DNA of 52,513 bases from positions 1 to 52,513 of the IMG/VR virus record IMGVR_UViG_3300025345_000016, one strand, 5' to 3'. Position numbers and translations under genes: made by a program. Below are positions 1-52,513 of this stretch, in pieces (positions within the stretch are counted from its first letter, which is position 1; each line of letters starts with the position of its first letter). The DNA comes from a virus. Lineage: Duplodnaviria; Caudoviricetes. A model generated the notes under the pieces. The model was not told the origin of the DNA, ran no database searches, and saw nothing but the letters and a program-made list of their open reading frames with translations.

Positions 1-955
1 TAAAAATAGTATTTTTATTTTTTATACATTCTTTAATTAACATTATTTTATTCAATAAATCGGAAGTTTTATTAAATCTAATAAAAAGAATATTTTCTTC
101 ATTATTTTCGTTATTAATTGCAATATAAGAATCTTTTTCATATATTATTATAAATTTCTTTTTATTATAATGATGTATATTTGTAATTGATATTTTTTTA
201 GGAAAAATGAACATCTTTGATAAATCTGTTCTTTGTAATAAATTAATAAAATAATCAATCGTTTCGGGAAAATATTGTGGAATTAGTGAAAAATAAATAC
301 CATCAGTAAACATACCAATTTGAAAAATTATTTCATTTTGTATATTATTTATTTTCAATTCATAACTTAAACCAAAATTAAAATTTTCGTTATTAAATTT
401 AATAGTACCCATTTTTATATCAAAAATAAATTTAAGTAAATCAACATCCTTATTTTCCCATTTTTCATTCTGTATATATCTTAATAACGAATTTTTAACA
501 TTTTGTAATTTATTGGTAATTTTATTAAAATAAAAATTATTTTTTAGAATTTTAATTACAATATCTATTAAAGAAAATAATTCCATATCTTTATTTTCAA
601 TGGATAATAATCTTTTTCCTTTATAAATAACAAAAATCCCATTTGATTCTATATAAACATTATATCTTTCCCCTTTTCTATCAACAATTTCTAAATGAAT
701 ATAATCAGTATTATTAATATTGGGTATAATTTGAATTCCGTTTATAATTTTGGACAATACTTTTATTTTTCTTTTTAAGGGAATTGAAATGAATATTTTT
801 TCATTTTCAAGACTATAAAAGAATTCTTTTTTTCTTAAATAATAAATATATTTATATGATGAAGAGAAATTATAATTGAATATTTTAAATGGAATAAAAT
901 TTAAAGTTAAATTTAAAAATTTGATTTGAAATTTATCTTGAAGAAAAAATTGCAT
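1..955 (-). CDS. Hypothetical protein (3' truncated by window edge), paralog of 980..1921
   Basis: Not in the ORF track. ATG at 955 (MQFFLQDK...) and the frame stays open to position 1. Segments LQNVKNSLLRYIQNEKWENKDVDLL and LIPQYFPETIDYFIN match LNDIKNSLLNILNNKDWNNENVELF and ILPNYISEITEYIIN of the neighbouring gene. Confidence 0.75.
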   Translation of the reverse strand, partial: MQFFLQDKFQIKFLNLTLNFIPFKIFNYNFSSSYKYIYYLRKKEFFYSLENEKIFISIPLKRKIKVLSKIINGIQIIPNINNTDYIHLEIVDRKGERYNVYIESNGIFVIYKGKRLLSIENKDMELFSLIDIVIKILKNNFYFNKITNKLQNVKNSLLRYIQNEKWENKDVDLLKFIFDIKMGTIKFNNENFNFGLSYELKINNIQNEIIFQIGMFTDGIYFSLIPQYFPETIDYFINLLQRTDLSKMFIFPKKISITNIHHYNKKKFIIIYEKDSYIAINNENNEENILFIRFNKTSDLLNKIMLIKECIKNKNTIF

Positions 956-979
956 TTTCTTCTTTTATAATATAATAAT

Positions 980-1921
980 TTAAAATTTTTCCATTTTAAT
1001 TTTATTTCTGAATTCATTTATATTTAACAATATTTCATCTATTAATTTTAATGCGTAGTTATAAACGGAAATTTTATGTTCATCAAGCAAATTTAAAATG
1101 ACATCTTTGTTTTTAATAAGAGATTGAGTAAAGTTAATGTTACTATAAAACTCTTTTTTAGATCTGCATTTAAAATTTAACACTAATTTGGATTCATCTT
1201 TATCTTTGAAAAATAGTGTAATTTGAGGATCATTATAACGACAATCATAATGTTCTAAAATAAAATTTTTGTTATTATAAAATAATTGTTTTTCAATTCT
1301 TATATTTTGATTTATGCAAATACAATTATTATAAAAATCTTCTATGTGGTTTATAATATATTCTGTAATTTCGGAAATATAATTTGGCAAAATCATGTAA
1401 TAGTCTTTATTAATTTTAAAGAAAAAAATGTTTTTAAATAAAAATTGCCCAAATTTGTTATCAATTTTTATTTCGGTCATTAGAAGACTATTATATAATT
1501 TATTGTCAATTTTAATATTTTCTCGACATTCTTCAACACAAAATGCAAATAATTCTACATTCTCATTATTCCAATCTTTGTTATTCAAAATATTTAACAA
1601 TGAATTTTTTATATCGTTTAAATATAAAATGATTTCGTTGGTAAATAATTTTCTTTCTATAAATTTATCTATAATATTTGGTAATTGTTTATATTTTTTC
1701 TTTTCAATAATATTTTGATCATTTTTTATTCTTTCAAGTATTTCTAATTTTTTCTCTGGATTTTGATTGAGTATAAAATAAGTAGTTAATGGAAAACTAT
1801 GTATAATATAAAGAATTTTTTGATTCGTGTCGATGATATATTCAATTTCTACACTAAAATCTTGATCTAATATTTTTAATTTTTCGTTTGAAAAGATTAT
1901 TCTAAACAATTTTAATTTCAT
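980..1921 (-). CDS. Hypothetical protein, 313 aa
   Basis: Long ORF in AT-rich DNA with a paralogous neighbour. Confidence 0.8.
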   Translation of the reverse strand: MKLKLFRIIFSNEKLKILDQDFSVEIEYIIDTNQKILYIIHSFPLTTYFILNQNPEKKLEILERIKNDQNIIEKKKYKQLPNIIDKFIERKLFTNEIILYLNDIKNSLLNILNNKDWNNENVELFAFCVEECRENIKIDNKLYNSLLMTEIKIDNKFGQFLFKNIFFFKINKDYYMILPNYISEITEYIINHIEDFYNNCICINQNIRIEKQLFYNNKNFILEHYDCRYNDPQITLFFKDKDESKLVLNFKCRSKKEFYSNINFTQSLIKNKDVILNLLDEHKISVYNYALKLIDEILLNINEFRNKIKMEKF

Positions 1922-1988
1922 TTTCTTTTTTTAAATTTTTAATGTAAAATACTGAAATTTAAAAAAATGAATAAAATTTAAAAACAAC

Positions 1989-2044
1989 TCCCCCATCACT
2001 TCCCGTTATAATTTTATAAAATTATAACGGGAAGTGATGGGGGA
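1989..2044. repeat. Perfect 56-bp palindrome with no loop
   Basis: TCCCCCATCACTTCCCGTTATAATTTTA|TAAAATTATAACGGGAAGTGATGGGGGA, checked base by base, centre at 2016/2017. Confidence 0.97.
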
Positions 2045-2078
2045 TAAAATATAAAAAAAATTAAAGATTTTTTTAAAT

Positions 2079-2103
2079 CGGTCCCCCCGTAATGGGGGGA
2101 TCG
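2079..2103 (-). terminator. GC-rich hairpin just after the stop of 2107..2550, possible terminator
   Basis: CGGTCCCCCC-GTAAT-GGGGGGATCG (one mismatch/wobble); weak U-tail. Confidence 0.5.
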
Positions 2104-2106
2104 AGA

Positions 2107-2550
2107 TCAGGAAGAAAGAATCTTCCTGATCTCGTCGAAAATTTCCTTGACTTTTTTTCTAACGCCGGTGGCGACTATCGCCACCTTGTATTCTGACGAA
2201 ATGTAATCTAGAACCGTTATAAATTTCAAATCAGGAGTAAATATCAGGTACTTATCATATATTTCACAAATGATGCTACCCTTCCTGAAAACCCGTAAAC
2301 TATTGGGAATCTCGAGTTTATATTTTTCTAGAATATTCCTTATTTCGTTTAGTTTTTCCTCGTCTTTAGTCAATTTTCCAAAATAATGTTTAAATATATC
2401 ATTTTTAGAGTTGCCATAGGAAAAACCAGAATTGCCATAGGAAAAACCAGAATTGCCATAGGAAAAACCAGAATTGCCAGCAAAATCAAAATTTTGCCCC
2501 CTTTCGCCTTCGGGGGGGAGGGCATCCCCCCAATTTTTTACTCTCTTCAT
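2107..2550 (-). CDS. Hypothetical protein with GNSGFSY repeats
   Basis: 147-aa ORF with higher GC than its neighbours; the N-terminal part overlaps a 21-bp tandem repeat and a hairpin. Confidence 0.55.
   Translation of the reverse strand: MKRVKNWGDALPPEGERGQNFDFAGNSGFSYGNSGFSYGNSGFSYGNSKNDIFKHYFGKLTKDEEKLNEIRNILEKYKLEIPNSLRVFRKGSIICEIYDKYLIFTPDLKFITVLDYISSEYKVAIVATGVRKKVKEIFDEIRKILSS
2411..2479. repeat. 21-bp tandem direct repeat, 3.3 copies
   Basis: TTGCCATAGGAAAAACCAGAA x3 followed by TTGCCA. Confidence 0.95.
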
Positions 2551-2662
2551 GGCACTATTATTATAGAAACTATTGAGAATCTAAATATAAGACTCTACAT
2601 AAATTTTAAAAAATAAAAAATATATTTTTAAATATTAGATCCTTATTATAAGATACTAATTG

Positions 2663-2857
2663 TTACTTATGTCTATTCTCCATTAAGACCCTTAAATACA
2701 TTTTGAATCTTTCTTTGAGATCCTCATTATAAAAGAGATACTTATTGATTTCTTGAATGGTTTTTAGATTCTTAACTTCATATATACGGTCTTCCATATT
2801 AAGAATCTTTAATAAGGCAATTAGTTTTCTTTTATATGCAATATCACTCTTTCTCAT
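2663..2857 (-). CDS. Small hypothetical protein (64 aa, MRKSDIAYK...)
   Basis: The internal ATG at 2857 overlaps the end of the upstream gene and is more plausible than the longer called start. Confidence 0.6.
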   Translation of the reverse strand: MRKSDIAYKRKLIALLKILNMEDRIYEVKNLKTIQEINKYLFYNEDLKERFKMYLRVLMENRHK

Positions 2858-3557
2858 ATTCAGAAATGTCTTTATATAAGACCCAAACAACAAGATTGTT
2901 AAAAAATAGAACCTTGAACAATCCCTTATCAACAACCGAATATTTACCATCTTCGTTTATATCCAAATCAACACCAATATTACCAAGATCCTTAATATCT
3001 ATTATAGAAGATGTATAAGGAATTGCGAATATATCACCAGGATAAATAGGAATTACTATTAAAGGAATTAAAAGTTTAGTTTCATTAACAGGAAATCCTC
3101 TATATCCTGTTATTTGATTTCCAACGATGATTCCTAATATTTCTTTTTTAATATCAACTTCAAAGAAACGATTTTTATCAAAACGACAAATACCATTTTT
3201 ACAAATAATATTATAAAAACCATATTTGTCATTCTTTTTAAAAATCGGAGTGCATATATAATAATCTTTATCCTTATCAATTCTAAGAGAAACCAATCTT
3301 CCTATGTGAAACTGATTAGTATTAAAACGAACAACATCTCTAAAAAAATAAGAAGGTATAGAAAAACGATGATATATATTTTTATAGAAACCGTAATAAT
3401 TATTATACGCTGCATTAATAAATCCTTCAATAGACGGTTCTATAAAATTAGTTAGTTTTTTATGCAATAAATCTTCTTCTAAAACATTAGATATCTTATT
3501 TGATATTTGATTTTCAACTTGTTTTTTTATATCAGTAAATTTAAATATCATAGTCAT
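2844..3557 (-). CDS. Hypothetical protein downstream of the portal
   Basis: 237 aa; ATGA overlap with the portal stop. Confidence 0.8.
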   Translation of the reverse strand: MTMIFKFTDIKKQVENQISNKISNVLEEDLLHKKLTNFIEPSIEGFINAAYNNYYGFYKNIYHRFSIPSYFFRDVVRFNTNQFHIGRLVSLRIDKDKDYYICTPIFKKNDKYGFYNIICKNGICRFDKNRFFEVDIKKEILGIIVGNQITGYRGFPVNETKLLIPLIVIPIYPGDIFAIPYTSSIIDIKDLGNIGVDLDINEDGKYSVVDKGLFKVLFFNNLVVWVLYKDISEYEKE

Positions 3558-5389
3558 TTACTAATATCGTCTCTTCTAGATATGCTTTTTACGGGCATCT
3601 CTTTATTTTCTTTATCTTTCCCTTTTTTATCTTGTTTTAGTTGTTGCAATTTTTGTTCTATAACTTCAAGTAGTTTATGTGCCGTATCTTCTCCGTATTG
3701 TTGTGCAACACTTTCCAGTATCGTTACGATTTTCTTTTGATTTCCTTGTGTTTGTTCTATTATTTCATCCGCAATTTTATCATAATCAATATTTCCTTCT
3801 TCATCCGTATTTTCAGAAAATAAATCTTGTAAGTAATTAACATATTTCATTTCAAGAATTTTTCTTCTAAATTCGGAAAGAATATTATATTTTTCGTCTA
3901 ACTCTTGTTCGTAAGATATTTGTTGATAAATATCTTTAAGTTCCATGCCGTAATAAGTTTTTAATAGAAGTTCTTTTGGAAACTTATCTTGAAGTATTTG
4001 GAACAATAATTGAAATTCAGATAAAGAATCAATTCTTCTTGGTGGTATAAGAGATAATGTGAACTTTGGGAAATTATAAATTTTAGATAATATTTCGGAA
4101 AATCTTTGTAAGAATTCATTTAATTGAATGGTGATATTTAAAAGGGAATTTTCAAGTAATCTAATAGAAATAACATTAGATGCCCAAGTTCCTTCCATAA
4201 CAAGTTCTTTGGGTAAATCTGTTATTCCTATAAGATTAGTATATATCATTTCCATTAATTGCGTTAATATTGATATGTTTTGAACATTTCCTCCAATTTC
4301 CAATTTTTCATACGGTGTATCTGATATGAATAATTTTAACGGTTCCCTATCAATTTCTTTTAAAACTTTTCTTAAATTTTCAGATTTTTTAGATATATTA
4401 TGAACAGGAGTAACACCTAATTGTCCCTGCGGAGGAGAAAACAATAAACGATATGGTATGATTTCTTGTGAGTAATTTACTAATAAACGATATATTTCTA
4501 AAAGTATTAATGCACCTCTGTATCCCCTCGCAATTAACGGGAAAAATGGCAAATCAATTCCGGTGGGAAGATTATATTTTAAAGTAAATGTTGTTTTACT
4601 ATCTAAATAAAATTGAATTTCTTTTTTGTCTTCAATCAAAGACCATTTTAAGAGATTGTATTCAATTTTATTCAAAACATCAATACCAAAATTATTAATA
4701 ATTTCTTTAATTTTTTGTTTTATTAATTCACGATTTAATTTGATTAAAGAAGTTTTGGTAAAGGGTTCATATAAAATTTCTATATCTTTTACTGACCATA
4801 ATCTCAAATTAATATCTTTAAGTATTTTGTCTTTAACATTTGAGTAATAAACATAATCATCCGAATAAGTATCCAAATATATCATTTTATCATTTCTACA
4901 ATTTGGACACCTTATCTTTAAATATATCAATTTCTTCTCATTATCAACTTCAATCAAATCTTTTAGTAAAACATTAGGGGGAATTAAATCACTTTCAAAA
5001 ATAAAATTACATTTTAAACATTTTAATATTTTCTTTCCAAGAAATTCAATATTTAATATTCCAATACCATAAGTATAATAATCAACAAGTAAGTTAATCA
5101 AGGTATTTCTTAAATAATATTTTTTGTTTATTAGTTCATCAATTTTATTTTTTATATTTTCTGATAAATCCAGATTTTCTTTTACTTTTTCGTCATCAAT
5201 AATAATGTTAAAATCAACAATAGGATATCTTGAGGCACGATATATCGCCATAGATATTACAGGATCCGTTAAAACCAATTGTTCCGATATTTCAATTAAA
5301 AGATATAAAACTTTTGGATCGTTGAGATTTAATATATCACCAGGACCAAGAATTTCATATAACTTTTTAGAAAGATTTTGTGTATTCAT
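3554..5389 (-). CDS. Portal protein with Zn-ribbon insertion
   Basis: 611 aa; DPVISMAIYRASRYP, LLVDYYTYGIG and GITDLPKELV segments resemble large-phage portals; CLKC...CPNC insert. Confidence 0.7.
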   Translation of the reverse strand: MNTQNLSKKLYEILGPGDILNLNDPKVLYLLIEISEQLVLTDPVISMAIYRASRYPIVDFNIIIDDEKVKENLDLSENIKNKIDELINKKYYLRNTLINLLVDYYTYGIGILNIEFLGKKILKCLKCNFIFESDLIPPNVLLKDLIEVDNEKKLIYLKIRCPNCRNDKMIYLDTYSDDYVYYSNVKDKILKDINLRLWSVKDIEILYEPFTKTSLIKLNRELIKQKIKEIINNFGIDVLNKIEYNLLKWSLIEDKKEIQFYLDSKTTFTLKYNLPTGIDLPFFPLIARGYRGALILLEIYRLLVNYSQEIIPYRLLFSPPQGQLGVTPVHNISKKSENLRKVLKEIDREPLKLFISDTPYEKLEIGGNVQNISILTQLMEMIYTNLIGITDLPKELVMEGTWASNVISIRLLENSLLNITIQLNEFLQRFSEILSKIYNFPKFTLSLIPPRRIDSLSEFQLLFQILQDKFPKELLLKTYYGMELKDIYQQISYEQELDEKYNILSEFRRKILEMKYVNYLQDLFSENTDEEGNIDYDKIADEIIEQTQGNQKKIVTILESVAQQYGEDTAHKLLEVIEQKLQQLKQDKKGKDKENKEMPVKSISRRDDISK

Positions 5390-6477
5390 ATCACATGCAC
5401 TCCATTTTGAGATATATATTTTGAAATTTCTAATATTAAATCGTAAACAGATAAATCGGTATTACAAACAATTAAAGAATATTTATCCTCCGGAACACTA
5501 TTTATTATTTCATTTATTTTTTCTTCTATTAATTTGTTTATGGAAGTATTACCTGTAAAATATAATATAACACAGTAGGATAAATAAGGATGTTTTAAAA
5601 TATTTTTATTGAAATAAAATATTTCACTATTTGAAACTTCAAAATCAGAACAATAGAAAAGATATTTCGTTAATTGCGGTTTTTTCTCGAGGTATCTTTT
5701 ATAAAAATCAACCCAAGGCGTAAATAATGTTCCACCGCCTTCTGTTTGTCTAAAATAATCCCTTATTTCTTTTCTTTGATTTATAAGTTCTCTAACATTC
5801 ATATTTTTAGTTAATTTGTGAATAGAAAAATCATATACTTGCGTTGAATGAAGAAGTAACTGAACATAAGAAACATCAAAATTTTTTACAAGATAATTCA
5901 TTAAAAGTATTAAAAGAGACTTACTTACAAATCTTTCTTGCGGAGAAACACTTCCGGATATGTCTATATTGTATGTTATTAATGGAACAAATGTATATTC
6001 AATTTGTGTTGAAAAAATATTGTAAATAATATCATCTTCATAGAATGGAGGTTCAAAAAGTTCATCTAAGATGTTTTCATTCAATTCTTTTCCCATCATA
6101 ATAAGTGTCTTAAGTCTATTATTTAATGTTGTTTCAATATCAATTTGTGATTCCCTTCCTTTTTTATCTTTACCATATTTTTTAGTATTAATATTTACAA
6201 ATTTCTTTTCTTTTATGGGAAGTTGAATATAATCACCAAATATTTCAATAAATTCATCAACATCCATTATTTTTAGATCTTCATCATCTTGTCCTTGTCC
6301 TCTACCATTTCCTTCACCCGGAATATAAATATCAATATAAGTATATGGTATATGTGGTAATAATTTATTCTCTGTTGACTTTACTTGTTTAATAACTCTT
6401 TCTATATTTAAATCGGGATAATTTTCTAATAATCTTCTTATGAATTTTAATCTTGATTTGCGTGCGTTTAATTTCAT
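5386..6477 (-). CDS. yeaH: YeaH/YhbH-family vWA-domain protein
   Basis: Gly-rich GEGNGRGQG, DEFIEIFGDYIQLP, PFYEDDIIY, MIDAS DISGS, EGGGT, SD; lies directly after a prkA-like gene as in yeaG-yeaH. Confidence 0.8.
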   Translation of the reverse strand: MKLNARKSRLKFIRRLLENYPDLNIERVIKQVKSTENKLLPHIPYTYIDIYIPGEGNGRGQGQDDEDLKIMDVDEFIEIFGDYIQLPIKEKKFVNINTKKYGKDKKGRESQIDIETTLNNRLKTLIMMGKELNENILDELFEPPFYEDDIIYNIFSTQIEYTFVPLITYNIDISGSVSPQERFVSKSLLILLMNYLVKNFDVSYVQLLLHSTQVYDFSIHKLTKNMNVRELINQRKEIRDYFRQTEGGGTLFTPWVDFYKRYLEKKPQLTKYLFYCSDFEVSNSEIFYFNKNILKHPYLSYCVILYFTGNTSINKLIEEKINEIINSVPEDKYSLIVCNTDLSVYDLILEISKYISQNGVHVI

Positions 6478-8333
6478 GAGAATTTAATAATATTATCATT
6501 CATGTATTTTAGAACGACTTTTGCCGTCTTTTCGGAAAATCCTATTTTTTTCATATTATCGATAATCATGCGAATAATATTTTTACTTTCGTCTGAAATT
6601 GGAATATCAAAATTAAGGGAAGGTGCAAATAATTTGATTTTCTCTTTAAACATATATTCTTTAAGTGCGTTATAAAATTCAGGAAGATGTTTTTTTAACG
6701 ATAGTGTTTGATTTTGTAAAAGAAGTGAAGAAGTTAAACTTAATAAACGGAAATAAACATTTTTTCTATGTTCATAATCAGAAACGATTTTTAGATGTTT
6801 ATCAATAGAAGATAAGAATGTTTCATCAATATCAATTTTCTTTCCGGTTACCGGATCTTTTAATTCCGTTTTATTGACATAAGCACCAAGATGATCGTAA
6901 TATTTTCTAAATAATAAATCAATTTCTTTATCGATTTCATCGTATCCTAATAATGCATCAATTACGGTTTTAGTTATTTCGTTTTCCAAAAATTTTTCAG
7001 TCATAGAATAACATTCATTATATTCAACATTTTTATTTTGATTAAACTTTATAAAATTATCATATATTTTCTTTAAAACATCAATACAAGAAACTTCATC
7101 AAAAGAAGATAATTCGGATAAAATATTCGCAATTGTTCTTGGTGAAATTCCACTCATACCAACTTTAAAATCCTCGTAATATTCTTTTTTAATACTTTCT
7201 ATATCTGCGGAATCAGAATTATTATTTATATTTTCATTTTCTTCATCAAATATTTGTATGATTTTTTCTAGGTCTTCTTTTTTGTAAGATTTGATTATTC
7301 TTGTTAAAATAGAAAAATATGCCGACACTTTATAAACTAGAGGATCCATATGGTTAATTTCTTTTACTAATTTTTTAATGATTTTTATTTCACTAGTATA
7401 AGATAAATTGTATGGTATTTTTATAACAAATAAACGATCTCTGAATGCTTCGGTATCACTTCTTTGAATAAAGTTTTGATATTCGGGAATATTAGTATGA
7501 GAAATTAAAAATGTATCAATATTATATGCACCAAAATTTTTTAAAACTATCATTTTATCTTGCGAGGCGGTTAAAAGTATGTTTAAATGTTCAGTTTTGG
7601 ATTTCATTATTTCTACAAATTCTACTATTCCTCTGTTTCCACTTTGTAATGCACCAGTATAATTCCATACTCTCGGATCACTATCATTTTTATAAATACT
7701 TAATTTTGCGATAGAAAAGTTTCCTATTAAAACAGAATCATCAGTAGAATTGGGATCTCCCGGTGCATAAGTGGAAATTCCTATATTGCCTAAACGGGAA
7801 AATTGAATAGGAACAAGTTCAATTTCTTCCCATGGATTTTCTCTTAAAGTTTTTTGGCATACAGGACATGGTAAATAAAACGATTCTAAATAATTTACGC
7901 CATATTTATATTTTAATTCTTCTTTAAGATTTCTTGGAAGTAAAAATAATGGATTACAACGATTAGGACAATCTTTTGGTGCATATATTTCATGATTTTT
8001 GGTATATTCTTCAAGTAAAACTTTTAAAATTGATACGATACTTGATTTTGAAGAACCTGGAGGTCCTATTAAAATTAATATCCTTTTAAAAGTATCTTGT
8101 CCATTTGCCGCAGAATATATAAATCTAACAATTCTATCTAAAAAATAATCCAATCCAAAAATCTCATTTTTAAATGCATTATAAATCTTTATTCCATTTT
8201 TCTCTTTATATCCTTTTTCAATTATAGAAAGATAAACCAAACCATGTGCATTATATTGATAAATAATGTTTCTGTTTTCTTTTTCTATTTCGGATATAAA
8301 GTTGTTATAAAAGTTTATAAGACGCATACCCAC
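6474..8333 (-). CDS. prkA: PrkA/YeaG-family AAA+ ATPase (serine protein kinase annotation)
   Basis: Walker A GPPGSSKS, CPNRCNPL..CPVC, GALQSGNRGIVEFVEIMK, ISHTN, EAFRDR, GISPR. Confidence 0.92.
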   Translation of the reverse strand: MGMRLINFYNNFISEIEKENRNIIYQYNAHGLVYLSIIEKGYKEKNGIKIYNAFKNEIFGLDYFLDRIVRFIYSAANGQDTFKRILILIGPPGSSKSSIVSILKVLLEEYTKNHEIYAPKDCPNRCNPLFLLPRNLKEELKYKYGVNYLESFYLPCPVCQKTLRENPWEEIELVPIQFSRLGNIGISTYAPGDPNSTDDSVLIGNFSIAKLSIYKNDSDPRVWNYTGALQSGNRGIVEFVEIMKSKTEHLNILLTASQDKMIVLKNFGAYNIDTFLISHTNIPEYQNFIQRSDTEAFRDRLFVIKIPYNLSYTSEIKIIKKLVKEINHMDPLVYKVSAYFSILTRIIKSYKKEDLEKIIQIFDEENENINNNSDSADIESIKKEYYEDFKVGMSGISPRTIANILSELSSFDEVSCIDVLKKIYDNFIKFNQNKNVEYNECYSMTEKFLENEITKTVIDALLGYDEIDKEIDLLFRKYYDHLGAYVNKTELKDPVTGKKIDIDETFLSSIDKHLKIVSDYEHRKNVYFRLLSLTSSLLLQNQTLSLKKHLPEFYNALKEYMFKEKIKLFAPSLNFDIPISDESKNIIRMIIDNMKKIGFSEKTAKVVLKYMNDNIIKFS

Positions 8334-8337
8334 AATT

Positions 8338-8820
8338 TTAATCCCAAAAGATAATATAAATATCGGGAAATATTAATTGATGGTTTACAGATATATCAAG
8401 TATCATTTTTAATGAAAGAAAATTACTCAAATTTTCGTATAAAATCAAACCAGAAAAAGGAATATTTTGTTTATTTATGTCTAAATTATTGTTTATGAAA
8501 ATTTGTTTTAATACTACATCTTGATTTTGAGAAATTATGAAAATTTTTTGAATTTTTAGTAATGATGGATTAGTATATTCAATTTGAACTTCATTAAGAG
8601 TATTGGAATAAAAAAGGATATTATCGTTTATTTGGATAGGGGGATTAATAATTACATCTTTAAATTCAACTTTTTTAACAAGAAATGTTTCAAAATTAGT
8701 AAATATTTGAAGTGTTTTTAGTATAACATTTTTTGTTTTTAAATTTAAAAATGGATACTTATCTAAAAGTAATCTTTCACTTTGAAATATATCATTTATT
8801 AATTTAAATATGGAACGCAT
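8338..8820 (-). CDS. Hypothetical protein, paralog of 8804..9325
   Basis: Shares the N-terminus DIFQSERLLLDKYPxLNLKTK and the C-terminal FP[DE]IYI. Confidence 0.8.
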   Translation of the reverse strand: MRSIFKLINDIFQSERLLLDKYPFLNLKTKNVILKTLQIFTNFETFLVKKVEFKDVIINPPIQINDNILFYSNTLNEVQIEYTNPSLLKIQKIFIISQNQDVVLKQIFINNNLDINKQNIPFSGLILYENLSNFLSLKMILDISVNHQLIFPDIYIIFWD

Positions 8821-9325
8821 GGATATATATTTCCGGAAATTTCATTTGTAAATAATTGGGAGTGTTTTCTATAAGATTTTCGAAAATTATGGAAATGTTA
8901 TATATATTGTCTTGCGGAAATTTAAGATAAAGAAAATTTTTAAATATATCGTTATAAATATAATAGGAATGATTAACAACGATTTTTATTATCGTTGATG
9001 GATCAGAAATATCATTTTCAAAAATTCTTAAAAAAAGATATTTCGGATTTTGAGAAACAATGTTATTAATCAAAATAGTAAGATTAAGGGGATTTCCATT
9101 TGTTTGGAAAATCATTTTACTGTCGGAATCTAAAAAAGTATATAATGGTTGAATAATACAATCTTCAATTTTTATTTTTTGAAAAATACTATCCATATTG
9201 TTAATTATTTCATCAAGAAGTTTATCTAATTCTTTTTTTGTTTTGAGATTTAATACAGGATATTTATCTAATAATAATCTTTCACTTTGGAAAATATCTT
9301 TTATTAAAAGAAAAATATTTTTCAT
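8804..9325 (-). CDS. Hypothetical protein, paralog of 8338..8820
   Basis: Same shared motifs; TAATG coupling to the sheath gene. Confidence 0.8.
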   Translation of the reverse strand: MKNIFLLIKDIFQSERLLLDKYPVLNLKTKKELDKLLDEIINNMDSIFQKIKIEDCIIQPLYTFLDSDSKMIFQTNGNPLNLTILINNIVSQNPKYLFLRIFENDISDPSTIIKIVVNHSYYIYNDIFKNFLYLKFPQDNIYNISIIFENLIENTPNYLQMKFPEIYIHAFHI

Positions 9326-11472
9326 TAGTGTGCCGTAATCATGTTATAAATTATTGTTGTTAACCATGGTCTTAATAATTCCACTTTATTTACAATAATA
9401 ACTCCCGCCTCTAATGAAACGGGAATATCGGGCGGTATATCAGATGGATCTCTAACAACGATTATTCTTAATATTTTAGAAGAGGGACCTAAAACGGGAC
9501 CAAATGATGTATTACTTTTTAAAATGTTTAAATTTAATTCAAGTTCGGTTCTTAAACGATTAATAATTTGAGAAGATAATGCATATTTTCTTGTGTATCT
9601 TAATGCAATTTTCTTTTGTCTCCAATTGAAATAATCAAGTGCCTTAATGGTATTTTGATATTTTCTATCAATTTGTGGTCCCTTATAAGATGTTCTTTGA
9701 TGCCAAGATTGAAATATTCCATCATATATTAAACATACATCAATTCCGCCATTAATTAATGCATCAAATAATACCGGACCAAATACTTCAATGGAATAAT
9801 CGGGTCTTTCTACAATATCTCTTAAATTAATAGGTTCCGCAGATGTTGGTTTAGAAATAACTGGTTCTCCAACACTTTGTCCCATTCTTGCACAAGATAA
9901 ATAAAACCCAGGTAATCTTTCCTTATCATATGTTATTAACCATGGATTGACAATATTAACCCTTTCATTATTGACATAATTTATCCAATAATTTTTAACA
10001 TTTTCCAATGATTGTGGGGTTATGGAATAGGCAATACTATTGGTTGAATATGAAGTTTGTATATTTGCACTATCAGTTAAAGTTATTGTTTTTAAATTAT
10101 CATAAGTTAATTGTTTTCCAATGACATATTTAATTTTTGATAGTGGAAATGTTATAATATTATTTACATCATCATTATTAACATCGTTTCTATCTAATAC
10201 AATAATAAAACTTTTACTATCATCAGTAAATACAATATAATCATAACCTGGATTATAAGATGGATCTGTGCCAGTATATTCTATTTTAACTACATCAGTA
10301 ATAGTTATATTTGATACTCCTATTGTTTGTAATCCGGTGTTTTCAGTAACTAAATATGAATATTCACTTCCCATATTATTATTTCCCACTTTCCAATCAT
10401 AATCATATAATGGTAAATCGGGTGCAATAAAACATCTTATAGGATTGGAATATAAAGGATCATTTTGTTGTATAATAAAATCAATTAAACCATTCAAAAC
10501 ATCATCATTCATGGTTAATACGGTAATCTCATAAGGTATTTCATTTTCAAATGTTAATTCAGTTATTTTGTTTAATGCATTAAAATAAGATTCTTCGTCT
10601 TGTGAAACTAATGGAATAACATAAAATGCCTTTTTTTGTGCCATGTTCTTTAAAAGTATATTACATCCGACAAATAATAAATTATCTAAATCATCAATAA
10701 CATCACCACCAAAATTGGTTTTTACTTTTATTGTATTATCAATTTTAATAACGAGAGGTTTTCCTTCATTATCTTTAAATGATTTAAATACACGATAAAT
10801 TCCATTTAAAGTTATATTTTCTATTGTAAATTGAGAACCATCAACATCAACGGGAAATAATTTATAAGTTTCATAAATATCAAGATTAGAAATGTTACTA
10901 CAATCACCAGATAAAATTTGACACTTAATTTTATTGGGAGGAATAATATCAATAATTTCTAATTCAATAGATGATGTTTTTAATATTAAATTTTTTTCTA
11001 ATATAACACCATATGAGGTAAGAGAGGAATTAGAAATAAATTCTACATTTGAACCAGAACAATTTATTTTTTTCAAGAAGATATTACCCAAAAATAAATT
11101 AAAATTGCCGCCAGAAATATTAAGTAATTTAAAACGATTATTATCCTCCTCCACAATATAATCAATATTTGGTCTTAATGTTATTTTTACGCCTTTATAA
11201 TATGTATATAATTCATATCTTGGTTTAACATATGTTCTTTTACTTTTAGGAGAAATATAAAAGTTATAGTTAACGGGAAATTCATTGGGATTAAAAATAA
11301 AATTTAAGTAAAAATTGGTTCCACTAGTATAAGTATTTTCTTCACTAAATTCTCTATCAACCAAAGGTAAAACGGGACCAATAATACATGCGGTAAATTC
11401 TACGGAAGGTAATTCTTGTATTTCATCTAGGAAAATATTATAAATTCTTACTGGTGAAAAAGGAATATTCAT
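9325..11472 (-). CDS. Contractile tail sheath protein
   Basis: 715 aa; N-terminal ACIIGP and C-terminal PGFYLSCARMG, GGIDVC, HQRT, IKALDYF, ELLRP pattern typical of sheath proteins. Confidence 0.7.
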   Translation of the reverse strand: MNIPFSPVRIYNIFLDEIQELPSVEFTACIIGPVLPLVDREFSEENTYTSGTNFYLNFIFNPNEFPVNYNFYISPKSKRTYVKPRYELYTYYKGVKITLRPNIDYIVEEDNNRFKLLNISGGNFNLFLGNIFLKKINCSGSNVEFISNSSLTSYGVILEKNLILKTSSIELEIIDIIPPNKIKCQILSGDCSNISNLDIYETYKLFPVDVDGSQFTIENITLNGIYRVFKSFKDNEGKPLVIKIDNTIKVKTNFGGDVIDDLDNLLFVGCNILLKNMAQKKAFYVIPLVSQDEESYFNALNKITELTFENEIPYEITVLTMNDDVLNGLIDFIIQQNDPLYSNPIRCFIAPDLPLYDYDWKVGNNNMGSEYSYLVTENTGLQTIGVSNITITDVVKIEYTGTDPSYNPGYDYIVFTDDSKSFIIVLDRNDVNNDDVNNIITFPLSKIKYVIGKQLTYDNLKTITLTDSANIQTSYSTNSIAYSITPQSLENVKNYWINYVNNERVNIVNPWLITYDKERLPGFYLSCARMGQSVGEPVISKPTSAEPINLRDIVERPDYSIEVFGPVLFDALINGGIDVCLIYDGIFQSWHQRTSYKGPQIDRKYQNTIKALDYFNWRQKKIALRYTRKYALSSQIINRLRTELELNLNILKSNTSFGPVLGPSSKILRIIVVRDPSDIPPDIPVSLEAGVIIVNKVELLRPWLTTIIYNMITAH

Positions 11473-11502
11473 ACATTATAAAATGTCGCCATTAAGACAT
11501 TT

Positions 11503-11826
11503 TTATTTTTTTCTTTGTTTTTCAACTATTTTACTTCTTTTTAATTTTCCTTTTCTTTTGGCAAGTTCTTTTAATTTTCTTGCCTTTGGTTCATCTTTGG
11601 GATGCCAAATGGATGTAACAACGGTTCTTCCTCCTCTTTTTCCTTTTCTACTTACTACTGCAATGGTTAAAAGATGGCGATACCCATCTTTATCATATAC
11701 TTCTTTTCTGCGATATTTAGTTGCATCAGGAGGATCTTTTCTAATTTTTTGAATAATATAATTTGGTGTTTCTTCTACATATAAAAAATCATCAGGATGT
11801 ATTTTATTATTTTTCTTTTTTGTCAT
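11503..11826 (-). CDS. Small basic protein (107 aa)
   Basis: Lys/Arg-rich ORF starting 9 nt after the tmRNA 3' end. Confidence 0.75.
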   Translation of the reverse strand: MTKKKNNKIHPDDFLYVEETPNYIIQKIRKDPPDATKYRRKEVYDKDGYRHLLTIAVVSRKGKRGGRTVVTSIWHPKDEPKARKLKELAKRKGKLKRSKIVEKQRKK

Positions 11827-11834
11827 TTTTTAAA

Positions 11835-11996
11835 TGGAGGTGGCGGGAGTTGAACCCGCGTCCTCTGGAATCCGTTTTTAGAAAAAATCAAAAAAAATAA
11901 AAAAAGAAAAATCTATAGATCTACTCGTCCGTTATGCGTATACCGTTGCACTTCTCAAAATCAAAGATTCCAGAGTCGAAACCCACTTTCACCCCC
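11835..11996 (-). ncRNA. ssrA: Miniature tmRNA (162 nt)
   Basis: 5' GGGGGTGAAAGTGGGTTTCGAC and 3' GGACGCGGGTTCAACTCCCGCCACCTCCA; acceptor stem GGGGGUG/CACCUCC with G3-U70 and discriminator A; T-arm GCGGG-TTCAACT-CCCGC; P2 helix TCTGGAATC/GATTCCAGA; CCA not encoded. Confidence 0.9.
11921..11929 (-). other. Predicted tmRNA tag reading frame GAC GAG TAG = (A)DE-stop
   Basis: Preceded by AUAACG, which puts U at -5 and A at -4 as in the canonical tmRNA resume context. Confidence 0.6.
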
Positions 11997-12005
11997 ATAA
12001 AAATG

Positions 12006-13748
12006 TCACACGAAGAAAGAAAATATTTTGTATTTATCTAATATATTTAAATTTAATAATTTCGGTGTTGGTCTTAATGGATCAATAACTCCAACATAAT
12101 AAGAATAATCACTCGGAATATTTCTTATTACTTCATTGAAATTATAAGGTGTTTCGTCGGGAATTAAATTGGTAATAACATCGGAATTGTAATTTGTAAC
12201 AAAAATAACAAAATTTTTAGGAAGGCAATATATTTCATGAAATGGATAATCATTGTCTACTCTAAAAGACAACTCTTTATCTAATGCATTTTTATCATAA
12301 ATAATATAAATTTCATCAAATCTTTCAAGTGTTTCTCTGAAAATTAAAATTCTATTTCCAATATTATTAAAATCAATTCTAAATGGAACTGGATATATTT
12401 TATTTTCAATTAAACCGAAAGAACCAATTATTTTTCCCCCAATATCACTAGAAGTTAATACAATATCCATAGATAATAAATTGTTATTTAATTTTTGTAT
12501 GTTAATATTTGGTTCGGTTCTAATTAAAATCATATTTGTATTTCTTACAACATTATTATAACGCATTATTTCATTTATATAAAACTTGATATTAATACCA
12601 CTTTCAATATCTTCTCTTTTTATACCACCAAAATTAAAAACAAAAATTTTTTTATTCGAAGGATTATAATCATTAATATATTTTAAATCAAGATTGGGAT
12701 TATTGATAAGAAGTATGAAATCTTGTAAAATTTCAGAACTTAAAACATCATCACTTGAATTTACTTTAATATTGAGTAATTGTGGCGTAAAAATAGAATG
12801 ATTTTTTAATAAGTAGGTATTAAGTTTAAAAAGATTGTGGCCATCAAAGGAAATTAAGTTTCCTTCTTCATCACTTACGGCAAACATTAAATCCACATCT
12901 AATGGATAATAGTATACATTTTTCCAATCATCTTCATTATAAATTATAATTCTATCCGGTTTCTTTTCTTCTTGTATTGTTTTGAATTCTCCTGAAGTAA
13001 TTTGATAATAATTTGAATTTAAATTTGGATTAGTATTAAAACCTAAAAATTTGTTTGGCATATATTCAAAATTCTCGTCATAAATCAAATACAATAATAG
13101 ATTATTTAAATATTGTTCTCTTTCTAGGGAATATTCTAATGCAAAATTGATACCATCTCTTTGTGTGTTATTATAATATCCAACAAATCTTATTCCTCCT
13201 ATAACATGCAATGAGGTAATGAAAGATGGAAGTTCGGGAATAATCCTTTGATAAAATGAACCAATATTCGGATCAATGACACCATGCCAATAAGTATAAA
13301 GTAAAAATACAGAAGAATATTTATCATAAGTAATGTATTTAAATATTTTAAAACACGGATCACCACTAAATATTAAACCATTATAAACAAATGTTTGATT
13401 TCCTATATAAATACAATTATAATTACTTGGTTCAGATGGGGATGCAGGACAATCCGTTATAACAACTTTCAAGGGTGTCCCTATTACAAGATTATCTAAA
13501 AAACTATGATATTGAATTTTAACAAAAGTTAAACCGAATTTGATTTCATAACTAACAATATTTAAATTTAAATTAACACTATTTTCTTGATAATTTGTCC
13601 ATTTAACATTTTCAACCAATATTGTGGGTCCATAATTGTTGTTTTGAGATACAAATGTTGATATAAATGGATAAGATAAATTAGATTCATGTTTTAAAGT
13701 GGATTTTACAATTGCATGGAAAGAAGGAATGATATTTTTAATTAACAT
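12006..13748 (-). CDS. Putative virion or tail-associated protein, 580 aa
   Basis: Long beta-rich ORF directly downstream of the tail-fibre-like gene. Confidence 0.6.
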   Translation of the reverse strand: MLIKNIIPSFHAIVKSTLKHESNLSYPFISTFVSQNNNYGPTILVENVKWTNYQENSVNLNLNIVSYEIKFGLTFVKIQYHSFLDNLVIGTPLKVVITDCPASPSEPSNYNCIYIGNQTFVYNGLIFSGDPCFKIFKYITYDKYSSVFLLYTYWHGVIDPNIGSFYQRIIPELPSFITSLHVIGGIRFVGYYNNTQRDGINFALEYSLEREQYLNNLLLYLIYDENFEYMPNKFLGFNTNPNLNSNYYQITSGEFKTIQEEKKPDRIIIYNEDDWKNVYYYPLDVDLMFAVSDEEGNLISFDGHNLFKLNTYLLKNHSIFTPQLLNIKVNSSDDVLSSEILQDFILLINNPNLDLKYINDYNPSNKKIFVFNFGGIKREDIESGINIKFYINEIMRYNNVVRNTNMILIRTEPNINIQKLNNNLLSMDIVLTSSDIGGKIIGSFGLIENKIYPVPFRIDFNNIGNRILIFRETLERFDEIYIIYDKNALDKELSFRVDNDYPFHEIYCLPKNFVIFVTNYNSDVITNLIPDETPYNFNEVIRNIPSDYSYYVGVIDPLRPTPKLLNLNILDKYKIFSFFV

Positions 13749-13749
13749 G

Positions 13750-15180
13750 TTACAAATATAGATAAACCAATTTCATTAAGAAATAAGATGGTGAACTTGT
13801 GGGATTTTCGATAATAAAGAAAGAGTCGATATTATTAAGTATAGTATTAAAAACTTTTTTACTTAAAACATACCATATTTCTCCATCACTAATAGCATCA
13901 TCTATATCTCCCGTATCTGTTCTGATATTTATCCTATTTTCAACGGTTATATTCAATAATATTGCCCCAACATGGGTATTTTCTATAATACTTCTATCAA
14001 TAGTAAAATATTGTGTTTGTCCCGGTCTTAGTATATACTTTTTTCTTATCGTATCATATTCATAACAACATTCGGGAATATTTTTTATTTGTTCTTTTAA
14101 TATTAATTCAAAATATTGTCCATTAGAAAATTCTTTATTAAAAGGCAAATCGTATAAAACATTAAAATATTTTGGAATGGTGTTATAATGAATTTTATAT
14201 TTTAATAATACAGTTTTTGGGTCTCCCTCAATAGAAATATAGTTATAAATAAATTCTATATTATCAATTAAAGTAAAATTACGCGTAGTATCATAAGTTA
14301 ATAAGGAAGAATAATCATATAAATCATTGGTTCTTAATGCAACTGTGGGAGATAAAATTTTAGTATGATATATACCTCTTCTACTTACAAAATTAAATGG
14401 TATAGAAACAATAACACCACTTACATTTTCAGAAAGAAAAACATTCTTAATACGATAATTGCCATTAAATTCATAATATAATCCATCAAGATACAAATTG
14501 TTTATTGCATTAAAATCCATAGAAGAAAAATTTACTTGAAAATATTCTAAACCTCCATAATAAATATAAAAATGTTCAATATAATTGCATTTTAAAGATA
14601 AATTAAGTGCATAATCAGGACTGGTAATATATAAAAAATTAATATTACCAACATCAATATTTAAAGATTTTATTACTGTATCTGGTATGTCTTGCCTATA
14701 ATAAATATAAAGATTTTCTAATGTTGATTTAATAATTATGTTATTAAAAGTGTTAATGTTAAATGCAGTTTCGGGACATAGTCCATCTTGAATGGGGAAA
14801 TTTTCATTAGTAAAATAAATTACTTTTTGTTTAGTGTTAACCCAAACACCATTTACGGAAGAATAAACATTAATTTTTAAAGGATCATATGGTGTTCCAC
14901 TGTTTATACCATTTTTTCTTAAATAATAAAAAGTATTGGTTTCTTTTACATATGCAATTTGATTATCATTTAAATCAATGGTATCTTGCAAATATAAACT
15001 TTGAACATTTTCGAAAAATAATATTTGATTTGCACTTATATTTAATTCAACAAATTCTAATCCATCTTCTGTTGATTTAACAGCAACAAATTTATTTCCT
15101 TGTCCTAAATAAGAATTAGGAGTATCATTTAATTCTAAAAAAGTTTCAGGACAATCACAACAAGGTTTAATAATTGACAT
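13750..15180 (-). CDS. Tail fibre / receptor-binding-like protein
   Basis: N-terminal FLELNDTPNSYLGQGNKFVAVKSTEDGLEF resembles the LxDTPxSYxGxxGK...GLEF tail-fibre motif. Confidence 0.65.
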   Translation of the reverse strand: MSIIKPCCDCPETFLELNDTPNSYLGQGNKFVAVKSTEDGLEFVELNISANQILFFENVQSLYLQDTIDLNDNQIAYVKETNTFYYLRKNGINSGTPYDPLKINVYSSVNGVWVNTKQKVIYFTNENFPIQDGLCPETAFNINTFNNIIIKSTLENLYIYYRQDIPDTVIKSLNIDVGNINFLYITSPDYALNLSLKCNYIEHFYIYYGGLEYFQVNFSSMDFNAINNLYLDGLYYEFNGNYRIKNVFLSENVSGVIVSIPFNFVSRRGIYHTKILSPTVALRTNDLYDYSSLLTYDTTRNFTLIDNIEFIYNYISIEGDPKTVLLKYKIHYNTIPKYFNVLYDLPFNKEFSNGQYFELILKEQIKNIPECCYEYDTIRKKYILRPGQTQYFTIDRSIIENTHVGAILLNITVENRINIRTDTGDIDDAISDGEIWYVLSKKVFNTILNNIDSFFIIENPTSSPSYFLMKLVYLYL

Positions 15181-15199
15181 TACAAATTAAAATGTCAAT
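15173..15199. promoter_or_regulatory. Bidirectional GACATT element shared by the terminase and tail-fibre genes
   Basis: Inverted repeat ATTGACATT-N9-AATGTCAAT; each GACATT lies 10 nt before the ATG on its own strand. Confidence 0.65.
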
Positions 15200-16790
15200 A
15201 GATTTAACCAAATATGTCAATAAAATTATTCCTCCAGATGTATATGTTTTAAGAGAACCATTAAAACCATTGTTTAAAATAGAAAAGGGAGATACAAAAG
15301 TATTTATTGCATCAAGATCAGTTGGAAAATCTTATACGATGGGAACTATTGCACTATTACTTGCGAGATTGCAAAGTAATTTAAAAATAGGATATTTTTT
15401 GCCAACCGATCAACAAATTAAAATAACGGTCGAGGAAACATTCAATCGTATTATTAATAACTCTCCTCAATTACTTTTAATGTATTCAAATATTTCTTTA
15501 GGAAAACAAAGAGTCTATATGAAAAAATTTAAAAATAATTCAGTTATATATTTTAGGCATCAGATAGTTAAAACGGAGGATGAGAAGGGAATAAAAATAA
15601 GAGGTGCGCATCCAGATGTTATTATATTTGATGAGTGTCAAGATTTACATTATGATTTTGTTGATAAAATTCGTCCTACTATTATATCATCAAAATATGG
15701 AATAGAATTTTATGCTGGAACATTCAAAACCGAATATCATTTATCATATGATATGTGGTATGAAGGAACAAGACATGAATATATGGTTATATGTCCCAAT
15801 TGTAAAACAGAAAACTTTGCGACAAGAGAAAATATAGATTATGACAATATTTCATATGGCCCTTTTTGTATTAAGTGTAAAACCCAATTAACAAGAAAAA
15901 TTATCAAAGAAAATGGAAAATTAGTGCAAACTAATCCTAATGGAAAATATTTATCGTTAAGATTATCTTCTTTGTTTGCATACTGGATACCATGGAAAGT
16001 TATTGAAAAACAAAGATTAAATACTTATGAGGCATTCGTAAACGAAATTGTTGGAGAACCCATACAATTACAAGATAAAATTATTACGGAAAATGATATA
16101 AGAAAAAATTGCGAAAATTATGATTTTATTAATGTTTATGACCCAACACAACAATATATTTTATTTGGGGGAATAGATTGGGCAGGTGACATGACATATA
16201 CCGTTTTAACGATACTTGGTTATAAAGATGAAAAATTTTATGTTTTATTTGTTAAAAAATATACAGGAACAGAAGGAATAAAAAATACCGTTCATTTAAA
16301 TGTAGAAAAAGATTTAATGCGATTTAGACCGGTTAGGATATTTGGCGATTGGGGAATGGGATTAGGAAGAAATTCATATTTAGAAAGCAAGGGATTTCCT
16401 ATCTTTGAATTTGAATTTACAGGAGGAGATAATCCTCCTAAATATTCTGAATCAAGAGGTCGTTTTATCGGTTCTAAATATCGTTTAATGGAAATGTTTA
16501 TTAAAGACTTAAAAAGTGGAAAAATAAAATTTCCAAGATATGAAATTATTGCACCATTTATAAGAGAATATACAACATATACAAGAACAGAATATAAATC
16601 AAGAAAGGAACCATATTTAACATACGAAAAGGAAGATCCGGAGGCATTAGATGATTCATTTATGTCTTTAATACTTGCATATGGTGCCGCAATAACTTAC
16701 TTATCTAATACTTATACCGGTTCTTCTATTGAAGTATCTTCTTCGTTAGACAAAATATATGGAATTTATGATTGGGATATTATAGTTTAA
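15192..16790 (+). CDS. Terminase large subunit
   Basis: Walker A ASRSVGKS, Walker B VIIFDECQ, Zn ribbon CPNC..CIKC, nuclease motifs GGIDWAG and DDSFMS; start reassigned to ATG 15192. Confidence 0.9.
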   Translation: MSIDLTKYVNKIIPPDVYVLREPLKPLFKIEKGDTKVFIASRSVGKSYTMGTIALLLARLQSNLKIGYFLPTDQQIKITVEETFNRIINNSPQLLLMYSNISLGKQRVYMKKFKNNSVIYFRHQIVKTEDEKGIKIRGAHPDVIIFDECQDLHYDFVDKIRPTIISSKYGIEFYAGTFKTEYHLSYDMWYEGTRHEYMVICPNCKTENFATRENIDYDNISYGPFCIKCKTQLTRKIIKENGKLVQTNPNGKYLSLRLSSLFAYWIPWKVIEKQRLNTYEAFVNEIVGEPIQLQDKIITENDIRKNCENYDFINVYDPTQQYILFGGIDWAGDMTYTVLTILGYKDEKFYVLFVKKYTGTEGIKNTVHLNVEKDLMRFRPVRIFGDWGMGLGRNSYLESKGFPIFEFEFTGGDNPPKYSESRGRFIGSKYRLMEMFIKDLKSGKIKFPRYEIIAPFIREYTTYTRTEYKSRKEPYLTYEKEDPEALDDSFMSLILAYGAAITYLSNTYTGSSIEVSSSLDKIYGIYDWDIIV

Positions 16791-17097
16791 TTGTGATTTT
16801 CTTTGGAAATGATTCAACAATCTTTTTAATTCTTTCTTGTTTAATTGGATCTTCTTTTATAAATTCGGTATAAATATTAGACAATATTTCAACTATCATT
16901 TTGGCGGAAGGATTATCTAAATTTATTTCACTAGAAAGTTGCAATAAATTGGTTATCCCATTTGACAAAAACAACATTAATATTTTTTGTATTACGATTG
17001 CATAAAGATATTCTTCAAATATATCGGTTTTTTCCGGATCTTTAAATAAATAAAGTATTATCCTTGATAAATATTTGGGGTTTGCATGTAAAAATTT
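16780..17097 (-). CDS. -1 frameshift extension of the 17058..17630 protein (GT-like product)
   Basis: The -1 frame is open from just upstream of A AAT TTT (17091-17097) through the 65-aa ORF to 16780. Confidence 0.6.
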   Translation of the reverse strand, partial: KFLHANPKYLSRIILYLFKDPEKTDIFEEYLYAIVIQKILMLFLSNGITNLLQLSSEINLDNPSAKMIVEILSNIYTEFIKEDPIKQERIKKIVESFPKKITIKL

Positions 17098-17630
17098 ACG
17101 AGTTCCTTATAAAACACTCTTGTTGCATTTAATAAATCGGCAAATTCATTAATAATTATCGTCATTTCTTGATATATTTCAATTGGCAAATTTTTAAAGA
17201 AATTTTCATATTCATTAATTTTTTCTTCAAGGGTTGTATCTGGTTTTATTATAGGAGGTAAAATAATATTTTGAATATTATTTTTAAACTCATCCATTAT
17301 ATTTATACTCTCAATATATAATACTGGATAAACCAAAAATAATTTCTTAAAATCTTCTTCTTTTTGTGCATCAAGTTTTGATAAAATATAATTGACTTTT
17401 AGTATTTCATCTGTGGAACAAGATTTTAATGTGAGTAAATAGGGAGGAATTTTATATTCTCTCGTATATCTTTTTTTAATAACGATGTTATATGCAATTT
17501 CAGTTAGTAATTCTTTGGTATTAATTGAAAGTAAATCGAATTTTTTTTGATTGATTGCGTTTCTTATTTCTTTTTGTAAATCGGTAAGATCTTGTATATC
17601 AAAAAAATTGAAATTGGTTGTTTGATTCAT
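17058..17630 (-). CDS. Putative tail assembly chaperone (G-like)
   Basis: 190 aa, acidic, with a slippery heptamer at ...ELVNF near the C-terminus. Confidence 0.55.
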   Translation of the reverse strand: MNQTTNFNFFDIQDLTDLQKEIRNAINQKKFDLLSINTKELLTEIAYNIVIKKRYTREYKIPPYLLTLKSCSTDEILKVNYILSKLDAQKEEDFKKLFLVYPVLYIESINIMDEFKNNIQNIILPPIIKPDTTLEEKINEYENFFKNLPIEIYQEMTIIINEFADLLNATRVFYKELVNFYMQTPNIYQG

Positions 17631-17648
17631 TCTAAAATTTTAATGTAT

Positions 17649-17675
17649 AAAAAAATAAAGGGGGCGACCGCCCCC
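17649..17675 (-). terminator. Rho-independent terminator after the major capsid gene
   Basis: GGGGGC-GGTC-GCCCCC followed by TTTATTTTTTT on the minus strand. Confidence 0.85.
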
Positions 17676-17710
17676 AGAAATGAAAAATAGAATAATGAAA
17701 TAATTATAAA

Positions 17711-18817
17711 TTATCTGGCAGGAAATGCTATATATGATCTTGAATTTCCAATTGCCAATGCAGTATAATAATATGTATATAATCTAATCATAGGTAATCT
17801 TTCAAATATGTCACTCTTTATGTCCGTAACCGGACCACTTACATAATTAATGCCAAAGAACTCATCACTAGGCAATAAATATCCTAGTGATGCATTATCA
17901 TCAATTTCATCACCTTCTGCGGTATTATAATCATTCTTTTTAACGGCACCTAATACATTAATATTAATTGGTCCTTGAACTTCTCCGGGAATTCCAGTGG
18001 TATAATCAATATATTTAGATGTTGTTTGAACATTAATTCCCGTCAACATTTGTCCTCCAATTACTCTTTCGGCACTTTGAATGAAAATATCAAATGTTAC
18101 AACACCCGCACCTCCAAAATCCCAAGTTGATAATCCATTCCAAAATCTCCAAGGCAATAAGAATAATCCAGGAGAAATTCTTAATTCAGAAATTTTATCT
18201 TTTACGGTTTTAATTAATTCTTTAATACCAACATGGTAATTGGTTCCATCTTCAAAAGATTGGGGAACAGTTGAATCTTCAATTATTACATTACCAGCAA
18301 TTGATTTAACTATTTGGAAATATCTTGCGTTAATAAATTGTGCCTTTTTAGGACCAACGGTATCAGCATCTCTATTTCTTATAATACTTGCAATACCATT
18401 GGCAAAGAAAATTTTATCTTTTTGATCACCAATTCTCTCTTTAATTGCAATTATAACTTCATCAAGGATATTATTTTCAAATAATCTTATTTCTTCTTCT
18501 TTTTTAGTGAAGAAGTATTCAATTTTAAAGAAATATGCGGGTGCAAAACCATTATTAGTTGTGTGTTCAATTGGTGCCTCACCGATTCCTAATGTATATG
18601 CGGGACCAAGATTAGCATTATATCTTACTAATACATATTTTTTCATTGGATTAGTTGGATCAGATGGCATGGTAGAAATATCAACGATTTGAGGAGGAAA
18701 TATTCTATCAACTATACAATCTTCTCTAATAATCGTTTCAATAACTTTATTTACTCTGGAGGAATCCCCACTTACTAACATTTGGGCAAATTTGGTATTT
18801 AAATATGTATTATTCAT
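17711..18817 (-). CDS. Major capsid protein
   Basis: 368 aa; strong SD GGGAGG, own terminator, IIREDCIVDRIFPP N-terminal pattern and C-terminal YTALAIGN typical of HK97-fold MCPs. Confidence 0.7.
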   Translation of the reverse strand: MNNTYLNTKFAQMLVSGDSSRVNKVIETIIREDCIVDRIFPPQIVDISTMPSDPTNPMKKYVLVRYNANLGPAYTLGIGEAPIEHTTNNGFAPAYFFKIEYFFTKKEEEIRLFENNILDEVIIAIKERIGDQKDKIFFANGIASIIRNRDADTVGPKKAQFINARYFQIVKSIAGNVIIEDSTVPQSFEDGTNYHVGIKELIKTVKDKISELRISPGLFLLPWRFWNGLSTWDFGGAGVVTFDIFIQSAERVIGGQMLTGINVQTTSKYIDYTTGIPGEVQGPININVLGAVKKNDYNTAEGDEIDDNASLGYLLPSDEFFGINYVSGPVTDIKSDIFERLPMIRLYTYYYTALAIGNSRSYIAFPAR

Positions 18818-18832
18818 GGTTCTTCCCTCCCG

Positions 18833-19468
18833 TTATACTATTTTATTAGAAACTACAATTATTCCATAAAATGGATTAGAACCAATTATTTCTAATTGTT
18901 TATCAGTATCTGCAATAGTATTAACTAATTTCAATTTTGCGTGTTGAGTTGAGGCATTAGGAGGAATCACTTTACAGTAAATGGAACTATTAGGATCTAT
19001 ACTATTATCAATATCAATTAATCCTTGACCAGTAAATTTTGAAGGAATTGTTAAACCATAAAAATATTCAGAATCGGTATTTAATAAAAGGATGGTATAT
19101 ACATCTTTTTTTTCTGTTAATACAAAATCTTTTGATGGATTTTTATAATAATCGCCATATAAAACTATTCCCTTTAATGTAGAAGTATTAGTATAAGGTT
19201 TTAGAATATATAAGTTATTTTCACCGATTTCAACATCATAAATATTACCCGGTATTAAATTTTCGGTTATTGAATCATCCTTAATTGCATATTTTACAAT
19301 AACATTTTGAAGACCGGCAAATGTATTTCCAGACCAAATACCAAATCTTATATTATCTCCTTTATCATTGGCAATCCAATTACCAAGAGGAACTACAATA
19401 TCTTGTAAAGGAAACTTTTCTAAAACTTTTACGATTTCAGGATCAAAATTTATAGGTGTTCCAACCAT
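18833..19468 (-). CDS. Putative head decoration / structural protein
   Basis: 211 aa, immediately upstream of the MCP and preceded by the CACATT motif. Confidence 0.55.
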   Translation of the reverse strand: MVGTPINFDPEIVKVLEKFPLQDIVVPLGNWIANDKGDNIRFGIWSGNTFAGLQNVIVKYAIKDDSITENLIPGNIYDVEIGENNLYILKPYTNTSTLKGIVLYGDYYKNPSKDFVLTEKKDVYTILLLNTDSEYFYGLTIPSKFTGQGLIDIDNSIDPNSSIYCKVIPPNASTQHAKLKLVNTIADTDKQLEIIGSNPFYGIIVVSNKIV

Positions 19469-19492
19469 ATCATAATTTAATGTGATTTTGGA

Positions 19493-20131
19493 TTAAAAGA
19501 TGAAAATGAGAGAATTTCTAAATTCATCGTATGCAATAATTTTACCTAAAATTAAACCATCAAACAAATCATTTGTTATCGTTAAAAATGCATATTTATG
19601 TTCCCCAATTCTTTCAATAATATTGTTTTCATTATCGGTTATAACATAATTTTTAATTGTAATAAAATAATCACTTTCCTTAAAATCAATAATTTCTCTA
19701 TCTAAAATTTTAATATATCCCTCATTTAATTTATCGGAAATATTTAAAGAATAAATATTGTTTCTTTTTAAATAAAGAAAAGTTCCGAAATTATCATCAA
19801 TTTTGTTAATTAAAATTGAAATTTTTTTTAAATCTTTAAGAGGATTAAATTTATTTTCCGGATATTCATATCCCATTTCGTATTGATTATTTATTTTTCT
19901 TACAACCATAGGAACACAATATTCAACGGTATCATTATTATAAGTTGTTATTTTATAATTTAGAAGAAATAAATTCCCTAAAATACTTTCCTTTATGTTT
20001 TCATTAAATTGAGAATAAAAATAATAACTATCGTTGAAAATTCCAGTAACTAAAACACCAATATAATATGGTTGAATTTTGAGATAATAAATGTTTAAAA
20101 ATACGGATGGACGATAATTAAGTATTTTCAT
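19493..20131 (-). CDS. Hypothetical protein
   Basis: 212-aa ORF overlapping the end of the sigma-like gene. Confidence 0.75.
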   Translation of the reverse strand: MKILNYRPSVFLNIYYLKIQPYYIGVLVTGIFNDSYYFYSQFNENIKESILGNLFLLNYKITTYNNDTVEYCVPMVVRKINNQYEMGYEYPENKFNPLKDLKKISILINKIDDNFGTFLYLKRNNIYSLNISDKLNEGYIKILDREIIDFKESDYFITIKNYVITDNENNIIERIGEHKYAFLTITNDLFDGLILGKIIAYDEFRNSLIFIF

Positions 20132-20885
20132 AATTATTCATAATGCAATTTATCGAATTTTCATCAAGAAGTAATAAAAGTAAACATGAAATATAATCTT
20201 CTTCGGGAACATTGGGAACATTGTTATTTAAAAATTCAAGAACGGTATAAACACAAGGACAAGTTTCTTTTTCTTCTTCCATTTGATAAGTTATATTTTC
20301 GTTATCGTCAGAAATAATAACATCTTCCTCGTCCATAAACTCACTTTTATTAAGATAATTTTTTTCTTTGTTTATTTTTATATCACCAAATGAAACAACA
20401 TTTCCGGGTCCTTTATAATAAAGTAAAGAATATATATTTCCTTCAATAAATTTTTCGGCATATCTTAGAAATCTCGCATCCCATTCATTATCAACTTTAA
20501 AAGTATTAAGTGCCTTTATCATTCCTAAAATGGCAACACCTATAATATCAGATAAAGAAACTGATGTATCTATTCTTTTCATAAATCCCCTTTTTGCCTT
20601 TAAAATAATAAAATAAATATTTCCAAGAACTATCCTTTCAATGTATTCCTTCATTTTTTCTTTATCGCCAATACTTTTGTAATAGTTATATTTTTTAACA
20701 TATTCTAATTCTAATTTCTTTCTTTCTTCTGGTTTTAGTTCATGAAAAAGAACATATCCTTTTTCTTTAATATAATTTTCAAGATACAAAATATATTCCT
20801 TGTCTTCTTTTGAAATGGTAAGATCAGGTGAATCATATGTTAAACGAGAAATGATTTCGGATTTCCTAATGGGAAGTTTGTTCAT
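20118..20885 (-). CDS. Sigma70-family factor (region 2; region 4 not evident)
   Basis: ERIVLGNIYFIILKAK...SLSDIIGVAILGMIKALNTF...RFLRYAEKFIEGNI matches the region 2.1-2.4 pattern. Confidence 0.75.
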   Translation of the reverse strand: MNKLPIRKSEIISRLTYDSPDLTISKEDKEYILYLENYIKEKGYVLFHELKPEERKKLELEYVKKYNYYKSIGDKEKMKEYIERIVLGNIYFIILKAKRGFMKRIDTSVSLSDIIGVAILGMIKALNTFKVDNEWDARFLRYAEKFIEGNIYSLLYYKGPGNVVSFGDIKINKEKNYLNKSEFMDEEDVIISDDNENITYQMEEEKETCPCVYTVLEFLNNNVPNVPEEDYISCLLLLLLDENSINCIMNNYENT

Positions 20886-20888
20886 ATG

Positions 20889-21406
20889 TTAAATTTTAAT
20901 GAATGAATATATTTCATTTAAAATTTTTTTTATTCTATTGGTTAAATTATTATTTTTAATAGTTAATTTAAAATCCTGTGAATTCATGGTAAATGGAATA
21001 AGTATAAATGAATTATTGGTTCCATAATTTTCTTTTACGATTTTATATCCATTTTCTTTTAAAAAATTAATATAATTTTCTTGTGTATTATATGTTAAAA
21101 TCAGTAATTTATCTTCATCATTTAATTCCGTGTTAAATATTTTAGTAGGAAGTGTGTAGTGTGTTTCATGTTTTTTAAATTTCGGAAGTAATTGTTCAAT
21201 ATAGATTTTTTTGAAATATTGATAAGAAAATGGGATGATAATTTTTATGGGGAAATCATTGGATAAAAAAAATCTTCGGATAAATAAATATTTCTTATTT
21301 CGGTTAATATTTTATCAATTTCTTTATCGTATTGAAAGTATATTCCGCCTGCAGTTAAATAATTTTCTTTTTGAATATAAAGATAAATTTTAGATAACTT
21401 CTTCAA
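20889..21406 (-). CDS. Split ORF (TTG start) joined by -1 shift at a T8 run, or a frameshifted gene
   Basis: MKKLSKIYLYIQ...SEDFF then stop; the -1 frame carries about 125 further codons with no suitable start. Confidence 0.5.
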
Positions 21407-21695
21407 GGGCCTTTCTTATTCTATTTAAATCATTTTCAAAATTGTGTTGAATTTTTCTTGGATTGTTATTTCTTTCATCTGTTATTGATCTAAATGAAGA
21501 ATATTCTTGTATTAATGAGGAAACTTTTTTAAGTTCTTCGTTTTCTTTTTTTAGTTTATTCAATTCATTTTCTAATTTAATTGCAATTTCTTTCCAATAT
21601 TGTAACTCACTTTCTTTTTTATTATATTCATCTTTTAATTGATCTAAAAGGGCATATATTTGAGATTTAAATTCTTTAAATTCCTCGTATGTCAT
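21390..21695 (-). CDS. Coiled-coil protein, scaffold-like
   Basis: 101 aa, charged heptads; CACATT 10 nt upstream. Confidence 0.7.
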   Translation of the reverse strand: MTYEEFKEFKSQIYALLDQLKDEYNKKESELQYWKEIAIKLENELNKLKKENEELKKVSSLIQEYSSFRSITDERNNNPRKIQHNFENDLNRIRKALEEVI

Positions 21696-21719
21696 ATCAT
21701 TAAATAATGTGTTGTTATT

Positions 21720-23858
21720 TTAGAGTTTAGAAACATTTTCACGAATAAAGTGATGTCTATATTTAGGATCATTATAATATCTTTCTATTATAATATCTAT
21801 TCCTTCTGTCTTTATTTTATTCGGAGAAATATTTTTCCCCTGTTCTTTATAAATATTACTTAATATTTTTTTCATTTGATAAAGACTTAATTCACTTAAT
21901 CTTACCAGTTTTCCTTTATTTTTTTCTTCCTGTTTCATCGTCGTTTCTTGTTGTTTTCTTTGAAGTTCTTTTTGTTTCTTTCTTTCTTCTTCCTCTTTTT
22001 TCATTCTTATTTCTTGTAGTTTTTCCTCGTGTTCTGTATAATATCCTTCTCTTTCTAAGAAATGATGCAATTGTCTTGCATTATCTATATTTTTCACGGA
22101 AATCATTGGAAAATCATTAATCGCATTTTGAGGTAATATATTTTTCACCCTATTTCTTATTGTTCGATTTTGCAATATATCTTTTGCCATTGACATACCG
22201 TAATATACATTACTTGTATCATAAATAAAAACATGGGGATCGATATCATCAGTTATTTTTACTTTTTTATTTTCTATAAAATTGATTGCTTTATTGAGAT
22301 TATTAGGATCTTTAAAGTGTTCGAGAATTTTATTCATTTTATCAAAATGATATTGTTTTTCTTCATCAGAAAGATTCATTTCATTCATTTTCGCTTTTAA
22401 AGATTTAAAGGAATTTTTTAAACCTTCTGCATTATTTTCCATTAATTTCTTCATTAATTTTTCCGTATTGACTTCATAAATATTGGTTAAATATTGATGT
22501 GTCCCTTTCGTATCTTTAATGGCATTCGCAATTTTATTAAAATCTTTATTTTTTAAACCTTCAAAAAATCTCCTATCTCCACTTTCTTTTAATTCTGACA
22601 TAATATTATATAATCCTCCTTCTTTTATTTGAAAACCAACATGTTTTCCAATTCCGTCCCATATATCTTTACTAGGATCTTTCATATTTTTTAGAACATT
22701 ATTTAAATTCAATTCAAATTCTTTTTCTCCAATACCAAATTTATGTTTTAATAAATCACCACTATGAAATACACTTCCAACTAATTTATCTATAAATGAT
22801 GCCTCTTTTCCGAATAATTGTAAATGTTTATTATTATAATCTTCATTATGTTTCATATATTTATATCCGGCAAATCCTAATGCACCCATTATACCCAAAC
22901 CGGCAAGAAGTGCCAGAACGGTTCCAGCACCTGCAGTTTTAATATTATTTTCATAATCAAGAAAATTAGAAGTTTTGTTAAGTGTATAATAAATCAATAA
23001 TGGAGATAAATTAATATTGTTTTGTGGTAAATCATAAGGATTAATTAAGTGCGGTAAAATGTAAGATAAAGTATTTTCATCAATATATTCGGAATGTTTA
23101 TAGAGATAATTGGCAATATATTCTTCATCATTAACATAATTTAATTCTAATAAAATATCGGAAGAAGTTTTCTTATTTTTACAATGTTTTTCATATAACT
23201 TTCTTGCCTTTCTTTCAACATTTTCATATTTATGTTGTGCGGCCCTTGTTATTGCGGCCCTTATTAAACCGCAATGATATTTTCCTGTTGTTGGATCTTT
23301 AACGGGAAATTTTCTTTCCTTTGGCATTAAAAAGTAGTGTGCCGGCATTTTTTCTCTTTCGGATTTACTTTGAATTTTTTCTTTAATAGATTTTGGAATC
23401 AATTTTTTTTCGGATTTTTTTAAATTTTTAATAATATTTTTTATTTTTTCCACTCTTCTTTCGGAATATTTTGAATACATAATATCTTGTGCGGTTTCTT
23501 TGTAATTTTTATATTCAGATGTTTTATTTAATGTTTGTTGTTCTCTTAATTGTTGTAATATTTGGGGTGGAATTAATCTTTCAATATATTTACTTTCAAG
23601 GGGATATACTTCATCTTGAACTTGTAAGAATAGAAATTTACAATAAGAATAATCCGTTACGAATGGAATATATCCAAGATTAATATTTTCATCTTGAACA
23701 GGAAGATATAATACAACATATCCAAAAGATTTATTTTCATCTATAATTACTATTTCTATATCTTTTTCAACGGGTAAATTATAAAGTATTTTATTAAGAC
23801 TTGATGAGACGAGGGAATTAATATATTCAATAACTTTTTCTTGACTTTCGAAATTCAT
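21720..23858 (-). CDS. Putative internal virion protein with DUF6582-like module and hydrophobic helix
   Basis: REKMPAHYFLMPKERKFPVKD...RAAITRAAQ module; AGAGTVLALLAGLGIMGALGFAGY segment; repeated KT[SA]. Confidence 0.6.
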   Translation of the reverse strand: MNFESQEKVIEYINSLVSSSLNKILYNLPVEKDIEIVIIDENKSFGYVVLYLPVQDENINLGYIPFVTDYSYCKFLFLQVQDEVYPLESKYIERLIPPQILQQLREQQTLNKTSEYKNYKETAQDIMYSKYSERRVEKIKNIIKNLKKSEKKLIPKSIKEKIQSKSEREKMPAHYFLMPKERKFPVKDPTTGKYHCGLIRAAITRAAQHKYENVERKARKLYEKHCKNKKTSSDILLELNYVNDEEYIANYLYKHSEYIDENTLSYILPHLINPYDLPQNNINLSPLLIYYTLNKTSNFLDYENNIKTAGAGTVLALLAGLGIMGALGFAGYKYMKHNEDYNNKHLQLFGKEASFIDKLVGSVFHSGDLLKHKFGIGEKEFELNLNNVLKNMKDPSKDIWDGIGKHVGFQIKEGGLYNIMSELKESGDRRFFEGLKNKDFNKIANAIKDTKGTHQYLTNIYEVNTEKLMKKLMENNAEGLKNSFKSLKAKMNEMNLSDEEKQYHFDKMNKILEHFKDPNNLNKAINFIENKKVKITDDIDPHVFIYDTSNVYYGMSMAKDILQNRTIRNRVKNILPQNAINDFPMISVKNIDNARQLHHFLEREGYYTEHEEKLQEIRMKKEEEERKKQKELQRKQQETTMKQEEKNKGKLVRLSELSLYQMKKILSNIYKEQGKNISPNKIKTEGIDIIIERYYNDPKYRHHFIRENVSKL

Positions 23859-25450
23859 TCTAATAAAAATGTGATTAAAGTGAAATAAGTTTCGTAATAG
23901 GGAATGAAAATGGCAATTTTGGGATTAGAGGAAACTTCCATTAATAATTTTCTTATTGGTTGTTGATAAAGTTCTTTATATTTTGCGAGTCCCATTAAAG
24001 ACCAGTCAACACCATACATAAGTGTTTTTTTACGATTTTCTTCTTTTGAAGGAACGGCAAAATATCTTATGATTTTTACTTCTTTGGGAATAGAATTTAT
24101 TCTTATGATTCTTGCCTCGGTTTGTTTTTGTTTTTCAGGATTGGGATGCGGATCCATAATTAACATATGTGTTCCCGTATTTAAAGATATTCCTTCAATA
24201 CCGGCCGGGGATATCAACATAACTCTTATTTTTCCCGAATTAAAATCTTTAACGGATTGATCTCTTTCTTCTTTACTTGCATCACCGGAAAATAAAAATG
24301 CATTAATTCCCTTTTGTTCCAATCCTTTCAATAAAGGAAGCAATCCGGCGTTTATAAATGAACCATATACAACAACTCTATTATTTTCATTTTCGGCAAG
24401 TATATTTTCAATATCTTCAATCATTTTTTTAATTTTCGGAGAATATTTCCATTCATCTTCCAATTTAATATCGGGATTTACAAGAGAAACGGAATTGGTA
24501 ATTTGTCTTAATCTTGTAAAATTAACTTTAAATATTTTTTTTAATACTTCATTGGGAACGCCTTGTTGTCTTAATTTATGCAGTTCTTTAAATGATGCAT
24601 TAACATAATTAACGAAATATTCTTCTTGTTCGGGAGACATATATACTTCAATATTTTCTTCAATTTTTTTGGGCATTTTATGTTTAAATGCATCAATATC
24701 GATATAATCAAAATGATTTTTAATGATTTCACCCAATTCTTGAATTCTTTTAATATTGTATAATGGAGGTATGTTTTCGATTTTAATTTTCCCTTCGGCA
24801 AGTGATTTAGCAAATCGCGATCTATCTTGTTTTTTAAACATTCTTTTTTTAATAGGTTGTATAAATTCTTGTGCAAATTGTTTGTAATTATTTCCATATG
24901 GAAATTTATCTCCTAAAAGAACATGTAAATATACACCTAATTCTTCCGGACGATTGTTGATAATACTTCCTGTTGCAAGTACTAAATTTTTTATTTTTTT
25001 GGATATTTCGAATAATTTTTGTGTTAATTTAGATTTTGGATTTCTATAATAATGTGCCTCATCAATGATAATGGTATTATAAAGACCAGAATCAACCAAT
25101 TTATCACCATATTTTCTTAAAAAATCATTAGAAATGACATGTATATGATTATCATCATTAATGTTTTCTAAGTCCTTTTCGTTTAATAATTCTCTTACTT
25201 TTATTCCTTCTGACATGGTTTTAACGGTGTTGGTAAAATTTCCCATTAATGATTTTGGTGCAACAAAAATGATTTTTTTATCCGGTTCTTTCTCCAAAAG
25301 ATATTTAGAAAGTGCCAACATTGAAACAGTTTTTCCGGTTCCCATAGTATGTGCAATAACATATCTTAAATTTCCATTTTTTTCATATTGATTTTTTATT
25401 TTTTCTAGGAGATATTCTTGATGAGGATGAAGAACAACATTGATTTTCAT
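23855..25450 (-). CDS. SNF2-family (SF2) helicase
   Basis: HTMGTGKT, IIIDEAH, ATGS, GIEGISL, QTEARIIR; start reassigned to ATG 25450. Confidence 0.9.
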   Translation of the reverse strand: MKINVVLHPHQEYLLEKIKNQYEKNGNLRYVIAHTMGTGKTVSMLALSKYLLEKEPDKKIIFVAPKSLMGNFTNTVKTMSEGIKVRELLNEKDLENINDDNHIHVISNDFLRKYGDKLVDSGLYNTIIIDEAHYYRNPKSKLTQKLFEISKKIKNLVLATGSIINNRPEELGVYLHVLLGDKFPYGNNYKQFAQEFIQPIKKRMFKKQDRSRFAKSLAEGKIKIENIPPLYNIKRIQELGEIIKNHFDYIDIDAFKHKMPKKIEENIEVYMSPEQEEYFVNYVNASFKELHKLRQQGVPNEVLKKIFKVNFTRLRQITNSVSLVNPDIKLEDEWKYSPKIKKMIEDIENILAENENNRVVVYGSFINAGLLPLLKGLEQKGINAFLFSGDASKEERDQSVKDFNSGKIRVMLISPAGIEGISLNTGTHMLIMDPHPNPEKQKQTEARIIRINSIPKEVKIIRYFAVPSKEENRKKTLMYGVDWSLMGLAKYKELYQQPIRKLLMEVSSNPKIAIFIPYYETYFTLITFLLE

Positions 25451-25457
25451 TTTAGTG

Positions 25458-25475
25458 GGTCCCCAAGAGGGGACC
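25458..25475. terminator. GC hairpin after the 40-aa basic ORF
   Basis: GGTCCCC-AAGA-GGGGACC; no clear U-tail. Confidence 0.5.
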
Positions 25476-25486
25476 AAGAGGAAAAT

Positions 25487-25609
25487 TTACTTTCTACCCT
25501 TCTTTCTTCCCCTCTTTCTCTTTGCTTCTGCTTCTTTTCTACTAGATTTCTTCTTTTTCTTTCTTTTTTCTTCTTCACTTACTTTTGTAGATTTTCTTTT
25601 GAGTTCCAT
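25487..25609 (-). CDS. 40-aa extremely basic peptide
   Basis: MELKRKSTKVSEEEKRKKKKKSSRKEAEAKRKRGRKKGRK; strong SD GGAGGTGA; below the ORF-track cutoff. Confidence 0.75.
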   Translation of the reverse strand: MELKRKSTKVSEEEKRKKKKKSSRKEAEAKRKRGRKKGRK

Positions 25610-25664
25610 ATTTCTCACCTCCGTTTATTATTATTTTCTAGTTTTCCCTCTAGTTAGTCCCTTT

Positions 25665-25823
25665 TTATTTAATGGGAGGGATTGTAATTGCAGTGTTATA
25701 ACCTCCACCTCTTCTTCTGGATCCAATCGGTATTTGTATTCCCAAAATAAATGATAGTATTCCTTTTATTTTATTACTATAACCAAAAATATAATAAATT
25801 CTTGATTTATATGTTCTTTGCAT
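25665..25823 (-). CDS. 52-aa hypothetical protein
   Basis: MQRTYKSRIYYIFG...TIPPIK; GACATT 10 nt upstream of the ATG. Confidence 0.55.
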   Translation of the reverse strand: MQRTYKSRIYYIFGYSNKIKGILSFILGIQIPIGSRRRGGGYNTAITIPPIK

Positions 25824-25840
25824 ATCATTTTAAAATGTCA

Positions 25841-26578
25841 TTATTGTGCGTATTTTTGATATAAATATCTGTCGTCAAATTCGGGATAATCGGGATTAGG
25901 TATGGTTCTGACGAATCCTACAATACATTGAACTTGTGCTTGAACGGTTGCGGCCTCGGCCGTCAATTGTATATGTGGAGACCAAGTCATAGGATAACAT
26001 CTTTCAAGATAAAATTGTGCAATAGTCATACCGGCACCGCCAGGTATAACAAGTGAATTTCCAGGAGTATCTACAATATTTTGATATGCGATATATAAAC
26101 CAAATGGATGATAAAATAATGTAGAATACGGATTAAAAAATATTCCGGCAGAATTTGGAGATAAAACGGTGGTATCAGGCATATAATTAGGTGGAAATGC
26201 ATTGGGATCCAATTCATTTGTTAAACGATTATTATCTTGGTCATAAATTAAATAATATGAATAAAGTGATTTCAAGAGGGAACCTCTTACGGTAAATGTT
26301 CCCGAAAGAACACCTATCATTAAAGGCATTTGTGCAGGAAGAACATGAACCCATAAAGAACCTATTTCTCTAAATGGCATAACACGATTGGTTTGATTCA
26401 TGACTTGAACAAACGATAATAATCCTATTGGAATAATATCAACTTTTGTTGCATTAGGAGGAATAATCGCGGGACCACTTCCTACAAATGAAGAAGTTCC
26501 ATATACATATTCTATTGGTAAAGGCGATGATTGAACCGGTGATTGTCTCCAATCGTATGGATTTAATATATTAAACAT
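25841..26578 (-). CDS. Tail tube protein
   Basis: PIGLLSFVQV...FREIGS...YLERCY pattern typical of large myophage tube proteins. Confidence 0.6.
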   Translation of the reverse strand: MFNILNPYDWRQSPVQSSPLPIEYVYGTSSFVGSGPAIIPPNATKVDIIPIGLLSFVQVMNQTNRVMPFREIGSLWVHVLPAQMPLMIGVLSGTFTVRGSLLKSLYSYYLIYDQDNNRLTNELDPNAFPPNYMPDTTVLSPNSAGIFFNPYSTLFYHPFGLYIAYQNIVDTPGNSLVIPGGAGMTIAQFYLERCYPMTWSPHIQLTAEAATVQAQVQCIVGFVRTIPNPDYPEFDDRYLYQKYAQ

Positions 26579-26597
26579 ATCTTTCTTTCATTTAATG

Positions 26598-26735
26598 TCA
26601 TTTTTTCTTTAAAGATTTTATTTCATCTATTATCTTTTTAAGTTCATTAAGATAACGAATTAATTCTTGTCTGGTTTGTTCATTTTTAATGGAAAATACA
26701 ATAAATTTTTTACGGTCTTCTCCTTTGGACATCAT
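26598..26735 (-). CDS. 45-aa hypothetical protein
   Basis: MMSKGEDRKKF...KSLKKK; fills the gap and overlaps the upstream stop. Confidence 0.45.
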   Translation of the reverse strand: MMSKGEDRKKFIVFSIKNEQTRQELIRYLNELKKIIDEIKSLKKK

Positions 26736-29700
26736 CAATGGTGAAAACATCATTCCTAAATGTGATATTTTTAAGTATTATACTTTTTTCTGATTGAGAA
26801 TTAAAATATGCGATTTCCAAATCATTAGAATTTTTCTGTAATGTTTTTATAAATCTTTCATCAACTTTAATAAAAGTATTTTCTGTAAAATGCGTTATTC
26901 CTATTTCAATACTTGGTGCATATATTTCTATCATTTTATCATAAAATAGTTTTCTTATTCCTATGTGGTTTTCGTATTTAATTCTTTCTTTCCAATCATC
27001 AATTGTTAAATCATTTGATTGTTCTATAATCTTTTTAATTGAATATAAATTACTTAAATCTATTTTCTTTAATTTCCAATCAAAGAAATATACATCTTTA
27101 TTGTCTGTTTTAATAATATCGGAAAATAATGGTTCAACAAATGGTATAATGGTTTTAAACGATTCTAATTGATAAGTATTTAAGAGATTATATGAATAAT
27201 ACATACTATTTATGGTATATTGCAAAGAAATTGATTTTAATATTCCGCCATATATTCCAAATCCAGGAATATTAAAATATAACGGAAATGATATATATGG
27301 TTGTTCTCTTAATGGAGTGGTAATAAATCCGATATCGGAATATGCAAAAGATCTCCAAAAATCATATAAATATTGTGAATAAACATATAACATTAATCCA
27401 TATAATCCTCTATCTTTAATGATTTCATTATTGGATGTCCAACCGGAAGATATACTTAATGTTATTAAATCTTCGGTTGCAGTAAAATTAATATATGGAA
27501 GACGATAATATTCTATTGCGGAAAATTTGGTTACAAAATCGGTTGGCAATGTTGTTATATTTTCTAATTCATCAAATGTTTTGACAACTTTAGATAATGG
27601 AAGAATAATAAATAATGGAGTTGACATGATATTTAAGAGAATGGCGGTTGTTGTCGGAACACTGGAAATATAATTGAAATTAACGGAAGATTGTGCAATA
27701 TCAACATTTAATAAGTTATTTTTTACGGGAAATAATTGTGGAATATAATTATTTACATTTAATGGAACAAGGGGGTAATCAAGAGACGGAATAATAGAAT
27801 ACATTATAATACGATTTTTATATACTTTGGGAGGAAAAACGGTTATACGATAATTAAGTAGTTGTAATAGATTGGAAACAAGTGTTCCAATACTGTATAT
27901 ATTTTCCTTAATATCAAAAATGGATAAATTACTTATAATACTTTTTGATAAAATATTATACATTGAAACTTTTTTAGGAAATAATATGGATTTTAATACG
28001 AAATTTCTTAATTTTGTGAAATAAACAAATGGAAATTCAACTAATTTAGTGTTTTCATTTATTTGCGATAATTGTGATATTTCCGAATCACTTACGAAAT
28101 ATGAAATTATACTTTCATATATTTCAAAACTTTGATAATTTAAATTACTTAAAAATATGTCTAATTTTTGTTTCAATTTATCTTTTAATTTTTGTAATTG
28201 TTGGTTATTATTTAAAACTTCATTTAATAGTGATTCTTGATCTTTACTGAGATAAACAACTCCAAAATTAGATTTTAAATCTAAACCCAATTCTTTAGAT
28301 ACATATAAAACTCTAGATAAATATCCTCTTAATTCGTTCTTTTCAAGTAAAATATTTTTATTTGTAAAACCGATATAAGACGCAATCGTTTTTAATAAAT
28401 CATTGTTATTACTTTTCATTTTTTCTTGGAATATTTCATTTCCTATTAATAAATCAAGGGCATATAATTCTTGTTTATCCATTGATTCTAGTCTATTAAT
28501 AAAATCTTGTTCCAAAAGTATATAATTTCTTATTTTTTGTTCTAAATCGGAATCAGTTTTAATATTCTTATTTTTTATGTTATTTTTCATGCACTCAATT
28601 CTATTTTCGAGATTACTTTCCTTAAAGGCGATTTTACCATTTTTATCCTGATAACATCCTATAATATCAAAATTATATTTTTTTAATTTATCTCGTTCTT
28701 GTTTTAGATTATTATACGACTCTTCCAAATCTAAATCGGGATATCTAATAGAAAGATTTTTTATATATTTCCCAATTTTATCAATATTTTGAAATATGAT
28801 AAATTGTGAAAATCCATATGCACCAGAATTATTTAATTTTCTTTGATTTAATCTAAGAGAAGTTTCTCCCGCCCAAATACCTAAAATAATTTTCGCATTA
28901 TCAGTTAATTGATTTTCATTATCTAATAATCCTGCATTTATTAAATCTTTATTTAAAAAGGAATTTCTATCTTGGATATAAGGAAGAATACCATACAATC
29001 TATTTACAAGTATTTTCTTTTCATAATCTTTTATTTCATTACTTAAATCCGTTTCGGTTATAAAAAGATTTCGCACAAAATTTTTAAATTTCACATCATC
29101 ATTAATGATACTTTTTATTTCACTAACAAAACTTTCAAATTCTTTATTATTGTTGTATAAATATTGTATTCCACTTTTGTTAATAACATAATATAAAGTA
29201 TTTTCAATATCTCCTCCGTAAATCGGTTTGAATAAAAGAGAATTTATTATATCATCGATAACGGTATCAATTTTTTCTATAATAACTTCTTTTTCTTTTG
29301 ATTTGTTTATAACATTATAATAATTAAAAAATTCTGAAATGTTTAATTTTTTGTTTATAAAAAATCTTGATGTTTTATCTCCGGTTTCAATAATTCTTAA
29401 ATTTGAAAGTGATATATAAAAAGTGTTTTCATCTATTTCTTCTGTTGTTAAAAAATCATCAATAGAAAATTGAGGACAAATATCTTTTAAAGTTAAATTT
29501 TTCCTTTCTTCTGTTTTTAAAATACTTGTATCAAAATTTTCATTATGTTGTAATTGTGAATCCCTTTTGATGTCAATAGTGTATGCACCTATATGAACTA
29601 ATAATTTTTTGAATACTTGTGATATATCTTTCGTATCTAAAGACTCTAAAAATATTTCTTGAATTACTTGTGCAAGATTTTTTTGAAATGTTGTTGTATA

Positions 29701-30162
29701 TAATCCTAAATTTAAATTTTTGTATAAATATGTTGTTGTTTGCATTAGTAAATAATTTAATATATCGACGGCCATTAATGTTATATTACTTGAACCGGGT
29801 TGATGTAATCCTATTTGAACATTAGAAACAACACCAATAAATTTTATAACTTCTTTATTATCTAATGGATGAACATTCTCTGAAATCATTTTTTCCGTCG
29901 CAATGACAATAGGCGAAAAGTAAAGTATTGACATGAATTCCGATAATTTTAAAGTTTCATCGGGCGATTTAAATAATGGTGGTTGTATTTGTGCAACCAA
30001 TTGAACACCATCAATATTTTTAAACATCATATCTCTAGTATAAGTAATAGTGAAATTGGCCGGAACAAATACATTTTCAATATAAAGATAACCATTTATA
30101 AATTGAAGTTTGGGAGGAGAATTATATTGACTTGGATCGGAAATTTGAATATATTCCATCAT
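26710..30162 (-). CDS. Baseplate hub-like protein with inserted lytic transglycosylase-like domain
   Basis: 1150 aa; SLT-like motifs IWAGETS, GAYGFSQF, IASYIG. Confidence 0.6.
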   Translation of the reverse strand: MMEYIQISDPSQYNSPPKLQFINGYLYIENVFVPANFTITYTRDMMFKNIDGVQLVAQIQPPLFKSPDETLKLSEFMSILYFSPIVIATEKMISENVHPLDNKEVIKFIGVVSNVQIGLHQPGSSNITLMAVDILNYLLMQTTTYLYKNLNLGLYTTTFQKNLAQVIQEIFLESLDTKDISQVFKKLLVHIGAYTIDIKRDSQLQHNENFDTSILKTEERKNLTLKDICPQFSIDDFLTTEEIDENTFYISLSNLRIIETGDKTSRFFINKKLNISEFFNYYNVINKSKEKEVIIEKIDTVIDDIINSLLFKPIYGGDIENTLYYVINKSGIQYLYNNNKEFESFVSEIKSIINDDVKFKNFVRNLFITETDLSNEIKDYEKKILVNRLYGILPYIQDRNSFLNKDLINAGLLDNENQLTDNAKIILGIWAGETSLRLNQRKLNNSGAYGFSQFIIFQNIDKIGKYIKNLSIRYPDLDLEESYNNLKQERDKLKKYNFDIIGCYQDKNGKIAFKESNLENRIECMKNNIKNKNIKTDSDLEQKIRNYILLEQDFINRLESMDKQELYALDLLIGNEIFQEKMKSNNNDLLKTIASYIGFTNKNILLEKNELRGYLSRVLYVSKELGLDLKSNFGVVYLSKDQESLLNEVLNNNQQLQKLKDKLKQKLDIFLSNLNYQSFEIYESIISYFVSDSEISQLSQINENTKLVEFPFVYFTKLRNFVLKSILFPKKVSMYNILSKSIISNLSIFDIKENIYSIGTLVSNLLQLLNYRITVFPPKVYKNRIIMYSIIPSLDYPLVPLNVNNYIPQLFPVKNNLLNVDIAQSSVNFNYISSVPTTTAILLNIMSTPLFIILPLSKVVKTFDELENITTLPTDFVTKFSAIEYYRLPYINFTATEDLITLSISSGWTSNNEIIKDRGLYGLMLYVYSQYLYDFWRSFAYSDIGFITTPLREQPYISFPLYFNIPGFGIYGGILKSISLQYTINSMYYSYNLLNTYQLESFKTIIPFVEPLFSDIIKTDNKDVYFFDWKLKKIDLSNLYSIKKIIEQSNDLTIDDWKERIKYENHIGIRKLFYDKMIEIYAPSIEIGITHFTENTFIKVDERFIKTLQKNSNDLEIAYFNSQSEKSIILKNITFRNDVFTIDDVQRRRP

Positions 30163-31241
30163 GCGAATTTACTTTTGTTTTCTAATTCAAGGGGAGGTTC
30201 TAATCTTTTCTTTTCTTCTTCGGTTAACATATGAATATCAAATCCTTCGGAAACAATTTCTATAAATTTTTTCTTATTTACAATATTTTCATATAAATCT
30301 CTTTGAGAGTTTCTTGATATATATCTTATGGGATCATCAACGGGAATGATATTATTAATTTTAGATGGATCGAAAGGAGAATAAAGTATTCTTGTTAAAA
30401 ATCCGTCCATTCTGGCAATTAAACCGGAAGATTCTGCCTCATCTCCCGTTGCAAATGAAATAGGATAAATCGTTAAAATTAAATCTTCATATTCAAGAAA
30501 TAATGCACTATATTTTTGTATTAATTTTGTGCCTCTAAGACGATTGAAATATTGATATATCATCATTATTTTTCCGTTAACATTAATGGTATTTGGTAAC
30601 ATCATGGTAATAGATACTTGATATAAATTACTGCCCCAAAATTCAATATATGGTATGGTTGAGTTGGCAGAAATAAATACGCCAAATCTTTCTGGAAAAC
30701 CGTAAGATATACTCCTTATAAAAACTTTATCAATAGGACCAAAAATATAATTTTCTTTTAATTCAAGTAAATATTCTTTTAATTTATTAATATTTTTATC
30801 GTTTTTGTTTTTAATACTTTCAATTAATTTAGAAATTATTTCGGGAATTAATAAAGTATCAATAAGTTGTAAATTTTGATTTTTAGTATATGTTTGAATA
30901 ATATTATTAAAAGTTTGTTCTAGACCGGTTTGATTAACTAAATTCTTAACTTGATTAATAATATATGCAACTCTGGCAGGGAATAATGAAGTCCACATTC
31001 TACAATAACGATTGGCATAATGTTTTGGTATCATTACAAGTAAATCATAAGGATATTCTTGATATAAAGAAGAAGAATCGGGAAAAAATCTATTTAATTT
31101 TTGAACATTTTCACCAAAATTTATAATCAAATTGGCAAGTGAACGCCTCGATACCCTCTTATTAATTTCTTCTAAAAAATCATTAAAATTATTTACAAAA
31201 TTCCTTGTATTAGTATCTTCTTGGAAATCAAAATCGATCAT
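30159..31241 (-). CDS. Putative baseplate/tail protein
   Basis: 360 aa, coupled to the hub gene. Confidence 0.55.
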   Translation of the reverse strand: MIDFDFQEDTNTRNFVNNFNDFLEEINKRVSRRSLANLIINFGENVQKLNRFFPDSSSLYQEYPYDLLVMIPKHYANRYCRMWTSLFPARVAYIINQVKNLVNQTGLEQTFNNIIQTYTKNQNLQLIDTLLIPEIISKLIESIKNKNDKNINKLKEYLLELKENYIFGPIDKVFIRSISYGFPERFGVFISANSTIPYIEFWGSNLYQVSITMMLPNTINVNGKIMMIYQYFNRLRGTKLIQKYSALFLEYEDLILTIYPISFATGDEAESSGLIARMDGFLTRILYSPFDPSKINNIIPVDDPIRYISRNSQRDLYENIVNKKKFIEIVSEGFDIHMLTEEEKKRLEPPLELENKSKFA

Positions 31242-31243
31242 AT

Positions 31244-31609
31244 TTACAAGTAATTATATAAATCAACAAGTGTTTCTAATATATCTATAATATCAGATTC
31301 AGTAAATTCGGAAAGAGAAAGAAAATTTTTTATATCTTCTTTAATCCAATTAGGTATTCTATCTTCCGGAATTTCCTTTATCTTATTAAAAAAATCTTCA
31401 TTAATTCCATTTTCTTTCATAAATGTTATTAATTCTAAATAAAATGCAATTCCCCCAATTTTATTCATCATATAATCATGATATTGAAATATTTCCGGTT
31501 GTAAAAACTCAATTTTATCGGAAGTATATTCTTCTAAAACATTACCTGATACAAATTGTATAAAGTAATATAAACGGTTTCTTAATTGTTCAATTAAGTT
31601 TTTCCACAC
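31244..31609 (-). CDS. Hypothetical protein
   Basis: 121 aa; GTG start with CACATT upstream. Confidence 0.75.
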   Translation of the reverse strand: MWKNLIEQLRNRLYYFIQFVSGNVLEEYTSDKIEFLQPEIFQYHDYMMNKIGGIAFYLELITFMKENGINEDFFNKIKEIPEDRIPNWIKEDIKNFLSLSEFTESDIIDILETLVDLYNYL

Positions 31610-31616
31610 TTATGTT

Positions 31617-31632
31617 AATGTGATATGACATT
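31617..31632. promoter_or_regulatory. Back-to-back [G/C]ACATT motifs at a divergent gene pair
   Basis: aatgtg (minus-strand CACATT) at 31617-31622 and GACATT at 31627-31632. Confidence 0.6.
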
Positions 31633-31643
31633 TGTAAAAGAGT

Positions 31644-32174
31644 ATGGTTGATATTGACTTACTTTTTGAACACAGAAATATACAAGATATGAAAGATATC
31701 TGTTCGGATTGTAAATTATCCGATATAATTGCATTTTTTATAGAAAATTACGAAGACCAATTGCACATGAAATATTTTTATTTTACTGAAAGATTTATAT
31801 ACGAGTTATTTGCGATTATTTTAATTATTATGTCTTATTTCGATCTAAATTTAGATTGGAGAGAGGATTTGGATAAAAACGAAAAAGAAAAAATAAGATT
31901 ATTAATAGAGGGTATAATTCATAAGTTAAATATTTTATTATCCGCAAGTGTTAATAAAACACTTAATGAAGACAATGCATTTAATATTATTATGAATTTG
32001 ATTTATGATTTAAGATTATTATCTAGTTATTTTGAATCTTTAAATCTTGAAAACGAAAAAATTGATGATTTTATATTGGAGGGGATATCTTCGTTTCCTT
32101 ATTTAGATTTGTGGGGAAAGAAAGAGGCGGAAAAATATATTAAACTTTTAAATATTGCATTAGAAAATAAATAG
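31644..32174 (+). CDS. Hypothetical protein
   Basis: 176-aa ORF; GACATT 11 nt upstream. Confidence 0.8.
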   Translation: MVDIDLLFEHRNIQDMKDICSDCKLSDIIAFFIENYEDQLHMKYFYFTERFIYELFAIILIIMSYFDLNLDWREDLDKNEKEKIRLLIEGIIHKLNILLSASVNKTLNEDNAFNIIMNLIYDLRLLSSYFESLNLENEKIDDFILEGISSFPYLDLWGKKEAEKYIKLLNIALENK

Positions 32175-32711
32175 ATGAAATTTGTTCAAACAGGATATTT
32201 ATACCATAAAAATCGTAATATAGGATATTCCGGATATAATATATTTACGGAAATATTTATTCCCGAACAAGTTGGTTTAAAAATACCTATATATGCCGGA
32301 AGATTTTTTATTATTAATCCTTTTAGAGGAATGATAAATAATAAATTTTTCGGTTCAATGATAACGGTTAATGGTGATAAATTTAGTATAATGTTAGATG
32401 AATCGTATTTGTTAAATTGGAATGATATTAAACATTTGTGTTTATTATGTGTTGAAGGAATGGATTATAAGTATTTTTTAAGACCGGAAGATAGGAATTT
32501 TAATATTAAAGTTATGTTTTTGGAACCGGAAGAAATCTTTCTTGTCCCCAAACATGAAGAATATTTTTATGATTATCCTCAAAATTTATATGATAAAATA
32601 ACCATAAGAGACGGATATTATTCTTTGGCGAAAGAAAATGAAGAATATATTGGATATTATGTTGGTTATTCGGAAAATTATGATTGCATTGCAATCAAAT
32701 TAAGATCCTAA
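32175..32711 (+). CDS. Hypothetical protein
   Basis: 178 aa, abutting the previous stop. Confidence 0.8.
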   Translation: MKFVQTGYLYHKNRNIGYSGYNIFTEIFIPEQVGLKIPIYAGRFFIINPFRGMINNKFFGSMITVNGDKFSIMLDESYLLNWNDIKHLCLLCVEGMDYKYFLRPEDRNFNIKVMFLEPEEIFLVPKHEEYFYDYPQNLYDKITIRDGYYSLAKENEEYIGYYVGYSENYDCIAIKLRS

Positions 32712-34145
32712 ACAATTTTGTTTTAATAAATCAATTTTTCTACTCTCACTTTTAATGTTATTTATTTTCTTTATAATGTTTAAAACAGAATCGATGTTAA
32801 TATTTAATTTAAATTTGAGAAATTGAAATAATTTATCTTGCATTTTTAAATATTTAATAAATGCATCGTTTATAATATCATCGCCCTTATTTATTATATC
32901 AAGATAGTATTTAGAAATCGGAATTAATTTTTCATCTAATGGTATTTGATAACATTTCAATATTTTATCTAAATTTAAAAATGAAACTAATGGATTTTCT
33001 TGTTGAAATATTTTTTGAATTTCACCGTTAATAATATTATTTACGATATTAAAATCCGATATGGATTTTATTAAATTGTCATAAAAATTAACATAATCTT
33101 TGATAAATGGAATATTGTTTAATATGAAAAATTCTGATAACATTGTGGTAATATAAGAACGAATAATTTTTAATGAATTGATTTCTTGTTGTATGGTATT
33201 ACATTTTAAAGATTTAATATTATTTTGCATATTACCAATATTCCATTTATAAAAATCTTCTTGTTTTTTGAATTCTTTGATTAATCTTGATAGTTTAGAG
33301 AAATTCGGTACTTTAAATAATTCTTTTGATTTTTTATTAAATTTTAAGTTTTTTAACAAGTTTTTTAATATTTCCAATTTTGAACACATAATGAAGATAT
33401 TATCATTCCATTCTAATAATGAGTTAATTAAATTGATTATAGTATTACTTACAATGTTATTAATTTTCATTTCTTTAACATTAAAATTTAAATTGATATT
33501 TCTTATGTTATTAATAAGTGTTACGATTTTTGAATATAAAATGGTTAATTTTGCCAAAATTTCTCCCAGTTGTAATAATAAAATTAAATTTGGTAAATCT
33601 TCTCCTTTAACCGATAAACACAAATCTTTATAAACATTTTCAATAGTATTTGATATCTGATTGATATAGGAAAGATTTTTGTTTAATACTAAACCATTTT
33701 GAATGCGATTTAAAATTTGTTTATTTTTTATTATTTTTGAATAATATTTGTCTATTTTCCCTTTTTTGGAAAGTTCTTTTTTTAAATTAATGCATAAATT
33801 GTATGTTTGTAAAAGTAATTGAATATATTCATCAATTAACTGATCTAACAAAATTAGATTAAAATAAATGGAAATAAGTTCATAAAGTAGTGGTTCTTTA
33901 GTTAATGTTTGTAAATAAGATAAAATTATATTTCCGTTATATTTTAAGATACTATCAAGAAGATAAATATTTTGCGAAATATAATTTATGATATTATTAT
34001 CAATTTCGTTTTCTAAAAATATATTTGAAAATATATCACTTACAAGATATTTTACAACATTATATATTTGTTGTTCGGAAAGATTTTTTACACTTTCGGT
34101 AAATTCTTTTATGGTTTCTATACATGAACAAGAATTAAAATTCAT
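32700..34145 (-). CDS. Hypothetical helical protein
   Basis: 481-aa ORF. Confidence 0.8.
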   Translation of the reverse strand: MNFNSCSCIETIKEFTESVKNLSEQQIYNVVKYLVSDIFSNIFLENEIDNNIINYISQNIYLLDSILKYNGNIILSYLQTLTKEPLLYELISIYFNLILLDQLIDEYIQLLLQTYNLCINLKKELSKKGKIDKYYSKIIKNKQILNRIQNGLVLNKNLSYINQISNTIENVYKDLCLSVKGEDLPNLILLLQLGEILAKLTILYSKIVTLINNIRNINLNFNVKEMKINNIVSNTIINLINSLLEWNDNIFIMCSKLEILKNLLKNLKFNKKSKELFKVPNFSKLSRLIKEFKKQEDFYKWNIGNMQNNIKSLKCNTIQQEINSLKIIRSYITTMLSEFFILNNIPFIKDYVNFYDNLIKSISDFNIVNNIINGEIQKIFQQENPLVSFLNLDKILKCYQIPLDEKLIPISKYYLDIINKGDDIINDAFIKYLKMQDKLFQFLKFKLNINIDSVLNIIKKINNIKSESRKIDLLKQNCLGS

Positions 34146-34153
34146 AAATTAAA

Positions 34154-34726
34154 TTATTCTAGAGGAGGACCACTATTATCAACTGTTGCAAGTATTAAAC
34201 CATATTTTTTGCCACCTATAACATAAAATAATGCATTTTTATATGTCATCATACTTAAAACATTAAACGGTTTAATTTCGATCTTTCCTTTTAACTCATA
34301 AATCATATTTCCTATTTCGGGAGGATTAGAATATGTTTTTTCATATTTTACTTCATCAAAATATTGTCTATTAACGGTTAAAACAACAAAATAATTATCA
34401 TTTCCAATGGTAAAAGTTATATCATTATCCAAAGATACTTGAACTAATACTTCCCTATTTACATCTTGTGGTAAGTCAATAAAAAATGATGGATGTATGG
34501 GGAATATTGCACTTCCTCTATAAACTTTTATTGTATTACTATTTATTTGTTCTACTTTTAATTCGTTTTCTAAAAAACAAGAACCGGTAGATGATATAAC
34601 TCCATAATTTTTTACAAGATTATCCCATATTTTTAATGCATGGTTTCCATAATTGATTGAAAATGATTGAAAAAGTTTCAAGAGGTTAATTTTAATTTTA
34701 TCATCGTCCGATTTATAAAAGAACAT
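34154..34726 (-). CDS. Putative baseplate/tail structural protein
   Basis: 190 aa; SD AGGAG; LKVEQINSNTIKVYRGSA resembles baseplate-attachment segments. Confidence 0.55.
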   Translation of the reverse strand: MFFYKSDDDKIKINLLKLFQSFSINYGNHALKIWDNLVKNYGVISSTGSCFLENELKVEQINSNTIKVYRGSAIFPIHPSFFIDLPQDVNREVLVQVSLDNDITFTIGNDNYFVVLTVNRQYFDEVKYEKTYSNPPEIGNMIYELKGKIEIKPFNVLSMMTYKNALFYVIGGKKYGLILATVDNSGPPLE

Positions 34727-34729
34727 ATT

Positions 34730-34837
34730 CTACCACTCCTTTTTATTAAAAAATTTATATTGTATGTAATAAAACATGAATAATATTAAGAGTGTAAAAA
34801 TGGAAATAATATCAATTATAAAGGGTTTTCTTATCAT
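34730..34837 (-). CDS. 35-aa single-TM peptide
   Basis: MIRKPFIIDIISIFTLLILFMFYYIQYKFFNKKEW; fills the intergenic gap exactly. Confidence 0.5.
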   Translation of the reverse strand: MIRKPFIIDIISIFTLLILFMFYYIQYKFFNKKEW

Positions 34838-34838
34838 A

Positions 34839-35315
34839 CTAAAATTTTAAAGTTATTCCTAAACCATAAATTATATTTTTATCAAAAGGATTATAACCGA
34901 TAGAAATAGAAGGATTTAAAAAACCATATGATTTAGTCAAAGTGAAATATAAAGTTCCGTTATTAAATAAGGATATATTAAAAAGAAAATTTTCTTTTTT
35001 ATGGGGAGAAAACTTAATTTTATAATATAATGAATTAACATCAAAATATGCGGCATCAAAAGAAAGAAATATATTTTTATCTTCGTATTTGTATTTTGTT
35101 AAATTTATCGGATAATAAAAAGTATCAATTTTTATTTCTTTTTGATTTATTGTATCAACTTTAACAACCGGAATATATACTTTCTTTTCGGTTTTAATCG
35201 TATCAACTTTATATTCAACAATTTTATTTTCAGTTATGTAATTTTTTGGTTTTTTAAGAAGAAAAGATATCAATAATAAAATTACTATCCAATAAAAAAT
35301 ATGATATTTTAACAT
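34839..35315 (-). CDS. Membrane protein with N-terminal TM and C-terminal beta-strands ending in Phe (spanin-like?)
   Basis: IFYWIVILLLISFLL; repeated KVDTI/KIDTF; ends YGLGITLKF; start reassigned to 35315 using the GACATT motif. Confidence 0.6.
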   Translation of the reverse strand: MLKYHIFYWIVILLLISFLLKKPKNYITENKIVEYKVDTIKTEKKVYIPVVKVDTINQKEIKIDTFYYPINLTKYKYEDKNIFLSFDAAYFDVNSLYYKIKFSPHKKENFLFNISLFNNGTLYFTLTKSYGFLNPSISIGYNPFDKNIIYGLGITLKF

Positions 35316-35349
35316 TCTTTTTAAAAATGTCATATAAACACATTTTAAA

Positions 35350-35607
35350 ATGAAGATGATAACAAGAATTGACGAAAGAGTAAAAAGAAAAATAGAAAAA
35401 ACAATTAAAAAAAGAAAAACAAAAAGAAAGTTATCTCCTATAACTAATTACAAAAAATCGGCACCAAAATATAATGTAGAAATAGGAGATAAAAAATACT
35501 TAAAAATATTTAAATCCCTTAAAAATAAAAAAGTATTAAAAAATAATACTGGAAGAAATTATTATATTCGTCAATTAATAGATGCATTAAAACAAAAAGA
35601 AGGATAA
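35350..35607 (+). CDS. Small basic protein
   Basis: 85 aa, Lys-rich; start may be 35356. Confidence 0.7.
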   Translation: MKMITRIDERVKRKIEKTIKKRKTKRKLSPITNYKKSAPKYNVEIGDKKYLKIFKSLKNKKVLKNNTGRNYYIRQLIDALKQKEG

Positions 35608-35608
35608 A

Positions 35609-36196
35609 ATGAAATTTGATTTTATACAAGATAGTATTAATTCTTTTTTAACTCTTCTTTTTAAATACATTAACTTAGATGTATCTTTATCAATAGTAAA
35701 CGACGATAAAAATAAAAATGGTTTATATAATATCGTAATTTCTCCTTTATGGAGCGCGAAAGAGGGGAAAATTGACTGGAATATTAGAGTAACAATTAAT
35801 CAAGTTGTTGTCAATCCTTTACCAAGTATGAGGGTATTATATGATGCACCACACCAAAAAGATATAGTTGATAAAACGGAAGGATTTAAGGAAATATATT
35901 ATTCGGTTCCCATAACAACAATAGTAATTTTTACTTTAATATTTGATACGGCAACATTTCCTTCTTTAATAACTTTATATGAAAAATTATCTGCGGTATT
36001 AATTTTACATAAACCGGATCTTATTGCATTAGGAAAATTGAAAGATTTAATTATTCAATTTGCACCAATATATACCAACAATATTCCTAATTTACAAGTT
36101 AATATACAAATGGTAAAAGATTATATTATTACACTTTCAACCGATTATAGATTATTAGGAACTATTGGAGAAGTTAGATATCAAAACGACATTTAA
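35609..36196 (+). CDS. Hypothetical protein, possibly tail completion/terminator-like
   Basis: 195 aa; SD AGGA; fold assignment is a guess. Confidence 0.6.
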   Translation: MKFDFIQDSINSFLTLLFKYINLDVSLSIVNDDKNKNGLYNIVISPLWSAKEGKIDWNIRVTINQVVVNPLPSMRVLYDAPHQKDIVDKTEGFKEIYYSVPITTIVIFTLIFDTATFPSLITLYEKLSAVLILHKPDLIALGKLKDLIIQFAPIYTNNIPNLQVNIQMVKDYIITLSTDYRLLGTIGEVRYQNDI

Positions 36197-36201
36197 AGAA
36201 G

Positions 36202-37656
36202 ATGGAAAATAAAATATACGACGAAAAAAATATTAATAGAGAAAGACATGATAATCTAAGAAAATCAACCAATGAACACAAAAAACAAATAGTTGATTCT
36301 TGCGGAGATTGCAAAAAAATTAAAGAATTGTTAAAAATTTTGGAAGAAAAAGAAGAAGAAGAAAATATTATAACAAGTAAAAGTAGTGATGTTAAAATTT
36401 CCGCGATAAAAAAAGAAGAAAATTTAGAAGAAATATATGAAAATTTAATAAAAACTTTTTTTAAGAAAAAAAGTTTGGAGGCAATTAATAACAAATATAT
36501 TGTAATTAATCCGTTTAGTGAAGAAGATAAAAAATTTATAAGATTAATATCAAAATTTTCACATATTATTCCCACAAAAATTAAAATTCATAAAAATGAA
36601 GATCCCATAGATGTATTTGAACTAAAAATAATGTGGGATAGGGCAGAAGAAAAAATGAAAAAATTTAAGAAAACACCTAAAAAATATCGTTTTTTAATTA
36701 TACCTACGCATTTATCTTTGTTATTTTATGGTAATTTAACCAAAGAAAATATTAAAGAGGCAAAAAAATTAATTAATAAAACAGAGGAGAATATTATTAA
36801 AGAAAACTTGGATAAAGTAGCATCTAATGTTGGAGATATAGTTACTATGGCAACTTTTGCTTTTTCCCCTCTTTTAATTCCACTAATTGCCCGCGGGATA
36901 ACGCCGCATCCCAGTAAAATATCTTTATCTTGGTGGCAAAGATTTAAACAAAACATATATGATAAATATGAAAAAGTAAAATCAAAAATTGTAGAAAATA
37001 ATGAATTTGCTAGAAGATTTATAGAATCATCGTGGTGGCATAAATTTATGGACAAACATTTTAACGAAAGAAAAAAGGAATATAACAAACAACTATACAA
37101 AAATATTGCACTATTAATATCGGGTATTAATTTGGCAAAAACAATTTATGATTTATCTAGATACCAACCAATTGACATAAGGGGTGCAATTGAAACAGAG
37201 ACACAATTTTATAAACAAAGTAATTTAAAAGAAGTGGGACACATTTCAAAAGAAGTAATGGAGGGATTTCTTGAAAGTGTTCATCAAGGTTTATCTCAAA
37301 TAATACCTCAACATTATTTAAATTTATATAATTACTTTGATCATGTGATTGCACCACCACTTGAATTGTATAAATCAAGTAAAATAGAAGAAGAACTTAA
37401 AAAAATACCATTTCACAAAAAAATATTTTTAAGTTTTTGGGGAACAATATTACATGGAACACCAAATCTCAAAAAAATAGCAAATAAATTAACTAAACAG
37501 GATGTAGAAAAAACAAAACATCAATTAAAAGTATTGGCGTCGTTATTAACATTAATGTATGCAAACAATATTGAGTCATTTCAAAATATACCAAAATATT
37601 CATATAGTGGTTATATTAAAAATCTAGAACCTAAAATAGAACAAACGGTTTCTTAA
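36202..37656 (+). CDS. Putative internal virion protein
   Basis: 484 aa; KVAS, KQS and KIA motifs, the first followed by a hydrophobic stretch. Confidence 0.6.
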   Translation: MENKIYDEKNINRERHDNLRKSTNEHKKQIVDSCGDCKKIKELLKILEEKEEEENIITSKSSDVKISAIKKEENLEEIYENLIKTFFKKKSLEAINNKYIVINPFSEEDKKFIRLISKFSHIIPTKIKIHKNEDPIDVFELKIMWDRAEEKMKKFKKTPKKYRFLIIPTHLSLLFYGNLTKENIKEAKKLINKTEENIIKENLDKVASNVGDIVTMATFAFSPLLIPLIARGITPHPSKISLSWWQRFKQNIYDKYEKVKSKIVENNEFARRFIESSWWHKFMDKHFNERKKEYNKQLYKNIALLISGINLAKTIYDLSRYQPIDIRGAIETETQFYKQSNLKEVGHISKEVMEGFLESVHQGLSQIIPQHYLNLYNYFDHVIAPPLELYKSSKIEEELKKIPFHKKIFLSFWGTILHGTPNLKKIANKLTKQDVEKTKHQLKVLASLLTLMYANNIESFQNIPKYSYSGYIKNLEPKIEQTVS

Positions 37657-38318
37657 AAATTAATTAAACGATTAATTTCAATAATTTCTTTTAAGTGTTT
37701 TTCTAGTTCATTTTTATTAATATTCGTTTCTTGTGATAAAATATTAATATTGGTTGTTTTATGTTTGCGAATATTTTTGATTATTTCCAATTTTATCGGA
37801 TCTTCTTGAAAATATGCCTCTAATATATCAAGTATAGGAACAGAAGTCGATTCAAAAAGTAATTCCTTTGTATCAATTTCATCACTATCGGTGTTTTTCT
37901 TTTCCATGTTAATAATATCAGTTTTTAATATATCAATTATATTCTTTACTCTTTTTTTATTTAAACCGGTTTTTAAAGAAATATGATTGATATCATCTTC
38001 TGTAATTAAATCAATATCTTTTCCCATTTCATTAATTACATCTTGAACTTTTCTTAAATCCCTTAAAGTTGAACGGGGGATTTGAAATACATATCCTTCC
38101 TGTTCCATTATGGTTATGAATTGTTTTCCTTGATTATGTAAAAAAGTTTTCCAAGAAACATTTTTATTAGGATCATATTTTTTCATACTATCTTTTACAA
38201 TCTGTTTTAGAATAAATTTAATAGTATGTGGAGAAAAAAATTTAGTATAGTGTTTTCCGTATATTTTATATAAGTATTCTATACTTTTTTTCTCATCGAA
38301 AGGAAGATCTTTTTTCAT
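37653..38318 (-). CDS. Divergent sigma70-family factor
   Basis: KYDPNKNVSWKTFL...FQIPR (region 2.3-2.4-like), region 3-like HTH ISLKTGLNKKRVKNII and a C-terminal HTH-like segment. Confidence 0.6.
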   Translation of the reverse strand: MKKDLPFDEKKSIEYLYKIYGKHYTKFFSPHTIKFILKQIVKDSMKKYDPNKNVSWKTFLHNQGKQFITIMEQEGYVFQIPRSTLRDLRKVQDVINEMGKDIDLITEDDINHISLKTGLNKKRVKNIIDILKTDIINMEKKNTDSDEIDTKELLFESTSVPILDILEAYFQEDPIKLEIIKNIRKHKTTNINILSQETNINKNELEKHLKEIIEINRLINF

Positions 38319-38887
38319 TTTAAAAATTTCTTAACCGGACAATCTTTAATGTCGCAATATATACAATGTAAGTCTATTCTAAATGACAAGTTATTACCAT
38401 TGATAATATTTTTTACGATATTTATATATTCCGGTTTTAATTCATCCCGGTATATTTCAATATCATCTTCTATGGGATTAATGGCAATTAGAGAAAATTT
38501 TTTCTGATTCAAAACATAAGTATAAAAATAGATTTGATATTTGTAGATTTCAATTAATTTTTTGGTTGGTATAAAAGTTGAATATTTTAGTTCTATTACT
38601 TCATCATTACAAAGAAAATCGCATTTTCCTATAACATCTTGATATAAAATTTTAAATTGTCTTTGACATCCTTTGTAATATTTATCATAAAAATAGTGTT
38701 CAACTATTTCACCAAATTTAATAGAAGAAGTATAATTACGGATTTCAATATTTTGACTTAATATTTTATTTTCGACCTCTTTTTTTATAATTTCTAAATC
38801 AACATTTTCAAAAATTTGTTTTATAATATCCTTGTATTTGTTATAATTAAACTTAATGGGACATATAATATTAGATGCATAACGCAT
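38315..38887 (-). CDS. Cas4/AddB-like PD-(D/E)XK nuclease
   Basis: N-terminal CP, GEIVE, GKCD, IELK, YQIYFY, C-terminal CIYC...CP (Fe-S-type cysteines). Confidence 0.85.
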   Translation of the reverse strand: MRYASNIICPIKFNYNKYKDIIKQIFENVDLEIIKKEVENKILSQNIEIRNYTSSIKFGEIVEHYFYDKYYKGCQRQFKILYQDVIGKCDFLCNDEVIELKYSTFIPTKKLIEIYKYQIYFYTYVLNQKKFSLIAINPIEDDIEIYRDELKPEYINIVKNIINGNNLSFRIDLHCIYCDIKDCPVKKFLK

Positions 38888-38896
38888 AATAACATA

Positions 38897-41710
38897 TTAT
38901 TTTTTCTTTTTCTTTTGCGGTTTATTTTCTTCTTCCTCTTCTTGTTGTTGGAGTTGTGATTGTTGTATTAAATAATTTTCAATGATTTCATTGAAGTTTT
39001 TAGTAACTAAATCACTAAAATCAGTTAAGTATTTTAAAAGATTTTGTAATCTTTCATTAGATATACCACTATCCTGAAATTCATTAAATATCATTAAAGT
39101 TGCAAGGGATTTTCTTATTTCTTTTAGTATGAAATAAAGTTTAATAATACTTTCACCATTTTCTATAATACTTAAAACATTGGTTATTATTTCTGCAAAT
39201 TCGGGATCAATTTCTTGTATTTGTTCTATTTGTTGAGATAATACTGGTAATTCATGACTATCGAATATGGGTTCAACATCATCGGCATGTTTTTCATTTA
39301 AATCATATTTCAAAATAGGAAAATTATGATATTTGAATACAATTTTATATTCATTATTCCTTTCTAATATATCAAAATCGGTAAATGAAATTTTATATTC
39401 TCCCAGTTTTTCTAATTTTTTCATATTATTATCAATTTCAACACTTAAATGCGAATTTATGTTTTTATCGGTTTTAATGAATAATACTTTATCATCTTGA
39501 ACAACTTTTATAACATCATTAATGAATTCTATTCCGTTTCCAATAAGAGGTCCATAGTGTATATCTTTAATATAGTTTGGATTATATTTAACTATCAATC
39601 CTTGTTCAATATTTCCATATTTTCTATTCAACATAAAATTACTTAAAATTAAATCTTCTCCATATTTGTAAGAACCGGAATTATAATCATAATATAGTGG
39701 AATAACCTCAAAATGATCCGATTCTTCAAATTTAATAACAAAATCCTTGTTTTTATTTAATTCAATTTCTTTATTTATTTTACTGTTTAGTAAAAATTGA
39801 GATGGTTGAATGTTTTCGGAATATTTAAAAAATGAAAATGGATTATCTGTATTTTCTTTAAAATAAGTAAATGGAATATTGTTTAAAGTGTCAATTGGAT
39901 CAATAAAAGAAGATAATTTATTATCATAATAATCACTTATATTTTTCAAGTGGATGATATTTAAGTTATCAAAATCGGTATTAGAAGTAATGTTATCTTC
40001 AATTAATCTTATATAAGAAGAGAATTTTTTATTAATATAAAATTGTCCATTTTCTTTATCAATTTCTAATAAATCGGATATGGGTATATTGTCTTTATAA
40101 ATTCCATATCCTTTTATTGAAATCTCAATGTCAATATCATCTGATAATTTATTATTATTAATTTCTTTTTCTACTTGAATATTTTCTCCTTCTTTAATAT
40201 AACGGTAAGTATTATTGTTTATTCTAATGATTAATTCGGCATTTTTAAAATCATCAAGTATTTTAGGATATTTGTCAAAACCATAAACGGTTAATATGGA
40301 ATATGTTAATGGATCAAGATTAATTTCGTATAATTTATTGTCTTTATAATAAGTGTATTTGTTATTTGAAATGTATGGATTACTTTCTTTGATTTTTAAT
40401 ATTCCTTTTTCTCTTACTTCATTAAGTAATTCAGATACTTTTTTATCGTCATGGGCAATATTATATTTTCTTAATATTTGTTTTGCGTTTTCTATTACAC
40501 TCTCTTCAATATCGGTATCATCAATAACATATTTTTTATTTTGATTAACATCCACGAAAAAGAATTTATTATCATAATATCCCATAGATAATTTTGTATT
40601 TTGTTGATTTTTCTTAAATTCTTCTATTGGTTGATAATATATATCATATAGTTTATTTTTATCATAAATTAACATATGATTTTTATCTTTATAAATTGCA
40701 TATTTGATCGATTTTAAATCAGGAAGAAGTTTAAGATTACTTAAATTGATTTTAACTTTCGGAATGGTTATTTCATTTATTTCCTTAAAAGTATTTTTAT
40801 CAATGAAAACACCATATTTATCATTTTTAATTTCAATAAGACTATTTTCAAAATTTAAATTAGATGTTTTAATATAAATATTATGTGTTTTGATTTCTCT
40901 GGTTATTTTTACGGGTTGACCAATAGAAGATTGTAATGTTTGGGATAATTCTTTGGAATGTTTTCCCGGAAGTGATAATATTCTTTTGATATAATTAGGT
41001 AATTGATTAATATCGGAAATTTCGTATTGTTTTACTTTACTTAATTTACCATTTTTATATGTTTTATATTCAAGAATATATTTAGATGGATCTTGGGGAT
41101 GTAAATTTAATGTTAATTCAATTTCATGTCTTTTGGTTGTTTCCTTTGCATGTATTATACTTTTATTTCCTATATTTTCTTGAACAGTATCTTCATTGAT
41201 TTTAATAAGTGAATATTTCTTGAATTTATCATTTTTATAACTATATAATGGATTTAAATAGTTTTCTTTTAAATGGTATATAATATCTTCCGATACTTTA
41301 AATAAAAGTAAATTTTTATCAATTAAAAATGCATATTCATCATCGGATACTTTTACTAATTCCCATAAATTAGGTTTATTTTCCGGAAGATATACCGGTA
41401 AAAAGAAATATTTATCAAGATAATATTTATCTTCTGCAATTTTTATACTTCCTTTATTATCTATAAATTTTTCCGCATATTTTACTAAGTATCCATCTCT
41501 ATCGAAAAGTAATATTCCGTATTGAAAATTAAGTGTATTATTAATTAAAGAAGATGTTTTTTGATTTTCGATAATTAATCTTACATCTGTTATAGGAAAT
41601 TTTTCTATAACTTCGTTAGTAGTATTAATCTTTTTACAAAATCCTTCTTTATTTAAAAGTATTTTATCGAAAAGTGAAAAAGATAAGTCTGAATTGAGAT
41701 AAAGTTTCAT
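38897..41710 (-). CDS. Large hypothetical (probable head/structural) protein
   Basis: 937 aa; GACATT 9 nt upstream; Q/E/K-rich tail. Confidence 0.75.
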   Translation of the reverse strand: MKLYLNSDLSFSLFDKILLNKEGFCKKINTTNEVIEKFPITDVRLIIENQKTSSLINNTLNFQYGILLFDRDGYLVKYAEKFIDNKGSIKIAEDKYYLDKYFFLPVYLPENKPNLWELVKVSDDEYAFLIDKNLLLFKVSEDIIYHLKENYLNPLYSYKNDKFKKYSLIKINEDTVQENIGNKSIIHAKETTKRHEIELTLNLHPQDPSKYILEYKTYKNGKLSKVKQYEISDINQLPNYIKRILSLPGKHSKELSQTLQSSIGQPVKITREIKTHNIYIKTSNLNFENSLIEIKNDKYGVFIDKNTFKEINEITIPKVKINLSNLKLLPDLKSIKYAIYKDKNHMLIYDKNKLYDIYYQPIEEFKKNQQNTKLSMGYYDNKFFFVDVNQNKKYVIDDTDIEESVIENAKQILRKYNIAHDDKKVSELLNEVREKGILKIKESNPYISNNKYTYYKDNKLYEINLDPLTYSILTVYGFDKYPKILDDFKNAELIIRINNNTYRYIKEGENIQVEKEINNNKLSDDIDIEISIKGYGIYKDNIPISDLLEIDKENGQFYINKKFSSYIRLIEDNITSNTDFDNLNIIHLKNISDYYDNKLSSFIDPIDTLNNIPFTYFKENTDNPFSFFKYSENIQPSQFLLNSKINKEIELNKNKDFVIKFEESDHFEVIPLYYDYNSGSYKYGEDLILSNFMLNRKYGNIEQGLIVKYNPNYIKDIHYGPLIGNGIEFINDVIKVVQDDKVLFIKTDKNINSHLSVEIDNNMKKLEKLGEYKISFTDFDILERNNEYKIVFKYHNFPILKYDLNEKHADDVEPIFDSHELPVLSQQIEQIQEIDPEFAEIITNVLSIIENGESIIKLYFILKEIRKSLATLMIFNEFQDSGISNERLQNLLKYLTDFSDLVTKNFNEIIENYLIQQSQLQQQEEEEENKPQKKKKK

Positions 41711-41814
41711 ACAACATAAAATGTCGTTATTTTATTCTTCCTTTCTTCTTTTTCTTTTTTAAAAAAAATTCCGCAAGTTCTTTTGAAATTGATTTTAAAA
41801 ATATTTAATTAACA

Positions 41815-42618
41815 TTATTTAATTTTTAATTTTTCTAGTATCTTTTGTATAGGTGATTTTTGTTCTTCTTCCGGATGCATTGTTTCAATAACTTTAGTCA
41901 TTCTTTTTTTATGTTTTTCTATTTCTTCTTTTTTCAATCTTTGTAATTCATGTTCCCTTTCTTCTATATAAGGTAATATATATTTCTCATAATTTTCTCT
42001 TGCTTTTTGTTTAATATTCTCATATCTTGTATTATTTATCCAATTTTCATAATGATTTTTTATTTTTGTTAATGTTTCGGGATCATCTATGGTTTTAAGG
42101 AAATGATCTTTGAATTCATTATATATTTTATTTTCTCTAGAACCGGGTTTTAAAAAAGGTTTTCGATACGATAGAACTTTATCTCCCATTATATTTTCGG
42201 GATGAAATATACTTAAAATAGTATTGTGATAAAGATTCTTATCTATATCTTCATATTCATTTAAACCCAATTTTTTATTAATTTTTTTCATAATTGTAAA
42301 ATAGTTAAGAAAATTTATATGATAACTATCTGGTTCGCCAGTTATATACTTAATTCGATGCTTATAGTTTTCTAAAAATACATCTTTAAGATTTTTTCTC
42401 ATTATTTGGAGTTTCTTTTTATCTTGTATTTTTTCAAGTTCATTAGAAACATGTTTATAAAAATTTATATCATTAAAATTTCTATAAAAAGGATAATCTT
42501 CATATTTTCCTTCTTTCCATGCATCCATAAACTCATCATGAAAAGGTTTAGATAATTCAAGATAATCTGAACTTTCTTTTTTGTTTAATAAAATATTTTT
42601 TAATTTTATTAAATTCAT
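41815..42618 (-). CDS. Hypothetical protein, paralog of 42625..43338
   Basis: Shared KKINxxLG..Y..IDK...H.T.L...HP and IDD..TL..(I/L)KN.YE..IN motifs. Confidence 0.85.
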   Translation of the reverse strand: MNLIKLKNILLNKKESSDYLELSKPFHDEFMDAWKEGKYEDYPFYRNFNDINFYKHVSNELEKIQDKKKLQIMRKNLKDVFLENYKHRIKYITGEPDSYHINFLNYFTIMKKINKKLGLNEYEDIDKNLYHNTILSIFHPENIMGDKVLSYRKPFLKPGSRENKIYNEFKDHFLKTIDDPETLTKIKNHYENWINNTRYENIKQKARENYEKYILPYIEEREHELQRLKKEEIEKHKKRMTKVIETMHPEEEQKSPIQKILEKLKIK

Positions 42619-42624
42619 ATCATT

Positions 42625-43338
42625 TTAAAATGTCTTTTTTCTTTGTATTTCCTTTATTCTTAAATCAATTAAAGGTTCGATTTTCTCTTTATAAAATTTT
42701 TTAATATAAGGTACCCCTTCTTTCATATCTTCTCTGTGTTTTTCAAAATAGTTAATATATTCTTCATATTTATTTTTTAATTCTTTTAAAGTATCGATAT
42801 CATCTATATAATCTATTGATTTAGAGAAAGACTTAAGGCGTTTCTCTTTATAGGAGGAAATTTTACCTTCTTTAAATTTTGGTAAATAAATACTATCTAA
42901 ATCAATAAAATGTCGAGGATGATATAGTTCTAAAAAAGTTTTATGAAAAATTTTTTTATCAATTCCATCATAAGGGTCTCTTCCTAATCTTTCGTTAATT
43001 TTTTTTCTAAAAACCAAATATCCGTTTAAAAGACGGGCCTTATGCTCGGTGTCTCTAAGACTATTTAAAATAAAATCTCTTTTTAAATCTTCTTCTAATG
43101 AATTGGGATACCAATGTTCTTTCATTCTTTTTTCCAACATTTCTAATTCTTTATCCGATAAACTATCTATGACATTAGCAAAATGACTAGGATGATAAAT
43201 ATCTTTAGAAAATCCAGAAACAAATTCGTGTATTAAATCATACTGCTCTTCTCCCTTTCCTTTTATAAAATCTTTAAGAAATTTTAATTTTGCTTCTTTT
43301 ATATTTTCTAGTATATTTTTTAATTCTAAAAGTAACAT
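42625..43338 (-). CDS. Hypothetical protein, paralog of 41815..42618
   Basis: Same shared motifs; N-terminus MLLLELKNILENIKEA. Confidence 0.85.
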   Translation of the reverse strand: MLLLELKNILENIKEAKLKFLKDFIKGKGEEQYDLIHEFVSGFSKDIYHPSHFANVIDSLSDKELEMLEKRMKEHWYPNSLEEDLKRDFILNSLRDTEHKARLLNGYLVFRKKINERLGRDPYDGIDKKIFHKTFLELYHPRHFIDLDSIYLPKFKEGKISSYKEKRLKSFSKSIDYIDDIDTLKELKNKYEEYINYFEKHREDMKEGVPYIKKFYKEKIEPLIDLRIKEIQRKKTF

Positions 43339-43345
43339 AACATTA

Positions 43346-43780
43346 TTAAATGTGCTTTGGTATTTCTAATTTCTGATCCGTATATGCAAGAAAAGGATTT
43401 AATGTAAAAGTATTATATACCGCAATATGATGTACATATGATTCTCCCTTTTCCAATGATTGCATAATACGATTCATTACTTTATTAACATCTATTATTT
43501 CTTTATATTTGTCTAAATGTTCAACGATATCATTTAAATTATTAAATTCTCCTTGTGATAATGTAAATATTTTTTGAACATGATGATTAGGAAATTTTTC
43601 ATCTGGCATGTATGTTTCACCTATAACGAATAAACGATATTTAACTTTATTTCCTTCTTGTATGGGAGTAAATACAACATGTATTTTATCTTTTTTATTA
43701 AATTCTTTTTTGTCAAGTATTTTACTAGGATCTCCTTCGTATATTCTATCAAAATTATTTTGTGAGTATTTGATTAACAT
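43346..43780 (-). CDS. Hypothetical protein
   Basis: 144-aa ORF. Confidence 0.8.
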   Translation of the reverse strand: MLIKYSQNNFDRIYEGDPSKILDKKEFNKKDKIHVVFTPIQEGNKVKYRLFVIGETYMPDEKFPNHHVQKIFTLSQGEFNNLNDIVEHLDKYKEIIDVNKVMNRIMQSLEKGESYVHHIAVYNTFTLNPFLAYTDQKLEIPKHI

Positions 43781-43890
43781 TATTTTTGATATTTACTAAT
43801 TATCTTTTCTGTTGATAATCTATCATAATATTCGCTAAAAATTGCCGTTTTATAGTTCTCTAGTATATTTTTCAATTCCAAAAGTACCAC
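43780..43890 (-). CDS. 36-aa peptide sharing its N-terminus with 42625..43338
   Basis: GTG start; MVLLELKNILENYKTAIFSEYYDRLSTEKIISKYQK; TAATG coupling to the next gene. Confidence 0.6.
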   Translation of the reverse strand: MVLLELKNILENYKTAIFSEYYDRLSTEKIISKYQK

Positions 43891-43897
43891 AACATTA

Positions 43898-44467
43898 TTA
43901 AATGTGTTTTTTAGTTTCTTCTATAATAGAAGATAATATATCTTTTTCATTTATATTGTAAAGTTCTATTCTTAAATCAAGTATAATAGACAATTTATCA
44001 TTAGTTGATAAAAATTTAGTTTTTACATTATTTTCAAGAAGAAAATATTGAGAAAGTATATTACTATCAATTTTTAGAATTTTAGATAATTCGTTTAAAT
44101 CAATTATAATTTTTCCATTTTCTAATTTAGATTTTAATGTTATGGAACTGAATTGGTCTCTTTGTAATTTCAAGAGGGCATATTTCTTTCTTAAAAACAT
44201 ACTGACTTTACTTTTAATAACGCCATTTTTTCCGATAAATGTATCAAAATTATCAATAATTTCTTTAATATCACTACAAATTACATCTTTATAGGGAAGT
44301 TCATTTAAAAATTTTTGAATATATTTGTTTCCGGTTTTTTTATAATGTTTCTTAGTATAGAATTGAACAATACGATATATAATTTTATTAATATATTCAA
44401 GTATATTTTTATCTGATATTTTATTTTTAAAATCTTGATTACAAACTTCGCAGAAGAAATCTAACAT
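43898..44467 (-). CDS. Hypothetical protein
   Basis: 189-aa ORF. Confidence 0.8.
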   Translation of the reverse strand: MLDFFCEVCNQDFKNKISDKNILEYINKIIYRIVQFYTKKHYKKTGNKYIQKFLNELPYKDVICSDIKEIIDNFDTFIGKNGVIKSKVSMFLRKKYALLKLQRDQFSSITLKSKLENGKIIIDLNELSKILKIDSNILSQYFLLENNVKTKFLSTNDKLSIILDLRIELYNINEKDILSSIIEETKKHI

Positions 44468-44479
44468 ACAATGAAAATT

Positions 44480-44911
44480 TTAACGGATAAGATGAATATT
44501 ATTTAAAAGATACCATTTATGTTGATAAAGTTCTTGTTCGGCCTCTTGTTGTAATTGTTCTCCAATAGAAATATAAAGTTGCATTTTCATTTCAAAATCA
44601 TTGACTTCTATGGCATCACCTATACTTGCGGCATTTTGCATATAATATAATCCTTTCTTTTTTAATAAAATACCAACAGTTAATTTTAAAAATGACCATT
44701 TAATTGCGGGAAGTGGTATAACGGGAAGAAAATATGTTGTCTCGTATAATGATTCCCATCTTGTTGATGCCTCTCTTAATGCATCACATATTTCATCATT
44801 AGAAAATTCGGTTCCATCCGGATTATAATGCAAATATCTTTTAGAAGGAATATCTTGGAGATATTTTCTAACTTCATCAATATATTGATTAAATCTTCCA
44901 CAGTTATACAT
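44480..44911 (-). CDS. Putative head-tail adaptor (neck) protein
   Basis: VRKYLQD...EFSNDEI pattern; start reassigned to ATG 44911. Confidence 0.55.
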   Translation of the reverse strand: MYNCGRFNQYIDEVRKYLQDIPSKRYLHYNPDGTEFSNDEICDALREASTRWESLYETTYFLPVIPLPAIKWSFLKLTVGILLKKKGLYYMQNAASIGDAIEVNDFEMKMQLYISIGEQLQQEAEQELYQHKWYLLNNIHLIR

Positions 44912-44962
44912 TATTTTCAAATGTGATTTAAAAAAAATAAATGGTTTTTAAAAACATGATAA

Positions 44963-44980
44963 GGGACCCGAGAGGGTCCC
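44963..44980 (-). terminator. Hairpin after the giant DnaB-domain gene
   Basis: GGGACCC-GAGA-GGGTCCC, 6 nt after the stop; short U-tail. Confidence 0.6.
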
Positions 44981-44986
44981 AGAAGA

Positions 44987-47900
44987 TTATACTTCAAACT
45001 CAATTTCATTTCTTTTACTCTTTACTAATTTTCTCAATTTTTCAATGTTTTTAAATAAGGATACAAAAAATTCATTTTGAGTATATTCTAATAAATTAGT
45101 ATTAGATATTTTATGATTTTTTATATAATCTATGGATTTTTCATATGAATTGAATATTTCCGAAAATATGTTTAAAAATTCATCAATATTTTCAATATCG
45201 TATCTATCTTTTACATAATCAATAATTTCATCTTTGTAATAGTTGAATAAGTATTTGTAAATTTCTAACCATTTGGGAACATATAATCTTGAATTAATTT
45301 CTCTGAAAAATACATCAATTATAGTTTGTATATTTTTAACTTCATTACTTTCCGTTAATGAATCAAATACTCTCAATATATTTAATGATGATAATGAAAG
45401 TATTATGTCTTGATAACCATCTTTGATATGAGTATCTACAAAATGTTTAATAACATCCAAGTGGTTTTGATCAATTCGTTTCAAATCCAATTCTTTTATC
45501 AATTTTAACAATACGGGATGATATTCATATTCATTATTATTTTGATTTCTTTCTAGTATGAAAAATGTATTTTCAAATAATTTTAATGATTCAGTAAATG
45601 TTTTAATATATTTAGAAAGTGATAATTGTAAATCATATATATTTGATTTAAATATTCTATTATTTTCATAAACACGAGATATTATAGATAAAATTTCATC
45701 AAGGAATGATTTATTTAATTGTTTAGTATCATATTCTTTTGTTAATATTGAATTTAGTTTTACAATATCAATATAAACATTATGTAATATTGAACCGATA
45801 TTAAGGAATATATCATATGAATCATTTAGGAATTTGTGCATTACAGATAATATATTATACCATGGTTGATATTTTTCATTATCTTTAATTTTTTCTAAAA
45901 TAAGTTTATAACTTTTTAAATAAAGTTCTTTATTATCTCTTACGATATCTAATACTTCTTTACGATAAGGAATAATAGATTCATCTATAATAGTTTTCTT
46001 TGAATAATCATGAACATTATTATAAAATGTTATTATATGTTCTTCGGAAATTTTTCTTTTGTTTAGGATTTTTTGTTTAGTTGAATAGATTTTATTAACA
46101 TATTTTATGGCAAATTGGAATAATTGATATAAAAATGTTGAACGATATTTGTATTCATCGGCGGCATTTTCAATATCAATATCAAAATGAATTAAAAATT
46201 TATTGTAATAATTGTTTAATAATCCTGTGATAACATAAGAATATTCATATGTGCATTGTATAATTTCTTTGAAATAATTAGATATAATATTAACTTTCGT
46301 TTTTTCTTCTTCTGATAATGGAATTTCTTTTAATATTTGATAACTTTCTTTTTCAAATTCCTCTATTTGAGAAATATCATAATTGGGTTCTTCAATTCTA
46401 ATAATATTTTTATCCTCATTTATTTCACTTATTGTATTAATATTTGTTGTATTATTTTCTTCGTTATTATTGTTGTTATTATCATTATTATTATTGTCAT
46501 TTTTATCTTCTTTTTGATTTTTCTTTAGTGATAAATCATTCAATATATGTTCTTTAAGTGAATTAATAACATAATTCATATTTTCAATTTCAAATTTGAT
46601 TTTTTCTATTATTCCTTTATTGATGAATTTGTTATTTTTAACTAAATTCAATATTTCTTTTACAGATTTTAGATAACGAATATAATGTTGTATATACAAG
46701 TGATCAAGTGGTTCATCAATATCGTTATAATTTATTTCAGAATGATAACTATTGATGTATAATTGAAAATCATGTAAATATTCGGGTAAATCATAATTTC
46801 TTATTTCTTTAATAAAGTTATTAAATTCATCCCAATTTTTATTTTTAATGGAATTATTCCATAAATCAATTATTTTTTGAGATGTTTTATAGAATTGATT
46901 AAACCAGGTTGATACATAAAATTTGGGTTTAAATTCTTCAATTCCTAATTCTTCAAATATGAATGTTTTTATGACGCCCCTTATGAACTTAATTTTATTT
47001 CCCTCTATAACATCATGTGTTTTTTGTATTTCCTTAAGGTCTCTTTCTGTCATGGTACCCTCCTTTGAAGTTTTCATATCGTATATTTTTATATTTTTAT
47101 TTTCTTCTTGTGTTTCTTCCTTTAATTTTTCAAACAAATTAATATTATATCCTATGTGGTTAAGAAAATGTTTAATTTTTTCATAAATATTAATAACATA
47201 TTCCGGAATTTGATTTATATCTAATACTTCAAGTGTAATTTTATCGGATAAATTGTAAAATGTAATTTCATCAGGATTTTTCATTTTATATGGATATCTC
47301 ACATTTATTAATATATTTATCGTATTCAATAATTCTTCATCGGTTAAGTTATTTATCATTTCTCTAAAATCTTTATCTTTTATATATTGATAATATAATG
47401 CAAAAAGAATATTATTGAGAGTAATTTTTTGTTTAATATTATTGGTTAATTTCAATATTCTATCATTTAACAACATATAACGATTATAAAATTCATTTCC
47501 TTCATTAAGAATTTGTTCTTTTAGGAGGTTATAATAATCGGTTATTTGCTCTTTATTAATTTGTATAAATTTTGTAAATTTTGAAATATTATTTAATTTA
47601 TCTTTAATATCGGATACGATTTTTTTAATTTTTTTAATATCATCATCATTTAAGAATCTGATATAAACTTTATCTTCGGAAGATTTTTCCTTATCGTAAA
47701 ATATTTCATTAATTTTCTTTATGTTTTCAATGATATTATTCATATTTACAATAATTTTAGATGGAAGTATAAACATTGGACCAAAATAAGTTATATGATC
47801 AAAATTGATTTTAATATTGTTTTTATTTAAGTAATCAACGGTTTTTCTGAAATGATTATAAATCTCGGATATATTTCCATTAAGTAAGGAGGGATAAATT

Positions 47901-50900
47901 CTTTTAATGTATAGATAATATAAATCTTTAAATTTCTTGTTTTTATACAATGTTTCAATTTCTTCACTAATATTATCAATATCTTTTATAAGTTCAATTA
48001 GGTTATGAGATTTTACTAAATTTTCATTATCAATTTTGTGATTATTAATATAGTCATTAATTTTATTAAAGACTTCAGAAATTGTTTGATTCCCGGGATC
48101 AATGATATTTAATATACCATATGTTAGATAAATTTTATCCAAGTGGCGATAACAAGTTGGACATAAATTATGTTTCTTATAGAAATATAAAGTTTCATTT
48201 CCACAAATCTTACATTGTATGGTTAATCCTGTATAATAACCATCTTCTAACTCTTTTGGATTACTTATTTTAATTTCATTTTGTGTATTAAATTCGGATA
48301 CAATAGTATCTTTAAATTTCTTACAATTTTCACATAATACATCACCGGTATTATTATAAGTTGTATTTGAACAATTAACACAAATATATGATTTATATCC
48401 TTTATTTTGACAATCATCACATAAACTTTCTACTATTACATCACCATCTTTTATTTCTCTTTCATAATTTTTACATACAGGACAATAATACACAACTTTA
48501 TCGGAATAATTTTCATAATTATTCGTATTAATTGTTTCTTGTTTCTTTAAATTAAGATATTCTTCGTATTTTTCCTTCAATATGTTAAGATAAAAATCAG
48601 GTTCTAACATGTTTTTATTATCAAGAGGCGCAAATCTGAAATAATTTCCTTTAAATAACATATTAATGGTTCCGATTTTGCCATCACGATTTTTAATTAA
48701 ATTAAATTCAACATCATTAACATCTACGGATACACGATTTCTATTCATTAAAATAACGATGTCGGCCTCTTGTTCAATATCACCGGATCCTTTTAAATCA
48801 GTTAATAATACATCATTTTTCTTTCTTTTTTCTATTTCACGATTTAATTGTGATAATACAAAAATTGGTATATTTAATTTCTTAGATAAAGTTGAAAATG
48901 ATTTAATGGATAATGTTATTCCTATGTAAGTGTTAGATACATTCTTTTTATCAACAATAACATTCATTCTTTGTAAGTAATCTACAAATATCAAATTAAC
49001 TTTATTTTCTTTAACCATTTGTTCTATAACATTTTCTATTTCACTTAATTCATAAGTATTATTTATAATAATCAGTCTTGATAAATAATAATCATTTATC
49101 ATTTTTAAAGTATTTTCAAATTCTTCGTCTTTTTTCATATATTTATCAATTAATGTTTTCTTATCTAATCCTAAAAGAATTTGAAGTATTCTTAATCCAA
49201 GATATTCCTTTTGTGTTTCGAGAGAAATAAATCCAATTTTAATATCAGGATGTAATGTTAATAATGATAAAACATAATTTAATGCAAATGATGTTTTTCC
49301 AATTGATGGTCTTGCACCTATAACGATCAAATTACCTGATTTAATTTCCATTAAATCATCTAAATCTCTAAAATGAGAACGATACATAAATAAATCACTT
49401 AATGATTTTTGTAATATTTCTTCGGTCGTTATTAAATATTTTTCTTCTCCAAATGATTCTTTCTTATTGAAATATTCTTCATATTTTTTAATTAAATCGT
49501 AATTTTGTAATCCTAAAATATGTTCTTTGAATATATCAACAAATTGATTGTAAATATAAAGTAAATAATCTTCGAGTGTGGCGTTTTCTAATGATTTCAA
49601 TACATTTTTGTAGGATTTTTCATAATATTCATAAAGATATTCGTGAAAGTTTTGATCAATACCAGTATCCATGATTGTTCCCAAAAATTCTTCATCATTA
49701 CTTAAATCAAGGATAAATGTATAAGGTGATTTTATTTCTTCGGTTGATTTATATATTTTTTCGAAAATATATTGAGAGGGAGAATTAAATAAAAATTTTA
49801 CAAATATTTCAAAATAATGTAAATATGGTTTAACTTCCTTACTTCTAAATATCAAAAGTGAAATAAATGATTTTTCTAAAATTTCTTTAATATCTTGTTT
49901 TATATCATAGGCATCTTCTATGGTATATAATTTATCTCTTACAATAAATACTGAATTAGGATATACGGTTTTGAACATATAATAAATTAATCTCCTTGTT
50001 TCTAAACTAACATTTTCTAAATCAACGATTATTTGATCGTTATTTAATTTAACTTTTAGATAAGAATTAACTGTTCTAACATTATCAAATTTGGTTTTAA
50101 TATTTTGATAATTGACACGATCAATTAACTTACTCATTTCTTTTAAATTGTGTCTTATTTCTTCAATTTCTTCAATAGTATATTCGTCATTAGGCGATAA
50201 ATTAAAATCAATATATAAATATGGTATCAGTGAAAATGCATATGGTATATATTCGGGAATTTGGATAGTATCTTTAACTACATCTTCATTTAAAATTTTT
50301 GAATATTCTTTTGGTTCTTTTTTAATAGGATTAAGTAATATTTCATCAACAAGAACAGATAAATAATTTAAATCCGTATAAACTCTAATAATTTCATCTT
50401 GTCTTTCTAATACTCTAAAAGTAAATGTATGATTAGAATTTAAAGACAATTTTACTTTATATTCATCAACATTGTAATCAATCATTTTTCTTATAAACGA
50501 GAAATCATTTTTAATCAAATTTTCGATTAATGGAATGTTAATAATAAGTTTTAAATTTTTTCCTTCACTTATCTCATTGATTTTAACATTGATATCATTA
50601 ATAGTAATAAATCCAATAAATACCAGTAATGGAATATTTAAAGAAGATATACAAACTTCAAATGGAGATACTTTAATTCCAGAATAAAGTGAATATAAAT
50701 AAGATATTTCTTTTAATAAATCAAATAATTCCGGTTTTCCTAATCTTTTTAGATATTCTCTAACTGTAACAACCGAATATGCACATATATTATGTAAAGG
50801 TATGGTTGTAATATTTCCGTTATTAATTTCAGTCCAATTACTTTTATCCAATGATTCTTTAATTGAAGAAAATACAATCGCAAATCTTTCTAAAATACTT

Positions 50901-51412
50901 GAATAAGAATAATAAGATGGAAATTCTGTAGAAACAATATCATGATATTTTTTAATTGCAAAAATTAATTTTTCAAATATTTCATTTTTAGAGAGAGAAC
51001 GATTTTCTTGTATTCTTTCTATTTCGATATCTCCCCAAGGATGAGGTAGTGATAATAATGATTTAATTTCAGGATACTGATTTAATACTTCTTGTATTTT
51101 ATTTTTACCGGAATTAATTTTTAATATTTCATCAATTTGTTTTTGGATTTCTTCTGATTTTGGAAATTCCGTTCTAACATATTTTAAAAATACTGGAGAT
51201 TCGAGTATTTCCTCAATCATTTCTTTATCTCCCAAGAAATCATCATTAGAATATTTAGAAGATATATATGATGCAATTCCGTTTGTATGTTTTTTGATAT
51301 AATTCACCATTTTTCTTCCTATGTTCTTTTCTAATTCTTCTCTTTCGATATTTTCAATGTCATTTACCCCATTCAAATGGGGATCTTTACGGTTGTTTTT
51401 CTCTAACTTCAT
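44987..51412 (-). CDS. dnaB: 2141-aa protein with central DnaB-family replicative helicase domain and Cys-rich region
   Basis: GARPSIGKT, FISLE, IFVDYLQ, LSQLNR, DLKGSGDIEQEAD, KNRDG; six CxxC pairs follow; SD AAGGAGG. Confidence 0.85.
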   Translation of the reverse strand: MKLEKNNRKDPHLNGVNDIENIEREELEKNIGRKMVNYIKKHTNGIASYISSKYSNDDFLGDKEMIEEILESPVFLKYVRTEFPKSEEIQKQIDEILKINSGKNKIQEVLNQYPEIKSLLSLPHPWGDIEIERIQENRSLSKNEIFEKLIFAIKKYHDIVSTEFPSYYSYSSILERFAIVFSSIKESLDKSNWTEINNGNITTIPLHNICAYSVVTVREYLKRLGKPELFDLLKEISYLYSLYSGIKVSPFEVCISSLNIPLLVFIGFITINDINVKINEISEGKNLKLIINIPLIENLIKNDFSFIRKMIDYNVDEYKVKLSLNSNHTFTFRVLERQDEIIRVYTDLNYLSVLVDEILLNPIKKEPKEYSKILNEDVVKDTIQIPEYIPYAFSLIPYLYIDFNLSPNDEYTIEEIEEIRHNLKEMSKLIDRVNYQNIKTKFDNVRTVNSYLKVKLNNDQIIVDLENVSLETRRLIYYMFKTVYPNSVFIVRDKLYTIEDAYDIKQDIKEILEKSFISLLIFRSKEVKPYLHYFEIFVKFLFNSPSQYIFEKIYKSTEEIKSPYTFILDLSNDEEFLGTIMDTGIDQNFHEYLYEYYEKSYKNVLKSLENATLEDYLLYIYNQFVDIFKEHILGLQNYDLIKKYEEYFNKKESFGEEKYLITTEEILQKSLSDLFMYRSHFRDLDDLMEIKSGNLIVIGARPSIGKTSFALNYVLSLLTLHPDIKIGFISLETQKEYLGLRILQILLGLDKKTLIDKYMKKDEEFENTLKMINDYYLSRLIIINNTYELSEIENVIEQMVKENKVNLIFVDYLQRMNVIVDKKNVSNTYIGITLSIKSFSTLSKKLNIPIFVLSQLNREIEKRKKNDVLLTDLKGSGDIEQEADIVILMNRNRVSVDVNDVEFNLIKNRDGKIGTINMLFKGNYFRFAPLDNKNMLEPDFYLNILKEKYEEYLNLKKQETINTNNYENYSDKVVYYCPVCKNYEREIKDGDVIVESLCDDCQNKGYKSYICVNCSNTTYNNTGDVLCENCKKFKDTIVSEFNTQNEIKISNPKELEDGYYTGLTIQCKICGNETLYFYKKHNLCPTCYRHLDKIYLTYGILNIIDPGNQTISEVFNKINDYINNHKIDNENLVKSHNLIELIKDIDNISEEIETLYKNKKFKDLYYLYIKRIYPSLLNGNISEIYNHFRKTVDYLNKNNIKINFDHITYFGPMFILPSKIIVNMNNIIENIKKINEIFYDKEKSSEDKVYIRFLNDDDIKKIKKIVSDIKDKLNNISKFTKFIQINKEQITDYYNLLKEQILNEGNEFYNRYMLLNDRILKLTNNIKQKITLNNILFALYYQYIKDKDFREMINNLTDEELLNTINILINVRYPYKMKNPDEITFYNLSDKITLEVLDINQIPEYVINIYEKIKHFLNHIGYNINLFEKLKEETQEENKNIKIYDMKTSKEGTMTERDLKEIQKTHDVIEGNKIKFIRGVIKTFIFEELGIEEFKPKFYVSTWFNQFYKTSQKIIDLWNNSIKNKNWDEFNNFIKEIRNYDLPEYLHDFQLYINSYHSEINYNDIDEPLDHLYIQHYIRYLKSVKEILNLVKNNKFINKGIIEKIKFEIENMNYVINSLKEHILNDLSLKKNQKEDKNDNNNNDNNNNNNEENNTTNINTISEINEDKNIIRIEEPNYDISQIEEFEKESYQILKEIPLSEEEKTKVNIISNYFKEIIQCTYEYSYVITGLLNNYYNKFLIHFDIDIENAADEYKYRSTFLYQLFQFAIKYVNKIYSTKQKILNKRKISEEHIITFYNNVHDYSKKTIIDESIIPYRKEVLDIVRDNKELYLKSYKLILEKIKDNEKYQPWYNILSVMHKFLNDSYDIFLNIGSILHNVYIDIVKLNSILTKEYDTKQLNKSFLDEILSIISRVYENNRIFKSNIYDLQLSLSKYIKTFTESLKLFENTFFILERNQNNNEYEYHPVLLKLIKELDLKRIDQNHLDVIKHFVDTHIKDGYQDIILSLSSLNILRVFDSLTESNEVKNIQTIIDVFFREINSRLYVPKWLEIYKYLFNYYKDEIIDYVKDRYDIENIDEFLNIFSEIFNSYEKSIDYIKNHKISNTNLLEYTQNEFFVSLFKNIEKLRKLVKSKRNEIEFEV

Positions 51413-51689
51413 AGTTTTTTCCTCCTTTTACTTCGCCATATATTTTATTTTTCAAAATTTCATTTAAATATGAATCTAAAATATCTTTTAAAAATGATAT
51501 TTCTTGTAAATTTAAAGATATGGATAATTTGTGTTTATTGGAATCCGTTATGGTTATAAATACGGATTCGTTTCCTGGTTGTATTTCTATATTTTTCCAT
51601 TCATCATTTCTTTTATGGAAAAATGATATTCCTTTTCTTTCTTTTTGTCCTCCTTTAGGAGGTATATTGCGATTTCTTTTTTCTTTCAT
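51387..51689 (-). CDS. Small hypothetical protein (possible ssDNA-binding fold)
   Basis: 100 aa; SD AGGAG; first gene after the sigma70 promoter. Confidence 0.7.
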   Translation of the reverse strand: MKEKRNRNIPPKGGQKERKGISFFHKRNDEWKNIEIQPGNESVFITITDSNKHKLSISLNLQEISFLKDILDSYLNEILKNKIYGEVKGGKNYEVREKQP

Positions 51690-51737
51690 ATTTCCCTCTC
51701 CTTTATTTTTTACCGGGGATTTTCCCGCGGTATGATA

Positions 51738-51766
51738 ATTTTAAAGCATAAATTTTGAAATGTCAA
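51738..51766 (-). promoter_or_regulatory. Host sigma70-type promoter (early) for the replication operon
   Basis: TTGACA-17 nt-TAAAAT on the minus strand. Confidence 0.8.
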
Positions 51767-51769
51767 GTT

Positions 51770-52320
51770 TACGGATAAATACTATATTTTCATAATTTTA
51801 ATTTCCGGAATTGTTATTAAAAATAAATATTTTAAAATATCGTTTTTAAAAAAAAGAATAATTTAAAAAATAATATTATTTTTTTTTAAAAAACCGTAAA
51901 TATAAATATTAAATATATTTTTAAAAAATTTAAATATCCGGATTTAAAATATATTTTATTATAACCACATATTTTAGATAAATATTTTTAGATTATATAT
52001 ATCATGATTCCGGAATATAAAAATATATTTTAATATATTACGGAATATTAATATAATCTTTTATATATTTTATCGGGAGTATAATATAAAATAATATAAT
52101 ATTCCGGAATTAAATAAATATATAAATATATATTTTTCTTTTCTTTCTTTTTTCTTTTTGTATTACTTTTTCTTTTTTCTTTCTTTTCATTTAAAGATTT
52201 AAAAAAAAATAGAAATTTTTCAATTTTAATCCGGTACCCATTAAAGGTACCGGAAAAATAATAAAATTTCTATATGATTAAATCATTATAATTTTTTAAT
52301 AATTCGATAAATTTTTCATA
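51770..52320. other. AT-rich non-coding region with short palindromes
   Basis: Several TCCGGA-centred palindromes, a pyrimidine tract and the hairpin TCCGGTACC..GGTACCGGA near 52230-52254. Confidence 0.5.
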
Positions 52321-52321
52321 A

Positions 52322-52512
52322 TTACTTTTTGAAATAGCAATAATTTTATGATTACCATGAATGAATTTTAGATCAATTAATTTTATTAATTTTGTGATGT
52401 TAAATTTTTTATTACAAATATTTATTAAATGGACCGAATATTCCTCGGAATTTCTGTTCGAATTTTTGAAATAAATTACTATAATGTTATCATTTAAATC
52501 TAAATTAAAATA
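52322..52512 (-). CDS. 3' end of a gene entering from beyond the window
   Basis: Open frame ...YFNLDLNDNII...ICYFKK-stop. Confidence 0.55.
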
Positions 52513-52513
52513 T

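What the first reader, a model, noticed from the sequence alone, without database searches (positions are those of the whole stretch)
11835..11996. Phage-encoded 162-nt mini-tmRNA with a predicted proteolysis-resistant (A)DE tag
Seen in sequence: a complete tRNA-Ala-like domain (G3-U70, discriminator A, T-arm, D-loop ending TTCGAC) and a perfect 9-bp P2 helix, with only about 65-70 nt inside instead of the usual pseudoknot ring. The canonical resume context (U-5, A-4; AUAACG) points to GAC GAG UAG, followed by a ~30-nt U-rich linker. Established: bacterial tmRNAs are about 350 nt and usually encode tags ending in apolar residues (e.g. ...LAA) read by ClpXP and other proteases; engineered DD-ending tags escape degradation, and pk2-4 can be replaced by single-stranded RNA. 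Inference: a natural minimal tmRNA that frees stalled ribosomes without destroying the product, or that competes for SmpB. It could counter mRNA-cleaving toxins or abortive infection, or protect phage proteins. It carries the putative late-promoter motif 5 nt upstream.
Basis: partly seen in the sequence, partly recalled or inferred. Interest (0 to 1): 0.92.

Follow-up and report, generated by a model that had tools for sequence, protein, structure and literature searches.

The report
Phage mini-tmRNA without pseudoknots
An uncultured hot-spring phage carries a real 162-base, pseudoknot-free miniature of the bacterial ribosome-rescue RNA (tmRNA), but the proposed two-residue acidic "ADE" tag is no better supported than several other readings.

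Summary
The object is real. Rfam's tmRNA model hits window 11832-11996 on the minus strand at 66.3 bits (cut-off 47, E 1e-23); ARAGORN misses it. It has an intact alanine-type tRNA-like domain, an 11-pair P2 helix and only about 66 AU-rich bases where about 276 consensus positions of pseudoknots and tag normally lie. The contig is a 52.5-kb virus record (terminase, SNF2 helicase) seen in hot-spring metagenomes. The gene sits 5 nt behind the phage's start-proximal motif [GC]ACATT.

The tag claim is not supported. GAC GAG UAG has U-5/A-4, but G at -1 occurred in 0 of 131 reference contexts. Its profile score lies below about 98-99% of true resume sites, and shuffles of the loop do as well in 13-46% of trials. 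GCA-UAA and GCA ACG GUA UAC GCA UAA score alike.

Best reading (0.4): a reduced tmRNA that uses host AlaRS and SmpB and gives short, degron-less rescue. Main rival (0.3): an SmpB/tmRNA competitor like the published tRNA-like-domain-only RNA of phage DS6A.

This scan has met phage mini-tmRNAs before on other DNA. It is a new variant of a known kind.

The parts
11835..11996 (-). Mini-tmRNA gene: 162 nt from G1 (11996) to discriminator A (11835); CCA not encoded
   Evidence: Rfam RF00023 66.3 bits, E 1e-23; sequence; fold
11990..11996 (-). Acceptor stem, 5' strand GGGGGUG (RNA 1-7), with G3 of the G3.U pair
11976..11989 (-). D-loop analogue AAAGUGGGUUUCGA (RNA 8-21), part of the tmRNA-type ...GGnUUCGAC motif
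   Evidence: Aligned to the Rfam consensus with high posterior probability
11965..11975 (-). P2a 5' strand (RNA 22-32), pairs with 11863-11873
   Evidence: 11 pairs (10 Watson-Crick + 1 G.U) in the MFE and centroid folds. A variant in run X3, 11864 T>C, turns U23-A133 into U23.G133 and keeps the pair
11951..11962 (-). Possible P2 extension, 5' strand (RNA 35-46); AU-rich, interrupted
   Evidence: MFE only; Rfam aligns it to the P2 continuation with low posterior probability; no covariation data
11887..11950 (-). AU-rich interior loop (RNA 47-110) in place of PK1, tag, H5 and PK2-4
   Evidence: 66-nt insert against 276 consensus positions; folded alone, MFE only -5.6 kcal/mol; no significant similarity to the interiors of 205 full-length tmRNAs
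11921..11929 (-).
   Evidence: U-5/A-4 present but G-1 unprecedented (0/131). Best of the loop only with the longer profiles, still at or below 98-99% of true sites
11932..11949 (-). Alternative frame GCA ACG GUA UAC GCA UAA (RNA 48-65): (A)ATVYA. It contains a second possible resume at GCA60 giving (A)A
   Evidence: Both have A at -4 and score like the GAC site. 2-residue Ala-Ala tags are reported for 25 bacterial tmRNAs (PMC11915505)
11906..11926 (-). Weak hairpin (RNA 71-91) that holds the UAG stops; an H5-like position
   Evidence: MFE: 8 pairs, 3 of them G.U, one bulge; not tested by covariation
11880..11911 (-). U-rich run (RNA 86-117)
   Evidence: Sequence
11863..11886 (-). P2 3' strands (RNA 111-134)
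11836..11859 (-). T arm (RNA 138-154) and acceptor 3' strand CACCUCC (RNA 155-161)
   Evidence: The 29-mer 11835-11863 is identical in the tmRNA genes of at least 120 bacterial species of many phyla
12002..12007 (-). GACATT start-proximal motif, 5 nt before G1; overlaps the TGA stop of the upstream gene
   Evidence: 16 of 36 [GC]ACATT copies lie 5-15 nt before the first ATG of an ORF of at least 50 aa, against 0.32 expected
11503..11826 (-). ORF107 (P0009), a basic 107-aa protein that starts 8 nt after the tmRNA 3' end and has no motif of its own; probably co-transcribed
   Evidence: 37 relatives; confident model of unknown fold; linkage to tmRNA not conserved in 2 IMG/VR loci
12006..13748 (-). 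Upstream 580-aa gene of unknown function; its stop lies 9 nt before G1

Best explanation
This is a genuine phage gene for a pseudoknot-free, one-piece, reduced tmRNA.

Shown:
- The RNA has every sequence and structure mark of the tmRNA tRNA-like domain plus a long P2 helix.
- It occupies its own tight slot in a late/structural gene block.
- It lies directly behind the motif that precedes the phage's genes.

Inferred:
- It is transcribed from that motif, with or close to its mature 5' end, together with ORF107.
- It is trimmed at the 3' end and given CCA by the host.
- It is charged with alanine by host AlaRS through G3.U70/A73.
- It is bound by host SmpB and EF-Tu, since no smpB lies in the window, and enters stalled ribosomes.
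- The 64-91-nt unstructured AU-rich loop then loads into the mRNA channel as a minimal template.
- All three frames close within 12 codons, and none of the possible tags ((A)A, (A)DE, (A)ATVYA, (A)GRVDL) ends in the usual ...AA degron. The outcome would therefore be ribosome release with a very short, probably non-degradative tag, whichever codon is used.

The phage would thus add rescue capacity without feeding its own unfinished proteins to the host's tag-directed proteases. My estimate that the exact tag is (A)DE is about 0.15.
For: - Rfam 66.3 bits / E 1e-23, with a full-length tRNA-like-domain alignment.
- Perfect acceptor stem, T arm and 11-pair P2.
- Phage context: terminase phrog_675 at 1e-45, SNF2 helicase, IMG/VR virus record.
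- Motif 5 nt upstream, enriched about 50-fold before gene starts. Because the tmRNA is not translated from its 5' end, the motif here speaks for a transcription or processing signal and for the RNA being treated as a gene.
- The sequence is kept in contigs of 4 hot-spring runs from 4 studies (one may be the source). The only variant inside it is A133G, which keeps a P2 pair.
- It retains P2 and a 64-91-nt loop, whereas the tRNA-like-domain-only forms also found here are 81 nt (L010; G016).
- All three frames of the loop close by RNA position 84.
- TAG is used as a stop (2 of 42 ORFs) and coding density is 93% under code 11, so there is no sign of recoding.
- Literature passages read:
  - Natural 2-residue tags exist (PMC11915505).
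  - The MLD must load through the 30S latch as part of a closed RNA ring (PMC13692277).
Against: - No homologue was obtained, so nothing shows that the loop, any frame or even P2 is under selection.
- The best resume-like site scores below about 98-99% of 131 true sites and is matched by 13-46% of shuffles.
- PK1, which anchors the MLD in E. coli, is absent, and its possible hairpin substitute has only 4 pairs.
- The loop's helices are AU/GU-rich and would be unstable at hot-spring temperature.
- ARAGORN finds no tag.
- No expression data exist.
- tRNA-like-domain-only phage forms show that phages can use the domain alone, so the loop may be dispensable baggage.
- The window holds no smpB, and the host is unknown.
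Confidence: 0.4

Rival explanations
1. Decoy or competitor. The RNA works through its tRNA-like domain only. It is charged, binds host SmpB (and EF-Tu), and so lowers tagging by the host's own tmRNA, protecting phage proteins or disturbing host quality control. The loop is an unselected remnant or a spacer.
For: - Published precedent: the tRNA-like-domain-only ssrA of mycobacteriophage DS6A. A similar molecule strongly inhibits E. coli tmRNA, perhaps by titrating SmpB (passages in PMC4131195; PMC11915505).
- No statistically supported resume site.
- Earlier notes of this scan describe many such phage genes. These are leads only.
Against: - This RNA keeps an 11-pair P2 and 64-91 further bases that a pure decoy does not need. 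The tRNA-like-domain-only forms are half its size.
- Nothing here measures SmpB binding.
Confidence: 0.3
2. Decaying relic. A full-length ssrA captured from a host recently lost its interior by deletion and is on its way out. It is not functional.
For: - A single lineage is known.
- The interior is AU-rich like the rest of the 24% GC genome.
- No conserved tag; ARAGORN negative.
Against: - All 23 pairs of the acceptor stem, T arm and P2 are intact, and the domain is 41% GC in a 24% GC genome.
- The gene is packed to within 9 and 8 nt of its neighbours, behind the phage's own gene-start motif.
- The interior shows no significant similarity to any of 205 full-length tmRNAs (best local score 20; null maxima 19-27), so there is no sign of a recent deletion from a sampled donor.
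Confidence: 0.12
3. Processing punctuation. The tRNA-like domain mainly serves as an RNase P / RNase Z cleavage signal. It separates the upstream message and creates the short-leader 5' end of the ORF107 mRNA, as tRNA-like elements do in other compact genomes.
For: - ORF107 starts 8 nt after the discriminator and lacks the [GC]ACATT motif that 16 other gene starts have.
- The resulting leader length would match the 7-10 nt seen after the motif elsewhere.
Against: - A plain tRNA or a bare hairpin would do. The specific tmRNA features (no anticodon arm, UUCGAC D-loop, G3.U, long P2) are not needed for punctuation.
- ORF107 homologues in two other virus contigs have no tmRNA or tRNA-like hit within 3 kb at E <= 0.1.
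Confidence: 0.08
4. attP core. The tmRNA-like 3' end is the phage attachment site for integration into the host ssrA gene.
For: - Genomic islands often integrate into ssrA (PMC11915505 introduction).
- In all four runs an abundant foreign contig matches 11831-11863 with 2 differences.
Against: - An att core explains only the 3' half, not the matching 5' acceptor strand, the D-loop and the 5' strand of P2.
- No tyrosine or serine recombinase was found in the window (PF00589 and PF00239: 0 hits at E <= 1). The record is only about 67% complete, however.
- The 29-mer is identical in at least 120 species of many phyla, so the foreign match is expected without any att relation.
Confidence: 0.03

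Closest known systems
Standard one-piece bacterial tmRNA (SsrA), Rfam RF00023
   Same: Alanine-type tRNA-like domain with G3.U70, discriminator A, T arm, UUCGAC D-loop analogue, no anticodon arm, long P2 helix. Scores above the family's gathering threshold end to end.
   Different: 162 nt instead of the 342-415 nt seen in the 120 loci that share its 3' end. No PK1-PK4, no recognisable tag frame, CCA not encoded. Phage-borne, with no smpB nearby.
tRNA-like-domain-only (CDS-less) tmRNA of mycobacteriophage DS6A (tmRNA Website tmID 11587; Mao et al. 2009 as cited in PMC4131195 and PMC11915505)
   Same: A phage-encoded, drastically reduced tmRNA that keeps the tRNA-like domain and has no convincing tag. 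The published idea of SmpB titration applies to both.
   Different: DS6A is 'little more than the TLD'. This RNA is about twice that size, with an 11-pair P2 and a 64-91-nt loop that could in principle thread the mRNA channel.
Full-length phage tmRNAs (mycobacteriophages Bxz1, Cali etc., Bacillus phage G; Streptomyces phages annotated with tags such as ANSNVASAYALAA)
   Same: A phage-carried ssrA that depends on host SmpB and AlaRS. Full-length tmRNAs also occur in 3 of the 25 virus records searched (G005, G007, G011), each with a distantly related terminase.
   Different: Those keep pseudoknots and a normal degron-type tag.
Engineered E. coli tmRNAs with pseudoknots replaced by unrelated or single-stranded sequence
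   Same: They show that a tmRNA without native pseudoknots can still tag (statement in PMC2481249; the primary papers by Nameki 2000, Tanner 2006 and Wower 2009 are recalled, not read).
   Different: Those are laboratory constructs with a normal resume context and tag, and with the pseudoknots replaced one or a few at a time. Here all are absent at once, in nature.
Bacterial tmRNAs with 2-residue Ala-Ala tags (25 sequences, common in Fermentibacterota; PMC11915505)
   Same: A precedent for an extremely short natural tag. The GCA60-UAA reading here would give the same (A)A product.
   Different: The paper describes these as tag-encoding bacterial tmRNAs and, in the passage read, does not say they lack pseudoknots. 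Not phage-borne.
Mitochondrial and some plastid tmRNAs without a tag frame (RF02544; about 65-bp Mallomonadaceae plastid genes)
   Same: Natural reduction of tmRNA to the tRNA-like part.
   Different: Organellar, mostly permuted or two-piece, and without a long loop.

Membership tests
tmRNA (RF00023) | Score at or above Rfam's curated gathering threshold over the whole model | tested here: met
   66.3 bits against 47, model positions 1-374, E 1e-23
tmRNA (RF00023) | Acceptor stem with G3.U70 and discriminator A (alanine identity) | tested here: met
   GGGGGUG/CACCUCC plus A162. Charging itself is not testable here
tmRNA (RF00023) | T arm with a tRNA-type T loop, and a D-loop analogue ...GGnUUCGAC without a D stem | tested here: met
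   GCGGG-UUCAACU-CCCGC and GGGUUUCGAC, aligned with the highest posterior probability
tmRNA (RF00023) | Long helix P2 in place of the anticodon arm | tested here: met
   11 contiguous pairs, in both the MFE and centroid folds. One natural variant keeps a pair
tmRNA (RF00023) | Pseudoknots PK1-PK4 forming the ring | tested here: not met
   276 consensus positions are replaced by 66 bases. The loop alone folds at only -5.6 kcal/mol. No dedicated pseudoknot predictor was run
tmRNA (RF00023) | Tag reading frame with a resume codon in the conserved upstream context (A at -4, U/C at -5, G at +1) and a stop | tested here: inconclusive
   Three sites have A-4 and G+1. All score at or below about 98-99% of 131 true sites and are no better than shuffles. 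ARAGORN calls no tag
tmRNA (RF00023) | Works with SmpB | not testable with these tools
   No PF01668 hit in the window at E <= 1; the record is about 67% complete; a host SmpB is assumed
tRNA-like-domain-only (CDS-less) phage tmRNA, DS6A type | [quoted passage not shown] | tested here: not met
   162 nt, with 113 nt between the UUCGAC motif and GGACG. The tRNA-like-domain-only hits found here are 81 nt
tRNA-like-domain-only (CDS-less) phage tmRNA, DS6A type | No tag reading frame | tested here: inconclusive
   No supported frame, but short frames cannot be excluded
Permuted / two-piece tmRNA (RF04321, RF01849-51) | Acceptor 3' half encoded upstream of the 5' half | tested here: not met
   Standard order; the best clan hit is RF00023

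The most novel reading that the evidence does not exclude
A natural, fully pseudoknot-free tmRNA of 162 nt that is a competent trans-translation template. It would thread a bare single-stranded loop through the 30S latch, resume without a canonical upstream context or PK1, and release ribosomes after adding at most 6 residues that lack a degron. A phage would then run its own ribosome rescue uncoupled from proteolysis. It would define the minimal natural tmRNA and show what the pseudoknot ring is not needed for.
Probability: 0.3. Interest if true: 0.8.

Novelty: new variant of a known kind. Interest (0 to 1): 0.5.

Why it matters
tmRNA biology has long asked what the pseudoknot ring and PK1 are for, and how the resume codon is chosen. 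So far the answers rest on engineered E. coli variants.

A natural RNA that keeps only the tRNA-like domain, P2 and an unstructured loop is an ideal minimal substrate. It is short enough to synthesise and can be tested in standard alanylation, SmpB-binding and non-stop-reporter assays.

For phage biology, it adds an intermediate form between the full-length and the tRNA-like-domain-only phage tmRNAs. This suggests that phages tune host ribosome rescue in more than one way.

If it proves to be only a decoy or a relic, it is one more member of a little-studied but already described class.

Tried and rejected
Homologue hunt (all negative)
- GenBank phages, blastn: only matches to the 3' half of the tRNA-like domain, 0 of 108 records covering 80% of the query.
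- Terminase tblastn in phages: at most 25% identity.
- IMG/VR by the 580-aa neighbour: 0 relatives.
- IMG/VR by terminase profile: 37 loci, all at most 28% identity.
- IMG/VR DNA patterns: 0 hits; 16 hits, none a mini-tmRNA of this type; 4 and 42 chance hits.
5 passed an acceptor-pairing filter, and all 5 are interiors of GC-rich full-length tmRNAs. BLAST of the RNA against all loci gave no hit to its 5' or inner part.
Every case where the 5' end could be found is a tmRNA of 342-415 nt.
- Terminase relatives P0001 (98%), P0002 (80%) and P0003 (70%) exist in the protein collection, but their contigs could not be fetched.

Host
- The 5' tRNA-like half is most like that of Ignavibacteria/Melioribacteraceae-type tmRNAs, which also lack an encoded CCA.
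- The terminase profile found nothing in 5 such genomes or in 401 genomes of that class.
- The host is left open.
- An eyeballed likeness of AUAACG-GAC-GAG-UAG to their UUAACU-GGC-GAA-UAU resume region is not significant in a local alignment.

Other checks
- Recoding of TAG, which would lengthen the DE frame to DEQIYRFFFFYFF: rejected. TAG ends 2 of 42 ORFs and coding density is 93% under code 11.
- ORF107 as an SmpB-like partner or a BECR-type RNase:
  - No Pfam family in any of 30 members except two stray single hits.
  - The Atlas lead to PBECR2/3 scored only 0.88.
  - The AlphaFold model is confident (pLDDT 88.7), but there is no Foldseek match at E <= 0.001 and the best VIA Z is 4.2.
  - The idea is left as unresolved.
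- Intrinsic terminator inside or after the gene: 0 found.
- Phe_leader hit at 27.3 bits against a cut-off of 55: a low-complexity chance match.
- A second copy of the gene in the window: none.
- RNA evidence: no RNA holder was listed among the 4 runs.
- Literature searches for a pseudoknot-free phage tmRNA with a loop found none.
Full report
WHAT IS THERE

Rfam's tmRNA model (RF00023) matches window 11832-11996 on the minus strand at 66.3 bits. The gathering score is 47, the E-value is 1e-23, and model positions 1-374 are covered (again). It is the only Rfam family above threshold in the 52.5-kb window. ARAGORN reports no tRNA and no tmRNA.

Read on the minus strand, the RNA runs from G1 at 11996 to the discriminator A at 11835, 162 nt in all. 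Its parts are:
- acceptor stem GGGGGUG/CACCUCC with G3.U;
- D-loop analogue ending in UUCGAC;
- a possible AU-rich extension of P2 (RNA 35-46 with 111-123);
- an interior of about 64 nt;
- T arm GCGGG-UUCAACU-CCCGC.

UUU follows the discriminator, so CCA would have to be added by the host. In Rfam's alignment, 276 consensus positions (PK1, tag, H5, PK2-4) are replaced by 66 bases.

The whole-molecule fold is only modestly better than shuffles (z = -1.9). That fits a stable tRNA-like domain and P2 around an unstructured loop. Folded alone, the loop reaches only -5.6 kcal/mol.

CONTEXT

- The "genome" is the window itself, a linear IMG/VR virus record that CheckV rates 67% complete.
- GC content is about 24%.
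- It has a large terminase (phrog_675, 1e-45), an SNF2-type helicase, a PrkA-like AAA protein and a tail-like N-terminus. Most of its proteins match nothing.
- Near-identical DNA occurs in Logan contigs of four hot-spring metagenome runs from four studies. One of these may be the source.
- No smpB, tyrosine integrase or serine recombinase is detectable in the window, but the record is incomplete.
- Under the standard code the 43 ORFs of at least 100 aa listed cover 93% of the window. Their stops are TAA 31, TGA 9 and TAG 2, and one ORF is open-ended. There is no sign of stop-codon recoding.

The tmRNA lies in a run of minus-strand genes. It begins 9 nt after the TGA of a 580-aa gene and ends 8 nt before the ATG of a 107-aa gene.

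THE MOTIF

GACATT lies at 12007-12002(-), 5 nt before G1. [GC]ACATT occurs 36 times in the window. In 16 of these cases the first ATG of an ORF of at least 50 aa lies 5-15 nt downstream, against 0.32 expected from position alone. So the motif is a real gene-start signal.

Its presence before an RNA that is not translated from its 5' end argues for a transcription or processing signal rather than a ribosome-binding site. It also argues that the phage treats the tmRNA as a gene.

ORF107 has no such motif and would be co-transcribed with the tmRNA.

THE TAG

Their composition was:
- A at -4 in 131/131;
- U at -5 in 104 and C in 25;
- G at +1 in 131/131;
- at -1, U 77, C 51, A 3 and G 0.

ARAGORN itself uses a resume consensus, so this profile is partly circular. 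It agrees with the mutational work read in PMC2481249, which found that A86 (-4) is the main frame determinant and that U85 tolerates changes.

In the mini-RNA, three sites have A-4 and G+1:
- GCA60 (A-stop);
- GCA48 (ATVYA-stop, in the same frame as GCA60).

With a -6..+3 profile they score 0.9, 1.4 and 1.0 bits. True sites have a minimum of 1.2, a 5th percentile of 5.1 and a median of 10.0. With -6..+6 or -12..+6 profiles GAC68 becomes the best site, but it still lies at or below 98-99% of true sites. Shuffles of the loop reach the best score in 46%, 26% and 13% of trials respectively.

All three frames close by RNA position 84, as expected for AU-rich sequence. The short ORF is therefore no evidence in itself, and (A)DE is one of several equally weak readings. 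The stops UAG74 and UAG82 sit in a weak hairpin (RNA 71-91), at a position like that of helix 5. The hairpin has three G.U pairs and a bulge.

COMPARATIVE EVIDENCE

None could be had; the individual searches are listed under Tried and rejected.

In the four runs the only difference inside the gene is 11864 T>C. It sits on one contig of run X3 at depth 7.3, and it changes U23-A133 to U23.G133. That is compatible with P2 but is a single event.

The loop has no significant local similarity to the interiors of 205 full-length tmRNAs. The best score is 20, against shuffle maxima of 19-27. So there is no trace of a recent deletion from a sampled donor.

The 3' 29-mer is identical in at least 120 species of many phyla. 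An abundant foreign contig in each run matches 11831-11863 with 2 differences. Given how widely the 29-mer is shared, this says nothing about host or attachment site.

WHAT IS KNOWN

- Phage tmRNAs are on record: eight mycobacteriophages, Bacillus phage G, and many Streptomyces phages annotated with tags.
- DS6A carries "little more than the TLD", and a similar molecule strongly inhibits E. coli tmRNA, perhaps by titrating SmpB (PMC4131195 passage; PMC11915505 passage).
- PMC11915505 also reports CDS-less organellar forms and 25 bacterial tmRNAs with a 2-residue Ala-Ala tag.
- Among the 25 virus records searched (23 reached through terminases at most 28% identical to this one, and 2 through ORF107 homologues), 4 hold a tmRNA above the Rfam cut-off. 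Three are full-length and one is an 81-nt tRNA-like-domain-only form. Another 81-nt form turned up.
- This scan's earlier notes describe further phage mini-tmRNAs of 69-232 nt on other DNA, some from hot springs. I treat those as leads, not evidence.
- My literature searches found no description of a phage tmRNA that keeps P2 and a long loop but has no pseudoknots. Supplementary tables were closed.

HOW IT MOST LIKELY WORKS

Shown: the tRNA-like domain, P2, the gene slot and the motif.

Inferred from established tmRNA biology: processing, CCA addition, alanylation through G3.U70/A73, SmpB and EF-Tu binding, and entry into stalled ribosomes.

The open step is what follows peptide transfer. [quoted passage not shown] The MLD has to load through the 30S latch as part of a closed ring (PMC13692277). 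A 64-91-nt single-stranded loop is a plausible minimal ring, whereas an 81-nt tRNA-like-domain-only RNA cannot thread. I therefore favour, at 0.4, a minimal template that releases the ribosome after a few codons and leaves no ...AA degron.

The rivals are:
- a decoy or competitor of the DS6A type, 0.3;
- a decaying relic, 0.12;
- a processing signal for ORF107, 0.08;
- an att core, 0.03.

That tagging is dispensable but charging is needed for growth of lambda-immP22 hybrids is recalled (Withey and Friedman 1999) and was not read here.

ORF107

It is a basic 107-aa protein with 37 relatives at E <= 0.001. Its AlphaFold model is confident (pLDDT 88.7): a five-stranded sheet with a C-terminal helix. 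It has no PDB fold match and no Pfam family. The protein-atlas lead to phage BECR-type nuclease domains scored 0.88, below the level at which such hits are reliable. Its homologues in two IMG/VR contigs have no tmRNA within 3 kb, so it is not an obligate partner of the RNA.

VERDICT

The "phage mini-tmRNA" reading holds. The (A)DE tag and the defence-related functions are unsupported.

It is a new variant of a known kind: an intermediate between full-length and tRNA-like-domain-only phage tmRNAs. It is of moderate interest, mainly as a natural minimal substrate for testing what the pseudoknot ring and the resume context are needed for.

Noticed in passing
window, both strands; e.g. 15176(+), 15196(-), 11487(-), 41725(-), 42634(-): [GC]ACATT is a strong gene-start signal. 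16 of its 36 copies lie 5-15 nt before the first ATG of an ORF of at least 50 aa, against 0.32 expected. It also precedes the non-coding tmRNA, which favours a promoter or processing role over a ribosome-binding role.
   Followed up: partly
window 19466-19484, 21693-21711, 25821-25839, 42616-42634, 43336-43354 (all minus strand): Five gene starts share SACATT-N5-ATGATATG (4 exact, 1 with one mismatch; 0.19 expected, and 0 of 100 shuffles reach 5). In the four exact copies that have A after the main ATG, a two-codon mini-ORF ATG-ATA-TGA overlaps the real start codon. Possibly a leaderless mini-uORF coupled to re-initiation.
   Followed up: partly
window 11503-11826 (-): ORF107 is a very basic 107-aa protein with a K/R-rich C-terminal helix, directly behind the tmRNA. 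It has 37 relatives and a confident AlphaFold model with no PDB fold match and no Pfam family. A weak protein-atlas lead points to phage BECR-type RNase domains (0.88).
   Followed up: partly
L010 810-890 (-) and L299 (G016:C1:57329-57409, -): Two other virus records carry 81-nt tRNA-like-domain-only tmRNA hits above the Rfam cut-off (64.5 and 48.8 bits). The L010 hit lies beside tRNA genes.
   Followed up: no
window 11831-11863, as laid in runs X1-X4: In every run an abundant foreign contig (4.7-5.0 kb, depth 87-246) matches the tmRNA 3' end with 2 differences and then continues as a GC-richer sequence typical of a full-length tmRNA. This is probably a dominant community member's ssrA, not evidence of the host.
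   Followed up: partly
window 6474-8333 and 5386-6477 (-): A PrkA-type AAA protein (PF08298 at 4.5e-75, PF06798 at 5e-25) followed by a DUF444/YeaH-like protein, inside a phage structural block.
   Followed up: no
window 11779-11927 (-): Sub-threshold Rfam Phe_leader match (27.3 bits against a cut-off of 55), caused by the U-rich run. Judged a low-complexity artefact.
   Followed up: yes
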